DNA from: an uncultured Trueperaceae bacterium
GTDB taxonomy: Bacteria > Deinococcota > Deinococci > Deinococcales > Trueperaceae
NCBI GenBank assembly: GCA_963727505.1
Contig: CAVSGP010000002.1
Location: 64,001-128,000, forward strand
Direction of reading: 5' to 3'
DNA length: 64,000 nucleotides
The notes below the pieces were generated by a model. That model searched no databases and was not told where the DNA came from. It worked only from the letters and a program-made list of their open reading frames with translations. The position numbers and the translations under genes were made by a program. This document shows, piece after piece, positions 1 to 64,000 of this stretch (position 1 is its first letter; each line of letters opens with the position of its first letter).

Positions 1-174
1 GAGCATGTCGTCGGTCATGCCCGACAGCATCAGCGAGAGGGGGCCGCTGAGCTCGCCGAAGGGGCCGGCCTCCAGCGCGTCGAGACGCCGTTCGAGGCCC
101 TCCATCTTGCCGAGGATCAGGTCGAGCTTCTCGGACAGCCCGGCGTCGGCGGAAAGGGTGGTTTCGTTCGCCAT
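1..174 (-). CDS. Partial (runs off window) helical protein, probably DUF1641-like, last visible gene of the SQR operon
   Basis: ATG at 174 preceded by GAGGAGG; reads MANETTLSADAGLSEKLDLILGKMEGLERRLDALE...; DUF1641 is suggested only by its usual position after SQR. Confidence 0.5.
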   Translation of the reverse strand, partial: MANETTLSADAGLSEKLDLILGKMEGLERRLDALEAGPFGELSGPLSLMLSGMTDDML

Positions 175-185
175 GGCCGCCTCCT

Positions 186-1325
186 CTACAGCGCGCCCTT
201 GGCTGTGAGCCAGTAGGCGTTGTTGTAGGCGAGCTTGGCCCAATGGATCATCTTGGTCGGGGGCTGCACCTGGGGAGGCCGGGCGTAGTTGAACTCGATG
301 AAGGTGGCGCTGTCCAGGCCCGCCTCGATGAAGCAGATGGTCTTGCCGTCGTAGCGGGCGACGGGGCCGGAGCCATGCACGCGGGCCGCGACGTTCTTGG
401 CCAGCGTGGCGGACTGGTAGTGGGCCACGGAGCCGGCCTTCGAGACCGGCAGGCCGGTGGTGTCGCCCAGGGCCCAGATGCCCTCCTGGCCCTTGACGGC
501 GAGCGTGGCGCGATCGGTGGGCACCCAGCCCGCCTCGGTCAACCCGGATTCTTCCAGGTAGGCGGCGCTGCGGTGCTCGGGGATGGCGATCAGGATGTCG
601 AACTCCAGCTCGGTGCCTTCCATGCTCTTGAGCACCTTGGCCTCGGGATCGACCGACTCGGCGTTGAAGAACGTCTCGATGCGGACGTCGCGCTTCTGCA
701 GCTCGGGCGTCGCCCACTCTGCCAAGGAAGCGATGGAGTGGCTGCGGTTGATCGGGTAGGTGTAGGCCAGTTCCACCTTGTCGCGGCGGCCGCGGCTCTC
801 GAGCCACTGATCGAGCATGAACGTGATCTCGAGGGGCGCTACCGGGCACATGTGCGGGATACCGACCACCGACACCACGATGCGGCCCTGCTCGAGGGCC
901 TCGAGCTTGTCGTGCAGACGCTGCGCGCCCTGCTCGTCGTAGAACCAGTCGCCGGCCTCGGCGAGGCCCGGCGTGGCGGCCGGGTCGATCTGCGTGCCCG
1001 AGGCGATGACGAGCTGGTCGAAGGGGTGGCTGCCGCCGCCCTCGACCATCACCTGGCGCTGTTCGGTATCGACCTTGGTGACGCGCTCGATCCTGACGTC
1101 GACGTACGGGCTGACGAGCCCGCGCACGGGACGGCGGATGTGCTCGGGCGACTCAAGGCCGAACGCCAGATAGAGGAAGCCGGGCTTGTAGACCTGATCC
1201 GGCTTGTCCGTGATGAGCGTGACCTGGACCTCGCCGCGGCGCAGTTCCTCTGCAAGATGCTCGGCGAGGTGGTTGGCCGTGATGGTGCCGCCGGGCCCCC
1301 CTCCGATGATGACGATCCGGTGCAT
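186..1325 (-). CDS. sqr: Sulfide:quinone oxidoreductase-like FAD-dependent oxidoreductase
   Basis: N-terminal GGGPGG dinucleotide motif, YKPG, CPVAPLE redox Cys motif, ALGD, KAGS, C-terminal Cys (TICFIE); GGAGG RBS. Confidence 0.8.
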   Translation of the reverse strand: MHRIVIIGGGPGGTITANHLAEHLAEELRRGEVQVTLITDKPDQVYKPGFLYLAFGLESPEHIRRPVRGLVSPYVDVRIERVTKVDTEQRQVMVEGGGSHPFDQLVIASGTQIDPAATPGLAEAGDWFYDEQGAQRLHDKLEALEQGRIVVSVVGIPHMCPVAPLEITFMLDQWLESRGRRDKVELAYTYPINRSHSIASLAEWATPELQKRDVRIETFFNAESVDPEAKVLKSMEGTELEFDILIAIPEHRSAAYLEESGLTEAGWVPTDRATLAVKGQEGIWALGDTTGLPVSKAGSVAHYQSATLAKNVAARVHGSGPVARYDGKTICFIEAGLDSATFIEFNYARPPQVQPPTKMIHWAKLAYNNAYWLTAKGAL

Positions 1326-1404
1326 GATTGCCTCCTGGGAGCGTCGCGGATCGGGCCGCCGCGAGCGGCGGCCGGGTCCGGAACGATTCCGCGCTTATGC
1401 AGCG

Positions 1405-1644
1405 CTACTTGGTCTTGCGTACGACGAAGCGGTGGTATTCGCCGTGATCTTCGTTGGCCACCAGCTCGTAGCCGATCTTGTCGACCCAGTCGGGGATGTC
1501 CTTGTTGGAGCCGGGATCGGACGAGAGCACGGCGACGTTGTCGCCGACCGTGGACGCCTTGATGCCGCGGATCAACTCCATGAGCGGGCCGGGGCAGGCG
1601 CTTCCGCGCGCGTCGATCTCCTGCTTGACAGCGGTATCAGCCAT
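1405..1644 (-). CDS. tusA: TusA/SirA-family sulfurtransferase
   Basis: IDARGSACPGP motif, 79 aa; start re-set to MADTAV after AGAGGA RBS. Confidence 0.88.
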   Translation of the reverse strand: MADTAVKQEIDARGSACPGPLMELIRGIKASTVGDNVAVLSSDPGSNKDIPDWVDKIGYELVANEDHGEYHRFVVRKTK

Positions 1645-1681
1645 GATGTGCTTTCCTCTCCTCGAATGCGAGTCCGTGGAC

Positions 1682-2101
1682 TCAGAAGACCAGGACCTCG
1701 GCGCCGTCGCACATGGAGATGAACCCGGCAACGCCCTTCTCGCCGTCGACGATGTCTTCGAGGTCTTCCATCTTCATGCCGAACATGTCCTGCGTCATGC
1801 TGCACGAGTAGACCTTGATGTCGCCCAGTTCCTTGGCGGTCTCCAGGGTCTTCATCCAGGGGTTGATGCCCATGGCCTGCATGCGTTCCTGCATCATGGG
1901 GCCGAACTCCTGGTACTCCGCCGGCAACCGCTGCTGGGACGGGTCCTGCCAGGCGCCCTTCTTGAAGGCCATCAGGCCCCAGAAGGTCACGAACAGGGTG
2001 ACCTCCTTGCCCATGGCAACGGCGCCGGACACGATCGTGGCCATCGCCAGCAGTTTGTCGACCGTGCCGCTCATGACGATGATGTTGAGCTTGTCCTTCA
2101 T
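1682..2101 (-). CDS. DsrE/DsrF-like (DsrE2-type) sulfur carrier
   Basis: LFVTFWGL and YSCSMT motifs, GVAGF C-terminus; start re-set to MKDKLN. Confidence 0.82.
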   Translation of the reverse strand: MKDKLNIIVMSGTVDKLLAMATIVSGAVAMGKEVTLFVTFWGLMAFKKGAWQDPSQQRLPAEYQEFGPMMQERMQAMGINPWMKTLETAKELGDIKVYSCSMTQDMFGMKMEDLEDIVDGEKGVAGFISMCDGAEVLVF

Positions 2102-2167
2102 GGTTCCTCGCCTCCACCCGTCCCCGTGGATATGGTCGGGGACCGGGACGTTTCCTTCGTGCCTGAC

Positions 2168-2186
2168 AATATCCCCAGGGGGTTTG
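2168..2186. promoter_or_regulatory. Candidate CsoR/CstR-type operator upstream of the sulfur operon
   Basis: AATATCCCCAGGGGGTTTG: C-tract/G-tract flanked by AT bases, overlapping a minus-strand TATTGT -10-like hexamer. Confidence 0.45.
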
Positions 2187-2259
2187 TGAACCAATGGACA
2201 AATGCCCTGGAAGCCGTGAAGCCCCGTCCCCGGCGCGCCTATCGCGTACACTCGACGGC

Positions 2260-3303
2260 ATGATTCCCGTGTTCGACGGTCACAACGACACCCTGCTCAT
2301 GCACCTGGAGCACCCCGACCGCGACTTCTTCGAGCGGCACGACGACGGTCACGTCGATTACCCGCGCGCGCAGGAGGGCGGGTTCGCGGGCGGCTTCTTC
2401 GCGATGTTCCCGCCGACGCTGCCCGGGAGCGAGCCCTTCATGAACCGGCGTGAGACCGCCGCCGGCGGCTTCGTGACACCCCCCGCCCCGCCCGTGGACG
2501 AGCTCCATGCCGTGCATGCGGCGAACCGGATGTTCGCCATCCTCTACCGGCTGGCTGCGGGCGGCCGCATGCGCCTGGTGACCACCGCCGAGGAGCTGCA
2601 GCGCAGCATCGAGGGGGGCGTACTGGCCGCCATCGCGCATTTCGAAGGGGCCGAGGCCATCGACAGCGAGCTGGCCGCACTCGACATCTACTACCGCGCC
2701 GGGCTGCGCTCGCTGGGCATCGTCTGGAGCCGCGCCAACGCCTTCGGCCACGGCGTGCCCTTCAGCTTCCCCAGCAGCCCCGATACCGGCCCCGGCCTGA
2801 CCGCCCTGGGGCGACGGCTGGTGGAGCGCTGCAACGAGCTGGGCATCATGATCGACCTCTCGCACATCACCGAGCGCGGCTTCTGGGACGTCGCCGAGCT
2901 GAGTCGGGCTCCCCTGGTCGCCACCCACTCGAACGCGCACGCCGTATGCCCCAGTCCCCGCAACCTCACCGACGCGCAGCTCGAAGCGGTAGCCGCCTCG
3001 GACGGCATGGTCGGGCTCAACTTCGCGGTCGGCTTCCTCGATCCCGACGGCGGACACGACACCGACATCGGTCTCGACGTGATGGTGCGACACATCGACC
3101 ACCTGGTGGACAAGCTCGGCGTCACCCGCGTGGGCCTGGGATCGGACTTCGACGGGGCCCGCATCCCTGCCGAGGTAGGCGATGTCGCCGGCGTCCAGCG
3201 CCTGCTCGAGGCGCTCTCCGAGCACGGCTACGACGACGATGCGCTGCGCAAGATCGCCTACCAGAACTGGCTGCGCGTGCTTCGCAGCACCTGGAAGGGT
3301 TGA
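2260..3303 (+). CDS. Membrane dipeptidase (peptidase M19)
   Basis: FDGHND, IDLSH, ATHSN, GLGSDFDG motifs; leaderless TACACT 7 nt upstream. Confidence 0.9.
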   Translation: MIPVFDGHNDTLLMHLEHPDRDFFERHDDGHVDYPRAQEGGFAGGFFAMFPPTLPGSEPFMNRRETAAGGFVTPPAPPVDELHAVHAANRMFAILYRLAAGGRMRLVTTAEELQRSIEGGVLAAIAHFEGAEAIDSELAALDIYYRAGLRSLGIVWSRANAFGHGVPFSFPSSPDTGPGLTALGRRLVERCNELGIMIDLSHITERGFWDVAELSRAPLVATHSNAHAVCPSPRNLTDAQLEAVAASDGMVGLNFAVGFLDPDGGHDTDIGLDVMVRHIDHLVDKLGVTRVGLGSDFDGARIPAEVGDVAGVQRLLEALSEHGYDDDALRKIAYQNWLRVLRSTWKG

Positions 3304-3327
3304 CGCGGGGGCCGTGACGGGATCGGC

Positions 3328-3792
3328 ATGACGCTGGAGGCGGCCCGGGCGTTGGCTACGGGCCTGATGGCACACCACGGCCTGCGGGACTGGAGCTTCG
3401 CGTTCGACCGGGCCCGCAAGCGGCTCGGGTCCTGCCAGCCCTCGCGGCGGCGCATCACCCTGTCGGCAACGCTGACGCGCCTCAACGACGAGGACGTCGT
3501 GCGCGACACCATCTTGCACGAGATCGCCCACGCTCTGACGCCGGGTGACGGCCACGGTGCACGCTGGCGCGCCACCTGCCGCCGACTCGGGGCCAGACCC
3601 CAACGGCTCGTGCCCTCACACGAGGTCGTGCTGCCACCAGCACCCCACGCGCTGGTCTGCGACCGCTGCGGCGGTCGCTACCCGCGTTATCGCCGGAGCC
3701 GGCTGCGCTATGCCTGCGGACGCTGCCGGGCGGAAGCCGGCGTCGAGTCACCGCTACGCTGGACGAGCACTCGGGCCCCCGAAGGCCGCTAG
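3328..3792 (+). CDS. SprT-like zinc metalloprotease
   Basis: HEIAH...GHG..W motif, C-terminal CxxC...CxxC zinc ribbon. Confidence 0.85.
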
Positions 3793-6242
3793 CCGAACTC
3801 GCCCACCTTCAGCGCGGAGAGTCGGGAGGGAACGTCCTCGGCCGGCATCGGTCGCGCCAGGTAGAAACCCTGCACAGCATCGCAGCCCACACGCCTTAGG
3901 GCCTCGAGCTGCTGCGGCGTCTCCACCCCCTCCGCGACCACACTGGCGCCCAGACTGCGCCCCAGCGAGACGACGGCAGCCAGGATGCCCTCGTCGGCCG
4001 CCGACGCCGCCGTGCCCAGGCGGCGCACGAAGCTGCGGTCGAGCTTGATGGCATCGAACGGCAGGTCCCGAAGGTAGGCCAGCGAGGCGTATCCGGTGCC
4101 GAAGTCGTCGAGGGTCACCCGCGCGCCCAGCGCGCGGAGCTCCTCGAGCACCTCGGCGCCGCGGCGGGCATCCAGCATGGCTGCGGTCTCGGTGATCTCG
4201 AACTCGAAGCGCTGGGGCGGCACACCGCACGACCGCAGGACCTCACGCACCTCGTCGACCAGCACGGTGGAGCGCAGCTGCACCGGCGACAGGTTGACCG
4301 CCACCCGCTCCACGTCGACCCCCAGGTCGATCCAGGTACGGAGCTGGGCGCACGCCTGCCGCAACACCTGCAGGCCCAGCTCACGGATCATGCCGGTCTC
4401 CTCCGCCAGGGGGATGAAGGCGTCCGGCGCCAGCAACCCCCGCACGGGGTGGCGCCAGCGCGCCAGCGCCTCCACCCCTAGCGCGCGCCCCGTCGCGAGC
4501 CCCACCATCGGCTGGTAGTGGAGCACGAGCTGGTCCGAGCCGAGCGCCATCCTCAGCTCGCTCTCCAGCGCGAACCGTTCACGCGCGCGCACGTCCATCG
4601 CCGGCGTGAAGAAGGCGAAGGCGGCGCCGCCCTGGGAGCGGGCGCGCGCCAGCGCCAGCGAGGCGTGCTTGAGCAGGTCGGCTGGCCGCTCGGCGTGGTC
4701 GGGAAAGACCGCGATGCCCAGGCGCGGGCGCAGTGACACGGCGCGCCCCGCCACCTCCACCGGTTCCTCGAGCGCACCCAGAAGACGCGCTGCCACCTCA
4801 GCAGCGTCGACCGCCTGCGACAGCGGCCCGGTCACCACCGCGAACTCGTCACGCGTCAGGCGCGCGACCGCCCCCTCGTCGTCCAACGCCACCGCCAGTC
4901 GGCGCCCCGCCAGCCGCAGCAGCTCGTCGCCGGCCTCGGCCCCGAGGCCGTCCTGGAGGAGCTGGAATCCCTGCAGGTCGAGCACCAGCACGGCCGAGCG
5001 GCGGCCGTCCACGCGGCGGGCCGCGAGCGCGGCGACCAGACGGTCCACGAAACCGGCACGGTTGAGTAGGTCGGTGAGCGCGTCATGGTTGGTGAGGTAC
5101 TCGAGCTGGGCCGACATCATGCGCCGCTCGGTGATGTCGTCCGACACCTTCAGGTACTGCTGAACGCGGCCGCCCTCGTCGGTGACCGCCGTGATCTGCG
5201 CGCGTTCCCAGGTGCTGCCGCCCGCCCTGGTGCGGTTGACGAAATCGCCCCTCCACACGCCGTCACGCCGCACCACCTCGGCGATGTCACGGAGTTTGGG
5301 GTTGTCGGCGCCGGGCGCGGCGAACTCCCCGACGTTGCGGCCGACCACCTCCTCCTTGCCGAAGCCGGTGACCTCGCTGAAGCGACGGTTGGCGTAGCGG
5401 ATGCGCCCCTCGGCGTCGGTCAGGAGGACGGTGCTTGAGCCCTGCTCGACCGCCTGCCGAAGCTCGCGCAGCTCGTCCACCTGACGCTTCTGCTGCGTCA
5501 CGTCCCGCACCTGGACCTTCAGGTAGACCTCGCCGCCGATGTCGAGGCGCGACAGATGCACCTCGGAATCGAACGCCGTGCCGTCGGGGCGCAGATGGAC
5601 CCACCCGAAGTGCTGCTCCTCGCCCGCCAGAGCGGCCTGCATCCGCACCTCCGACGCAGCGCGCGACTCCTGTCCGTCCGGCTGATAGGGGGGCGACAGC
5701 TCGTAAGGGTGACGCCCCAGGAAGCGCTCGCGCGTTAGGCCGAACACGTCGGCGGTGCGGCTGTTGCACTCCACGAACCGGTTCCTCTGCATGAGCCCGA
5801 TCGCGTCGTAGGCGTTCTCGAACAGCGCCCGGAACTTCTCCTCGGCCCTGAGCAGGCTGGAGAAGGCGCTCCGGTCACCGGTCACGTCGGCTACCAGCAC
5901 CAGGCGCGCCGGCGCCCCGCGCAAGCGCACGGCGAAGACGCTCACCACCGCGTCGAAGACAGTCCCGTCCTTACGCAGGTGGCGGAAGGTGCCCGGCACC
6001 ACGTACGGAGGCTCGCGCCCGGCGCGGGCGGTGAGCATCCGTTCCGCTTCCTCCGCGGGCCGGATGTCGAGCAGGGTCAACGACGTGAACTCGTCCTCGG
6101 GGTAACCGTAATGGGTCACGGCCGCCGCGTTGACGGCCAGGATCCTCAGGGTGTCCGGCTCGTAGACCAACATCGGTTGGGGATGCGAGCGGAAGAACGC
6201 GGTGGCACCGCTTCCCTTCTCCGCCCCTGCCCAGTCCACCAT
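3789..6242 (-). CDS. Triple-PAS / degenerate GGDEF / EAL c-di-GMP phosphodiesterase
   Basis: Three PAS-like repeats; [15 protein letters not shown] in place of GGDEF; EALARW, EITE, DDFGTGY, KLD, EGVE, QG. Confidence 0.88.
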
Positions 6243-6370
6243 CGCTCGCCGCCTCGCTCGCGCCTTCGCGTTCCCAGCTCGCGTCGGCTCCCCCGGCCCA
6301 CGACGGTCCCATGCGCGCAGCAGTTCGGGGTGATTCTATCCGACGCAACGGGCACCCGGAGGGGCGCCGC

Positions 6371-7555
6371 TCACCCCCTGCGAAGGGTCTCCGGCACCCG
6401 GTAGGCGAAGACCAGCGCGGCGCCCACCCCCACGACAGCGATGGCCACGGCCGCCATCCCGAGATCCAGGGCCTCGGCCACAACACCGACCAGCAGCGGC
6501 CCGCCGCTCGATCCCGCATCCCCCACCAGGCGCCACACGCCCAGGAACTCGCCCAGCGCCTCGCGCGGCGCCAGGTCCGAGCCCAGCGTCATCATGGTGC
6601 CCGCGCTGAGGCCGTTGCCGAATCCGAGCCCCACGGCGACGGCCAGCAGCGCCATGAACCCGTGCGTCAGGGGCACCAGCGCCAGCCCCACGGACTGGAG
6701 CAGGAAGCTGGGGACGATGGCGAACTTCCTGCCCCGGCGGTCCATCAACCACCCCGCCGGATAGAACAGCGTCAGGTCGGCGAAGGCTGAGGCGGAGAGG
6801 ATGAGTCCGACCGCGCCGACGTCGAGCCCCAACACCTGGCTGGCATACAGCGGCAACAGCACCTTGCGCCCGGCCCGCAGGGTCTGCGCCATGAGCTGTG
6901 CCAGCCCTGCGGTCGACAGCACCGCAGCGAAGCGACCTACGGTGGCGAGGCGCGGCGCTGCTCCGGGGGGCGGCAGTTGCGGGGAGGTGGTGGGTACGAA
7001 GCGCGCCACGCCGAGCAGTGCCGCCGCAACCACCGCCGCGTAGAGCACGAAGGGCGCCCGCAGGCCCAACGCCGCCGCCAGCAGGCCGCCGACCGCCGGA
7101 CCCACGAAAGCGCCCGCACGGCTGACGCCACCGAAGGCCGAGATCGCCCGCCCACGCCTACCGTCACGGGTGGACTCCGTGAGGAAGGCGTGGCGCGAGA
7201 GGTTGAACAGCGCCAGCCCGAAGCCCGACAGCAGCCGCAGGCCGATGACCAGCACTACGCTGTGCGCGAGGACCAGCAAGAGCACGGACACCGCGACCAG
7301 CGCCAAGCCACCGAGCATGACGGTCTTTTCGCTGAAGCGTCCCACGAGCACCCCGGCGGGAATATCGGCGAGCAGCGTACCGATGGCCTCGGCTCCCAGC
7401 ACCACCCCCACCACGCCCAGCGAGGCGTGCAGGCTGCTGGCGAACAGCGGCAGCGTTGGGACGAGCAGGCCGTTGCAGAACGACAACAGAAGCGCGGGCA
7501 GGTAGACGGCGGTGATCACGTCGATCCGGATGCGCCGCGCGACGTGACCCTGCAA
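6371..7555 (-). CDS. MFS transporter
   Basis: About 12 hydrophobic segments, GWLMDRRGRK motif A; start uncertain (TTG 7555 or GTG 7519). Confidence 0.8.
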   Translation of the reverse strand: MQGHVARRIRIDVITAVYLPALLLSFCNGLLVPTLPLFASSLHASLGVVGVVLGAEAIGTLLADIPAGVLVGRFSEKTVMLGGLALVAVSVLLLVLAHSVVLVIGLRLLSGFGLALFNLSRHAFLTESTRDGRRGRAISAFGGVSRAGAFVGPAVGGLLAAALGLRAPFVLYAAVVAAALLGVARFVPTTSPQLPPPGAAPRLATVGRFAAVLSTAGLAQLMAQTLRAGRKVLLPLYASQVLGLDVGAVGLILSASAFADLTLFYPAGWLMDRRGRKFAIVPSFLLQSVGLALVPLTHGFMALLAVAVGLGFGNGLSAGTMMTLGSDLAPREALGEFLGVWRLVGDAGSSGGPLLVGVVAEALDLGMAAVAIAVVGVGAALVFAYRVPETLRRG

Positions 7556-7696
7556 CGCGACGACGGAGAAGAGTCTACCCCCGCGGCGGAGGCACGCCGC
7601 CCCTCGTCGCGCGATGGGACGGACACGGGATCGCTCGGGCGACACCCGTATGCTGGGCCCGGGCGCCGGGCCGGCGCCCGGGGGAGGAGGAACCCG

Positions 7697-9721
7697 GTGG
7701 ACCGCCCCACGGGGCTGCTGCCACGTCTCCTGGCGCCGCTGCTTCCTGGACACCGCTCCGGCGAGACCATCGCCTTGATCCTGACGGCCATCGTGGTGGG
7801 CTTGCTCACCGGCCTGGCAGCGGTCGGGTTCGACCTGCTGGTGCGCGCCGCCGGCAAGGCCCTGGTCGACCTTCCCGCCCTGCTCGGCGTTGTGCCCGGC
7901 GCCATCGCGACGGTGCTCGTCCCCACCCTCGGCGGGCTGCTGGTCGCCCCGATCGTCGTCCGCTGGGCACCCGACACACGCGGCTCCGGCATCCCGGCCG
8001 TGATGTATGCCGTGTCCAACCTGGGGGGGCGCGTGTCGCGGGCGCTGGCGTTCTGGCGACCACTGGCCACCACGGTGTCGATCGCCAGCGGAGCTTCGCT
8101 CGGCAGCGAAGGCCCGGTGGTGCAGATGGGCGCCTCGCTGGCCTCGATCCTCGCCGGCCCGCTGGGGCTCAACGCCGAACGGCGCCGCACCCTGGTGGCG
8201 GTAGCCGCCGCGGGCGGCATCGCGGCCACCTTCAACGTCCCCATCGCGGGCGTGCTCTTCGCGGTCGAGGTCATCCTGGGCGAGTTCCAGGCTCGGAACT
8301 TCGCTTCCATCGTGATCGGTGCGGTCAGCGCCACCGCGGTGTCGCGCACCCTCCTGGGCGACGCGCCCGGCTTCGCGGTGCCGAACTTCCAGCTCGGCTC
8401 GGCGGTCGAGTTGCCGTTGTACTTCGCGCTCGGCATCCTCACCGCCGCCGCGGCGGTCGGCTTCAACCAGGCGCTGGTGTCCTCGGAGAACCTCATCAAC
8501 GGGTTGCGCCTGCCCCCGATGCTACGGCCGGCCTTCGGGGGACTGGTGGTCGGGCTGCTGGCCGTCGCCTTCCCCGAGGTGCTGGGGCGCGGGTACGACG
8601 AGATCGGACGTGTCCTGCAAGGGAGCGCGGGCCCGGCGCTGCTCCTGCTCGGGCTGGCGTTCGCGAAGACCGCAGCCACCGGCGCGTCCTTCGGCTCCTG
8701 GGGGTCGGGGGGCGTGTTCGCGCCGGTGCTGTTCGTAGGCGCGGCGCTGGGCTCGGCCTTCGGTCAGGCCAGCGAGCAGGTGTTCCCGTCGCTGGTGCAT
8801 CACTACGGCGCGTTCGCGCTGGTGGGTATGGCGGGCCTGCTCTCGGGGGTGACGCGCGCGCCGATGAGCAGCATCGTGATGGTGTTCGAGATGTCGGGCA
8901 GTTACGCGCTGATCTTGCCGCTGTTGCTGGCGGCCGTGATCTCCACGCTCACGGCCGACCTGTTCCGGCAGGAGTCGATCTACGAGCGCATCCTCTCGCG
9001 GCACGGCCGCTCGCTGTTCCGCCTGCGCGAGATCGACCTGCTACAGACGGTACAGGTCCGGGAGGTCATGGATCCCGATGTGCCGGCACTCTTCGACGAC
9101 CAGACGATGGCCGAAATGGCCGAGCAGACCGCGCGCAGCCACCACCACGGCTTCCTGCTCCGGCGCCGCAACGATCTCGAGCATCTGGTCGGCATCGTCA
9201 CCCTGACCGACCTGGAACGGGCGCGCCAGCAGGGCACGCCGGCCACGACGCCGCTGTCGCAGATCGGTACCCTCGAGGTCGCCACTGCCCTCGCCGACGA
9301 GTCGGCCAGCGAGGTGCTCGAGCGGATGGCCGAGCTGACCATCGCGCGCATGCCGGTGGTCGACCGCCACGACGCGCGCAAGCCGATCGGCTTCGTACGG
9401 CAGGCCGATCTGGCGAAGGCCTACTACCTGGCGCTGGAGCGCGAGCGCCTGCACGAGGAGACGAGCGAGGCCCTGCGACTGCGCGACCTCACCGGCCAGG
9501 AGATCGTGGAGGTGCGGGTACCGAAGGGCTCGCCGCTCGCGGGCCGCCGCCTCGGGGACGCCGACCTGCCGCGCGCCAGCATCGTCGTAGCGGTGCGGCG
9601 TCACGGACGCACCCTGTTCCCGCACGGCGATACCGTACTCGAGGCCGGCGACATGGTCGTGGCCAGCGTCGCCCACGGCCACGCGGGCAGCTTCCGGGAA
9701 CGCTTCCTGGCGCGGCCTTAG
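7697..9721 (+). CDS. ClC-family Cl-/H+ antiporter with CBS pair and C-terminal TrkA-C (RCK_C) domain
   Basis: GSGIP, GSEGP, GVFAP, SIY signatures; CBS region; PHGDTVLEAGD RCK_C tail; GTG start after GGAGG. Confidence 0.88.
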   Translation: MDRPTGLLPRLLAPLLPGHRSGETIALILTAIVVGLLTGLAAVGFDLLVRAAGKALVDLPALLGVVPGAIATVLVPTLGGLLVAPIVVRWAPDTRGSGIPAVMYAVSNLGGRVSRALAFWRPLATTVSIASGASLGSEGPVVQMGASLASILAGPLGLNAERRRTLVAVAAAGGIAATFNVPIAGVLFAVEVILGEFQARNFASIVIGAVSATAVSRTLLGDAPGFAVPNFQLGSAVELPLYFALGILTAAAAVGFNQALVSSENLINGLRLPPMLRPAFGGLVVGLLAVAFPEVLGRGYDEIGRVLQGSAGPALLLLGLAFAKTAATGASFGSWGSGGVFAPVLFVGAALGSAFGQASEQVFPSLVHHYGAFALVGMAGLLSGVTRAPMSSIVMVFEMSGSYALILPLLLAAVISTLTADLFRQESIYERILSRHGRSLFRLREIDLLQTVQVREVMDPDVPALFDDQTMAEMAEQTARSHHHGFLLRRRNDLEHLVGIVTLTDLERARQQGTPATTPLSQIGTLEVATALADESASEVLERMAELTIARMPVVDRHDARKPIGFVRQADLAKAYYLALERERLHEETSEALRLRDLTGQEIVEVRVPKGSPLAGRRLGDADLPRASIVVAVRRHGRTLFPHGDTVLEAGDMVVASVAHGHAGSFRERFLARP

Positions 9722-9796
9722 CCGCTTGCGCGGCAAAGTGATGGGCGCCGCCCCGTCGGCGGCGCCCAACCCCGGAGAGGAGTCCTGAAGCAGCCT

Positions 9797-10090
9797 TCAG
9801 GCCTGCATCGGCCCTTCGGCGCCCGCAGGCAACTGATGCATGATGCGCCGGCTCTCGATGCGAGACGAGTGCCCGCCCCAGCGCACGACGTCCTTGAAGG
9901 ACAGCAGCAGCATGGTGACGACCGCGGTCTGCATCCACGCGTCCTCGCTGTCGCGGATCCGGAGGCGCAGGTGTCCGGCGGCCGCGTCGTACTGCACCTC
10001 GCAGGTCGCCGCTTGCAGGCGGCGCACGAGCTGGCGCAGCCGCTCGGCCGAGCCACCTTCGTGAATCGCAGCCAGGTATTCGTAGTGCAT
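9797..10090 (-). CDS. Hypothetical protein (~97 aa)
   Basis: GGAGG RBS before MHYEYL; genome-like codon usage; no recognisable motif. Confidence 0.55.
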   Translation of the reverse strand: MHYEYLAAIHEGGSAERLRQLVRRLQAATCEVQYDAAAGHLRLRIRDSEDAWMQTAVVTMLLLSFKDVVRWGGHSSRIESRRIMHQLPAGAEGPMQA

Positions 10091-10227
10091 CCCAGACCTC
10101 CGAGACCGATCACGACGTGCATCGACGACCGTCCGACGCATAGCGGGCTTGCGCCCAGCCTAGGTTCGGCGGCTCGGGAGGGGCCAGGGCCAATTGTCCT
10201 TTCGCGGTCGGGCTCGAGCTCGGTCCG

Positions 10228-11388
10228 TCAGGCGGCCTTCGCTCCAGGTGCCCGCTCGCTCGGGACCGGACGCGAACGGTGGAGTCGGAGTGCACGCTCG
10301 TAGAACCCCACCAGGGCGCGCGTACTGCTCTCCCACGACCACAGCTGGCTCTCGCGCCGGCCCTGCTCGGCGATGCGCCGGCGGCGGCCGGGATCGTCCA
10401 GCAACGCCTGTAGCGCGGTGGCCAGCGCGACGCCGTCGCCCGGCTCGACCAGCACACCGTTGTCGTCGTCGCGGACGATGTGCGGGATGCCGCCTGCGCG
10501 GGCTGCGACCACGCAGACGCCGCCGGCCATGGCCTCGATGGCGGCGAACCCGAGCGTCTCGGAGTCGGACGGGAACGCGAACAGATCCCCGCTGGCGTAG
10601 GCCGCGGCCAGCTCGTCCCCTTCCAGGAAGCCGGTGAAGACCGTGCCGCTATCGGCCAGCTCGCGCTTCAGCCAGCCCAACGCCGGCCCCTCCCCCACCA
10701 CTGCGAAGCGGACATCGGGAAGGCGCCGCACGGCCTCGGCCAGCACGTCGACCCGCTTCTCGAACGACACCCGACCGGCGTACACCACCAGGGGCCGGTC
10801 CGGCCGGCCGCCGGTGAGTCGCTCCCGCATCGCCGCCGTGGCCTTGGCTGGATGGAAACGCTCGCTGTCTACCGCCTTGGGCCACAGGCGCACCCGCCGG
10901 ATGTGCAGCTCGCGGGCGAGCTCCACCATCTGCGGGCTGGTACACAGGGTCACGTCCGCGAGGTTGTGGATCTCGCGGTCCACGATCTCCAGCGGCCGCT
11001 CCAGCCACCCCAGGCCGAGGCGCCTGACCACCTTGGGATCGGTGTGGAAGCTGGCGACCAGCGGGAGCCCTCGGCGGCGCGCCCACAGCGCGCCCCAGCT
11101 CCCGAACACCACGGGGTTGACGACGTGCACCACGTCCGGCTGGAAAGCGCCGGCCGCCGCGGCGAGCCGCGCCGAAGGAAGCGCGACGGTGAGCTCGGGG
11201 TACCAGGGGAACGGGAGTCCGGGCGCCGCCACCACGCGGAAGCGGCCGTAGCGCGCGGGAGCCGCCGGCGGCGCAAGGATCAGCGCCTCGTGGCCCAACG
11301 CCTGGAGCGCATCCAGGGTGTGGACGAGGCGCGTGACCACGCCGTCGACCTTGGGCAGGAACGTCTCTGTGACTATCGCGATTCGCAC
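10228..11388 (-). CDS. Glycosyltransferase family 4 (SQD2/MgtA-like)
   Basis: RIAIVTETFLPKVDGV, SFHT, ETLGFAAIEAMAGG (E-x7-E) motifs. Confidence 0.9.
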   Translation of the reverse strand: MRIAIVTETFLPKVDGVVTRLVHTLDALQALGHEALILAPPAAPARYGRFRVVAAPGLPFPWYPELTVALPSARLAAAAGAFQPDVVHVVNPVVFGSWGALWARRRGLPLVASFHTDPKVVRRLGLGWLERPLEIVDREIHNLADVTLCTSPQMVELARELHIRRVRLWPKAVDSERFHPAKATAAMRERLTGGRPDRPLVVYAGRVSFEKRVDVLAEAVRRLPDVRFAVVGEGPALGWLKRELADSGTVFTGFLEGDELAAAYASGDLFAFPSDSETLGFAAIEAMAGGVCVVAARAGGIPHIVRDDDNGVLVEPGDGVALATALQALLDDPGRRRRIAEQGRRESQLWSWESSTRALVGFYERALRLHRSRPVPSERAPGAKAA

Positions 11389-11410
11389 GACTCGGTTCCC
11401 ATGCCTGTCA

Positions 11411-11420
11411 TAGAATTCTA
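11411..11420. promoter_or_regulatory. Palindromic overlapping -10 boxes (bidirectional promoter)
   Basis: TAGAATTCTA reads TAGAAT on both strands within a 40-bp gap between divergent genes. Confidence 0.55.
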
Positions 11421-11428
11421 ACGTAGCC

Positions 11429-12295
11429 GTGGCCGAATCTGTTCCAGCCGCCGTCCTCGTGACCGGTGCCTCCTCCGGCATCGGACGGGCGGCCGCGTTG
11501 GCGCTTGCCCGGGAGGGGTACCGCGTCTATGCCGGCGTGCGCCGCGAAGAGGACGGCGCGTTCCTGGCGCGCGCCGCCGACGGCACCCTCACGCCGCTCT
11601 ACCTCGATGTCACCGACCCGGATATGGTGCTCGACGCCGCTCGCAGGCTCGACGATGAGCTCGGCGCCGACGGGCTCTTCGGCCTCGTCAACAACGCCGG
11701 CATGGTGGTGGCCGCGCCGTTGGAGTTCGTCCCACTCGAGGACGTACGCGAGCAGTTCGAGGTCAACGTCACCGGCGCCCTGGCGGTGACGCAGGCCGTC
11801 ATCCCGCTGTTGCGTCGAGCCGGCGGCCACATCGTGAACATAGGATCGGTGTCGGGCTCCATCTCGACGCCGTTCACCGGGCCCTACAACGCCTCCAAGT
11901 TCGCATTGCGCGCGATGAGCGACGCGCTCCGCCTGGAGCTGGCCCCGTGGGGCATCAGCGTGTCGATCATCGAGCCCGGGACGGTCCACACGCCGCTGTG
12001 GAAGCGATCGCTGGGCCGCTTCCAGGTGCTCGAGCAACGCCTTCCCGCCCGCGCCACGGCGCTCTACGGCCCGGTCTTCACCAAGATGCAGCAGTTCATC
12101 GAGGGGGCCCGCGGCTTGCCGCCGGAGAGGGTGGCAGCGGTGATCGTCTCGGCCTTGCGCTCCCGGCGCCCGCGGCCCTACTACCCGGTCGGCCACGACG
12201 CGCGACTGCGGCTCGCGCTCGTGCGCTTGCCGACCCGGTTGCGCGACTTCCTCATCGCCACGCAACTCCCCAAGTACCCGGCGCGCGATCCCTAG
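11429..12295 (+). CDS. Short-chain dehydrogenase/reductase
   Basis: TGASSGIG, NNAG, YNASK motifs. Confidence 0.92.
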   Translation: MAESVPAAVLVTGASSGIGRAAALALAREGYRVYAGVRREEDGAFLARAADGTLTPLYLDVTDPDMVLDAARRLDDELGADGLFGLVNNAGMVVAAPLEFVPLEDVREQFEVNVTGALAVTQAVIPLLRRAGGHIVNIGSVSGSISTPFTGPYNASKFALRAMSDALRLELAPWGISVSIIEPGTVHTPLWKRSLGRFQVLEQRLPARATALYGPVFTKMQQFIEGARGLPPERVAAVIVSALRSRRPRPYYPVGHDARLRLALVRLPTRLRDFLIATQLPKYPARDP

Positions 12296-12405
12296 GCGAC
12301 GCCTTCGCGAAGCGGGGCCCGGCGCTCGACGCACCGGACCCCGCGGTCTGCCTGGACTCGAGCGGGCGAACCGGCGCTTGCCGCGCAGGCCGCCGCGCGA
12401 GCAGC

Positions 12406-13437
12406 TCAGTTGTATCCGCTCATCAGCGCTTCGAGCTGCTCCTTCGACGGCCGCAGCAGGTCATCGGAGAGCGACGACAGCGCCTGACCGTTGAGGCCGC
12501 TCACTTCGGCCAGCGAGGGACGGCTCTGGTCGTAGTAGATCAGACCGGTGATGAACTCGTGGCTGTCTTCGGCCTGCTGCAGGCGCTGCAACGCCGCCGC
12601 CCGGTTGGTCGGATCGTAGTTGGCCTCGAGGTTGTGCAGCTTGATCTTCGAACCATCGTGGAGCTGCACCGTGGTGGACTCACCCGGCTCCTGCGCGTCG
12701 ATGATGATCTCCTCGTCCGCGGGGAAGAAACCGATGTCCTGGAGCGCGTGCTCGTTCTCGCGCCCGTAGGTGTAGCTCTTGGGCGATTCGTCCTCGTTGT
12801 TGAACGCCACGCACGGGCTGATGATGTCGAGCACCGCCGTGCCGCGGTGGCTGAGGGCGGCCTTGAGGAGCTCGCGCACCTGCTTGGCATCGCCGGCGAA
12901 GCTGCGTGCCACGAAGCCGGCGCCCGCCACCAGAGCCTCCATGCACAGGTCGATGGCAGGGAAGTCGTTGTGGCCGGCGTACTTCAGGTCCTGGCCGTAG
13001 TCGGCGGTGGCGGAGAACTGCCCCTTGGTGAGGCCGTACACGCCGTTGTTCTCGACGACGTAGACCATACGCACGTTGCGGCGCACCAGGTGTTTGAACT
13101 GCCCCATGCCGATGCTGCCGGTGTCGCCGTCGCCGCTGACACCCAGGCCGCGCACGGTGTGGTTGGCCGTGAGCGCACCGGTCGCCAGCGAGGGCATGCG
13201 GCCGTGCAGGCCGTTGAAGCCGTGCGACTGGCCCAGGAAGTAGGTGGGCGACTTGCTCGAGCAGCCGATGCCCGAGAGCTTGATGACCTCGTGCGGCTTC
13301 AGGTTCAGCTCGTACGCCACCTGGATGACCTGGTTGGCGATCGAGTTGTGGCCGCAGCCCTTGCACAAGGTCGAGTGCGCACCGGCGTAATCCGCCTTCG
13401 ACATCCCCAGCAGGTTGACCTTCATGGTCCGTTCCAT
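12406..13437 (-). CDS. korB: 2-oxoacid:ferredoxin oxidoreductase beta subunit
   Basis: LCKGCGH, GIGCSS, GDGD TPP motif, NNGVYGLTKGQ, SPC. Confidence 0.9.
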   Translation of the reverse strand: MERTMKVNLLGMSKADYAGAHSTLCKGCGHNSIANQVIQVAYELNLKPHEVIKLSGIGCSSKSPTYFLGQSHGFNGLHGRMPSLATGALTANHTVRGLGVSGDGDTGSIGMGQFKHLVRRNVRMVYVVENNGVYGLTKGQFSATADYGQDLKYAGHNDFPAIDLCMEALVAGAGFVARSFAGDAKQVRELLKAALSHRGTAVLDIISPCVAFNNEDESPKSYTYGRENEHALQDIGFFPADEEIIIDAQEPGESTTVQLHDGSKIKLHNLEANYDPTNRAAALQRLQQAEDSHEFITGLIYYDQSRPSLAEVSGLNGQALSSLSDDLLRPSKEQLEALMSGYN

Positions 13438-13441
13438 GACC

Positions 13442-15274
13442 TCAGCTCCGTCCTTCCGCGAGCTTCGCGAGCACCTGCTCGCGTACCCATGCTGCTGTCC
13501 AGGGCATGCCGTCCAGGAAGGCGACGGACTCGAGCCTGGTGGCGCAATCGTGGCACTCGGCCTTGAGGATCTCGAAGAGCTGCCCGTCGCGGTTCATCTC
13601 CATGACCACGACGAGGTCGTGACCCTGGATGAACGAGCGCACCTCCTCGCCGATCGGCAGCGCCTTGAGGCGCAGGAAATCGCTGGGGACGTCCTCGGCG
13701 GCGAGCTGGTCGCGCGCCTCTTCGATCGCGTAGCGGGTCGTACCGAACGCCAGGATACCGAGCTTCGCGCCCTGCATCTCGTCGAGCACCGGCTTGGGAA
13801 CCAGCGTACGGGCGGTGTCGAATTTACGCACCAGCCTGTCCATGTTGTCGGTCCAGTCCTCCGGCCGCTCGCTGTACAGGGCGCTGTCGTTGTGGCCGGT
13901 GCCGCGCGCGAAGTAGGCCGACATGGCGTTGGTGTTGCCCGGCAGCGTCCGGAAGGGAATGCCGTCGCCGTCGACGTCACGGTAGCGGGCGAAGCCGCGC
14001 TCCTCGACCTCCTCGGCGCTGAGCACCTTGCCGCGCTGGATCGGGGTGTCCGGGTAGGCGAAAGGCTCGCCCATCCAGTTGTTCATCCCCAGGTCGAGGT
14101 CGGACAGCACGAAGATCGGCGTCTGCAGGGTATCGGCCAGATCGTGTGCCTTGTAGCCCAGCTCGAAGGCCTCCTCGATGCTCGAGGGAAGCAGGACCGG
14201 ATGCCGGGTATCGCCGTGCCCGAGCCGATAGGCGAAACCAAGGTCGCCCTGGCTGGTGCGCGTCGGAAGGCCCGTGCTGGGCCCGACGCGCTGCACGTCC
14301 CAGATCACCGCTGGCACCTCGGCGAAGTAGCCCAGGCCCACATACTCCGCCATCAGCGAGATGCCGGGCCCGGAGGTCGCCGTGACCGCACGCGCCCCGG
14401 CCCAGCCCGCGCCGATCACCATGCCGATGGCGGCGAGCTCGTCCTCCGCCTGCACCACCGCGTAGGTGGGAGAGCCGTCGGGCGCCGTGCGCAGTCGGGG
14501 CGCATGCTCCCGGAAGGAATCGATGAAGCTGGTCGAGGGAGTGATGGGATACCAGGCGGCCACGCTGGCGCCGCCGAAGAGCGAGCCGATCGCCCCGGCC
14601 TCGTTGCCGTTCATGAGGATCAGGCCGTCCGTAGCATGCATCGGCTCGACCTTGTACGGGTCGATCTTGGTGAGGTTGGCCTCGGCCCACCCGTAGCTGT
14701 CGCGGACGACGGCCATGTTGCTGTCGACCAGTTTCTGGCGGCGCCCGAAGTGGAACGACAGGGACTCTTCGACCGTCTCGAGAGAGACGCCGAGCAGCCA
14801 GGCCACGACGCCGACGTAGGTCATGTTGGCGACGTAGTCGCGCAGCTTTCCCTTGAGCGGGTTGCCCTTGAGCAACTCCTTGACCGGGACACCGTAGTAC
14901 ACCAGATCCTGCCGTGTGGTGTCGGCGTGCAGGTCGTCGTTGAAGACGCAGACGCCGCCGGCGGGGAGGTTGGCCACGTCCTCGGCCACAGTGGCGGCGT
15001 TGAAGGCCACCAGGATCTCGGCGGGCCGGCGCGCGATGTACCCCTTGTGGCTGACGCGGATGTTGTACCAGGTTGGCAGGCCCTGGATGTTGGACGGGAA
15101 GATGTTCTTGCCGTGGACCGGGATGCCCATCTTGAAGAAGCTGCGTAGCAACGTCAGATTGGCGGTCTGGCTGCCGGTCCCGTTCGCGGTCGCGACCGCG
15201 ATGGAGAAGTCGTTGACGACCGCCTCGACACTCTGGTCGGGTGCGGGCCTGGTAAGCGGTTCAGTGACACCCAT
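13442..15274 (-). CDS. korA: 2-oxoacid:ferredoxin oxidoreductase alpha subunit (with gamma domain)
   Basis: YPITP, QAEDELAA, TATSGPG, QRVGPSTGLPT motifs. Confidence 0.92.
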   Translation of the reverse strand: MGVTEPLTRPAPDQSVEAVVNDFSIAVATANGTGSQTANLTLLRSFFKMGIPVHGKNIFPSNIQGLPTWYNIRVSHKGYIARRPAEILVAFNAATVAEDVANLPAGGVCVFNDDLHADTTRQDLVYYGVPVKELLKGNPLKGKLRDYVANMTYVGVVAWLLGVSLETVEESLSFHFGRRQKLVDSNMAVVRDSYGWAEANLTKIDPYKVEPMHATDGLILMNGNEAGAIGSLFGGASVAAWYPITPSTSFIDSFREHAPRLRTAPDGSPTYAVVQAEDELAAIGMVIGAGWAGARAVTATSGPGISLMAEYVGLGYFAEVPAVIWDVQRVGPSTGLPTRTSQGDLGFAYRLGHGDTRHPVLLPSSIEEAFELGYKAHDLADTLQTPIFVLSDLDLGMNNWMGEPFAYPDTPIQRGKVLSAEEVEERGFARYRDVDGDGIPFRTLPGNTNAMSAYFARGTGHNDSALYSERPEDWTDNMDRLVRKFDTARTLVPKPVLDEMQGAKLGILAFGTTRYAIEEARDQLAAEDVPSDFLRLKALPIGEEVRSFIQGHDLVVVMEMNRDGQLFEILKAECHDCATRLESVAFLDGMPWTAAWVREQVLAKLAEGRS

Positions 15275-15297
15275 GCTCTACCAACTCCTACGTCCGA

Positions 15298-15341
15298 CCC
15301 CAGCCGACCCGGGATCGATCACGTACCCGAGCCGACTGGGG
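15298..15341 (-). promoter_or_regulatory. 16-bp stem-loop in the korA 5' leader
   Basis: CCCCAGTCGGCTCGGG pairs with CCCGGGTCGGCTGGGG using three G-U pairs only on the minus strand; TACTAT -10 upstream near 15367-15372. Confidence 0.5.
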
Positions 15342-15473
15342 CCTAAACGGTGGTTCCACCACTTCATAGTAATCCCGGCGCGTCGTCGCGCCCGCCAGCG
15401 TAGCTTCACGTGGACACAGCCTCTACCTCATCGCGGTTGGGAGGTCGTACGCTCGCCTCCACGAGCACGATAG

Positions 15474-15495
15474 CGCCCACCCCGAGGGGTGGGCG
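15474..15495 (-). terminator. Hairpin downstream of recA
   Basis: CGCCCACCCC-GA-GGGGTGGGCG inverted repeat; no strong U-tract. Confidence 0.45.
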
Positions 15496-15566
15496 TGGGA
15501 CATCTGTCACGTTGGGACACGAGCCCCTGGCAGGGGGCGCGGAGGGCGAGGCCGAGGTTCGGGCGC

Positions 15567-16658
15567 TCAGGCCTCCAGCGCGGCGTCCTTGGCCGGATCG
15601 TCGGAGCCACCGTCATCGGTGCCGAGCTCCTCGACATCGTAGGCGGCGCTGCGATGCACCTGCTTGCCGAGCTGCAGCTCGCTCATGACGCGTTCTCGGA
15701 TGGCTTGCAAGACGTCCGGGTTCTGGCTCAGGAACTCCACCGTCTTCTCCTTACCCTGCCCCAACCGCGTCTCCCCGAACGAGTACCACGACCCCGACTT
15801 CTGCACCACCTCCACATCACTCGCCACATTCACCAGATCCCCCACCGCATCGATCCCCCGACCGAACATGATCTCCACCTCCGCCTCCCGGAACGGCGGC
15901 GCCACCTTGTTCTTCGTCACCTTCACCCGCACGCGGTTCCCCACCTTCTCCGCGCCCACCTTCACATCCCCCTTACGCCGCACCTCCATACGCACACTCG
16001 AATAGAACTTCAACGCCCGCCCCCCCGGCGTCACCTCCGGATTGCCGTACAACACCCCGATCTTCTCCCGCACCTGATTGATGAAGATCGCCGTCGCCTT
16101 ACTCTTCGACAACACCGCCGTCAACTTCCGCAACGCCTGCGACATCAACCGCGCCTGCAACCCCACATGCGCGTCCCCCATCTCCCCCTCCAACTCGGCG
16201 CGCGGCGTCAACGCCGCCACACTATCGATCACCACCACATCCACCGCGCCCGAACGCACCAACAACTCCGTGATCTCCAGCGCCTGCTCCCCCGAATCCG
16301 GCTGACTCACCAACAACTGCTCGATATCCACCCCCAACGCCCGCGCATACGACGGATCCAACGCATGCTCCGCATCCACGAACGCCGCCACACCCCCCAC
16401 CGCCTGCGCCTGCGCCACCACATGCAACGCCAACGTCGTCTTCCCCCCCGCCTCCGGACCATAGATCTCCACCACCCGACCCCGAGGCACACCCCCCACC
16501 CCCAACGCCACATCCACCGACAACGACCCCGTCGAAATCACACCCGCCGCCAACGACCGCACCTGCTCCTCACCCAACCGCATCACCGCGCCCTTCCCAA
16601 ACTGGCGCTCGATGGTGCTCAGGGCGAGGTTGAGAGCCTTCTCCCGTTCCTTGTCCAT
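15567..16658 (-). CDS. recA: Recombinase RecA
   Basis: GPEAGGKTT Walker [54 protein letters not shown] before MDKERE. Confidence 0.98.
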
Positions 16659-16710
16659 GGTGTTGCTCCCTCCGTGCCTGGGGCCCGTGGGCGCAACGTA
16701 CACGCCCGTC

Positions 16711-16755
16711 TTCGGAATACCTTAAATACTAAGGGGCCGGAGGGGTCGTTGGCAA
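16711..16755 (-). promoter_or_regulatory. recA promoter with AT-rich candidate operator
   Basis: TTGCCA-18nt-TAGTAT; overlapping TTAGTATTTAAGGTATTCCGAA contains GTATT direct repeats 10 bp apart. Confidence 0.5.
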
Positions 16756-16790
16756 GGGGCGGGCACCGAGAACTCCTCGGCACCCGCCCC
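16756..16790 (-). terminator. Terminator-like hairpin after the E1 beta gene
   Basis: GGGGCGGGTGCCGAG-gagtt-CTCGGTGCCCGCCCC, 15-bp stem with G-U pairs on the minus strand. Confidence 0.6.
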
Positions 16791-16847
16791 GTTCCTGCGG
16801 CCGGACCCGCCCTGCGGCGGGAGCAGCGCGCGACGCTAGCGCCGGCG

Positions 16848-17861
16848 CTACGCCGCCAGCACCTGCCGCACCGCTTCGAGCACGCGGCGCGCGTCGGGGC
16901 GGTAGTGGTGCTCGATGGCGCTGAAGGGCGGATAGGGCGCGTCCCAGCCCGCAACTCGCAGCACCGGGGCCTGCAACGACCAGATGGCGTCCTCGGCGAT
17001 GCGCGCTGCCACCTCGGCACCGAACCCGCCGATCTTCCGGGCCTCGTACACGACCACCGCACGACCCGTCTTCTCGACCGAGGCCAGCACGGTCTCGGCG
17101 TCGAAGGGCGTGAGCGTCTCCAGGTCGATCACCTCGAGCTCGACGCCCTCGCGGGCGGCGACCTCCGCGGCCTTGAGGCACACCTCCACCATGCCGCCGT
17201 AGGCGATGAGCGTCACGGCGCTCCCCTCCCGCACGACGCGCGCCTTGCCGAGCTCGACCCGGTAGTGCCCGTGAGGCACCTCGGCCTTCACCGAGCGGTA
17301 GAGCTTGATGGACTCCAGGAAGAACACGGGGTCCGGGTCCTCGATGGCGGCGAGCAGCAGCCCTTTGGCCCGCTCGGGGCTCGACGGGATGACCACCTTC
17401 ACGCCCGGCACGTGCGCCAGGATCGCCTCCGGGGAGTCGGCGTGCTGTTCCGGCGTGTGCACGCCTCCTCCGTAGGGCGCCCGGATCACCATCGGTACGG
17501 TGTAGCGGCCGCGCGTGCGGTGCCGGTAGCGGCCCAGGTGGGACAGGATGTGGTCGAGGGCGGGGTACATGAAACCGGCGAACTGGATCTCGGCGACCGG
17601 CCGCATGCCGGCCAGGGCCAGGCCGATGCCGTACCCGACGATGCCCGCCTCGGACAGCGGGGTGTCGAACACGCGCTCCTCGCCGTAGCTGTCGCGGAGC
17701 CCGTCGCTCACCCGGAAGACGCCGCCCATGCCGACGTCCTCCCCGAACAGCAGCACCCGCGGGTCGCGCTCGAGCGCGATGTCGAGCGCGTCGTGGATGG
17801 CCTGCACCATGGTCATGCTGCGCACGCTGGCCTCCACCTTGCTCCCGGCGGCCTCAACCAT
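16848..17861 (-). CDS. 2-oxoacid dehydrogenase E1 beta subunit
   Basis: [36 protein letters not shown] motifs. Confidence 0.92.
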
Positions 17862-18882
17862 GGCGGAGCACCTCCCAGGCCATCCGCGCGTCGGGCGTCA
17901 TGCTCTCGAACACCTGCTCCACGATCTCCTGCGGCTCGGGCTCGGGCGCTGCGTCGGCTTCGCGCACCGCTGCCTGCCACTCCTCGGTCAGCTCGGCCAC
18001 CATGGCCCGTTCGCGTTCGTCGTCCCAGACCTCCATCGCACTCAACGCCGTCCGCAGCCGGGCGACCGGGTCGCGCGCCTCCCAGGCGGCGGTGCTCTCG
18101 GCGCTGCGGTAGCGGTTGGGGTCATCGCTGGAGGTGTGCGGGCCCATGCGGTAGGTCACGGCTTCGATGAGGGTCGGCCCCTCGCCGTCACGGGCGCGCT
18201 GCACCGCCTCGCGGGCGGCGTGCCACACGGCGGTGAGGTCGTTGCCGTCGACCACCACCCCGGGGATGCCGTAGCCGGCGGCACGGTCGGCGATGCGCGG
18301 GTTGCGCATCTGCTTGGAGGTGGGAACGCTGATGGCCCAGCCGTTGTTCTCCACCAGCAGCACCACCGGCGCCGAGAACACGGCGGCGAAGTTGAGCGCC
18401 TCGTGGAAGTCCCCCTCGCTGGTGCCGCCGTCCCCGACGGTGGTGAGCGCCACCCAGTCCTCGCCCTGATGACGGCCCGCCGACGCCACGCCGACGGCGT
18501 GCAGGAGCTGGGTGGCGATGGGGATGTAGAAGGGGAGCACGCGCAGATCGTCGGGGTAGCGCCAGCCGGCCGGCGTGGCGCGCCAGTACAGGATGGCCTG
18601 ACTCATCGCCAGCCCGTGCGTCAACGCAGCACCGGTATCACGGTAGCTCGGCACCAGCCAATCGTCGGCTGCGAGCGCAAGAGCCGCTCCGACCTGGGCG
18701 GCCTCCTGGCCACGGTAGGGGGGATAGACGCCGAGTCTGCCCTGGCGTTGCAGGGTCATGGCCCGCTCGTCGAAGAAGCGGGCACGGACCATGGCGCGGT
18801 AGCCGCGGACCAGCTCGTCCACCGAGAACGGTAGTCGGTCCGCTCTGCCGCCGTCCTCCGCGATGAAGCGCAACGGTTCCAT
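17854..18882 (-). CDS. 2-oxoacid dehydrogenase E1 alpha subunit
   Basis: [24 protein letters not shown]...ENN TPP motif, [19 protein letters not shown] before MEPLRF. Confidence 0.92.
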
Positions 18883-19020
18883 GTCATCTCCTGATGCCGC
18901 CGTGCGGAGCCGATCCTCCACAGGGGGGGTGGGTCTCGCCGGTAGGCTAACCCAGGACCGCCGCGCGCTGCGCCTCCGGGAGTGCAGGCCGCCAGGGTAT
19001 GGCGTTCGGTTCACGATCGC

Positions 19021-19050
19021 TTGTCGAACGAACGATCGTTCGCCTATACT
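19021..19050 (+). promoter_or_regulatory. paaR promoter with PaaR operator
   Basis: TTGTCG (19021) and TATACT (19045) flank the perfect palindrome CGAACGATCGTTCG (19029-19042), which fits the Thermus PaaR consensus CNAACGNNCGTTNG as I recall it. Confidence 0.8.
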
Positions 19051-19056
19051 CCGCGG

Positions 19057-19644
19057 GTGACCCGACGGCAAGAGATCCTCGACACCGCCGGCGACCTCTT
19101 CCAGCGCAACGGCTACCACGCGACCAGCATGCGCGAGATCGCCCGGAACGTGCAACTCCAGGGCAGCAGCCTGTACGCCCACATCCAGTCCAAGGAGGAG
19201 TTGCTCCGGAGCATCGTCCACGAGGCCGCCGACACCTTCCTCGACGCCGCGCGCGAGGTGGACGCGTCCCTCCCCCCGCCCGAGCGCCTGCGCGGCCTGG
19301 TGCACGCCCACCTCGGCGTCATCCGAGACCGTCTGCCGCACGCCACCGTGTTCTTCCACGAGTGGGCGCACCTCCCGTCCGGGCTGCAACGCGAGCTGGT
19401 GGAGCGCCGTGACGCCTACCAGGCGATCTTCCGCGACACCGTGGACGCCGGCGTTCGCGACGGGAGCTTCACCGTGGAAGACCCCCCGCTCGCCACCCTC
19501 TTCGTGCTGTCCTCGTTGAACTGGACCTACCAGTGGCTCGACCCGGCCGGACGGCTGTCGCTCGACATGCTCGCCGAGCGCTACGCGTCGCTGCTTCTGG
19601 GCGCTCTCGGCGCCGTCGCCCGGGACGGAAGGGAGCAACCGTGA
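19057..19644 (+). CDS. paaR: TetR-family repressor of phenylacetate catabolism
   Basis: TetR HTH ([11 protein letters not shown]...[13 protein letters not shown]), LNWTYQW; leaderless GTG; directly upstream of paaA. Confidence 0.85.
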
Positions 19645-20594
19645 GCCGACCCGCCGCCAGCCTCGACGAGCGGGAGCGCCTCGAGGCGTTCGAAGCCCGC
19701 ATCGCGCGCGGTGAGAAGATCGAGCCCGGCGACTGGATGCCCGAGGCGTACCGCAAGCAGCTGATACGCATGATCAGCCAGCACGCCCACAGCGAGGTGG
19801 TGGGGATGCTGCCCGAGGGCTTCTGGATCACGAGGGCGCCGAGCCTCAGGCGCAAGCTCATCCTCATCGCCAAGGTGCAGGACGAGGCCGGCCACGGGCA
19901 GTACCTCTACCACGCCGCCGAGACCCTCGGCGCCGGCCGCGACGAGCTGATCGACGCCCTTCTGGCCGGGCGCGCCAAGTACTCCAGCGTCTTCAACTAT
20001 CCCACCCTCACCTGGGCCGACGTCGGCATGATCGGCTGGCTGGTCGACGGCGCCGCCATCAAGAACCAGCTCATGCTGGCGCAGTGCTCCTACGGCCCCT
20101 ACTCCCGGGCCATGGTGCGCATCTGCGCCGAGGAGACCTTCCACCACAAGCAGGGCAAGGAGATGGTCATGACCTACGCCCAGGGCAGCGCCCACCAACG
20201 CGCCATGGCGCAGGACGCGCTGGACCGCTGGTGGTGGCCGTCGCTCATGATGCTGGGTCCGCACGACAGCGCGTCGCCCAACACACCGCAGCTGGTGAGC
20301 TGGGGCATCAAGACCAAGACCAACGACGAGGTACGTCAGGAGTTCCTCGACGAGCACGCTCCCGAGCTGATGGAGGCGGGGCTCACCATCCCCGATCCGG
20401 CGCTGCGCTTCGACGAGGCGAGCGCCCACTGGGTCCACGGGCCGATCGACTGGGACGAGTTCTGGAGCGTCGTGAAGGGACACGGGCCGCTGAACGCCGA
20501 GCGCCTTGCCGCCCGCCGGCAGGCCCACGAGGATGGCGCCTGGGTGCGCGAGGCGATGGCGGCCTACGCCTCCCGCGCGCGGGAGGCAGCGTAG
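19641..20594 (+). CDS. paaA: Phenylacetyl-CoA 1,2-epoxidase subunit A
   Basis: [33 protein letters not shown] di-iron motifs. Confidence 0.95.
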
Positions 20595-21149
20595 ATGGCC
20601 GGTGCGTCCCCCGGTGGCGACCAGGGCCCGCGCTGGGAGGTCTTCAAGCAGGACGCGGCCGGCAAGCCTCACCAGGCGGTCGGCTCGGTCCACGCCGCCG
20701 ATCCCGAGCACGCGCTGCTGATGGCCCGCAGCGTCTACGCGCGCCGGCCCGCGGCGGTGAGCCTGTGGGTGACGCCTGCCGACACCGTCTTCGCCGTGAC
20801 CGCGGAGGAGCTGGACGCCGCTTCACCCTGGGCGATCGAGGCGGGCGGCTCGAGCCGCCGCTTCCTGGTGTTCCGCAAATCGAGCCACCGCCGCGCCATG
20901 ACCTTCGTCGATCACGTCGGCGCGGTGGATGCGCCGGGGCCGCGCGCGGCCATCGCCGCGGCGACCCGCGCCTTCCCCGATCCGCCGGCCCTGACCTGGT
21001 GGGTCGTGCCGGCCGACGACGTGGTCGCCAGCCCCGAGGACGAAGCGGGCGCCTGGTTCGACCCCGCGCGCGACAAGACCTACAAGCAGCAATCGGCCTA
21101 CGGGCTGCTAGCGCCCGGCAAGCGCAAGCGCACCGGGGGCGGCTCGTGA
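20595..21149 (+). CDS. paaB: PaaB-like protein with two PaaB-like halves
   Basis: WEVF...[26 protein letters not shown], with a second similar half; sits between paaA and paaC. Confidence 0.82.
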
Positions 21150-21922
21150 GCGGCCCGCACGACCTCGATCCCGGCCTGCGCGAGGCACTCATCGCGCGCT
21201 TGACGGCCATGGCCGACGACGAGTTGATCCTCGGCCACCGCGACTCGGAGTGGACCGGCCACGCGCCGCTGCTCGAGGAGGACATCGCCCTGGCGAACAT
21301 CGCGCAGGACGAGATCGGGCATGCGCTCCTGTGGCTGGACGCGCGGACCGGACTCGACGGCAGCGACCCCGACGAGCTGGCCTTTTTCCGCGAAGCCGGC
21401 GACTACCGCAACGTCCGCCTGGTCGAGTTGCCCAGGGGCGATTGGGCCTTCACGCTGCTGCGCCAGTACCTGTTCGACGCCTTCGAGACGGAGCTGCTCG
21501 AGCGCCTGGCGCGCTCGAGCTACGCGCCGCTGGCCGAGGTCGCCGCCAAGGCCGCCAAGGAGGAGATCTTCCACCTGCGCCACAGCGGCCTGTGGCTGGA
21601 GCGGCTGGCGCGCGGCACCGAAGAGTCACGCCGCCGCCTGGAGGCCGCTTTGGAGCAGCTCTGGCCCTACCTGCCGCAGCTCTGGCAACCCCTGCCGGGC
21701 GACGCCGCGCTGGCGGACGCGGACATCGTCCCCGATCCGACCGAGCTCGAGGAGGCGGCCCGCGGGCGCATCCTGGCCGCGCTGGCACGCGTGGGGGTGG
21801 AGCCGCCACCCGAGGTCGCACCGAACCCGGGTGGCCGCGAGCGCCACGGCGAGACGCTGGTCACCCTGCTGATCGACATGCAGTCGGTCGCCCGCGCCGA
21901 TCCGGGCGTCGACGCCTGGTAG
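21146..21922 (+). CDS. paaC: Phenylacetyl-CoA epoxidase subunit C
   Basis: [47 protein letters not shown] overlap with paaB. Confidence 0.93.
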
Positions 21923-21931
21923 CGGCGCCCA

Positions 21932-21989
21932 CGCGCCCAGGCACCCGCGCCCAGGCACCCGCGCCCAGGCACCCGCGAGCCCGGGCACC
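21932..21989. repeat. 14-bp tandem repeat (3 perfect + 1 degenerate)
   Basis: CGCGCCCAGGCACC x3, then CGCGAGCCCGGGCACC, in the paaC-paaD spacer. Confidence 0.9.
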
Positions 21990-22007
21990 GAAGGAGGAGG
22001 AACCTGC

Positions 22008-22523
22008 ATGGTCACGGCCTCTGAGTCCCTCGAAACGGGCGCTTCCCTGACGCCCGAGGCGGTGTGGGCCGCGTTGCAGGACGTGAAGGACCCCGAGATC
22101 CCCGTGGTGTCGGTGATCGAGCTCGGCATGGTGCGCGCCGTGGAGGTGACGGGCGGGCACGTGCGGGTCGACATCACCCCGACCTTCGCGGGCTGTCCCG
22201 CCTTCCATGCCATCCGCGAGGCCGTGAGCGACCGCGTGCGGGCGCTCGGCGCCACCGAGGTCGAGGTACGGCGGCGGCTCGCGCCAGCCTGGAGCTCGGA
22301 TGACATGAGCGACGCCGCGCGCACCAAGCTCCGCGCCTTCGGCATCGCACCGCCGCGCGCTCACGGCGGCCTTGTGCTGCCCGAACTCGAGGCGCCGGTC
22401 GCCTGCCCGCGCTGCAGCAGCTTCGATACCGAGCTCCGGGGTGCCTTCGGCAGCGCGCTGTGCCGGGAGATCTACACCTGCCGCTCCTGCCAGGAGACCT
22501 TCGAGCGCTTCAAGCCGCTGTGA
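22008..22523 (+). CDS. paaD: Phenylacetyl-CoA epoxidase subunit D
   Basis: DPEIPVVS..ELG, TPTFAGCPA, CPRCSS, FGSALC, C..C.ETFERFK. Confidence 0.93.
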   Translation: MVTASESLETGASLTPEAVWAALQDVKDPEIPVVSVIELGMVRAVEVTGGHVRVDITPTFAGCPAFHAIREAVSDRVRALGATEVEVRRRLAPAWSSDDMSDAARTKLRAFGIAPPRAHGGLVLPELEAPVACPRCSSFDTELRGAFGSALCREIYTCRSCQETFERFKPL

Positions 22524-22542
22524 CGCCCGGTCGCGGCCCCGC

Positions 22543-23409
22543 TCACCGCAACAGCGCCACGATGACCACGGTGAAGCCGGCCGAGGTCACCGCGGCCAGG
22601 CGCATGGCGGTGCGGTAGTTGGCGGCCACCTGCGCTTCGTCGAAGCGCGCAGCCCAGGCGAGCATCCAGCCTCCGACCGCGACGAAGAACAGCGCCACCG
22701 CCACCACCCAGCCTGCCCCTGTACGGCGCGCCAGCTCTCCCAGCATCACGGCGCCGCCGGCGCCGAGCGCTGCCACCGCCAGGCGCAGCGCGCGCCGCGG
22801 GCCGAGCAGCACCGGCAGCGTGCGGTCGCCGCGGCGGCGGTCCTCCAGCGTCTGGTAGCTCTGCGTGACCACGTACAGGCCGATCACCACCAGCGCCGTG
22901 CTGAGCATGCCGATGGCGCCGGTCGTGTACGCCAGCCCCCGAGCCGGCGCCACCGCCAGCCACCCCAGGGCGAAGCCCAGCGCGCCCTGGCCGAGCGCGA
23001 TGGCCGCCAGGGCGCCCGCTGGGTTCGCCTTCAGGCGCACCGACGGATGCGAGTAGGCGGCGAACACCAGGAACAGCAGCACCCACGCCAACGTGAAACC
23101 GCGCCCCACCAGCAGCGCCAGCGGCAACCCGAGCACCTGCACGGCCAGCGAGAACGGCAGCAGGCCGGGGCTCACCCCGGGAGGCGCCAGCATGCCCCCC
23201 ACCGGACCCTCGTCCCGGTCGTAGTAGGAGTTGAAGGCGGTCGTGCCGCCGTAGAGGAAGAGGTGGATGGAGAGGTAGCCCAGCCACACCCGTCCGTCCA
23301 GGAGGCGGCCCCCACCCAACAGGACGCCCCACAGATAGATGGGGCTCAGGAGAAGGTTGAAGTGCAACCGGAGGTGGCGAACGAAGGGATGCGTCCACGG
23401 GGCGCTCAC
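22543..23409 (-). CDS. UbiA-family prenyltransferase
   Basis: NSYYDRDEG and EDRRRGDRT Asp-rich motifs, about 8 TM segments; GTGA overlap with upstream gene. Confidence 0.82.
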   Translation of the reverse strand: MSAPWTHPFVRHLRLHFNLLLSPIYLWGVLLGGGRLLDGRVWLGYLSIHLFLYGGTTAFNSYYDRDEGPVGGMLAPPGVSPGLLPFSLAVQVLGLPLALLVGRGFTLAWVLLFLVFAAYSHPSVRLKANPAGALAAIALGQGALGFALGWLAVAPARGLAYTTGAIGMLSTALVVIGLYVVTQSYQTLEDRRRGDRTLPVLLGPRRALRLAVAALGAGGAVMLGELARRTGAGWVVAVALFFVAVGGWMLAWAARFDEAQVAANYRTAMRLAAVTSAGFTVVIVALLR

Positions 23410-24653
23410 GGGGCGGCACCCGAGGCCAGGACGGTGTCGAGGTCCGGATCGAGGCCCGGATCGAGGCCCGTGTCGAGGCCGCGCATCGTGAAGCGCCGTG
23501 CGAACGCCCCCGCCAGCGGAGTGTGGAGCCCCGTCCACACCGCCGCCGCGCGCAGGCTCGGCGTCGGCGACGCCCGGCCGACCCGGAGGTTGAACGCCGC
23601 CCGGCGCGCGGCCACCCGCGCGGCCGGCAGTCGCGCCGCCTGGTAACCCGCCAGCGCCCGATGCAACCGCTCGACCGGTATCTGCGCCAGGTCCCGGCCC
23701 GCGCGGGCGGCCAGCACGCGGGCGGCCAGAACACCGGCGTCGAGCCACCCGAGGTTCATCCCCTGCCCGCCGAACGGCGGCAGCACGTGCGCGGCGTCCC
23801 CCGCCAGCGCCACCCGGCCGGCCACCAGGCGGCGCACCAGCAACGTGCGCACTCCGAAGTCGCTCACCATGCTGCAGCGGCGCGCGTCCAGCCTCTCCCC
23901 CACGCGCTCCAGCACCCGATCGGCCAACCAGGTCACCGCGCGCCGACGCGTCGCGGCCCGCGGCTCCGGGGCGGGCTCGCCACCGGGCGAGACCGCCGCC
24001 ACCCAGCGCCGCAGCCCGCCCGGGAGGGGGAACGACTCCACCACCCCGCCGGCGGTGAGGTAGATGGCGGCGTCAGACCCCAGCCGCGTGTCGTCCGGGA
24101 AGTCGCCCATCACGAAGCGGTCGGGGTAGCGGTGCTCTTCGAAGGGAAGCCCGAGCCAGCCGCGCACAGCGCTGTCATGCCCGTCGCAACCGACCACCAG
24201 GGCGGACTCGAGGGCGCCACCGTCGGCGAACCGCAGGTGCGCACTCCCCTCGGCACGCTCGAGCGCCACCACCTCCACCCCCCTACACAGCTGCCCGCTC
24301 GGGAGGGAGGTCAGGCGTCTCTCCAGCAGGCGCTCGACCTCGGCCTGCGGCAGGGTCAGCACGAAGCGGTACGGGGGCGGGCAGCTTCGGAACGACAGCG
24401 TGCCCAGGCGGGTACGGCCGGCGTAGGCGTGCCCCCGCTCGACGCGCACCCCGTGCGCTACGAATGTCTCTGCCAGGCCGAGACGAGCGGCGACCTCCAG
24501 CGCCGGTGGGTGCACGCCGATGGAGCGCGAGTGGGTGGACCGGTGCCCTCGGCGCTCCAGCACCGCCACACGCACGCCCGCATCGGCCAGCAGGCAGCCG
24601 AGCAGCAGCCCGACCGGACCGCCTCCGACCACGGCGACCTCGACGCGACTCAC
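23406..24653 (-). CDS. FAD-dependent monooxygenase (aromatic hydroxylase type)
   Basis: GGGPVG, VGCDG..S.VR, AGDAAH..PPFGGQGMNLG; GTGA overlap with the methyltransferase. Confidence 0.9.
   Translation of the reverse strand: MSRVEVAVVGGGPVGLLLGCLLADAGVRVAVLERRGHRSTHSRSIGVHPPALEVAARLGLAETFVAHGVRVERGHAYAGRTRLGTLSFRSCPPPYRFVLTLPQAEVERLLERRLTSLPSGQLCRGVEVVALERAEGSAHLRFADGGALESALVVGCDGHDSAVRGWLGLPFEEHRYPDRFVMGDFPDDTRLGSDAAIYLTAGGVVESFPLPGGLRRWVAAVSPGGEPAPEPRAATRRRAVTWLADRVLERVGERLDARRCSMVSDFGVRTLLVRRLVAGRVALAGDAAHVLPPFGGQGMNLGWLDAGVLAARVLAARAGRDLAQIPVERLHRALAGYQAARLPAARVAARRAAFNLRVGRASPTPSLRAAAVWTGLHTPLAGAFARRFTMRGLDTGLDPGLDPDLDTVLASGAAP
23434..23481. repeat. 12-bp tandem repeat x4 encoding the GLDT/GLDP C-terminal tail
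   Basis: GTGTCGAGGTCC GGATCGAGGCCC GGATCGAGGCCC GTGTCGAGGCCG. Confidence 0.8.
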
Positions 24654-25354
24654 CCCCGCACCTGCACTCCGCGCCGCTCGTGCACCAGCAGCGCACGGAA
24701 CGGCGGCATGCGCTCCACCCGCCAGCCGTCGGGCGCCAGGGCGCGTAGCTCGTCCGGCCGGTAGGCGCGGCGGATCGAGCGCAGGCCGTCGGGCACGATG
24801 AACGATCCGCGGAACAGCGGCCGTAGCGACGCGAACGCCAGCAGCGCCAGCGCGTTGCGCCGGAGGTCGTTGTGCAGCGCCGCGACGCGGGCCAGGCTCG
24901 CCGTGGCGGCGAGGAAGCCGGGCACCTCCCCCTCGCTGAGGTGGTGCAAGACGTGGTTGGAGATCACGAAGTCGTAGCGCTCCCCGTCGGCGAGTAGGTC
25001 CTCCACGGCGGCCTGGCGGTAGCGCACTTGCTGGTTCGACCCGTGCGCCCGGGCGAACGCCAACGCGCGGGCGTCGGGGTCGACGGCAGTGATCGCCAAT
25101 GGGATTCCGGCGGCCGCCGACCAGGCAGCGAGGTTGCGCGCGACGTCGCCGCCGCCGCAACCGACGTCGAGCAGCGTCGCGCCGGGCCACGCGCGGGGCT
25201 CGAGCCAGCGCTCGAACACGCCGCGCCAGCCCGCCAACCAGCGGTTGATCAGTTCGAACTGGGCGTAGGTAGCGTTCAACCGCTCGCTGTCGCAGCCCGG
25301 ATCGTCCATGGCCTCACGCAGGGCCGTGGCGCGGCTCCGGAGCAACGGGCTCAT
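24650..25354 (-). CDS. Class I SAM-dependent methyltransferase
   Basis: EAMDDP, LLDVGCGGGD, SNHVLHH, DGLRSIRR; ATGA overlap with the PKS. Confidence 0.9.
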   Translation of the reverse strand: MSPLLRSRATALREAMDDPGCDSERLNATYAQFELINRWLAGWRGVFERWLEPRAWPGATLLDVGCGGGDVARNLAAWSAAAGIPLAITAVDPDARALAFARAHGSNQQVRYRQAAVEDLLADGERYDFVISNHVLHHLSEGEVPGFLAATASLARVAALHNDLRRNALALLAFASLRPLFRGSFIVPDGLRSIRRAYRPDELRALAPDGWRVERMPPFRALLVHERRGVQVRG

Positions 25355-26448
25355 GCCGCGCTCAACACCCCCGCGTCGACCGTCAGCCCGGGGCCGAACG
25401 CCATGGCGACCACCGGCTCGCCGGGCTCGAGCCCGTCCTCCAGGATCCTCTGCAGCACGAACAACACGGTGGCGCTCGACATGTTGCCGTAGCGCGCCAG
25501 CACCGCGCGCGAGGCGTCCAGCGCCGTCGGCGGCAGGGCCAGCCCGCTCTCCACGCGGTCGAGGATGGCGCGCCCGCCCGGGTGCACCGCCCACCGCTGC
25601 ACGTCCTCTCGGCGCACGCCGGCCGCCCGCAGAAGCGGTTCCACCGCCTCCTGCGCGCGCGCCCCCACGATCCTGGGCACGTAGCTGGAGAGCACCATCT
25701 CGAACCCGGTGTCGCCGATGGTCCAGGCCATCGCGTCGGCGCCTTCGGGCGCGACGCCAGACGAGAAGCGCTCCAGGCGCAAGCCCCCCGTCTCCGGCCG
25801 CCGCGCGCTCACCACCGTGGCGGCGCCACCGTCGGCGAACACCGAGCCCGCCACGAGCGCGTCGAGCTCACAGCTCGGCTGCAAGTGGAGCGAGCACAGC
25901 TCCACCGCCGCCACCAGCACCACCGCGTCGGGGTCGGCGCGGCAGAAGGCCTCGGCCATGCGCAGCGCCGGGAAGGCGGCGTAGCAGCCCATGAAGCCCA
26001 GGTGGTAGCGCTCCGTGGAGGGCGCCAGCCCCAGCTCGCGCACCACGGCGAGGTCCGGCCCCGGCGCCACGAACCCCGTGCAGGACACGGTGATGACGTG
26101 GGTAACGTCCGCAGCATCGAACCCGTCGGCGCGCTCGAGGGCGCGGCGCGCCACCCGCGGGAAGAGCGTCATCGCTTCGCGCGCGTACACGGCGTTGCGC
26201 TCGGCCGTGCCGGGACTCCGGAAGGCGCCGCTGTCGGCATCGAGGTAGAAGCCGCGCGCGCCGTCCGGAGCGAAGTCGCCCACCACGCTGTGACGGGTGT
26301 CGATGCCGGAGTGCTGGTAGATGCGATGGAGCATGCGATCGGTGCGGCGATCGCCCCCCACCCACGCCTTCATCACGTCGCAGGCGACGGTCTGGTCGTA
26401 GGCCGTCTCGGGCACGGCCGATGCCACGCCGTGCAGGTATGCGGACAT
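25351..26448 (-). CDS. Type III polyketide synthase (chalcone synthase-like)
   Basis: Catalytic triad motifs GFMGCYA, VHPGG, YGNMSS; FADGG; AFGPGL. Confidence 0.95.
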   Translation of the reverse strand: MSAYLHGVASAVPETAYDQTVACDVMKAWVGGDRRTDRMLHRIYQHSGIDTRHSVVGDFAPDGARGFYLDADSGAFRSPGTAERNAVYAREAMTLFPRVARRALERADGFDAADVTHVITVSCTGFVAPGPDLAVVRELGLAPSTERYHLGFMGCYAAFPALRMAEAFCRADPDAVVLVAAVELCSLHLQPSCELDALVAGSVFADGGAATVVSARRPETGGLRLERFSSGVAPEGADAMAWTIGDTGFEMVLSSYVPRIVGARAQEAVEPLLRAAGVRREDVQRWAVHPGGRAILDRVESGLALPPTALDASRAVLARYGNMSSATVLFVLQRILEDGLEPGEPVVAMAFGPGLTVDAGVLSAA

Positions 26449-26552
26449 GCGTCATTATGACGGCCGTCGCGCCGGACGACGGTAGGCCGGCACCCAGCCC
26501 GGCGGGCGGCGCGCTTTCAGACCTTTCATGTGGGCCCTGACAAGATGGCTGC

Positions 26553-27695
26553 ATGTTCCAGACGTTCTCCCTCCCACATGCGGCCCGCCGGCGGGCCGTC
26601 CTGCTGCTCGCCGCGGCCGTGCTGTCGCTCACGGCCACCGGTACCGCACTGGCGCAGGACACCGGTTCCACTCCCTTCGTCGACAAGCAGGGGCTCGACC
26701 TGGCGGAGAAGCGCGTCATCGACGTCTACAAGCGCGTGGCCCCATCGGTGGTCAACATCACCACCCAGGTGCTGCAGCCGAGCTTCTTCTACGGCTCTGT
26801 GCCCGCTCAGGGCGCCGGATCGGGGTTCGTCATCGACACCGACGGGCACATCCTGACCAACTACCACGTCATCGAGAACGCCCAGCGCATCAACGTCGCG
26901 TTCGGTAACGGCACCTCGCTGCAGGCCAAGCTGGTCGGCAGCGACGCCCGTAACGACGTGGCGGTGCTCAAGGTCGACGCCCCCAAGAACCTGCTCAAGC
27001 CCGTCACCTTCGGCGACTCCGACCACCTCCAGGTGGGTCAGCGCACCATCGCCATCGGCAATCCCTTCGGCGAGTTCGGCCGCACGCTCACCACCGGCGT
27101 GGTCAGCGCGTTGAACCGCTCGATCCAGGGGCCGTCGGGCCTGCCCATCACCGGCATCATCCAGACGGACGCCGCCATCAACAAGGGCAACTCGGGGGGC
27201 CCGCTGCTCGACAGCGCCGGGCGCGTCATCGGCATCACCAGCGCCATCTTCAGCCCGTCGGGCACCAACGCCGGCGTGGGCTTCGCGTTGCCCATCGCGA
27301 CGGTCAAGCGGGTGCTGCCGTCGCTGCTCAAGAACGGCTCCTACCCCCACCCCTACCTGGGCGTGAAGTACGCCCATACCCTCACGCCCGACCTGGCGCG
27401 AGCGCTGGGGCTGAAAACCGACCACGGCCTGCTGCTGGTGCAACTCGTGAGCGGCAGTCCCCTCGACCAGGCCGGCCTGCTGGGCGCGCAGCAACAGCAG
27501 GTGGTCGGGAACCGGCTGTTCTACGTCGGCGGCGACGTGCTGGTGAAGATCGACGACCACACCGTGCAGGACCTAGGCGACCTCAAGTCCTACCTCGAGG
27601 ACCACTACCGGGTGGGCGACACGGTGACGGTGACCTACGTGCGTGGCGGCAACCAGCAGCAGGCGACGCTCACGCTGGCCCGCGAGCCACACTAG
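26553..27695 (+). CDS. HtrA/DegP-like serine protease with PDZ domain
   Basis: Signal peptide, GSGF, TNYHV, IQTDAAINKGNSGGPL, PDZ tail. Confidence 0.93.
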   Translation: MFQTFSLPHAARRRAVLLLAAAVLSLTATGTALAQDTGSTPFVDKQGLDLAEKRVIDVYKRVAPSVVNITTQVLQPSFFYGSVPAQGAGSGFVIDTDGHILTNYHVIENAQRINVAFGNGTSLQAKLVGSDARNDVAVLKVDAPKNLLKPVTFGDSDHLQVGQRTIAIGNPFGEFGRTLTTGVVSALNRSIQGPSGLPITGIIQTDAAINKGNSGGPLLDSAGRVIGITSAIFSPSGTNAGVGFALPIATVKRVLPSLLKNGSYPHPYLGVKYAHTLTPDLARALGLKTDHGLLLVQLVSGSPLDQAGLLGAQQQQVVGNRLFYVGGDVLVKIDDHTVQDLGDLKSYLEDHYRVGDTVTVTYVRGGNQQQATLTLAREPH

Positions 27696-27774
27696 CGGCG
27701 ACCGTGAGCCCGCGCAACGGTGCGGGGCGCTGACTGCGCCCCGCACCGCACGGCTTCCTGCTTTCGGCGTCGTG

Positions 27775-29520
27775 CTAGAGGGGATAACCGTCCGCCGCGA
27801 GCACCGCCTGGGCCGCGTCGCGCCGTAGCGCGATGAGGTCGACACCGTGCTCGGCCAGGTAGGCGGACGCGCGGCCCTGCGCCTGCGCTCCGCCCGGGAT
27901 GCGGCGCAGCGCCTCGGCGGCCAAGGGACGCGCGCGATCGACGGCGGCCAGCGCGTACAGCCGCGCCAGCAATTCGGCGCGACCGCCGGCCTCCTGTCCC
28001 TGCAGCCGTTCGGCACGGAGCAGGGCCGAGTCGGCCAGGTAGACCAGACCCACCATGTCCGCGACGTGGCCCATCAGCTCCTGCTCGTGCTCGAGCTTCT
28101 GGGCGTAGGCCATCGCACCCATGCCGGCCACCAGCAGTGTGGCGCGCTTGAGGTTCTCGACAGCCGTCACCGCGTCAGCCAGCGCCTCCGGCGCGTCGAC
28201 CTCCGTCACGGGCTCGCCCTGCAGCGCGGCCTGCGCGGGCCCCATCAGGTCGACGGAGCCGCGCATGGCACGCTTGAGGAGCTGCTCGACGGTCAGCAGG
28301 CGGTTGATCTCGTTGGTGCCCTCGAAGATGCGGTTGATGCGGCTGTTACGGTACGCGAGCTCGATCGGGTAGTCGGCCGAGAACCCGTAGCCGCCGTAGA
28401 TCTGCAGCGCCTCATCCACCACCATGTCCAGGATCTCGCTGCCGAACACCTTGATGAGCGAGTACTCCACGACGTACTCGTTGAGCGCACGCGACTGCGC
28501 GGGGCCCTCGGGTACGCCTTCGAGCACGGCGTCCATCTCCCCCACGAGGCGGTAGACGGCGCTCTCCAACGCGAACGCCTCGGCCGCCATGCGGCCGAGC
28601 TTGTCCTGGATGAGGCCGAAGCTCGCGATCGGAACGCCGAACTGCTGGCGCTCCTGGGCGTAACCGCTGGCCAGCCCGATGAGCTGTTTGACGCCGCCCA
28701 CCGCGCCCACGGCCAGCTTGTAGCGACCGATGTTGAGCGTTCCCAGCGCGATGTGGGCACCCTTGCCGACCTCACCGAGGAGGTTCGCCGCGGGCACTCG
28801 CACGTTCTCCAGGATCACCTGGCGCGTCGAGGAGCCCTTGATGCCCATCTTCTTCTCTTCGGCGCCGAAGCTGAGTCCGGGGCTGTCGCGCTCGACCAGG
28901 AAGGCGCTGAACTTGTCGCCGTCGATCTGCGCGAAGACGGTGAACAGGTCGGCGAAGCCGGCGTTGGAGATCCACATCTTGGTGCCGTTGAGGACGTAGG
29001 CGTCACCGTCGAGCACCGCCCGCGTCTTGGCGGCCAGCGAGTCCGAGCCGCTGCCGGGCTCCGTGAGGCAGTAGGCGGCGATCCACTCGCCGCTGGCGAG
29101 CTTCGGTAGGTAACGCTGCTTCTGCTCGTCGGAACCGAAGTACACCAGCGGTAGCGTGCCGATGCCGCTGTGGGCGTTGTAGGTGACGTTGAACGATCCC
29201 GAGCGCGCCAGCGCCTCGGTCACGACCGCCGAGGCCGCCTTGCTGGCGCCCAGACCGCCGTAGGCCTCGGGGATCTCCACGGCCAGCAGGCCCTGCTCCC
29301 CGGCCTTGCTCATGGCCTTGCGGCTGAGATCGTAGGAGAGGTGCTCGAGTTCGTCGAAGACGGGGTCGATCTCCCGCTCCACGAAGGTGCGGGCCGTGGC
29401 GCGCATGAGCTTGAGCTCGTCGTCGAGAGCCTCGGGGATGAGGACGTTCTCGGCGGGCGTGCGTTCGATCAGGAATGCGGAGCCGGTGGCGGCGCGAACT
29501 CGTTCGTCGGACACGGACAT
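27775..29520 (-). CDS. Acyl-CoA dehydrogenase (long FadE type)
   Basis: YCLTEPGSGSD, NGTKMWISN, QIYGGYG, RINRIFEGTNEI. Confidence 0.93.
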   Translation of the reverse strand: MSVSDERVRAATGSAFLIERTPAENVLIPEALDDELKLMRATARTFVEREIDPVFDELEHLSYDLSRKAMSKAGEQGLLAVEIPEAYGGLGASKAASAVVTEALARSGSFNVTYNAHSGIGTLPLVYFGSDEQKQRYLPKLASGEWIAAYCLTEPGSGSDSLAAKTRAVLDGDAYVLNGTKMWISNAGFADLFTVFAQIDGDKFSAFLVERDSPGLSFGAEEKKMGIKGSSTRQVILENVRVPAANLLGEVGKGAHIALGTLNIGRYKLAVGAVGGVKQLIGLASGYAQERQQFGVPIASFGLIQDKLGRMAAEAFALESAVYRLVGEMDAVLEGVPEGPAQSRALNEYVVEYSLIKVFGSEILDMVVDEALQIYGGYGFSADYPIELAYRNSRINRIFEGTNEINRLLTVEQLLKRAMRGSVDLMGPAQAALQGEPVTEVDAPEALADAVTAVENLKRATLLVAGMGAMAYAQKLEHEQELMGHVADMVGLVYLADSALLRAERLQGQEAGGRAELLARLYALAAVDRARPLAAEALRRIPGGAQAQGRASAYLAEHGVDLIALRRDAAQAVLAADGYPL

Positions 29521-29602
29521 GCGGGGCCTCCTCGCGGGCCCGTTCCAGGGCCCGGGCGGCGCTGGAGCGCGCGAACGCGTCCCCGGCGGCTTCGATGTCC
29601 GG

Positions 29603-29632
29603 AGTATAGCCACCCCCTTGTACTCGGTACAA
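29603..29632 (-). promoter_or_regulatory. Acyl-CoA dehydrogenase promoter with FadR-like operator
   Basis: TTGTAC-18nt-TATACT; palindrome TTGTACTCGGTACAA (29618-29632) covers the -35 and fits the Thermus FadR consensus TTRNACYNRGTNYAA as I recall it. Confidence 0.7.
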
Positions 29633-29678
29633 GTTTGTGATGCCGCCCGAGTACACGCCGCTGGACGACGTCCCATCC

Positions 29679-30440
29679 CTAGAACAGGGCCTTGACCACC
29701 CCTCCGTCCACCACCAGCGTCTGCCCGGTCACGTAGCCCGCCTGTTGCGACGCGAGGTAGGTCACCGCCGCCGCGATCTCGGCGGGCTCCGCCAGGCGCT
29801 TGGCCGGGATGCGCTCGACCAGCGCCTGTTTGGCCTGCTCGTTCTCGAACAGATCGTCGAGGCGGGCGGTGGCGGTGTAACCGGGTGCAACGTTGTTGAC
29901 CGTGACGCCATCCGCGGCGATCTCCTCCGAAAGCGTCTTCGCGAACGCGGTCACGCCCGAGCGCAGGGCGTTGGACAGGGCGAGCGTCAAGAGGGGCTGC
30001 TTGACCAGGAAGGAGGTGATGTTCACGATCCTCCCCCAGCGCTCGCGCCGCATGGCCGGCAACACTTCACGCGTCAGGCGCACCGAGGACATCAGGGTGA
30101 GCTCCACCGCGGCGGCCCACGCCTCCTCGTCGAGCTGCGTGGGCACCCCGGCGGGTGGTCCGCCGGCGTTGGCAACGAGCACCGACGGGTCCCCCAGACG
30201 ACGGCGGGTCTCGGCGGCGATCCGCTCGACCTCCGCCAGCCGGCTGACGTCCCCCTCGATCATCACCGCCTCGCCGCCGGCCTGCTCGATGCCGGCCACC
30301 GCGCGCTCGAGCGCGGCGCCGTCGCGGGCCACCAGCGCTACGCGCGCCCCCTCGGCGGCCAGGGCCTGTGCCACAGCGAAGCCGATCCCCTTCGAAGCAC
30401 CCGTCACCAACGCGATCTTGCCGTTCAGTCCGAGATCCAT
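29679..30440 (-). CDS. SDR oxidoreductase (FabG-like, atypical SNALR active-site region)
   Basis: MDLGLNGKIALVTGASKGIG, NAGGP, VDGG; leaderless TACAAT 5 nt upstream. Confidence 0.88.
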   Translation of the reverse strand: MDLGLNGKIALVTGASKGIGFAVAQALAAEGARVALVARDGAALERAVAGIEQAGGEAVMIEGDVSRLAEVERIAAETRRRLGDPSVLVANAGGPPAGVPTQLDEEAWAAAVELTLMSSVRLTREVLPAMRRERWGRIVNITSFLVKQPLLTLALSNALRSGVTAFAKTLSEEIAADGVTVNNVAPGYTATARLDDLFENEQAKQALVERIPAKRLAEPAEIAAAVTYLASQQAGYVTGQTLVVDGGVVKALF

Positions 30441-30577
30441 GCGGCATTGTAAGCGGCCCCACCCCGGTACCGCGGCGGCCGCCAAGCCCCGTTGGACACG
30501 GCCTGCAGCACACGGCCTGAAGGACACGACCCGCAGCACACGACCCGCCGGGCATGGTCCCGGCCGCGCGGCCGACT

Positions 30578-31591
30578 TCAGCGCGGTCGCAGGTCCAGCC
30601 CGCGCAGCGCTGCCAGATCGGCCACGCCTGCGCCGTGCATGGCGACGCGCAACTCGAACAGCAGGCGCTCGAGCACCGCCTCCACCGCCTCGGCCGACTC
30701 CGTGGCGGGCTCCAGCAACGGCCGCGCCACGGCGGCTGCGGAGGCGCCCAGTGCCAGGGCCTTCGCCACGTCGACGCCGCTGCGCACCCCGCCCGAGGCG
30801 ATCAAGGGGGTGCCGGGCACAGCCTGCGACACCTCGATCAGCGCGTCCACCGTAGGGATGCCCCACTCCACCAGGTCGGGGTGTCGCACCTCGCCATGGT
30901 GCGCCAGGTCCTCGACCTTGGCCCAGGACGTGCCTCCGGCGCCCGACACGTCGAACGCGGCGAACCCCACGTCGCGAACGGCGCCGGCGACGGCGCCGGA
31001 GAGACCGTGCCCGACCTCCTTGAGGATCACAGGACGCCCGACCTCCGGCACCACCTCGCCCAGACGCCGGACCAGACCCCGGAAATCGCGGTCGCCGCCC
31101 GCCTGCAGCGCCTCCTGCAGGGGATTGGTGTGGAGCGCCAGGGCGTCGGCACCGACCAGGTCGATCGCCTCGCGCAGCTTCTCGGAGCCGTAGCCGCGGT
31201 TGAGCTGCGCCACCCCGATGTTGCCGACCAGCAGGATGTCGGGCGCGTAGCGGCGCACCTGGAAGCCCGGCCGCGCGGCCGGGTCCTCCAGCATGACCCG
31301 CTGCGAGCCGAGCATCAGCCCCAGGCCGAGCCGCTGCGCGGCGATCGCGAGGTTGCGGTTGATGAGGCTGGAGAGCGCGGCCCCGCCCGTCATCGCGCCT
31401 ACCAACAGCGGCGCCGACAGCTCGCGGCCCAGGAAGGCAGTGCGCGTGTCGATCGCGTCCAGGTGCGTCTCGGGCAGGGCGCGGTAGGGCAGGTCGTAGC
31501 GCTCGAAGCCGGTGGTCCGGGTCCCATACTCGACGTCGCGCTCCAAACAGACCTCGATATGCTTGAGCTTGCGGCGGGTGAGGTCGGACAT
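30578..31591 (-). CDS. fni: Type 2 isopentenyl-diphosphate delta-isomerase
   Basis: RKLKHI, AMTGG, GSQR, HTNPLQE, KEVGHG, GAGGTSW, SGGVR. Confidence 0.93.
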   Translation of the reverse strand: MSDLTRRKLKHIEVCLERDVEYGTRTTGFERYDLPYRALPETHLDAIDTRTAFLGRELSAPLLVGAMTGGAALSSLINRNLAIAAQRLGLGLMLGSQRVMLEDPAARPGFQVRRYAPDILLVGNIGVAQLNRGYGSEKLREAIDLVGADALALHTNPLQEALQAGGDRDFRGLVRRLGEVVPEVGRPVILKEVGHGLSGAVAGAVRDVGFAAFDVSGAGGTSWAKVEDLAHHGEVRHPDLVEWGIPTVDALIEVSQAVPGTPLIASGGVRSGVDVAKALALGASAAAVARPLLEPATESAEAVEAVLERLLFELRVAMHGAGVADLAALRGLDLRPR

Positions 31592-31636
31592 CTCGTGCCC
31601 ACTCTACGGTGGCGCCTGCGGCAGCGGGGTCCGGGG

Positions 31637-31688
31637 CCCCGTACGAACATCCCGTACGAACACCCCGCACGAGCACCCCGCACGAGCG
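31637..31688. repeat. 13-bp tandem repeat x4 between divergent fni and S8 protease
   Basis: CCCCGTACGAACA TCCCGTACGAACA CCCCGCACGAGCA CCCCGCACGAGCG. Confidence 0.85.
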
Positions 31689-31739
31689 CAACGGCAACCC
31701 TCGCCGCGGAAACCACCTTCGAGCGTGTATAGTCCGGCA

Positions 31740-33542
31740 ATGCACTCCGTTCGCAACATCGCCCTGGCGCTGCTGGGGCCCGTGCTGCTGTCCCTCGCGG
31801 GCTGCGGGCTCCTCCAGACTTCGAATGATCTCACGGTGTCGCCGGCCAGCGTGACCCTCGACAGCTCTACGTCCCAGACCGTCGTCACGCTCAGCAACAC
31901 CAGCAACACCTCGACCTCCTGGACCACGACGTCGTCGGACGCTCACGTGTCCGTCAGCCCGGCCCTGGGCACCATCGCCGGCGGGAACAGCGCGGCGGTG
32001 ACGGTCTCTGTCGACAGCAACGGCCTCAGCCAGGGCCAGACCATCACGCCCACCGTCACCTTCGACTCCGGCGTCGGCAAGGCCACGCTGGACGTGAGCT
32101 TCACCATGACGGCGGGCGCCCTGGCACAGTGTGGAACGATCCCATCGACGCTGTCGCTGGCGGCCGTCGCGAGCGGCGCAGCACCGGCGTCCGCGACACC
32201 GCGCCGCACGCCGCACCCGATACCGCACCCCACGGCAGTTGCGCCCGACGGCCGGCGCTACGTCCCCGGCGAGGTATTGGTGAGCTACAACGCTGGCGCC
32301 GTGCCCCAGGGCGCGGGCGCCGCGGCCGCCGCGATTCGGCAGCTCTCGACCGACGTGCGCTCCAGCTACGGGCTTCAGCTGGTGCGGGCCGGCTCGCCCG
32401 GCGCGCCCGATCTGCTCCGGGCGAGCGACGCGGTGGCGGCGCTGGCTCGCCTGCGCGCCGACCCGCGCGTGAGCGCGGCGCAGCTCAACTACTACCTGAA
32501 GCCGATGGCGTTCACGCCCAACGACACCTACTACGGCCAGGAGTGGAACCTGCAGGAGTTCGGCCTGGAGCAGGCCTGGAGCACCGAGACCGGCGCCAGC
32601 AACCGGACCGTCATCGCCGTGATCGACACCGGCGTACAGATGAACCACCCCGACCTGCAGGCCAAGATCGTCGGCGGCTGCGACTTCTACTCCGGCGACA
32701 ACGATCCGTCGCCCGGCCCCGGCATCGACCACGGCACGCACGTAGCAGGCATCGCCGCCGCCATCGGCAACAACAACGCCGGCGTGGCCGGCGTCGCCTT
32801 CGGACCACAGGTCATGATCGAGCCGATCAAGATCTTCGACGATACCGGGTCGGGCGCCACCACCAGCATGCTGGTCGACGCCATCCGTTGGGCTGCCGGC
32901 CTGGCGGTGAGCAACACCGCCACCAACCCCAACCCCGCCGACGTCATCAACATGAGCATCGGCGTCGACGGCGCCCAGCCGCTGGTCGACCAGGCAGCCA
33001 CCGCCGCCTTCAACGCCGGTTCGCTGCTGTTGGCGTCGTCGGGCAACTACGGCCCCGGCACGCCGTACGTCAGCAACCCCGGCGTGCTGAGCCCCGCCAA
33101 CGCCCCCGACGTCATCGCTGTCGGCTCCGTCGACAGCGACCACCAGATCTCCGGCTTCTCCGCCTACAGCACCGGCGCCGGCTACGCCAACGGCGTCGAG
33201 GTGATGGCGCCGGGCGGCTTCGAGGTGTCACCGAGCTATACCGCCCCCAACTGTGCCTACAACTACTACGCGGGCACAGCGCCGGACTACGGCATCCTCA
33301 GCACCTACACCGGCAGCAACTACGGCTGCGACGTGGGCACCTCGATGGCGTCGCCCTTCGTCGCCGGGGTGGCGGCGTTGCTCAAGAGCCACACGCCGAG
33401 CCTGACGCCCACGCAGTTGCGCCAGCGGCTCGACAACACGGCGCTCTTCGAGACCGGCATGAACAGCGACGAGTACGGCTACGGGATCGTGTGCGCCGAC
33501 GTGGCGCTGGACCCGTCGAGCATCACCCAGTGCGGGCAGTAG
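31740..33542 (+). CDS. Lipoprotein S8 subtilisin-like protease with N-terminal Ig/BACON-like domain
   Basis: Lipobox LAGC; IDTG, HGTHVAG, GTSMASP; leaderless TATAGT 6 nt upstream. Confidence 0.92.
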   Translation: MHSVRNIALALLGPVLLSLAGCGLLQTSNDLTVSPASVTLDSSTSQTVVTLSNTSNTSTSWTTTSSDAHVSVSPALGTIAGGNSAAVTVSVDSNGLSQGQTITPTVTFDSGVGKATLDVSFTMTAGALAQCGTIPSTLSLAAVASGAAPASATPRRTPHPIPHPTAVAPDGRRYVPGEVLVSYNAGAVPQGAGAAAAAIRQLSTDVRSSYGLQLVRAGSPGAPDLLRASDAVAALARLRADPRVSAAQLNYYLKPMAFTPNDTYYGQEWNLQEFGLEQAWSTETGASNRTVIAVIDTGVQMNHPDLQAKIVGGCDFYSGDNDPSPGPGIDHGTHVAGIAAAIGNNNAGVAGVAFGPQVMIEPIKIFDDTGSGATTSMLVDAIRWAAGLAVSNTATNPNPADVINMSIGVDGAQPLVDQAATAAFNAGSLLLASSGNYGPGTPYVSNPGVLSPANAPDVIAVGSVDSDHQISGFSAYSTGAGYANGVEVMAPGGFEVSPSYTAPNCAYNYYAGTAPDYGILSTYTGSNYGCDVGTSMASPFVAGVAALLKSHTPSLTPTQLRQRLDNTALFETGMNSDEYGYGIVCADVALDPSSITQCGQ

Positions 33543-33615
33543 CCTAGCGCTGGCGGTGGAGACGGGTGCCTGCGCCTGGACCCCGACGCTCAGGCTCCAG
33601 GCGCAGGTAGGAGAC

Positions 33616-35610
33616 TCAGTTCTTCGCGCCCCACAACGTGCTCACCCCGCCGCGCTGCACCAGACCGGCGACGTCGCCTCCCGGCATGGGCGGCGCGAAG
33701 AAGAAGCCCTGCGCGCGGTGGCAACCGAGCGCCAGCAGCCGGTCGAACTGGGCGCGGGTCTCGACGCCCTCGGCCACGATGACGAGGTCGAGGTGACGGG
33801 CGATGCCGAGGATGGCCTCCATCATGGCGAGACCGAAGCGGGGCACGTCCTCGGGGCCACCCAGGTCCCGCACTACCTCGCGCGCGATCTTCACGGCGTC
33901 CACCGGGAGGTCGCGCAGGTAGGCGAGCGACGAGAAGCCGCGCCCGAAGTCGTCGATGGCGATGCCGACGCCCAGCCCCTGCAGGCCGCGCAGCGTGCCC
34001 TGCACGTCTTCGATCGGGCCGCGCACGATGCTCTCGCCCAGGTCGAGCTCCAGCGCTTCGGCCGGCAGGGCGGCCTGCTGCAACGCCTTGACCACCGATC
34101 CGAAGAACGACGGCTGGGCGAGTTGCAGGGCCGAGACGTTCACGCTCACCCGCAGCGCTGGCGCCAGCGTGCGCCAGCTCCCGAGCTGGCGGCAGGCTTC
34201 CTCCAGCGCCCAGCCGCCCAGCGCGACGATCACGCCGCTCTCCTCGGCCAGCGGGATGAACTCTGCAGGTGACACCACCCCGTAGCGCGGATGGGTCCAG
34301 CGCAGCAGCGCCTCCACCTGCCGCAGGGTGCCATCGTGCATGTCGAACACCGGCTGGAAGGCCAGCGAGATCTGTTCCTCGCGCAACGCGGTGCGCAGGT
34401 CGCGCTCGAGCTCCCCGCGCCGCTCCATGCTGGCGTCGATCTCCGGGCTGTAGTACTTCAGGCCGTTCTTGCCCGAGCGCTTGACCCGGTACATGGCGCT
34501 GTCGGCGTGCCGCAGCAGCGTGCGGGCGTCGACCCCGTCCTCGGGCAGGAAGGCCACCCCGATGCTCACCGTCAGACCCAGCTGCGAACCGTTGAAGCTG
34601 AACGAGCTCGACAGCGCGGTGAAGATGCGCCTGGCGATCTCGGACGCCTCGGAACGGTGGCGCAGGCCGCTGGCCACCACCACGAACTCGTCGCCCGACA
34701 TGCGCGCCACCAGGTCCCCGTCGCGCATGGCGCCCGAGAGCCTCTCCGCCACCAGCCTGAGGAGTGCGTCCCCGGCCTCGTGCCCGAGGGTGTCGTTGAT
34801 CACCTTGAACCCGTCCAGATCGAGGAACAGCACGGCGGCGCTGGCGTCCTCACTGGCGTCGATCAACGCCTCCAGATCGGTCTCCAGAGCCCGCCGGTTG
34901 GGGAGCCCCGTCAGCAGGTCCTGCCGCGCGAAACGCTGCGCGAGTTGCCGCTCCGTGCTGGCCCTGGCGTAGGCCTCCTTGAGACCGATCAGCACGAAGG
35001 TCAGCGCGAGCTGCACGCTGTTGGCGAGATTCATCTCGGACAGCGCGTAGACCAGGCCCCAGCGGTTGCCGTGCAGGGCCGGGATGACAGCGAACGTCAA
35101 CGACATGAGGAACACGGCGCCCGTGAACAACGTCGCCAGGATCCGACCGCCGCGACCGTCGGGCAACAGGAACGACAGCATGTACACGGCCGGGATCCAG
35201 AAGAAGGTCTCGGTCATCTCGCGCTGCGGGTCGAGGCCGGCCGGAAGCGCGAACAGCAGCAGCGCGAGCTTGGCGACGAAGAAGGCTCCCATGCCCGCGA
35301 TCGCCGTCGTGATCGCCGCGCGGAGCGTTGCCGGCCAGAGCAGGACCAGCAGCTCCAGCACCACCATACCGGCGGCCATGGCGGGGTAGCTGATGGTGTC
35401 GAAGGGGGTGGGCTGCCCACCGGGACCCTCGAAGAGCATCCCCAGCACCAGGGCCAGGATCCCGAACGGCAGCACCAGCAGGAACACGCGCCGCCATAGC
35501 GCATGGAACGCATCGGCGGCTCCATCGGGCTCGCGTGACCCGCCGCCCCCGAGCATCTTGCTCCCGCCCAGCAGCAGGAGCGACATCGGGAGGTCGCCGG
35601 ACTCGTTCAT
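33616..35610 (-). CDS. Membrane-anchored GGDEF-EAL protein
   Basis: About 6 TM segments; DLLTGLPNR, DLDGFKVIND, SGDEF; EALLRW, DDFG, EGVE. Confidence 0.88.
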   Translation of the reverse strand: MNESGDLPMSLLLLGGSKMLGGGGSREPDGAADAFHALWRRVFLLVLPFGILALVLGMLFEGPGGQPTPFDTISYPAMAAGMVVLELLVLLWPATLRAAITTAIAGMGAFFVAKLALLLFALPAGLDPQREMTETFFWIPAVYMLSFLLPDGRGGRILATLFTGAVFLMSLTFAVIPALHGNRWGLVYALSEMNLANSVQLALTFVLIGLKEAYARASTERQLAQRFARQDLLTGLPNRRALETDLEALIDASEDASAAVLFLDLDGFKVINDTLGHEAGDALLRLVAERLSGAMRDGDLVARMSGDEFVVVASGLRHRSEASEIARRIFTALSSSFSFNGSQLGLTVSIGVAFLPEDGVDARTLLRHADSAMYRVKRSGKNGLKYYSPEIDASMERRGELERDLRTALREEQISLAFQPVFDMHDGTLRQVEALLRWTHPRYGVVSPAEFIPLAEESGVIVALGGWALEEACRQLGSWRTLAPALRVSVNVSALQLAQPSFFGSVVKALQQAALPAEALELDLGESIVRGPIEDVQGTLRGLQGLGVGIAIDDFGRGFSSLAYLRDLPVDAVKIAREVVRDLGGPEDVPRFGLAMMEAILGIARHLDLVIVAEGVETRAQFDRLLALGCHRAQGFFFAPPMPGGDVAGLVQRGGVSTLWGAKN

Positions 35611-35743
35611 GGCTCGACCGTACGAGAACGGCGCTAACCCAAGCCTTACTCCTCTGTCACGGCGTTCTTACCCGGGCCCACGGGCGCAGCCCGCAGTTGC
35701 ACCCGCCCCGGCGCCCTTCTCGTCCGCACGGGCGGACGCATCC

Positions 35744-37315
35744 TCAGTGCAGCGCACCCGCGCTGGTAACGATGGCCGTGACCAGCGCCACCCCCATCAG
35801 CGCCACGCCGATGGCGCCTGCGGCGCGCCCGATGCGCCGATCGGCGGGCAGCCCCTGCCGGATGAATCCCCACAGCAGGCCCCCCACAACGCCGCCCGCG
35901 TGCCCCCACAGCGACACGTTGGGAACGGCCACCGAGAACAGCGCGATCAGCACCATCCACTGGATGAGGCCGCGCAGCAGCATGCGGTCACTCGGCGCCG
36001 GCGACCGCAGCACATCGGCCAACAGGGCGCCGGCGATGCCCAGGATGCCACCCGAAGCGCCGACCAGCAGCAGCGGTTGGTGCGCCTGGGCCAGGCTCGT
36101 GAGGTAGGCGCCCGCGATCGTCCCCATCACGAAGGCGGCCAGCAGGTTGCCCCAGCCGCGCCGCAGCTCGTAGATGCGCCCCAGATCGACCAGGACCCAT
36201 ACGTTGAACCCGATGTGCACCAGGTTGGCGTGGAGGAAGGCGTACGTTAGCAGGCGCCACCAGGCGTGCTCGCCGGGCACGCCCGGGATGTTGAGCATGA
36301 ACGCAGCCGTGAACGAGCTGAGGTGCAGGGTCTGCGCTCCGACCCGAACGGCGCCGATCAGGCGGTCGACCAGGTTCTGCGCGATGTAGGCCAGCACGAG
36401 CGCGCCCGCCAGCGACAAGGTGGCGACCGGCACGCCGGTGCGCCGCGCCAGCGGCGGCGGTTCGACACCGAGCGCCCGGAGCTTCTCTGCATAACGCCCG
36501 GTCAGCCCCGGCGGGGCCGATTCGTAGGCATGGGTGTAGAGCGTCACCGCGGCGTCACGCTGCAGGCCGCGTTCGGCCGCCCGCGCCAGGATGGCGTAGA
36601 GGGTAGAGGGGTGCACGCCGACAAGCGGCTGCTGCAGGTCCTCGCGGACCTTCTCGAAGGCGCCGTCCTCGGCGTCGCAGCGTGCCTCGCTGACCACCAC
36701 GCTCCGGAAGCCGATGGGCCCGCGCGGACCCGCCTCCCAGCGCCGGCGCAACTCCTCGACCTCGCTACGGGCACGATCGCCGTGCCCCAGCGCCAGCAGC
36801 GCCTGGATGCGGGCGGACGCCGCCAGGAAGGCGTTGTCGCCGTCGCGAGGCAGCTCTTCGAGCTGCAAGATGGCGTCCCAGTCCTCCTGCAGCACATACG
36901 CCTGGAGCAGGAGCAGCGTGTCGTGGTGGGGCGCCAGTCGCAACGCTGCGGCGGCGTCGCCCTGCTGCAACGCGGCCTGCGCGAGCAGACGTCGCACCGC
37001 GCCTCGCCCCTCGGTCGTCCAGTACAGCGCGTCGGCGAGGACTCCTGCCGCCCGGTAGCGCCGGTTGCGTGCCAGCGCCACCAGCAACAGCGGGCCGAAG
37101 ACGTACACCGGACCGACCACGAGCGCGATGTCGCGCAAGACCGCCGATACACTCAAACTGGTGAGGCCTGCCGCCGCCACCAGGCCCGCGAGCGCCGTGG
37201 CGATCAGGGTCTTGGCCGGGAACTCGCTCCATAGGGGGGCCAGCCGGGATGCCCAACGCACGGCGTAGATCCCGGCGATGGCGACGAGCAGCAGGAAGAG
37301 GGTGCTCTCGGTCAC
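35744..37315 (-). CDS. Rhomboid intramembrane protease with N-terminal TM and helical-repeat region
   Basis: WWRLLT..FLH...H..FN, GASG, GHAGG; GTG start 7 nt after TAGGGT. Confidence 0.85.
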   Translation of the reverse strand: MTESTLFLLLVAIAGIYAVRWASRLAPLWSEFPAKTLIATALAGLVAAAGLTSLSVSAVLRDIALVVGPVYVFGPLLLVALARNRRYRAAGVLADALYWTTEGRGAVRRLLAQAALQQGDAAAALRLAPHHDTLLLLQAYVLQEDWDAILQLEELPRDGDNAFLAASARIQALLALGHGDRARSEVEELRRRWEAGPRGPIGFRSVVVSEARCDAEDGAFEKVREDLQQPLVGVHPSTLYAILARAAERGLQRDAAVTLYTHAYESAPPGLTGRYAEKLRALGVEPPPLARRTGVPVATLSLAGALVLAYIAQNLVDRLIGAVRVGAQTLHLSSFTAAFMLNIPGVPGEHAWWRLLTYAFLHANLVHIGFNVWVLVDLGRIYELRRGWGNLLAAFVMGTIAGAYLTSLAQAHQPLLLVGASGGILGIAGALLADVLRSPAPSDRMLLRGLIQWMVLIALFSVAVPNVSLWGHAGGVVGGLLWGFIRQGLPADRRIGRAAGAIGVALMGVALVTAIVTSAGALH

Positions 37316-37497
37316 GCTGCCCACCCTACCCCGGCGATCGCGGTTCCCCCGCCGCGCCGAGCGCCTCAGGCGAACCGTGCGCTCATCCTCGGGGACGGTA
37401 GAATCGAAGATGTCGCACGCGTTGGGGCAGCCTTGGTGTCCCGGAACGCCCCCACTTCGCAGCCGCGCCAGGCGCGCGCCCCTTCGGAGGCATTGCC

Positions 37498-38118
37498 TTG
37501 CTCGACCTCGCGCTCTCGGCCGTATTCATGGTGATCGGATACCTGCTCGGTACGATCCCCACGGGCTACCTGGTGGCCAAGATGCGGGGCGTGGACATCC
37601 AGTCCTCCGGCTCGGGCAACATCGGCGCGACCAACGTGATGCGCACCCTCGGCGTGCTCCCCGGCATCATCGTGGTGCTCGTCGACCCCCTGAAGGGGGC
37701 GGCGGCCGTGCTGCTCCCCACCCTGCTCGGCGCCAGTAACTGGACGGTCGCGCTGACCGCGCTGGCGACGGTGCTGGGCAACAACTTCAACATCATGTTG
37801 CGCCTGCGAGGCGGCAAGGGCATCGCCACCACGGTGGGCGTGTTCTTCGTCATCAACCCGCTGGTGTCGGCGCTGTGCGTGCTCCTCGGCGTCTTCACCA
37901 TCCTGCTGAGCCGCTACGTCTCGCTGGGCTCGATGGTCGCCCTGTTCGCCGCCCCGTTGATGCTCATCGCCAGCCTGTCCTACCCCATGCCCGACCTCTA
38001 CCTGGCGATCGCGCTCGCCGCGCTGGCCACGCTGCGCCACCGCGAGAACATCCGCCGGCTCATCTCGGGCACCGAGCGGCGCCTCGGCGAGCGCGCCCAC
38101 ATCCGCCCGAAGGAGTGA
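37498..38118 (+). CDS. plsY: Glycerol-3-phosphate acyltransferase
   Basis: GSGNIGATN, GGKGIAT, HRENI motifs; GGAGG RBS. Confidence 0.95.
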   Translation: MLDLALSAVFMVIGYLLGTIPTGYLVAKMRGVDIQSSGSGNIGATNVMRTLGVLPGIIVVLVDPLKGAAAVLLPTLLGASNWTVALTALATVLGNNFNIMLRLRGGKGIATTVGVFFVINPLVSALCVLLGVFTILLSRYVSLGSMVALFAAPLMLIASLSYPMPDLYLAIALAALATLRHRENIRRLISGTERRLGERAHIRPKE

Positions 38119-38120
38119 GC

Positions 38121-38795
38121 ATGCTCGATCTGCTCGTGATCGGCCCACACCCCGACGACGCCGAGCTGGGCCTTGGCGGCACCCTCGCCCGCGCCCACGA
38201 CCTCGGGCTACAGACCGGCGTGATCGACCTCTCGCGCGGCGAGGCTGCCACCAAGGGCACGCCGGAGGAACGCGCGGCAGAGGCGGAGGCCGCCGCGCAC
38301 GTGCTGGGATTGTCCGTACGCCGCAATCTGGGCTGGCCCGACTCCCGTCTGCTCGACAGCGAAGATCGGCGCCTGCAGCTGGCACGCGAGCTGCGCGAGC
38401 TGCAGCCTCGGGTCGTCGCCGCGCCGCACGCCAACGACCGTCACCCCGACCACGTGGCGGCCGCCGGCATCGTGCCCGCCGCGGTGCATCTGGCGGGCCT
38501 GCGCAACAGCCCGCTGTCGGGTGAACCCTGGAAACCCCAGCGCCTGCTGTACTACATGGGCAACGGCCCGTTCGAGGCCAGCCTCGTGGTCGACACCAGC
38601 GACTACATCGAGATCTGGGAGGAAGCGGTGCGCTGCTACCGCAGCCAGTTCACCGGGAACGCGGCCTCGGAGACGGTCACGCCCGACATCTTCCGCACGC
38701 GGCGCGGTCGGGCCGCGTACTGGGGAACGTTCATCGGCGCGCGCTTCGGCGAGCCGCTGTGGACGCCGCGTCCGGTGGCCTTCTGGCCGCTCTGA
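38121..38795 (+). CDS. bshB1: Bacillithiol biosynthesis N-deacetylase (PIG-L family)
   Basis: PHPDDAELG.GG, GE..TKGT, DRHPDH. Confidence 0.85.
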   Translation: MLDLLVIGPHPDDAELGLGGTLARAHDLGLQTGVIDLSRGEAATKGTPEERAAEAEAAAHVLGLSVRRNLGWPDSRLLDSEDRRLQLARELRELQPRVVAAPHANDRHPDHVAAAGIVPAAVHLAGLRNSPLSGEPWKPQRLLYYMGNGPFEASLVVDTSDYIEIWEEAVRCYRSQFTGNAASETVTPDIFRTRRGRAAYWGTFIGARFGEPLWTPRPVAFWPL

Positions 38796-38835
38796 GCGCG
38801 CGCGGCGGGCACCAGCCGGCCGTGCCGGCGCGGGC

Positions 38836-39729
38836 TCAGCCGCGCACCGCCGCGGCGCGGCGGCCGGCGCGCTGCTTGGCGGCGTTCACCAGCACGATGC
38901 CGACGATGGCGACGCCGCCGCCCGCGAGCGTCAGGAGCGTCGGCACCTCGCGCAGCACCAGCCACGAGAAGAACAGGGCCGACACCGGCACCAGGTAGAG
39001 GTAGGTGGTCACGACCGTGACGGGCGCGCGCGACAGACCGAAGGCGAACAGCGAGTAGGCCAGCGCCGACGGGAAGACGCCGATGTAGGCCACGGCGGCG
39101 AGGGGAGCCGCCCCGGCCGACGCCGCGTCGCCCGCGAAGCCCGGAAGGAACAGCAGCATCGGCACGGTACCCGCCCAGGTCGCGAAGGCGGTGACCTCGA
39201 CCGCCCGGTAGCGTCCGAACATGCGGCGTTGCGAGATGGCGAAGAACGAGGTCGACACCGCCGATAGCAACACGAACAGCGCATAGGGGTTGAAGGCCAC
39301 GGGCCCACCGGCGCCGAGCGAGATGAGGGCCACGCCTGCCAGCGCGAGCAGCGACCCCAGCCACGCTCCCGCCGGCATGCGTTCGCTCAGGAACAGGTAG
39401 GCCAGCACGGCCGTGATGGCGGGCGAGGTCGCGATGATGAGGCTGCTCGCACCCGCCGGGACGCGCAACTCGCCGACCACCAGCGCCGTCTGGTAGACGG
39501 TGAACCCCAGTAGACCGAGCAGCAGGAAGTACGGCAGGTCGCGCAGCGCCGGGAAGCGCCGCAACTTGCGCAGCCACAGCACGGGCACGAAGCAGGCCGA
39601 CGCCACCAGGTGACGTGCCAGCGTCAGATGTAGCGGGCTGAGGCCGTCGAGCCCGACCTTGATCATCGGGAAGGCCGATCCCCACAGCGACACCAGCACC
39701 AGGAGAGCAGCCACGACACCGGCGGTCAT
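38836..39729 (-). CDS. EamA/DMT-family transporter
   Basis: LWGSAF, two EamA-like repeats, about 10 TM segments. Confidence 0.88.
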   Translation of the reverse strand: MTAGVVAALLVLVSLWGSAFPMIKVGLDGLSPLHLTLARHLVASACFVPVLWLRKLRRFPALRDLPYFLLLGLLGFTVYQTALVVGELRVPAGASSLIIATSPAITAVLAYLFLSERMPAGAWLGSLLALAGVALISLGAGGPVAFNPYALFVLLSAVSTSFFAISQRRMFGRYRAVEVTAFATWAGTVPMLLFLPGFAGDAASAGAAPLAAVAYIGVFPSALAYSLFAFGLSRAPVTVVTTYLYLVPVSALFFSWLVLREVPTLLTLAGGGVAIVGIVLVNAAKQRAGRRAAAVRG

Positions 39730-39768
39730 GGCGCGTACTCTATCAGGCTCAGGGGCGCGGTCGCGCCG

Positions 39769-40761
39769 TCAGACAAGCAGCTCCACAGGGCGTCCGCAGG
39801 CGCACAGCTCGTCCTCGCGGACCATGAGCGCCTGCCCCTCGCGGTACCACAGCGTGCCGCAGTCCGGGCAGCGGATCTCCTCGCCGGAGAGTCCGCGGAT
39901 CTGCTCGGGCTCGATCCAGCGACGCTCGCCGCACCAGTGGCAGACCACCTCGGCGCCACCGTCCTCGCGGATCATGGCCTCGCGCTCGGCTGGCGTGAAG
40001 TACGCCAGCGCGTCGAGCGCCTTGCCGTCGCTGCATCGGCAGGCGAACGCGAGAGGAAGCGGCGGGTCGGTGAAGAGCTCGAAGCCCATCTGCCAGCACA
40101 GCTCCTCGTCCACGAGCTGCTGCAGCGGCGCTCTCGCCATGCCGCTGGTCAGCGCACCGAAGGCCTTGACGTTGGCCTCCAACAGATCGAGCGCGGCGTC
40201 CTCGACGCCGGGCAGCGCCTGCAGCAGCACCCCGCCGGCATGCTCGACCTTGCCCTCGGCGTCGAACGACACGCCCAGCAACACCGCGGACGCGATCTGC
40301 TCGGAAACCGCCAGGAAGGTGGCGATGTCCTCCGCCACCTCGCCGGTGGCCAGCTCCAGGTTGCTGGCGTAGGGGTCGCCATAGGGCGCGTGGGAGCGGA
40401 TCACCTCGATGTCCCCCCGGGTACCCACGGCGCCGCCTACGTCGAGTTTCCCGTCGGCGCGCGGCGGAAGCTCGACCGTCGGATCGTGTGCGTAGCCCCG
40501 CACCGTTCCGTCCAGCCCGGCGTCGGCAATGACGCCGCCAAGCGGCCCGTTGCCGCGCAGCCGCAGCGTGATGCGGTCCTGCGGGTTCTTCAACAACACA
40601 TGCGACAGCAGCAGCGCTCCGGTGAGCGTGCGGCCCAGCGCCGCCCCGGCGGTGCGGGCGGCGCCGTGTCGCTCGAGCGCTTCACGAACCAGATCGGTGG
40701 TGTCCGCGGCCACGACGCGGATGCCGCCGTTCGCCGCCATGCCTCTCAGCAGGAATGCCAT
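39769..40761 (-). CDS. hslO: Redox-regulated chaperone Hsp33
   Basis: GEVAED, SEQI, CRC...CHWC zinc motif, plus an extra CPDC...CAC tail. Confidence 0.92.
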   Translation of the reverse strand: MAFLLRGMAANGGIRVVAADTTDLVREALERHGAARTAGAALGRTLTGALLLSHVLLKNPQDRITLRLRGNGPLGGVIADAGLDGTVRGYAHDPTVELPPRADGKLDVGGAVGTRGDIEVIRSHAPYGDPYASNLELATGEVAEDIATFLAVSEQIASAVLLGVSFDAEGKVEHAGGVLLQALPGVEDAALDLLEANVKAFGALTSGMARAPLQQLVDEELCWQMGFELFTDPPLPLAFACRCSDGKALDALAYFTPAEREAMIREDGGAEVVCHWCGERRWIEPEQIRGLSGEEIRCPDCGTLWYREGQALMVREDELCACGRPVELLV

Positions 40762-40873
40762 GGTCGTCCTCTCGTGTCACCGGGTGCCGGCGACACGCCC
40801 ACGAGTATACGGAGGCGCCGCCCCGAGCCACGTCGGCCGTGACGCGCTTCCAGCCATGTAGGGGAGGCCGCGT

Positions 40874-42334
<1,461 letters not shown>

Positions 42335-42555
42335 GCGTTGAGCCTACCGCAGCCCACGCGGCGCCCGCCTGTGTCGCCCCGGACCTCGGGCCCACGCGGC
42401 ACGGGACGAACCTCCTCACGGGCGGCGGCCATAGCTGGCATGATCGGTGTGGAGCACAGGACGCGCGGTCGCCACGCGCGAACGGCCGAGGTCGGCGCGC
42501 GCGGGCCGGTGCGCGCATCGGGGCGGCGCCGAAGCGGCGAAACGAAGGAGTCGGC

Positions 42556-44010
42556 ATGAGCGAACGGACCGTGACGCTGGGCATCGACGTCGGAACGAGC
42601 GGCCTAAAGGCTGTCGCGGTCGACGACCGCGGCGAGCAGCGCCTCGAGGTCGACCGCGGCTACCCGCTCCTCACACCCAGGCCGGGCTGGACCGAGCAAC
42701 GGCCCGAGGCGTGGTGGAGAGCTGCTTGTGACGCGCTGCAAGAGCTGATCACGCGCCTCGAGGGCACCGAGGTCACGGCCGTCGGACTGACCGGTCAGAT
42801 GCACGGCATGGTGCCGCTGGACGGCGCGGGCGACGTCATCCGGCCCGCCATCTTATGGAACGACCAGCGCACCGGCGACGCCGTGAGAGAGATCGGAGAG
42901 GCCGTCGACCGCGCCACGCTCATCCGCCGCGGCGGCAACCCCGCGATCACCGGCTTCCAGCTCGCCAAGGTGGTGTGGTTGCGCCGCGCCGAGCCGGAGG
43001 CCTATGCGCGCCTCCGAACGGTGCTGTTCCCGAAGGACTACCTCGACCTGCGCCTGACGGGCCGTGCGGTGGCGGAGCCCAGCGACGCGTCCGGGTCCAA
43101 CGCCTTCGACCTGACCCGCGGCGTCTGGGACGAGGAGTTGCTGGGCGCACTCGGCATCGACCCCGGCCTCTATCCCGAGGTGGTCGCGTCCGACGCCGTG
43201 GTGGGCGCCGTCACGCCCGAGGCCGCCGCCCTCACGGGCCTGCGCGCGGGCGTGCCAGTGGTCGCCGGCGCGGGCGACAACGCCGCCGCAGCCACAGGCC
43301 TGGGCCTGTCCAGCGCGGACATGGGCCTCGGCAGCGTGTCCCTGGGCACCTCCGGCGTGCTGTTCGCGCCGCTCAGCGAACCCACCCCCGACCCGCGCGG
43401 CCGCGTCCACCTTTTCGCGCACGCCGACGGCGGCTACTACCTGCTGGGGGTCACGCTGGCCGCCGCCGGCTCGCTGCAGTGGGTGCACGACACCCTCTTC
43501 CCGGAGCTGACCTTCGAGGAGCTCTCGAGCCTGGCGGAAACGAGCCCGGCCGGGGCGAACGGCGCGACCTTCCAGCCCTACCTGGCAGGCGAGCGCACCC
43601 CCTACATGGACCCGACGCTGCGCGGCGCCTGGCGCGGCCTGACGCTGGCGACGGGCCGCGCCGACCTGGTGAGGGCAGTGCTCGAGGGCGTGACGTTCAG
43701 CCAACGCGACGCTTTGGAGGTGATGCGCCCGCTGGCCGGACTCGGCCGTGTGCTGGCGACCGGTGGCGGGAGTCGCTCGCCGTTCTGGTTGCAGCTCCTG
43801 GCCGACGCACTCGAGTTGCCGTTGACCCAGCTCGCCGGCGCTCCCGGCGCCGCTTACGGCGCGGCGTTGCTGGCGCGGCGCGGCACCGGCGGCGACATCA
43901 CGCCGCGGCTCGAGGCGGTGGCGCCGTTCGAGCCCGCACCGAACGCGGGATTGCGTGAAGCCTACGAACGCTACCGGGCGTGGTCGCCCGGACCGCTCGT
44001 CGAACCCTGA
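42556..44010 (+). CDS. xylB: Xylulokinase (FGGY family)
   Basis: GIDVGTSGLK, GQMHG, ILWNDQR, GDNAAAA, GERTP. Confidence 0.88.
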   Translation: MSERTVTLGIDVGTSGLKAVAVDDRGEQRLEVDRGYPLLTPRPGWTEQRPEAWWRAACDALQELITRLEGTEVTAVGLTGQMHGMVPLDGAGDVIRPAILWNDQRTGDAVREIGEAVDRATLIRRGGNPAITGFQLAKVVWLRRAEPEAYARLRTVLFPKDYLDLRLTGRAVAEPSDASGSNAFDLTRGVWDEELLGALGIDPGLYPEVVASDAVVGAVTPEAAALTGLRAGVPVVAGAGDNAAAATGLGLSSADMGLGSVSLGTSGVLFAPLSEPTPDPRGRVHLFAHADGGYYLLGVTLAAAGSLQWVHDTLFPELTFEELSSLAETSPAGANGATFQPYLAGERTPYMDPTLRGAWRGLTLATGRADLVRAVLEGVTFSQRDALEVMRPLAGLGRVLATGGGSRSPFWLQLLADALELPLTQLAGAPGAAYGAALLARRGTGGDITPRLEAVAPFEPAPNAGLREAYERYRAWSPGPLVEP

Positions 44011-44951
44011 GGACGGGCCGGCGCGAAACGGCGGGCGAGTGCGAGCACGACGCCTTCCAACGCCCATTCCGGGTCGCCACCGCTCTTGGCGCGCCCGTCA
44101 GCGTCGAGGAGCAGGTGCAGCGCTTCGCGCAGACTCGTCTCGTCGAAATGCTCGGCGATGGCGAGCGCACGGCGCGCCGCGGCGGGGTGGCCGCCGAGGG
44201 CCGCGGCGGCGCGGCGAGCATCCACCTCGGGCTCGGCGGCGCGCTGCGCCACCGCCCGGGCGACCAGCCCGAATTGCCACGTCAGCGCTCCGAACACTCG
44301 CTGCGGGGCCTCGCCGCGCTCGAGCAAGGTGCGCGCCACCGACAGCGCGCCGGCGGCGTCCCCGGCCACCACCCGTTCGATCAGGTCGAAGGCGTTGCGC
44401 GCCGCGGGCCTGTTGGCCAGCTCGCGCACACGACCGGCGTCGACCTCCTCGTCGAGCACCGCCAGCTTGGTGATCTCCGAGGCGATGGCGGCCGGATCCT
44501 CGCCGAACAGGTCCGCCAGCGCCTGGGGGACGTCGCGCGAGAAGCGCACGCCGGCGTCCTTCAGCTCCGACGCGACCCAGCGCGGAAGCCGTTCGTAACG
44601 CGGCGCGGGTCGGTGGTCGAGCGTCCCGAGCACGCGGTAGCGCTTCTGCCTTGCGGGGGTCGCGGCGCTGTCGAGCACGACCACGAGCGCCCCCTCGTCG
44701 AGGCCTTCGAGGGCCGCCATGGCCTCGTTACGCGGTTGTACGCCGGCCTGACCGCGGAAGGCCTCGTCGAAGTCGAGGAACAGCGCGACCTGGCCGAAGA
44801 GCCCACCCTGGGAGGAAGCACGCTTCACTTCCGCGGGGTCGAGCCCCTCCCCGAAGGACACGATCTCGCCTGCGCTCACGCCGCGCTCGGCGAGGGCAGA
44901 GCGCGCGGCCCGGCGCGCCAGGAAGGGATCTCCGCTGAAGGTCAGGATCAC
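43971..44951 (-). CDS. holA: DNA polymerase III delta subunit
   Basis: FSGDPFLA, GGLFG, SEITKL, FDL...D...KSG; lies downstream of comEC as is usual for holA. Confidence 0.82.
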   Translation of the reverse strand: MILTFSGDPFLARRAARSALAERGVSAGEIVSFGEGLDPAEVKRASSQGGLFGQVALFLDFDEAFRGQAGVQPRNEAMAALEGLDEGALVVVLDSAATPARQKRYRVLGTLDHRPAPRYERLPRWVASELKDAGVRFSRDVPQALADLFGEDPAAIASEITKLAVLDEEVDAGRVRELANRPAARNAFDLIERVVAGDAAGALSVARTLLERGEAPQRVFGALTWQFGLVARAVAQRAAEPEVDARRAAAALGGHPAAARRALAIAEHFDETSLREALHLLLDADGRAKSGGDPEWALEGVVLALARRFAPARPQGSTSGPGDHAR

Positions 44952-44964
44952 GGGCGGTGGGCGT

Positions 44965-45714
44965 TCAGGCGTGGCTGGGGACCAGGCTCAGCGCGTCCAG
45001 CATGGCGCGCGCGCTCCCGAAGCGCTCGTCGGGGTCGCGACTCAGCCCGCGGTGCACGACGTCCTCGAGGCCCTGCGCCCGGTCGGGCAAGGCATCGAGC
45101 GGCACGCGGTCGTCTCCGGCCAGGAAGCGCAACACCTGCCGCCCGTAGGGCGGGGCGCCGCTCAGCATGTGGTAGAGGACGGCAGCCGTGGCGTAGAGAT
45201 CGGAGCGGGGATCGGTGCGCACCCCCTGGAACTGCTCCGGCGCCATGTAGTTCGGGGTTCCGAGGGCCATGTGCTGGCCCGTGATGGCGGTGAGCGCCAG
45301 GTCCTTGGCGAAGCCGAAGTCGGTCAGAAGCGCGCGCTCCCCCTTGATGAGGATGTTACCCGGCTTGACGTCGAGGTGGATGATGCCCTCGCCGTGGGCG
45401 TAGTCCAGCGCCGCCAGAACGTCCCGCGCGATCTTGAGACTGCGGCGGACCGGTAGCGGACCGCGCTCCAGTGCTTCGGCCAGGCTCACGCCCGGGCAGT
45501 AGGCATAGACCAGAGCGCCGTCCTCGGCGCCGAGGAGGGACACGATGTTGTCGTGTTGTAGCCTTCCGACGACCTCTGCTTCGCGCCGAAGGCGCTCCCC
45601 AAGCACAGGGTTGCTGCCCCGCAGGCGCTTCACGACCACGAGCCGGTCCCGCCAGCGGGCGAGCTCGACCTTGATCGGGCCCTGCTCGGCCAGCACGCGA
45701 ACGGTCGTGAGCAT
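44965..45714 (-). CDS. Stand-alone Hanks-type Ser/Thr kinase domain
   Basis: VVVK, REAE, HLDVKPGN, DFG, GTPNYMAPE, SDLY; leaderless TAGATT 7 nt upstream. Confidence 0.9.
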   Translation of the reverse strand: MLTTVRVLAEQGPIKVELARWRDRLVVVKRLRGSNPVLGERLRREAEVVGRLQHDNIVSLLGAEDGALVYAYCPGVSLAEALERGPLPVRRSLKIARDVLAALDYAHGEGIIHLDVKPGNILIKGERALLTDFGFAKDLALTAITGQHMALGTPNYMAPEQFQGVRTDPRSDLYATAAVLYHMLSGAPPYGRQVLRFLAGDDRVPLDALPDRAQGLEDVVHRGLSRDPDERFGSARAMLDALSLVPSHA

Positions 45715-45884
45715 TGTGAACAATCTATCACACGCGCCGGAAACCGTCCTGGACTGCGCCCCTGCTCGTGCCATCGAAGCCCCCCGTTTCCTTCACGGTG
45801 CAGCAAAACCGTCCCCAACGGTGATTATCCAAGGTCCCTCTACAAATAAGCTACCAGACGCGAACCCGGGGAATGTGACGGGCA

Positions 45885-48149
45885 TCACCGCCGCGTCTCC
45901 TCCTGGACGGTGCCGGTGATGCCCCTCGGGCCGCTCGGGGACAGCGGCAGGCGCAACGCGCCCCTCCGCTGCGTGCTGAGAACGTGTACGCCTCGAGCCG
46001 CAAGCCGCGCCAGCACGCCGGGGTCGGGGTGCCCGTAGCGGTTCTCGCCCACCGACACGACCGCGAACCGTGGATGGGAGGCTCGAAGCAGCGCCTCGGA
46101 GGTGCTGAAGCGCGAGCCGTGGTGCGCCACCTTGAGCACCGGCACGTGCGGCACCGCCAGCTTGCGCTCGACCGAGGCCGGGGCGTCCCCGAGCATGAGC
46201 ACCTGCGGGGCACCGCCGAGGCGAACCACCAGCACGATCGAGTTCTCGTTGGTGGTGGGCTGCGGGCGCGCGCCGGGGTGAAGCACGTCGATCTCGGCCT
46301 CGTTGACGCCGCTTCCCAGGATCCAGCGCTCCCCGCGTACCGCACGGTGCACCGGGATCCCCCGCGCCCGCGCGATCCCGCGCAGACGCCGGTCGATGGC
46401 AGCGTCGGGCCAGGCCGGCCCCATCACCAGGGTGCCGACCGGGAGCGCCTGGAGCACCGTCGCCAGCCCCTCGACGTGATCGAGATCAGGGTGGGTGGCG
46501 ACCACCACATCGAGCGCGTGCACGCCCAGGGCGCGCAACGCCGGCAGCACCACATCCGCCCCGATGTCGCGCTCCGAGAACGGGGTGCCGCCGCCGTCGA
46601 CGAGCACCTCCATGCGGCCGGGAAGGCGCACCAGGGTGGCATCGCCTTGCCCCACGTCCAGGAACACCACCTCGGGCGGCGCGTGGGCCGGGGGCACGGC
46701 CGCGCTGACCGTGCCCGCACACAGCGCCACCAGCAGCGCACGCCAGGGACGCAGGAACCCGTGCAGGGCGAGAACGCCGCCGGCGAGCGCCACGGCGTAG
46801 CAGCCGTGGCCCAGCGCCTCGACCTCGCCCCAGGCCAGGTGCGGCAGCCGCGCACCGAACGTGGCGACGCCAAGCAGCAACGACGCCAGCGGACCGACGA
46901 GGTGGTTCACGAGCCCTGCGGCGCCGGGCGCCGCCACGCCCACGGTGGCGGCCAGGAACCCGAGCGGCACCAGAACCCCCGCCAGCGGTACCGCCACGAG
47001 GTTCACCAGCGGCGACGCCAGCGGCACCCGGCCGAAGCTGCCAGCCACCAGGGAGAGGCTGGGCAGCTGCGCCGCGGTGCTCACCAGGAGTGCTGCGACG
47101 AGCCCCCGGCGCACGCGGGACGCGTGGGACGGCTGCCGCGGATCAGGGCCAAGCGCCAGACGCAGGAGTGGGGGAGCGAACAGCAACATGCCGGCCACGG
47201 CGAGGTAGGAGAGCTGGAACGAGGCGTCGGCGAGCTGCGCCGGTGCCAGCAGTAGCGAGACGGTGGCCGCCAACGCCAGCGACGGCCACGCCTGGATGCG
47301 CCCGTATCCCGCCGCCAGACCGGCCAGGCCCGCCAGCACCATGAGGGCGGCGCGCACGACGCTCGGGGTGGGCCCTACCAGCGCCACGTAGGCGATGGTG
47401 GCGACGGCGAGCACCGGGTAGCGCCGGCGCCCCAGCCCGACCAGGGCGCGGCCCAGGGCAGCTACCAGCACCCCCACGTGCAGGCCGGAGAGTGCCAGGA
47501 CGTGCGCCAGCCCGGCAGCTGCGAAGCGGCCTCGCAGATCGCCCAGGTCGTCGCGCACGCCCAGCGTCATGGCCTCCATCAGCGCCGCCTGGTCCGGGCC
47601 CAGCCCACGCGTGGCGCCGTGCCGGAAGCGCTCGAGGAGCGGTGTGGAGGGCGCCGCGGCGACCACCTGGCGGACCAGGAGCTGCCCCTCGATGCCACGC
47701 CGTGCAAGGTAACCGCGGTAGTCGAAGCCGCCCGGGTTGCGTCGGACCCGTGCCCGCACCACCCGTCCCCGCACCGTCACGCGCCCGGCCGGCACGAGCC
47801 CAGCCGGGGCCAGCGCCAGCCGCAGGCCGCGGGGAGACGCCAGCCGCAGCACGCGGCCGTCGCTGTACCCGCGGTAGACCGCCACCTCGCCCAGGAGCGG
47901 CGCCACCCGATCGGGCCGCATCTGCCACGCCCACAACCGCAGGCCCCCGGCGAGGACGCCCACGGCGATCAGCAGCAACCAACCGCTACCGGGGCCACGA
48001 CGGACGATGGCCCCCGCCAACCCCGCGGCGCCGAAGGCGAGCGCGAGCAGCGGGGCCACGGACGCCAGCGCTACCCCGCCGACGACGCCGGCGGCGAGCG
48101 GCAGCGCCCACGGCGCGAAACGGGGCCCGCTCGATGCCGCCGCCACCAT
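45885..48149 (-). CDS. comEC: DNA uptake channel ComEC/Rec2
   Basis: [50 protein letters not shown]. Confidence 0.95.
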
Positions 48150-48646
48150 CACAGCCGCACCCGCGGCCGGAGCGCGGCCAGCGTCTTGGGACCGATGCCG
48201 GGCACCCTCAACAGGTCGTCCACGGTGGCGAAGGGACGTGCCTCCACGATGCGCCGCGCCAGCGCCGGCCCGATGCCGGGCAGTCGGGTGAGCACCTCCA
48301 CGCCGGCCTCGTTGAGGCGCACCCGCGGGTCGCCGCCCTCGGCGCGCTCTCGCGGTACCTGCACGACCTCGCCGTCGGTCAGCGGATCGGCCAGCGCGAC
48401 CAGCTCGCGCGCCGCGCCGGGCAGCAGCCCTCCGGCGGCGCCGACCAGGTCGGCCACACGCGCGCCCCACGGAAGCCCGTAGGCGCCTGGGCTCTTCACG
48501 GCCCCCTCGACGGAGACGGTGATGTCGGGCCGCTCGACGCGCAGGGGCGCGGGCCGCTCCGTCAGGCGCGGAAGCACGGTGCCCGCCGCCAGGATCGTGC
48601 AGGCGGCGAGCAGCGCCACGGTGAGGATGGTCTCGCCGACGCGCAT
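48149..48646 (-). CDS. comEA: Competence DNA-binding protein ComEA
   Basis: N-terminal TM, SLBB (GAVKSPG), HhH motifs LPGIGP and VPGIGP. Confidence 0.92.
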   Translation of the reverse strand: MRVGETILTVALLAACTILAAGTVLPRLTERPAPLRVERPDITVSVEGAVKSPGAYGLPWGARVADLVGAAGGLLPGAARELVALADPLTDGEVVQVPRERAEGGDPRVRLNEAGVEVLTRLPGIGPALARRIVEARPFATVDDLLRVPGIGPKTLAALRPRVRL

Positions 48647-48721
48647 GGCTCAGGCTAGGCGCAACGGGCGCGCCACGCGCCGGCGTGCCGGCCGGCTGCC
48701 CAGCGCCCCTCGGCATGAGAA

Positions 48722-48749
48722 GGGCCGGAGCGCCGCTGCGCTCCGGCCC
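48722..48749 (-). terminator. Terminator after sodA
   Basis: GGGCCGGAGCGC-4nt-GCGCTCCGGCCC, followed by TTCTC on the minus strand. Confidence 0.65.
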
Positions 48750-48799
48750 CACCGGACCCGGATCCGCCGCCCGAATGGCGGCGTCAACTCAACGTCGGG

Positions 48800-49411
<612 letters not shown>

Positions 49412-49535
49412 GCTTCTCCTCCCGTGCATGCGTGGGAATGTCGGGGCGAACCGGATGTGCCTCCGGATTGGGTTGAGTCTAGCAGTTGTGTGTCAGACCG
49501 CGTTTTCCGAGCCAACATTGGAGCGCTCGCGCGCC

Positions 49536-50057
<522 letters not shown>

Positions 50058-50118
50058 GGCGACCTCCCTCGAACGAGCTCAGCCCATCGCCCTGCCACAA
50101 CCCTTGGAAGCGCCGCGT

Positions 50119-51138
50119 TCAGTCGACGAGGCGCACCACGACGCGGCCCACGGTGGCGCCGACGAGGATGTCCTCGATGGCGGCCTCGAGCCCGTCGAGC
50201 GTCACTTCGGTGACCAGTCCCGGCACGTCCACCAGGCCTTCCAGACGCCATGCGCCGGCGAGCCGCCCCCACATCGCCAGCCGCTGCTCCATGGCGTAGT
50301 GCTGCGAGTCGATCCCGAGCAGCGCCACACCGCGCAGGATGAACGGGAACACGCTAACGTTCAGGTCCGCCCCGCCCACCATGCCGCAGGCGGCCACGGC
50401 GCCGCCGATGGCGGTCCGCTTGAGCAGTCCCGCGAGCGTGTTGCCGCCGACGGTGTCGATGCCGCCTCCGTACAGCCCCTTGAGCATGGGTCGCGCGGTG
50501 GGGGCCGCGAGCGCGTCGCGCTCCAACACCTCTTCGGCTCCGAGATGCTCGAGCATCGCATGGGCCCGCTGCGTGCCGGTGCTGGCGACCACGCGATAGC
50601 CCGCCTTCGCCAGCAGCGCCACCGCCAGCGTCCCCACGCCGCCGGATGCGCCGGTCACCACGAAGGGCCCGCGTTCGGGTGTGGCGCCCACGCGCTGCAG
50701 CAGCTCGAGCCCGATGGCCGCCGTCAGGCCGGCGGTCCCCAGCACCATGGCGTCCCGCTCGTCGAGACCGTCGGGAAGCGGGACCAGCCAGTCGCCGGGC
50801 ACCCGGATCAGCTCGCCGAACCCGCCCGGCGTGCCCATCCCCAGGTCGAAGCCGGTGCACAGCACGCGGTCGCCCGGCGCGAAGCGCGGATCGCGCGACG
50901 CCAGCACGGTCCCGGCCGCGTCGATGCCGGGCGTGTGCGGGTAGGTGCGCGTCACACCACGGTCGCCGCTGGCCGACAGGGCGTCCTTGTAGTTGAGCGC
51001 GGAGTACGCCACCCGCACGGTGACGGGGTGGTCGGGCAGGATGTCGGTGGCGACCCGCGCCACGGAGCGGTGGGCCCGTTCGCCCTCCAGCTCGACACGC
51101 AGCGCGCGGAAGGTGGCGGGCACGTCGATGGCGGCCAT
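50119..51138 (-). CDS. YhdH/AcuI-family NADPH oxidoreductase (MDR)
   Basis: LNYKDAL, GTAGLTA, TGASGGVG, VFPFILRGV..LGIDS. Confidence 0.9.
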   Translation of the reverse strand: MAAIDVPATFRALRVELEGERAHRSVARVATDILPDHPVTVRVAYSALNYKDALSASGDRGVTRTYPHTPGIDAAGTVLASRDPRFAPGDRVLCTGFDLGMGTPGGFGELIRVPGDWLVPLPDGLDERDAMVLGTAGLTAAIGLELLQRVGATPERGPFVVTGASGGVGTLAVALLAKAGYRVVASTGTQRAHAMLEHLGAEEVLERDALAAPTARPMLKGLYGGGIDTVGGNTLAGLLKRTAIGGAVAACGMVGGADLNVSVFPFILRGVALLGIDSQHYAMEQRLAMWGRLAGAWRLEGLVDVPGLVTEVTLDGLEAAIEDILVGATVGRVVVRLVD

Positions 51139-51234
51139 GGGCCCATGCTACCGCGTCCGCCGGGCCGCTCCGGATAGCGTGAGGGTCACGCCGAACGGGA
51201 CGCTTCTCACGCCGCCTCCTGTAGACTGCGGACC

Positions 51235-51909
51235 ATGAACCCGAGAAGGTTGACGCTCGTGACCGTCATCGTCGCGATCGTGGTGCTGGCGGCGGTGGTG
51301 GTCGTGCCGCGTCTCACCTCGAGCGGCACCCAGTCGACATCCTCCACCTCGAGCAGCTCGAGCGCGACCCTGACGTACGAAGGGCAGCCCTCCATCGGCG
51401 ACGCCAACGCACCGGTGACGATCGCGCTGTTCGAGGACTTCCTGTGCCCCCACTGCGCCGAGTTCAGCGACCAGGTGTGGCCGCAGATCAAGCGCGCCTA
51501 CATCGACACCGGCAAGGCCAGGGCCGTCTACTTCTACTTCCCCGTCATCGACCAGGTGCAATCGCGCGTCATCGGCGGGCTGGGCCAGTGCGTCTACCTG
51601 CAGAGCAACGACGACTTCTGGAATCTCGAGCAGATCCTGATGCGCACGCAGCAGCAGCTCATGAACACCGCCCGGGCCATCGACATCGCCACGCAGTACG
51701 CTCCCGACCTGAACCGACAGCAGCTCCAGACGTGCGTCGACGACGGCACCGGGGCGAAGGTGGTCGACAAGGACAATGCTCTGGGGCGCGGGCTGGGCGT
51801 CCAGGGAACGCCGACCGTGTTCGTCAACGGCAAGATGACCGCAAACGCGGGCTGGGATTCGGTCAAGAAGGCCATCGACGACGCCCTCGCGTCGTCGTCC
51901 GGCAGCTGA
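51235..51909 (+). CDS. DsbA/BdbD-like thiol-disulfide oxidoreductase
   Basis: N-terminal TM, CPHC, GTPT cis-Pro. Confidence 0.9.
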   Translation: MNPRRLTLVTVIVAIVVLAAVVVVPRLTSSGTQSTSSTSSSSSATLTYEGQPSIGDANAPVTIALFEDFLCPHCAEFSDQVWPQIKRAYIDTGKARAVYFYFPVIDQVQSRVIGGLGQCVYLQSNDDFWNLEQILMRTQQQLMNTARAIDIATQYAPDLNRQQLQTCVDDGTGAKVVDKDNALGRGLGVQGTPTVFVNGKMTANAGWDSVKKAIDDALASSSGS

Positions 51910-52319
51910 TGCGCAGAGGCTCCAACCTCTACCTTGCATGGCTGGTGGCGCTCACCGCCACCCTGGGGAGCCTCTACTTCTCCGAGGTACGCCACTTCGT
52001 GCCCTGCACCCTGTGCTGGTACCAGCGCATCCTGATGTACCCGCTGGCGATCGTGCTGGGCATCGCCAGCTATCGGCAGGACGGCGCCGTGCGCGGCTAC
52101 GTCCTGCCGCTGTCGGTGCTCGGCATGGGCTTCGCCACCTACCACGTGCTCGAACAGAACGTCCCCGGTTTCGGCGCGCCGGCGCTGTGCCGCGCGGGCA
52201 TCCCCTGCAGCCTCCACTACATCCACTGGCTCGGCTTCATCACCATCCCGGTGCTGTCGCTGACGGCGTTCACCCTGATCACGGTGCTGCTCGCAACCAT
52301 GCGCGGCCGGCGGGCGTGA
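51909..52319 (+). CDS. bdbC: Disulfide bond formation protein B (BdbC type)
   Basis: [21 protein letters not shown], second Cys pair; TGATG coupling. Confidence 0.9.
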
Positions 52320-52786
52320 GCAACTACCGGCGCGCGCTGGCGTTCCACCTGCGCATCGGCGACCGGCCCCCGCGGGAACCACACGTCCCGGACGCCGACA
52401 CGCTGGCCCTGCGCCTCCGGTTGCTGCGCGAAGAGGGCCGGGAAGCCCAGCAAGCGCTCGGCGCGCTCGCGGCCCTGGCAGACACGCCGCGCACCGGTGC
52501 GCCGTCCGAAGAGGACGCGGACGCGCGCGCGGCCGCCGAGGCAGCCGCCGCCCACGAGCTGGCAGACCTCCTCTACGTCGCCTATGGCACCTTCGTGGCG
52601 CTGGGTATCGACGCCGACGAGGTCTTCGCGGAAGTGCACGAGGCCAACCTGCGCAAGATCGGCGCCCCGCGTCGCGCCGACGGCAAGCAGCTCAAGCCGG
52701 ACGGCTGGCGGCCGGCCGATGTCCCCGGCGTACTCGCGCGCCAACGCTCCGATGCCCGCCAGGGGCGCGCGATGGACGAGCTGTAG
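52316..52786 (+). CDS. MazG-like (PRA-PH-like/DR2231-type) nucleotide pyrophosphohydrolase
   Basis: LLREE, HELADLLYVAYG, EVHEANLRK, DGKQLKP.GW. Confidence 0.82.
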   Translation: MSNYRRALAFHLRIGDRPPREPHVPDADTLALRLRLLREEGREAQQALGALAALADTPRTGAPSEEDADARAAAEAAAAHELADLLYVAYGTFVALGIDADEVFAEVHEANLRKIGAPRRADGKQLKPDGWRPADVPGVLARQRSDARQGRAMDEL

Positions 52787-52804
52787 AGAACGCGGGTCGA
52801 TCGC

Positions 52805-53692
52805 TCAGGTCTCCGCGACCACCTCGACGCCGGGCCCGACCGGCGTTGGCGCCGTGAAGCGCTGCTCGAAACGCCGCTGGAACTCACGCCAGGCCGGCTC
52901 TCCGTGCGACCGGCCCTGCTCCTCGCACCACATCAGGAACGGGACCAGGTACGAGCGCGCATTGCGGAGCTCCTCGAGGAAGATCCGCGCGCTCAGACCG
53001 CCCTCCTCGAGATACCCGCTCGCCGCGAAGGCGTGCAGCGCCGCCTCCCGGTCGTAGGGCACGCGCCGGAACTGCGGCGTCCAGGCGCCCCCTTCCAACG
53101 TCAGAACCAGGTACTGCGCGCGCGGGTCGCCGTTGAACGGCGACCCGACCGCGCCGCTGTTGAGAACCAGGTAGTGGCCCCAACGACGCTGCAACGGGCG
53201 GTGGGTGTGGGAACCGACCAGCACGTCGGCCGGGTGCATCTGCGTGATCTCCGAGATCGCCTCGTCGGTGAGGTACTTTCCGTAGCCCTCGCGGTAGTGG
53301 CGGGGGCTGCCGTGCGAGATCAGCAGGCTCGGCGCGCCGGCCGTGGAGATGCGCAGCGTCATCGGCAGGTGCCGGATCGCCTCGATGAGACCGGCATCCT
53401 GCAGATGCCGGGCCGCCCATCCCGTGCTGGCCCAGAAGGGGTCGTCGAACCACTCTCCCGGCAGGTCCGGGTCGCGTTCGACCCACATGCGCATGAGGTC
53501 GTCGTGGTTGCCCAGGGTATCGCCCGTCGGCCGCTCTTCCAGCAGCCGCATGGCCGCAACGTTGGCGGGGCCGCGGTTGACCACGTCGCCGTTGACCACC
53601 ACACGATCGACACCGAGCGCGTCGATGTCCTCCAGCACAGCCTCTAGGGCCGGAACGTTGGCGTGGATGTCGGCGATGACGGCCACTCTCAC
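52805..53692 (-). CDS. Calcineurin-like metallophosphoesterase
   Basis: DIHAN, GDVVNRG, GNHD, HGSP, SHTH, NSGAVG. Confidence 0.9.
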   Translation of the reverse strand: MRVAVIADIHANVPALEAVLEDIDALGVDRVVVNGDVVNRGPANVAAMRLLEERPTGDTLGNHDDLMRMWVERDPDLPGEWFDDPFWASTGWAARHLQDAGLIEAIRHLPMTLRISTAGAPSLLISHGSPRHYREGYGKYLTDEAISEITQMHPADVLVGSHTHRPLQRRWGHYLVLNSGAVGSPFNGDPRAQYLVLTLEGGAWTPQFRRVPYDREAALHAFAASGYLEEGGLSARIFLEELRNARSYLVPFLMWCEEQGRSHGEPAWREFQRRFEQRFTAPTPVGPGVEVVAET

Positions 53693-53780
53693 GGTGGACC
53701 ACTGTACCAGGGGCCCCGCCACCGCCGGATCCCAGCAAGGGTTCGAAAAGCCACGGATGACGTCCGCCCGCCAACCTACA

Positions 53781-54791
53781 ATGGTGCTTCGTCCCGTGGA
53801 AGCCCTCGCCCTCCTCATCGCCACCCAGCCCGACCGCTCGACGACACTGCAACAGGCGCTGTCGAGCGCAGGCTGGCAGGTGGTGGCGGCGACCGAGCCT
53901 CAGGAGGCGCTCCGGCGCTTGCGCTCCGGCGGACTCGCGGCCGTGTTCTGCGACCACTACCTGCGGGGCGCGAGTCCCGGCGGGTTCTTGGCATGGTGCC
54001 GGCGCATCGCTCCGGGCCTGCCCTTCTACCAGTTCGCGACCGACCCGAACACCTTTCGCAAGACCTTCTATACCCCGGATGCGGTGCTGGCCTTCCCGCC
54101 CGAGACGGGCCGGATCCCTCACCCGCCGCGCGGCGGCGCCGCGTCCCATCCAGCGGAGGAATCCGGCGTGCCGCTCATGGGTGACACCGCAACGATGCCG
54201 TTGGGCGGGCTGCTCGACATGATGGCGGTCGTGGGGCAGAGCGCCGTCATCCGGGTGACGGGCGACGTGGAGGGGGTCCTGGTCATGGACCGCGGCGTGC
54301 TGCAGCACGCGGAGGCCGGCGCAGGCGTGCTGGGCGTGCGGGCCGTGGCCGAGCTCATCGCCGCGCGCGACGCCTCGTTCCGGGTCGAGGACTACGCCCC
54401 GCCGCCCCGGCGGACGCTCAGCCTGCCGACCGGCACCGCGCTCACCGAAGCCGCCAAGCTCGCCGACGAGCTGGCGCGCGACCGCTCGCTGGTGGAGCGC
54501 GCGCGCCGGCACCTGCCCGATGCCCACGCTGTCGTCGCCGGCTACCCGCTGACGCCCGCAGGGATCGTCGGGGAGGGCGACATGCGCGCGGCCTTCGACC
54601 GGGCGGCGCGGCTTCTGGAAGTCAACCGGACCGGGGTCGGCCGCTTCACGCACCTGTGCCTCGAGACCGACGAGGGCGCCATCGCCATGGTGGTGTACGG
54701 AGACGGGCGCATCCTGGCGGCGACCGGGCCGCGCGGCAAGAGCCTGCGCCTGATGACGGCACTCTCAGCGGCGCTAAGAACCGCGGGCTGA
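53781..54791 (+). CDS. Receiver-like / DUF4388 (PatA-N)-like / roadblock-like signalling protein
   Basis: N-terminal REC-like segment (AVFCD), LMGDT...LGGLLDMM pattern, C-terminal roadblock-like strands; start may be GTG 53796. Confidence 0.55.
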   Translation: MVLRPVEALALLIATQPDRSTTLQQALSSAGWQVVAATEPQEALRRLRSGGLAAVFCDHYLRGASPGGFLAWCRRIAPGLPFYQFATDPNTFRKTFYTPDAVLAFPPETGRIPHPPRGGAASHPAEESGVPLMGDTATMPLGGLLDMMAVVGQSAVIRVTGDVEGVLVMDRGVLQHAEAGAGVLGVRAVAELIAARDASFRVEDYAPPPRRTLSLPTGTALTEAAKLADELARDRSLVERARRHLPDAHAVVAGYPLTPAGIVGEGDMRAAFDRAARLLEVNRTGVGRFTHLCLETDEGAIAMVVYGDGRILAATGPRGKSLRLMTALSAALRTAG

Positions 54792-54798
54792 CGCCGGC

Positions 54799-55626
54799 TC
54801 AGCCCAGCGCGTCCTCAGCGGCCCGGCGCATCACGTCCACCGGGGCTTCCCGACCGAACCAGCGTTCGAACGCCAGCGCACCCTGATGGATCAACATCGG
54901 CAGACCGTTCTGGACGGTCAAGCCAGCGGCCCGTGCACGGGCCAGCAGCGGCGTCTCGCGCGGCCGGTAGACCAGATCCACCACCGCGCCCTCCTCCGGC
55001 AGCATGCCCACGGACAGCGGCGACACGCCTTCGGCGGCGCCCTCCATGCCGGCGGCGGTGGCCTGGACCAGCAGGCGCGCCGAGCGCACCGCCGCCTGCA
55101 GAGCGCCCTCGTGTGCCACGGTCAGTGCGCCGCGCCCGGCCAGGTCGGTCGCCAGACGCTCGGCGCGCTCGCGCGTGCGGTTGTGGAGCGTCACCCGGGC
55201 ACCGGCCTGCAGGAGCGCGAGCGTCACAGCACGAGCCGCCCCGCCGGCGCCCAGGACGACGGTCGGCAGACCGGCCGGCGTCACGCCCAGCTCCGCAAGC
55301 GCCCCCATGAACCCCTCACCGTCGGTGTTGTCCCCCACCAGGCCGCGCGGTGTCGGCACGACGGTGTTGACCGCCCCGACGGCGCGAGCGACGTCGGTGA
55401 GGCCGTCCAGCAGGGGCATCACCGCCTGCTTGTGAGGGATGGTGACGTTGGCGCCCGCCACGTCGGTCGCCCTCAGTCCCGCCACCGCCTCGGCCAGCGC
55501 CTGCGGCGGGACATCGATGGCGAGGTAGCGAGCGTCGATGCCGCACGCACGCAGGGCGGCGCCCTGCATCGCGGGACTCAGCGAGTGCCCGGCAGGGTGG
55601 GCGAGCAACAGCACGCGCTGCGTCAT
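54799..55626 (-). CDS. aroE: Shikimate dehydrogenase
   Basis: HSLSP, NVTIPHK, AVNT, NTDGEG, GAGGAA, NRT, QGA..FE.W. Confidence 0.95.
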   Translation of the reverse strand: MTQRVLLLAHPAGHSLSPAMQGAALRACGIDARYLAIDVPPQALAEAVAGLRATDVAGANVTIPHKQAVMPLLDGLTDVARAVGAVNTVVPTPRGLVGDNTDGEGFMGALAELGVTPAGLPTVVLGAGGAARAVTLALLQAGARVTLHNRTRERAERLATDLAGRGALTVAHEGALQAAVRSARLLVQATAAGMEGAAEGVSPLSVGMLPEEGAVVDLVYRPRETPLLARARAAGLTVQNGLPMLIHQGALAFERWFGREAPVDVMRRAAEDALG

Positions 55627-55642
55627 CGCTCGGGCGCAGCCT

Positions 55643-56674
55643 TCAGGCGGTCGCGACCGGCCGCGCCTGCCGGCGCAGCACTTCCAGGGCACGATCGACG
55701 TCCTCGTCGGTCACCTGGTGGTGCGTGGCCAGCCGCACGCGGCCCGGACCGACGGCGTTGAACCGCACCCCCTGCTCCGCGCAGCGCTCGGCGAATGCCG
55801 GCGCGTCGGCGACAGCCAGATAAACCATGTTGGTCTGTACCGTCTCCAGGTCGATCTCCACGCCCGGCACATCCGCCAGCCCCTCGGCCAGACGGCGGGC
55901 CCGGGCGTGGTCCTCGTGCAACCGCTGCGGCATGGTCTCCAGGGCGTGGAGTCCGGCCGCGGCCAGCACGCCGGCCTGGCGCATCCCACCCCCCAGCATC
56001 TTGCGGTAGCGGTGGGCGCGATCGATGAACGTACGGCTCCCCAGGAGCACGCTGCCCACCGGGGCGCCCAGGCCCTTGCTGAGGCAGATCGATACCGAGT
56101 CGAAGCCGGCACACACCTGGTCGATCCCCACCTCGAGCGCAGCCGCCGCATTGAAGGCGCGCGCGCCGTCCAGGTGCACCGGCAATCCCTCGTCGTGCGC
56201 GAGCTTGGCGATGGCACGGCTGACCTCGAGCGGCACGACCGTCCCGCCGGCGCCGTTGTGGGTGTTCTCCAGCGAGATCAGGCCCGTCGGGGCCTGGTGC
56301 ACGCTGCGGTGGATGGCCGCGCGAACGTCCTCGACCCGCGGCACGCCCCGCGGCGCCGGAACCAGCCGGGGGACCAGCCCGCCCACGACCGCCAGCGAGG
56401 CCAGCTCGAAGTCGTAGATGTGAGCGCCCTCGGGAGCGATCACCTCCACGCCGCGCTGCGTGTGGGTGGCCAGTGCCACCTGGTTGCTCATGCTGCCGCT
56501 GGGCATGAAGAGTCCCGCCTCGAAGCCGGCGCGCTCCGCCAGGCTGCTCTGGAGGCGGTTGACGGTGGGATCCTCTCCGTAGACGTCGTCCCCCACCTCG
56601 GCCTCCGCCATGACCCTGCGCATGGCGGGCGTGGGCGTGGTGACGGTGTCGCTTCGTAGGTCGATGACGCGCAT
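55643..56674 (-). CDS. ltaE: Low-specificity L-threonine aldolase
   Basis: [44 protein letters not shown]; leaderless TACAAT. Confidence 0.95.
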
Positions 56675-56755
56675 GGCGGCATTGTATCCCCGCGCCTGGC
56701 GTGCGCCCCCGGTCGACATGCACGCTTCGCGGCCCGAGGATGCCGGCCCCTCTGC

Positions 56756-57721
56756 TCAGCCGGCCTCGAACGCCGCAGCGTAGCTGCACAGCGTCTCCAG
56801 ATCGACGTTCCCGCCGCAGATCACCAGCACCAGCCGGGCATCGTCAGGGATGCGCCCCTCGCGGCGCAGGCGGCGCGCGGCTGCGACCGTGCAACCGGCC
56901 GCCAGCTCCGCCGTGACCTTGGCGCGCTCGAGCAACCACCGCGAGCCCCGGTACGCCTCCGCATCGGAGACCACCACGACGTCCTGCGCACGTCTCCGGA
57001 CTACGTCCAGGGCGAGATCGCAAGTGGTGGGGGCCCCGAGCGTGCGCGCCAACGAGGTCGGTTCCATGCTGACCGGCTGCCCCGCCGCCAGGGAACGCGT
57101 CATCACGTCCGCTCCCTCGGTCTCCACGCCCCACAGCCGGATCGCCGGCAGCCGCTCCGCGAGGGCCGTGGCGACGCCGCCGAAGAGCCCACCGCCGCCG
57201 ATGCTGACGACGGCGTCGGTGGCGTCCGGCAGGTCCTCGGCGATCTCGAGTCCCAGCGTGCCGTTCCCCGCCATCATCGCTTCGGGCGCGAACGGATGGA
57301 GCTGCACCCAGCCGTCCTCCCGGTAGCGCTCGCTGCGTTCGAACGCGGCCGGGATGCCGGGCGTCAGCTCGACCTCGGCGCCGTACCCGCGGGTCGCCTC
57401 GACGTAGTTCGACGGCGTGGTCTCGGGCATCAACACCCGGCAACGCACGCCCAGCTCGCGCGCGGCGAAGGCCGCACCCTGTGCGAAGTTCCCACCGCTG
57501 ACGGCGACCACGCCGCGCTCGCGGGCTTCCGGAAGGACCTCCAGCAGCTGCGCGAACGCCCCGCGCGGCTTGAACGAGCCCGTCTTCTGGAACAGCTCGA
57601 GCTTGAGCCACGCCTCGCACCCCAGCTCGCGGCTCAGGGTATCGCTGTGCTCGATGGGCGTGCGGCGCACGTAGGGCGCGACCCGTTCACGGGCGGCCTC
57701 GATGCGTGCGAGATCCAGCAT
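56756..57721 (-). CDS. PLP-dependent threonine/serine dehydratase (no ACT domain)
   Basis: Own GGAGG RBS before MLDLAR; QKTGSFKPRG, SGGNF, GGGGL, CGGN; in frame with trmFO in this assembly. Confidence 0.88.
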   Translation of the reverse strand: MLDLARIEAARERVAPYVRRTPIEHSDTLSRELGCEAWLKLELFQKTGSFKPRGAFAQLLEVLPEARERGVVAVSGGNFAQGAAFAARELGVRCRVLMPETTPSNYVEATRGYGAEVELTPGIPAAFERSERYREDGWVQLHPFAPEAMMAGNGTLGLEIAEDLPDATDAVVSIGGGGLFGGVATALAERLPAIRLWGVETEGADVMTRSLAAGQPVSMEPTSLARTLGAPTTCDLALDVVRRRAQDVVVVSDAEAYRGSRWLLERAKVTAELAAGCTVAAARRLRREGRIPDDARLVLVICGGNVDLETLCSYAAAFEAG

Positions 57722-57759
57722 GCGATGCTCCTCCGAATCCCCGCTCCGCCTCGGCGCCG

Positions 57760-59107
57760 TCAACCGGCCACGGCCTCGCCGCTGGCCCGCCCCGAGCGCC
57801 TCGGCCAGCCAAGCCTCGAAGGACGCGAGGCCGCGCCGGTACATCGCCGTGCGGCGCTCCTTCCTGCCCTGCCCCTTGCGCTTCGGCAGCATCGGCACCA
57901 GGCCCCAGTTGGCGTTCATGGGCTGGAAGTTGTCGGGGTTGGCGCCCGCCAGGAAACGCACCAGACCCCCGAGCATGCTGTCCTCGGGAGGCACCACGCC
58001 CTCCAGGCCGAGCGCCCGCCGGGCGGCGTTGGTGCCCGCCAGCCAGCCGGTCGCCGAGGACTCGAGGTAGCCCTCGGTGCCCGCAAGCACGCCGGCCGTG
58101 AACCAGTCGGGGTGCTCGCGGAAGGTCAAGCTCGGCTCCAGCAGCCGCGGCGCGTTGAGGTAGGTGTTGCGGTGCATGACGCCGAAGCGCACGACGTCGG
58201 CCTGCTCGAGCCCGGGGATGGCGCGCACGACCTCCTTCTGGTCACCCCACGCCAGACCGGTCTGGAAGCCCACCAGCGACCACATCTGGCCGCGCGCATC
58301 CTCCTGTCGCAACTGCGCCACCGCGAAGAAGCGGTCGCCGGTCTCGGGATGCTCCAGGCCGACCGGCTTCAGAGGACCGAAGCGCGGGGTGTCGTAGCCA
58401 CGCCGCGCCAGCTCCTCGATCGGCATGCAGCCTTCGAAGAACTCGAGCTTCTCCCAATCGTGGGGCACGTGCTTGCGCGCCGTCGTGAGGAGCTCGTAGA
58501 AGGCGTCGTAACGCTCCTTGGTGAACGGCAGGTTGAGGTAGTCGGCCGCCTGCCCGTAGCGCCCCTTGCGGAAGGCGATGTTCATGTCGACACTGTCGAC
58601 GTCGATGACCGGCGCCGCCGCGTCGTAGAAGCCCAGGAAGTCCGTGCCCAGGCGCTCCTTCAGATCAGCGGCCAACGCGTCGCTGGTCAGCGGCCCGGTG
58701 GCCAGCACCACGATGCCCTCGGGCAGCGCCGTCAGCTCACCGGTGTGCACGGTGATCGAAGGATGCCCGCGCACCGCCTCGGTGACGCCGCGGCTGAACG
58801 CCTCGCGGTCGACGGCCAACGCGCCGCCCGCAGGAACGCGGCAGGCGTGGGCCGTGGTCATCACCACCCCGCCCGCGGCGCGCATCTCGGCCTGCAACAG
58901 CCCCTTGGCGTTGCTCTCGCCCTCGCCACCGAAGCTGTTGGAGCACACCAGCTCGGCGAAATCGCCGGTGTGGTGGGCGGGAGTCATGGCCACGGGGCGC
59001 ATCTCGTGCAGGTGCACGTGCACGCCCAGGCGCGCGGCGGCGAGCGCCGCGTCGCTGCCGGCCATGCCGGCTCCGATGACGGTGATGGAGGGCCGGGACT
59101 CGCTCAT
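57760..59107 (-). CDS. trmFO: Folate/FAD-dependent tRNA U54 methyltransferase (stop out of frame by one base in this assembly)
   Basis: GAGMAGS, ELVCSNS, FYDAAAP, FFEGCMP, RFGVMHRN, PMNANWG; leaderless TACACT. Confidence 0.93.
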
Positions 59108-59159
59108 GCCGCGAGTGTAACAGCGCGCCCGTCGGGCACCGGTCCGCCCCGACGCACGC

Positions 59160-59243
59160 GAACCACCCCGCGCTGCAGGGTGGTCCGTGGGTCGCTCTCA
59201 GGCGCTCAGGGGGGGACGCCAAGCCGAGCTTCCTGTTCGGCTC
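59160..59243 (-). ncRNA. Candidate small RNA with three hairpins and a C7 loop
   Basis: TAGATT -10 at 59255-59250; hairpins at 59243-59221, 59220-59201 (CCCCCCC loop) and 59184-59162. Confidence 0.35.
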
Positions 59244-59405
59244 ATCCACAATCTACGCCGCCATCAGGAGAGCGCGATGACCGGGAGGTGAAAAGGCTGA
59301 GCGGGATCGAAGCGGCGCGCGCAGCGACACCTCGTCGGGTCCGAGGGGTCGCGAAGTCGCGCCGTCGTGCCGGGCCGACTAGACTGGGCCTGGACGGGAG
59401 GCGCC

Positions 59406-59909
59406 ATGCAATCCACCCCATCGGCAGGCTCGATCCAGGAGGCCATCCCCAACAACCACTGCTGGGGCTGCGGCACCCTGAACCCGGACGGCCTGCACAT
59501 CCATAGCCACTTCGAGGGCGATACCTCGGTGTGCGTGCACGTGCCGGACGACGCCTTCATGGCCGGTCCCACGCACGTGCTCAACGGCGGCATCCTCGCC
59601 ACGTTGGTCGATTGCCACTGCGTCTGCACCGCCATCGCAGACGCCTACCGGAGCGAGGGCCGCGCCGTGGGCGAGCCGCCGGAGATCTGGTACGCCACGG
59701 CCAACCTGTCGCTCGACTATCGGCGCCCCACACCGCTCGGCGGTCCCGTCACGCTACGCGCGCAGATCATCGAGCGCTCGGCGCGCAAGCGCGTGCTGCG
59801 CTGCCACGTCGAGGCGGGCGGGGAACGCACGGTGGAGGCGACCGTGGTCGCGGTGCGCGTACCCCCCGCGTGGCGGGAGACCCACGGGCATGGTGGGGGT
59901 CGCTTGTGA
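59406..59909 (+). CDS. PaaI/hotdog-fold thioesterase
   Basis: CWGCG..NPDGL, LNGGILATLVDCH, YRRPTP; GGGAGG RBS. Confidence 0.85.
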   Translation: MQSTPSAGSIQEAIPNNHCWGCGTLNPDGLHIHSHFEGDTSVCVHVPDDAFMAGPTHVLNGGILATLVDCHCVCTAIADAYRSEGRAVGEPPEIWYATANLSLDYRRPTPLGGPVTLRAQIIERSARKRVLRCHVEAGGERTVEATVVAVRVPPAWRETHGHGGGRL

Positions 59910-60934
59910 ACAACCGGGCGCTGCGCAGTCGCAGGTTCGTCACGCTGCTGGCGCTCGGGGCCGCCACGCTGCTCCAGACCGCGCTCGCGCAGAGCGCGCC
60001 CGCCTGGCGCGCCCTCTACCGCGGCACGGCGGGGAACGCGCCGGCCGTGCTCGAGCTCACGCTGCAGGGCCAGCAGGCGAGCGGCCGGCTTCTGCTCAAC
60101 GGCCGCGCAGTCACCCTCGGCGGCCAGGGCACCGTGGACGCTTCGGGCGGCGTGCGTCTCACGCTCGAGGACTCCGGCGGCGCCGAGCGCGGCGTGCTGA
60201 GCGGGAGCCGCTCGCTTGCTCCCAACGACGCCGGTCGGACGTTCCAGGGACAGCTCGTCCTCGACGGCGCCTCCGACCCCCTCACGATGCAGCGCGTGGC
60301 ACAATTCGTGGACGTGGACGTGCGCGAAGGTCCCATCCACGCGAGCCTGCGCTACCCGAGCTTCGCGGCGGGGCCGCTGGCGGCCCTCGATCCCTCCATC
60401 GAGCCCGCGGCGCGGGCTTCCCTGACCGCTTTCGTCGACCAGGGCCGGAAGGCGCAGGCCGCGGGCGAGCTGTTCCACGGCTGGGAGCGGATCACCACGA
60501 CCCGGGTCGAGGGCATGGCGGGCCCCTTCGTCAGCCTCCTGAGCCGGACCTACACCTACACCGGAGGGGCGCACGGCAACGACACCTACAGCGCGCGCAC
60601 CTGGCGCCTGGGCGCGCCGCAGCCGCGCGAGCTGCGGCTGTCCGACCTGTTCAGGCCGAACGCCCCCTACCTGGCACGCCTGGTCCCGCTGGTGCTGGCC
60701 GACCTGAAGGCGCAAGACGCCACCTGGGTCGTCGACGGGCAGGTGACGACACTCGGCGCGGCGGACCTGGCGCTGTTCACGCTCACGCCGGCCGGTCTGA
60801 CGTTCACCTTCCCTCCTTACGCCATGGGGCCCTACGTCCAGGGCGCCTTCACGGTGACCGTCCCCTACCACCGCGTGCTCGACCTGGCGCTACCCGCAGG
60901 CGCCCTGGCTGCCTTCGCGGGCACGGGGCCCTGA
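59906..60934 (+). CDS. Secreted DUF3298/RsiV-like protein
   Basis: Signal peptide, YTYTGGAHG, LSDLF, FPPYAMGPYVQG motifs; GTGA overlap. Confidence 0.75.
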   Translation: MNNRALRSRRFVTLLALGAATLLQTALAQSAPAWRALYRGTAGNAPAVLELTLQGQQASGRLLLNGRAVTLGGQGTVDASGGVRLTLEDSGGAERGVLSGSRSLAPNDAGRTFQGQLVLDGASDPLTMQRVAQFVDVDVREGPIHASLRYPSFAAGPLAALDPSIEPAARASLTAFVDQGRKAQAAGELFHGWERITTTRVEGMAGPFVSLLSRTYTYTGGAHGNDTYSARTWRLGAPQPRELRLSDLFRPNAPYLARLVPLVLADLKAQDATWVVDGQVTTLGAADLALFTLTPAGLTFTFPPYAMGPYVQGAFTVTVPYHRVLDLALPAGALAAFAGTGP

Positions 60935-61162
60935 GCCGGACCGCCCCGGTTCCGGCGCTCCGGGTGGCCGGCGCTCCGGAGGCCTTGCGAGCGCAGATCG
61001 ACGGCGCACGCCGTCCCTTCGAAGCCGGAGCGCGGCCGCCGCCGTCCAACGGCGCTTGCCAGCGCACGCCCCTCGAAGTAGCCTGAAGGGCGTGCCGGAC
61101 GCCTTCCCCGCGCCCCTTCGGGCGCCACGGGACGGTGCCGCGGCCAACCCCCGGGAGGTTGC

Positions 61163-63061
<1,899 letters not shown>

Positions 63062-63070
<9 letters not shown>

Positions 63071-64000
63071 GCTGCGACGCCGCGGCCGGAGCCGCTGCAA
63101 CAGCGCCAGGATGAGGGCGAGCAGGATCAGTGCTCCACCGAAGCCCAGCACGATGAGGTGGTCGCGCAGCGGTATGGACCACACGTCGGCGGGCAGCGAG
63201 GTGGCGAGGTAGCGCGCCCCGGCAGCCAGGCCCCCGAGCACGCCGAACTGCGCCAACGAGGCCTGGGGCGGCGCGGCCGCGGCGTGCAGCGATGCCAGGC
63301 GGCTCAACAGGTAGGTCCCGCCGGCCGCGCCCAGCGCGATCGCGAAGCCGGCGTACGCCAGCCGCTGCAGCCCGGCCGAAGTGACGAGCAGCAAGATGAG
63401 GAACAGGAGCGACAGGCCGCCGGCCAGCCAGGTCCAGGTCCGGTAGCGGGCGTGGGCAGCCGACGAGAAGGCGTTCAGAACCGGCGCCACCCGCTCCACC
63501 TTGGTCTTCTGGTCGCTGCGCGTCATGAGCGCCACGATGGCGGTCGAGCCCTGGTCGTAGTTGCGCTGGGCGAGCGCGTCGAGCACCGCCGAGTCGGCCT
63601 GCTGCTGGCTCAGGCCGGCGAGCTGGGAGGCGGGCAGCAACCCGGCCAGGCTCTCGCTCTTCTGCTGGTCGCCCTGGACCGCAGCCTTGGCCTCGGACAG
63701 ACGCGACGCGATGGCGTCCTGGTGACCCCGGAAAACGGTGGCGTAGAAGCTGTGAAGGCTTCGCGGCACGGAGTCCTGCAGCGCCTGATCGAAGCGCGCG
63801 CGCAGGTTGGTGTTGACCACCTTCTGTTGCGTCGCCGCCAAGCCGTCGGCCAGCACGCCGTCGGCCAGCTTGGACACCACCATCTCACCGATCTGGCGGT
63901 TGGTCATGCTGCGGAGCTGAGCGGGCGGAGCGTACACGAACACGCCGACGATGGGCTGAACCTGCTGGCCGGGGTTGTCGGCCGCCTGCTTGGGCCAGTC
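63062..64000 (-). CDS. Partial hypothetical membrane protein (5' end outside window)
   Basis: Frame stays open to the window edge; soluble helical region followed by 3-4 TM segments. Confidence 0.65.

Follow-up and report, generated by a model that had tools for sequence, protein, structure and literature searches.

Why is the core of a canonical recA gene written almost without third-position cytosine, in a genome where C is the commonest third base? The gene lies on contig C2 of assembly G000, within the 64,000-nt stretch of Trueperaceae DNA called the window here. Our preferred reading, to which we assign a probability of roughly 0.55, is that strand-asymmetric biased gene conversion or repair, under mismatch surveillance by NucS only, recodes the sense strand from A and C to G and T.

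A cytosine-poor block within recA

The features of the locus are:

15567..16658, minus strand: recA copy 1, an ORF of 363 codons plus TGA, with the ATG at 16658 taken as the start
16668..16673, minus strand: putative Shine-Dalgarno-like GGAGGG, 9 nt 5' of the recA ATG, read from the sequence
16614..16658, minus strand: copy-specific N-terminal codons of normal usage, homologous to copy 2 and diverged from it
15671..16613, minus strand: tract of 943 bp, 100% identical to copy 2 (copy 2 side, G000:C9:351401-352343)
15735..16604, minus strand: C-purged block of G/T-ending codons (codons 19-308), from the two-breakpoint fit, the skew profile and the codon table
15671..15734, minus strand: 3' margin of the tract, where the two copies still agree and codons are of the normal C-ending kind (sequence comparison)
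15570..15670, minus strand: copy-specific C-terminal tail with normal codons and no similarity to the copy 2 tail

In a profile search the product of copy 1 matches the Pfam families RecA (2.1e-134) and RecA_C (9.3e-21), and the RecA domains are full-length in both copies of the gene (PF00154 at 2.1e-134 and 5.2e-135, profile positions 1-262 of 262; PF21096 at about 9e-21). The translation of copy 1 contains GPEAGGKTT, which we take to be the P-loop (Walker A) motif of RecA.

The borders of the block were placed by a maximum-likelihood two-breakpoint fit to third-position C in the coding sequence beginning at the ATG. A preliminary description of the locus had noted a bounded, C-avoiding segment at 15735..16602; the fit gives 15735-16604, with C at the third position of 27 of the 290 codons inside and 38 of the 74 remaining recA codons. 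The plus strand of 15735-16602 holds 136 G and 428 C (GC skew -0.518). In 200-nt windows its skew runs from -0.43 to -0.58 across 15700-16599 and is close to zero on either side, as it is at the two ends of the gene (-0.009 at 15567-15734, +0.059 at 16603-16658). The counts made by hand for the earlier description, 9 G and 31 C on the plus strand at 16501-16560 and 25 G and 20 C at 16861-16920, are exact.

The codon table also reproduces the use of TTG and of G/T-ending codons that had been noticed by eye. Inside the block we count GCG 31 and GCC 1, GTG 44 and GTC 0, ACG 11 and ACC 0, TTG 22, CTG 2 and CTC 0, GAT 11 and GAC 1, and AGT 5 and AGC 0; ATC (9/1) and TTC (6/1) are mostly retained. 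At third positions the block has 0.77 G, 0.09 C, 0.135 T and no A, and the whole genome has 0.39 G, 0.50 C, 0.06 T and 0.045 A. At four-fold sites G-ending codons greatly outnumber T-ending ones (T share, 12/155). GC content is 0.65 in the recA core, 0.57 in tuf (see below) and 0.70 in the genome.

The shift had been described as synonymous. It is largely silent, but not purely so: valine makes up 14.7% and isoleucine 3.9% of residues in skewed recA cores, against 9.6-10.6% and 6.6-7.2% in unskewed orthologues, and first-position G+T is 0.659 against 0.53-0.54. Since A is replaced along with C, as the change from Ile to Val and the first positions indicate, the drive runs from amino to keto bases.

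A second recA copy, predicted in the preliminary description, is present at G000:C9:351348-352505 and encodes a full-length RecA. A CinA-like gene, recognised by eye, adjoins it. In both copies the identical tract is flanked by diverged or unrelated sequence, as in conversion of the tufA/tufB type, and 15671..16613 is read as a gene-conversion tract from this comparison. The signature is confined to the tract. The C-poor block begins 9-12 nt after the 5' end of the tract (16613), close to where identity had been expected to stop; at the 3' end the block ends 64 nt short of the end of the tract (15671).

Within genomes, the two recA copies are 100% identical in G000, 99.4-99.5% in G003, 99.0% in G123, 99.7% in G056 and 97.8% in G140. 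Between species of one genus the cores differ by 1-8%, and between genera by 19-28%. Identity within genomes thus exceeds identity between species, and the recA pair evolves in concert, which bears out the repeated homogenisation proposed earlier.

Sharp compositional borders within one gene would also arise if a foreign allele, with the composition of its donor, had replaced the native core, or if the assembly were a chimera. The preliminary description had listed both as alternatives; we reject them as highly improbable. The core is found at 90-99% nucleotide identity in eight of nine genomes of the same genus, all eight skewed (the ninth has only a 29-nt match to it), and skewed cores occur in several sister genera as well. 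RecA protein identity declines with taxonomic distance, from 84-99% within the genus to 80-83% in sister genera and 67-77% elsewhere in the order, in further genera and families. The nearest named records, at 77-81%, are Trueperaceae MAGs, which places the closest relatives inside the lineage rather than outside it, and we know of no organism with such codon usage genome-wide that could have served as a donor.

Short-read draft contigs break at the recA core, as a repeat would lead one to expect. Among metagenome contigs, none of which spans the whole stretch, only one bridges the 3' junction; it is 977 nt long (run X3, study P2) and matches 15300-16253 with zero differences. Others branch exactly at 16613 (X1, study P1; X3) and at 15671 (X1), and the alternative continuations at these branches read as the flanks of recA copy 2. 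One of the samples behind X1 and X3 may be the source of the assembly.

Other loci and related genomes

We scanned the genome of G000 in 32,529 windows of 600 nt (mean GC skew 0.002, s.d. 0.070). The absolute skew exceeds 0.39 at five places only, namely the two recA genes, two tuf genes and one sqdB-like gene. Among 2,179 ORFs, a third-position GC skew (GC3 skew) above +0.41 is confined to tuf and the two recA genes, and the next ORF lies at +0.41. The tuf genes had been suggested as a control in the preliminary description. Their two copies (1219 bp, 99.67% identical) share the signature and are the most strongly affected genes of all, being C-poor from codon 2 up to the last 15 codons, which are normal, with G3 of 0.65-0.69, C3 of 0.01-0.03 and T3 of 0.27-0.34.

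The sqdB-like gene (C9:387228-388442) carries a mirror-image bias (C3 0.76, A3 0.11, G3 0.11) that is seen in this genus only, and no paralogue of it was found in its own genome. Such a bias in a single-copy gene does not fit, and counts against, a reading in terms of NucS and conversion. The simple rule that every repeat is skewed was rejected: a 1267-bp GH42-like piece at a contig end, a 711-bp pair of Crp-type regulator genes and a 554-bp pair are unskewed, as is the similarity between C10 and C3 (about 44 kb, 85-94%).

An alternative is selection on the mRNA or its transcription. A C-poor, G-rich message might evade Rho, which loads at C-rich, G-poor sites, or might fold less; tuf and recA would then be recoded because they are heavily used, and their duplication would merely be another sign of demand. 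Such selection could explain why it is always the sense strand that is biased, in recA, in tuf and in the Crp/Fnr-type regulator pair of genome G123 (see below), why tuf shows the strongest effect, and why the last tuf codons are exempt, as expected if late termination is harmless. We nevertheless consider it improbable. The only G3-rich outliers in the whole ORF set are tuf and recA, and no window surrounding the EF-G-like gene adjoining tuf is flagged. Across the 2,179 ORFs, with ribosomal protein genes pooled with the rest, we did not find the shared preferred codons expected of translational codon adaptation. The 18 C-rich codons at the 5' end of recA would still permit Rho loading, and the 3' limit of the block tracks the tract's own end rather than the stop codon. 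Rho was also considered as a lineage factor and rejected: Rho_RNA_bind is present in 31 of 31 relatives, skewed or not, and so cannot separate skewed from unskewed genomes.

The recA survey covered 46 genomes of the family, in which core codons 6-292 were measured (G145 enters the tallies only and carries no claim). Paired recA genes are widespread across the family, and their homogenised cores measure about 950-1040 bp. Sorted by repair genes and copy number, the GC3 skews are:

NucS-only, both recA copies recovered (G000, G003, G123, G140, G056): +0.73 to +0.88, skewed in 5/5
NucS-only drafts with the recA core at contig breaks (G006, G018, G137, G146, G015): +0.51 to +0.83
NucS-only, one recA inside a contig (G132, G133, G139, G011): -0.15 to -0.24
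MutS-bearing, two recA (G031, G034, G135, G012, G149, G142, G144, and G138 with both enzymes): -0.57 to 0.00, skewed in 0/8

Apart from G138, the seven MutS-bearing genomes lack NucS. Pairs in the MutS-bearing group are 99.2-100% identical over 947-999 bp, except in G135 (95.0% over 1038 bp), and the borders of their tracts nearly coincide with those of the skewed tracts. Homogenised tracts without skew thus exist, and skew is not what enables conversion. Single-copy recA in the same NucS-only background is unskewed, in keeping with the link to a repeat that had been proposed; G139 has a skewed tuf (+0.66) alongside its unskewed single recA. The copies of G032, which is NucS-only, are just 81-94% (recA) and 91% (tuf) alike, and this genome is essentially unskewed. 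Together, the recA groups, G139 and G032 indicate that the extreme signature requires ongoing homogenisation and a NucS-only background jointly. Selection on the message would not predict unskewed single recA genes in NucS-only relatives, nor unskewed duplicates of recA and tuf in MutS-bearing ones. In a RecA tree (bootstrap not converged, root arbitrary) the skewed sequences fall into one group, with G015 in addition. Because the NucS-only genera are closely related members of one family, independence is limited, and perhaps only one or two evolutionary events are involved; this counts against the NucS reading.

The Crp/Fnr-type regulator forms a homogenised pair in G000, G004, G003 and G123, a diverging pair (94.8%) in G140, and is single in G056. 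In G123 the pair is 100% identical over 683 bp and has a skew of +0.83, compared with -0.30 for the single copy in G056. The G123 skew extends from the 5' border of the tract to the stop codon; the remaining 70 nt of tract lie outside the coding sequence and are unskewed. That this regulator is recoded in one genus only also speaks against selection on the message. In the genus of the window, the pair is 99.86% identical yet unskewed (-0.05 in G000, -0.09 in G004, +0.11 in G003), which does not fit the NucS reading and counts against it.

The position of the skew within the tracts is consistent between genomes. In the five genomes with both recA copies recovered, recA skew sets in 0-5 codons from the 5' end of the tract; it gives out 27-85 nt short of the 3' end in the recA genes of the same five genomes, and an unskewed margin of this order is likewise present in tuf and in the G123 Crp pair. 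In G003 and G008 the recA tract extends to the start codon and newly includes 15 codons. Changes in these codons are GAC>GAT, ACC>ACT, GCC>GCT, AAA>AAG and AAG>AGG, against one ATT>ATC. The balance (three C>T, two A>G, one T>C) would fit the proposed drive and, given the small numbers, is only suggestive.

To extend the comparison beyond recA, 121 genomes of the order were sampled for tuf, NucS_C and MutS_I, and the first 258 tuf codons were measured in 72 genomes plus 3 (for G004 and G005, MutS status was taken from MutS_V, with MutS2-grade or no match, and not from MutS_I). The tuf GC3 skew is at least +0.66 in 12 of 15 genomes with NucS and without MutS_I, the other three being at +0.02, +0.25 and +0.26, and reaches this value in none of the 60 other genomes, where the maximum is +0.57. 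A tuf C3 of 0.04 or less is confined to the former group. A moderate skew of tuf, between +0.30 and +0.57, is found in some genera with MutS and without NucS: in every genome of g13 (13/13), in g20 and in parts of g16 and g25. In g15, which has both enzymes, tuf reaches +0.52. The moderate skew of the MutS-bearing genera does not fit the NucS reading and counts against it. Two simpler rules were rejected. NucS alone is not sufficient, as genomes with both enzymes are unskewed in g11 (tuf of 12 NucS-bearing genomes, all at -0.17 or below), G138, g26 and g29, with g15 as the exception. Loss of MutS alone is not sufficient either, as g12, with neither enzyme, is unskewed in five of five genomes.

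Repair background and a proposed mechanism

The genome of the window encodes NucS on G000:C6 (NucS_N 5.3e-18, NucS_C 3.2e-24). The protein ends in ...AQPSLFAPA, where QxxLF presumably resembles the bacterial clamp-binding motif. A search of this 97.4%-complete genome gave no match to MutS_I or MutL_C, whereas the controls did match, and the sole MutS_V match is of MutS2 grade.

According to PMC6159521, NucS of Corynebacterium digests G-G, G-T and T-T mismatches and no others, C-A, C-C and A-A mismatches being invisible to it. The two bases recognised by NucS are exactly the two that accumulate here, G and T. PMC5290159 describes bacterial NucS as confined to Actinobacteria and Deinococcus-Thermus, the phylum of Acidimicrobiia as generally having NucS and lacking MutS/MutL, and NucS as suppressing homeologous recombination, the kind that joins diverged repeats. 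In Haloferax, deletion of nucS severely impairs gene conversion (PMC11276520).

We infer that NucS is the cause of the recoding, acting through biased conversion or through errors of repair synthesis that stay unrepaired. Recurrent gene conversion would maintain the identity of the recA core, and the composition would be a by-product of mismatch handling. The strand transferred is likewise conjectural: the incoming or newly made strand during conversion would have to be mostly antisense. Where the resident sense strand carries C or A and the incoming information is G or T, the resulting mismatch would be unseen by NucS, survive, and become fixed in both copies. The opposite difference would create a G/T-type mismatch, which NucS would cut, and would be lost. 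The cumulative outcome would be a change of the sense strand from A/C to G/T wherever the protein permits, with four-fold sites going to G, pyrimidine two-fold sites to T, CTG to TTG, and some Ile to Val. If the invading antisense 3' end needed tens of nucleotides of homology behind it and were extended toward the gene start, the sharp 5' edge and the 3' margin would be accounted for as well.

The antisense preference is the weakest step of this scheme; transcription-linked initiation and RNA-templated synthesis are possible sources. In Salmonella, tuf conversion initiates uniformly and runs both ways, at least in the available part of PMC5485169, and this counts against the required polarity. 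The great excess of G-ending over T-ending codons at four-fold sites would require an extra pull toward GC, and is a further point against the NucS reading.

A cause nearer to that of the preliminary description, which had invoked strand-biased loss of C through cytosine damage on single-stranded DNA, is deamination. Exposed during recombination or transcription, the sense strand would lose amino groups (C to U, A to hypoxanthine), and conversion would spread the resulting C>T and A>G changes. The direction from amino to keto bases on the sense strand fits, as do the predominance of C>T and A>G transitions in the young tract extension of G003 and G008, the lowered GC content of the recA and tuf blocks, and the high T3 of tuf. 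Against it, deamination does not predict the unskewed identical recA and tuf pairs of MutS-bearing relatives, and four-fold sites are nearly all G rather than T. It also depends on the same strand polarity and does not account for it either. Products of the G-U type should, moreover, be recognised by NucS and repaired, given its action on G-T (PMC6159521). We regard deamination as unlikely. Of the cause given earlier, the strand-biased loss stands; cytosine damage is at most conjectural. Taken alone, it gives no reason why a NucS-only background should be needed, and the process removes A too. In its main lines the preliminary interpretation is supported, and those of its parts that could be checked were borne out.

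Returning to conversion under NucS, the scheme may apply to any NucS-only genome, in which ectopic conversion would act as a strand-asymmetric 'keto drive' on long-lived paralogue pairs such as tuf, recA and regulators. We put this generalisation forward tentatively, with a little less than even odds. Were it true, the drive would override codon preference and even shift the protein (Ile to Val), recoded tracts would be a genomic record of the strand transferred in recombination, and the rule would extend to Actinomycetota, Deinococcota and NucS-bearing archaea alike.

Relation to known systems

In the literature searched we found no description of strand-specific recoding of paralogues or of two recA genes in Trueperaceae, and no paper linking NucS to base composition or to a trace of this kind in paralogous genes. 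What the present analysis adds is the recA and Crp cases, the restriction of the signature to a conversion tract within a gene, and its association with repair-gene content.

GC-biased gene conversion (gBGC) is a bias in heteroduplex repair that enriches G and C irrespective of strand and thereby increases the GC content. The recA and tuf tracts resemble it in that a bias in heteroduplex repair would act like selection and shift composition where conversion is frequent. They differ in that the bias is towards G and T and affects a single strand; C is depleted, and the tracts are poorer in GC than the genome, which is not what gBGC produces. In repeat-induced point mutation (RIP) of fungi, C>T changes arise on both strands and duplicated copies are inactivated. 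RIP is comparable as a mutational signature that marks duplicated sequence and ends at the edge of the duplication; here, however, the genes are intact, the copies identical, and the changes largely silent and limited to one strand.

The tufA/tufB genes of Salmonella and E. coli offer a parallel for the pairing itself, being a dispersed, near-identical housekeeping pair with unrelated flanks whose tracts are shaped by mismatch repair (PMC5485169, as far as its available text goes). No strand-specific recoding is reported in that part of the paper, which describes conversion as uniform and bidirectional. In the present case, recA is affected besides tuf, the tract lies inside the gene, and C and A have been cleared from one strand.

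Known NucS/EndoMS repair shares with the present genome a two-domain NucS and the lack of MutS/MutL, and its G/T-only mismatch spectrum (PMC6159521) matches the enriched bases. Its known action on recombination between diverged repeats is described in PMC5290159; the asymmetry published for this repair concerns replication errors, not gene conversion.

If our preferred reading is correct, it would add a non-adaptive force that we have not found described, a strand- and base-class-asymmetric conversion (A/C to G/T) set by the mismatch-repair system. It would explain why the most expressed gene of the cell is written in "wrong" codons, and would provide a simple genomic read-out of NucS action and recombination polarity. 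For practical use, recA and tuf may be compositionally distorted and concertedly evolving as phylogenetic or typing markers, codon-based screens for foreign DNA or expression level would misread such tracts, and short-read assemblies break there.

Ordinary GC skew, in which the leading or sense strand carries more G than C and more T than A, has the same sign as the recA and tuf signature. The signature is about ten times stronger (0.5 compared with about 0.03-0.05) and is limited to about 0.9-1.2 kb. With respect to replication, tufB, tufC and recA copy 1 are co-directional and recA copy 2 is head-on (the plus strand of C9 is leading throughout). The signature is identical in the co-directional and head-on copies of recA, both of which have the G/T-rich strand as sense strand, and the replication strand was rejected as the source of the polarity.

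Duplicated recA and Crp/Fnr-type genes

The relatives G012, G031, G034, G138, G142, G144 and G149 also carry two copies of recA that share a homogenised core of approximately 950-1000 bp. The recA duplication is widespread within the family, including in members that possess MutS; a search of the literature found no description of two recA genes in this family. Another duplicated gene of the genome under study (G000) encodes a Crp/Fnr-type regulator, with both copies located outside the window:

G000:C5:221088-221798, Crp/Fnr-type regulator
G000:C9:357711-358421, Crp/Fnr-type regulator

The copies have 711 bp in common at 99.86% identity and differ at their N-termini. The pair is kept in relatives; it is without skew in G000 and shows strong G/T recoding in the relative G123.

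A gene with the opposite bias

One single-copy gene outside the window, which by our reading is SQD1/sqdB-like, has a sense-strand bias that is the mirror image of that of recA and tuf:

G000:C9:387228-388442, minus strand, NAD-dependent epimerase

On the sense strand, the base fractions at third codon positions are 0.76 (C), 0.11 (A), 0.11 (G) and 0.01 (T). A paralogue was looked for in the G000 genome and none was found. The bias is restricted to the genus, with a GC3 skew of -0.74 to -0.81 in G000 and its congeners G003 and G004; three sister genera show normal values for the gene (-0.09 to -0.20).

NucS and Rho open frames

Two further features lie outside the window:

G000:C6:76855-77919, NucS open reading frame
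G000:C4:261611-261826, Rho RNA-binding domain

The NucS frame ends in ...AQPSLFAPA, a candidate β-clamp-binding motif similar to the QxxLF consensus. The open frame around the Rho domain comprises 674 amino acids in this genus; elsewhere in the order, several genera have frames of approximately 415-450 amino acids, which points to a possible long N-terminal extension of Rho in this genus.

Probable sequence errors and repeats in the assembly

Both tuf copies of G000, which lie outside the window, contain a frameshift:

G000:C9:397945-399162, tuf
G000:C9:647858-649076, tuf

Near 398730 there is one surplus base in each; ~35 nt on from it, the second copy has another. All differences between the copies (3 mismatches and 1 gap) fall within this 35-nt patch. 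The open frames are intact in relatives (405-449 amino acids), and the frameshifts look like consensus errors, not broken genes.

Also outside the window, approximately 44 kb of G000 contig C3 matches contig C10 in collinear blocks of 85-94% identity and normal composition. The match could stem from strain heterogeneity or from the presence of a second, related replicon or element. Finally, an inverted 4819-bp match of 100% identity (G000:C14:130680-135498 and C4:1073779-1078597, outside the window) is located at the ends of both contigs, and is probably an unresolved repeat terminating them.
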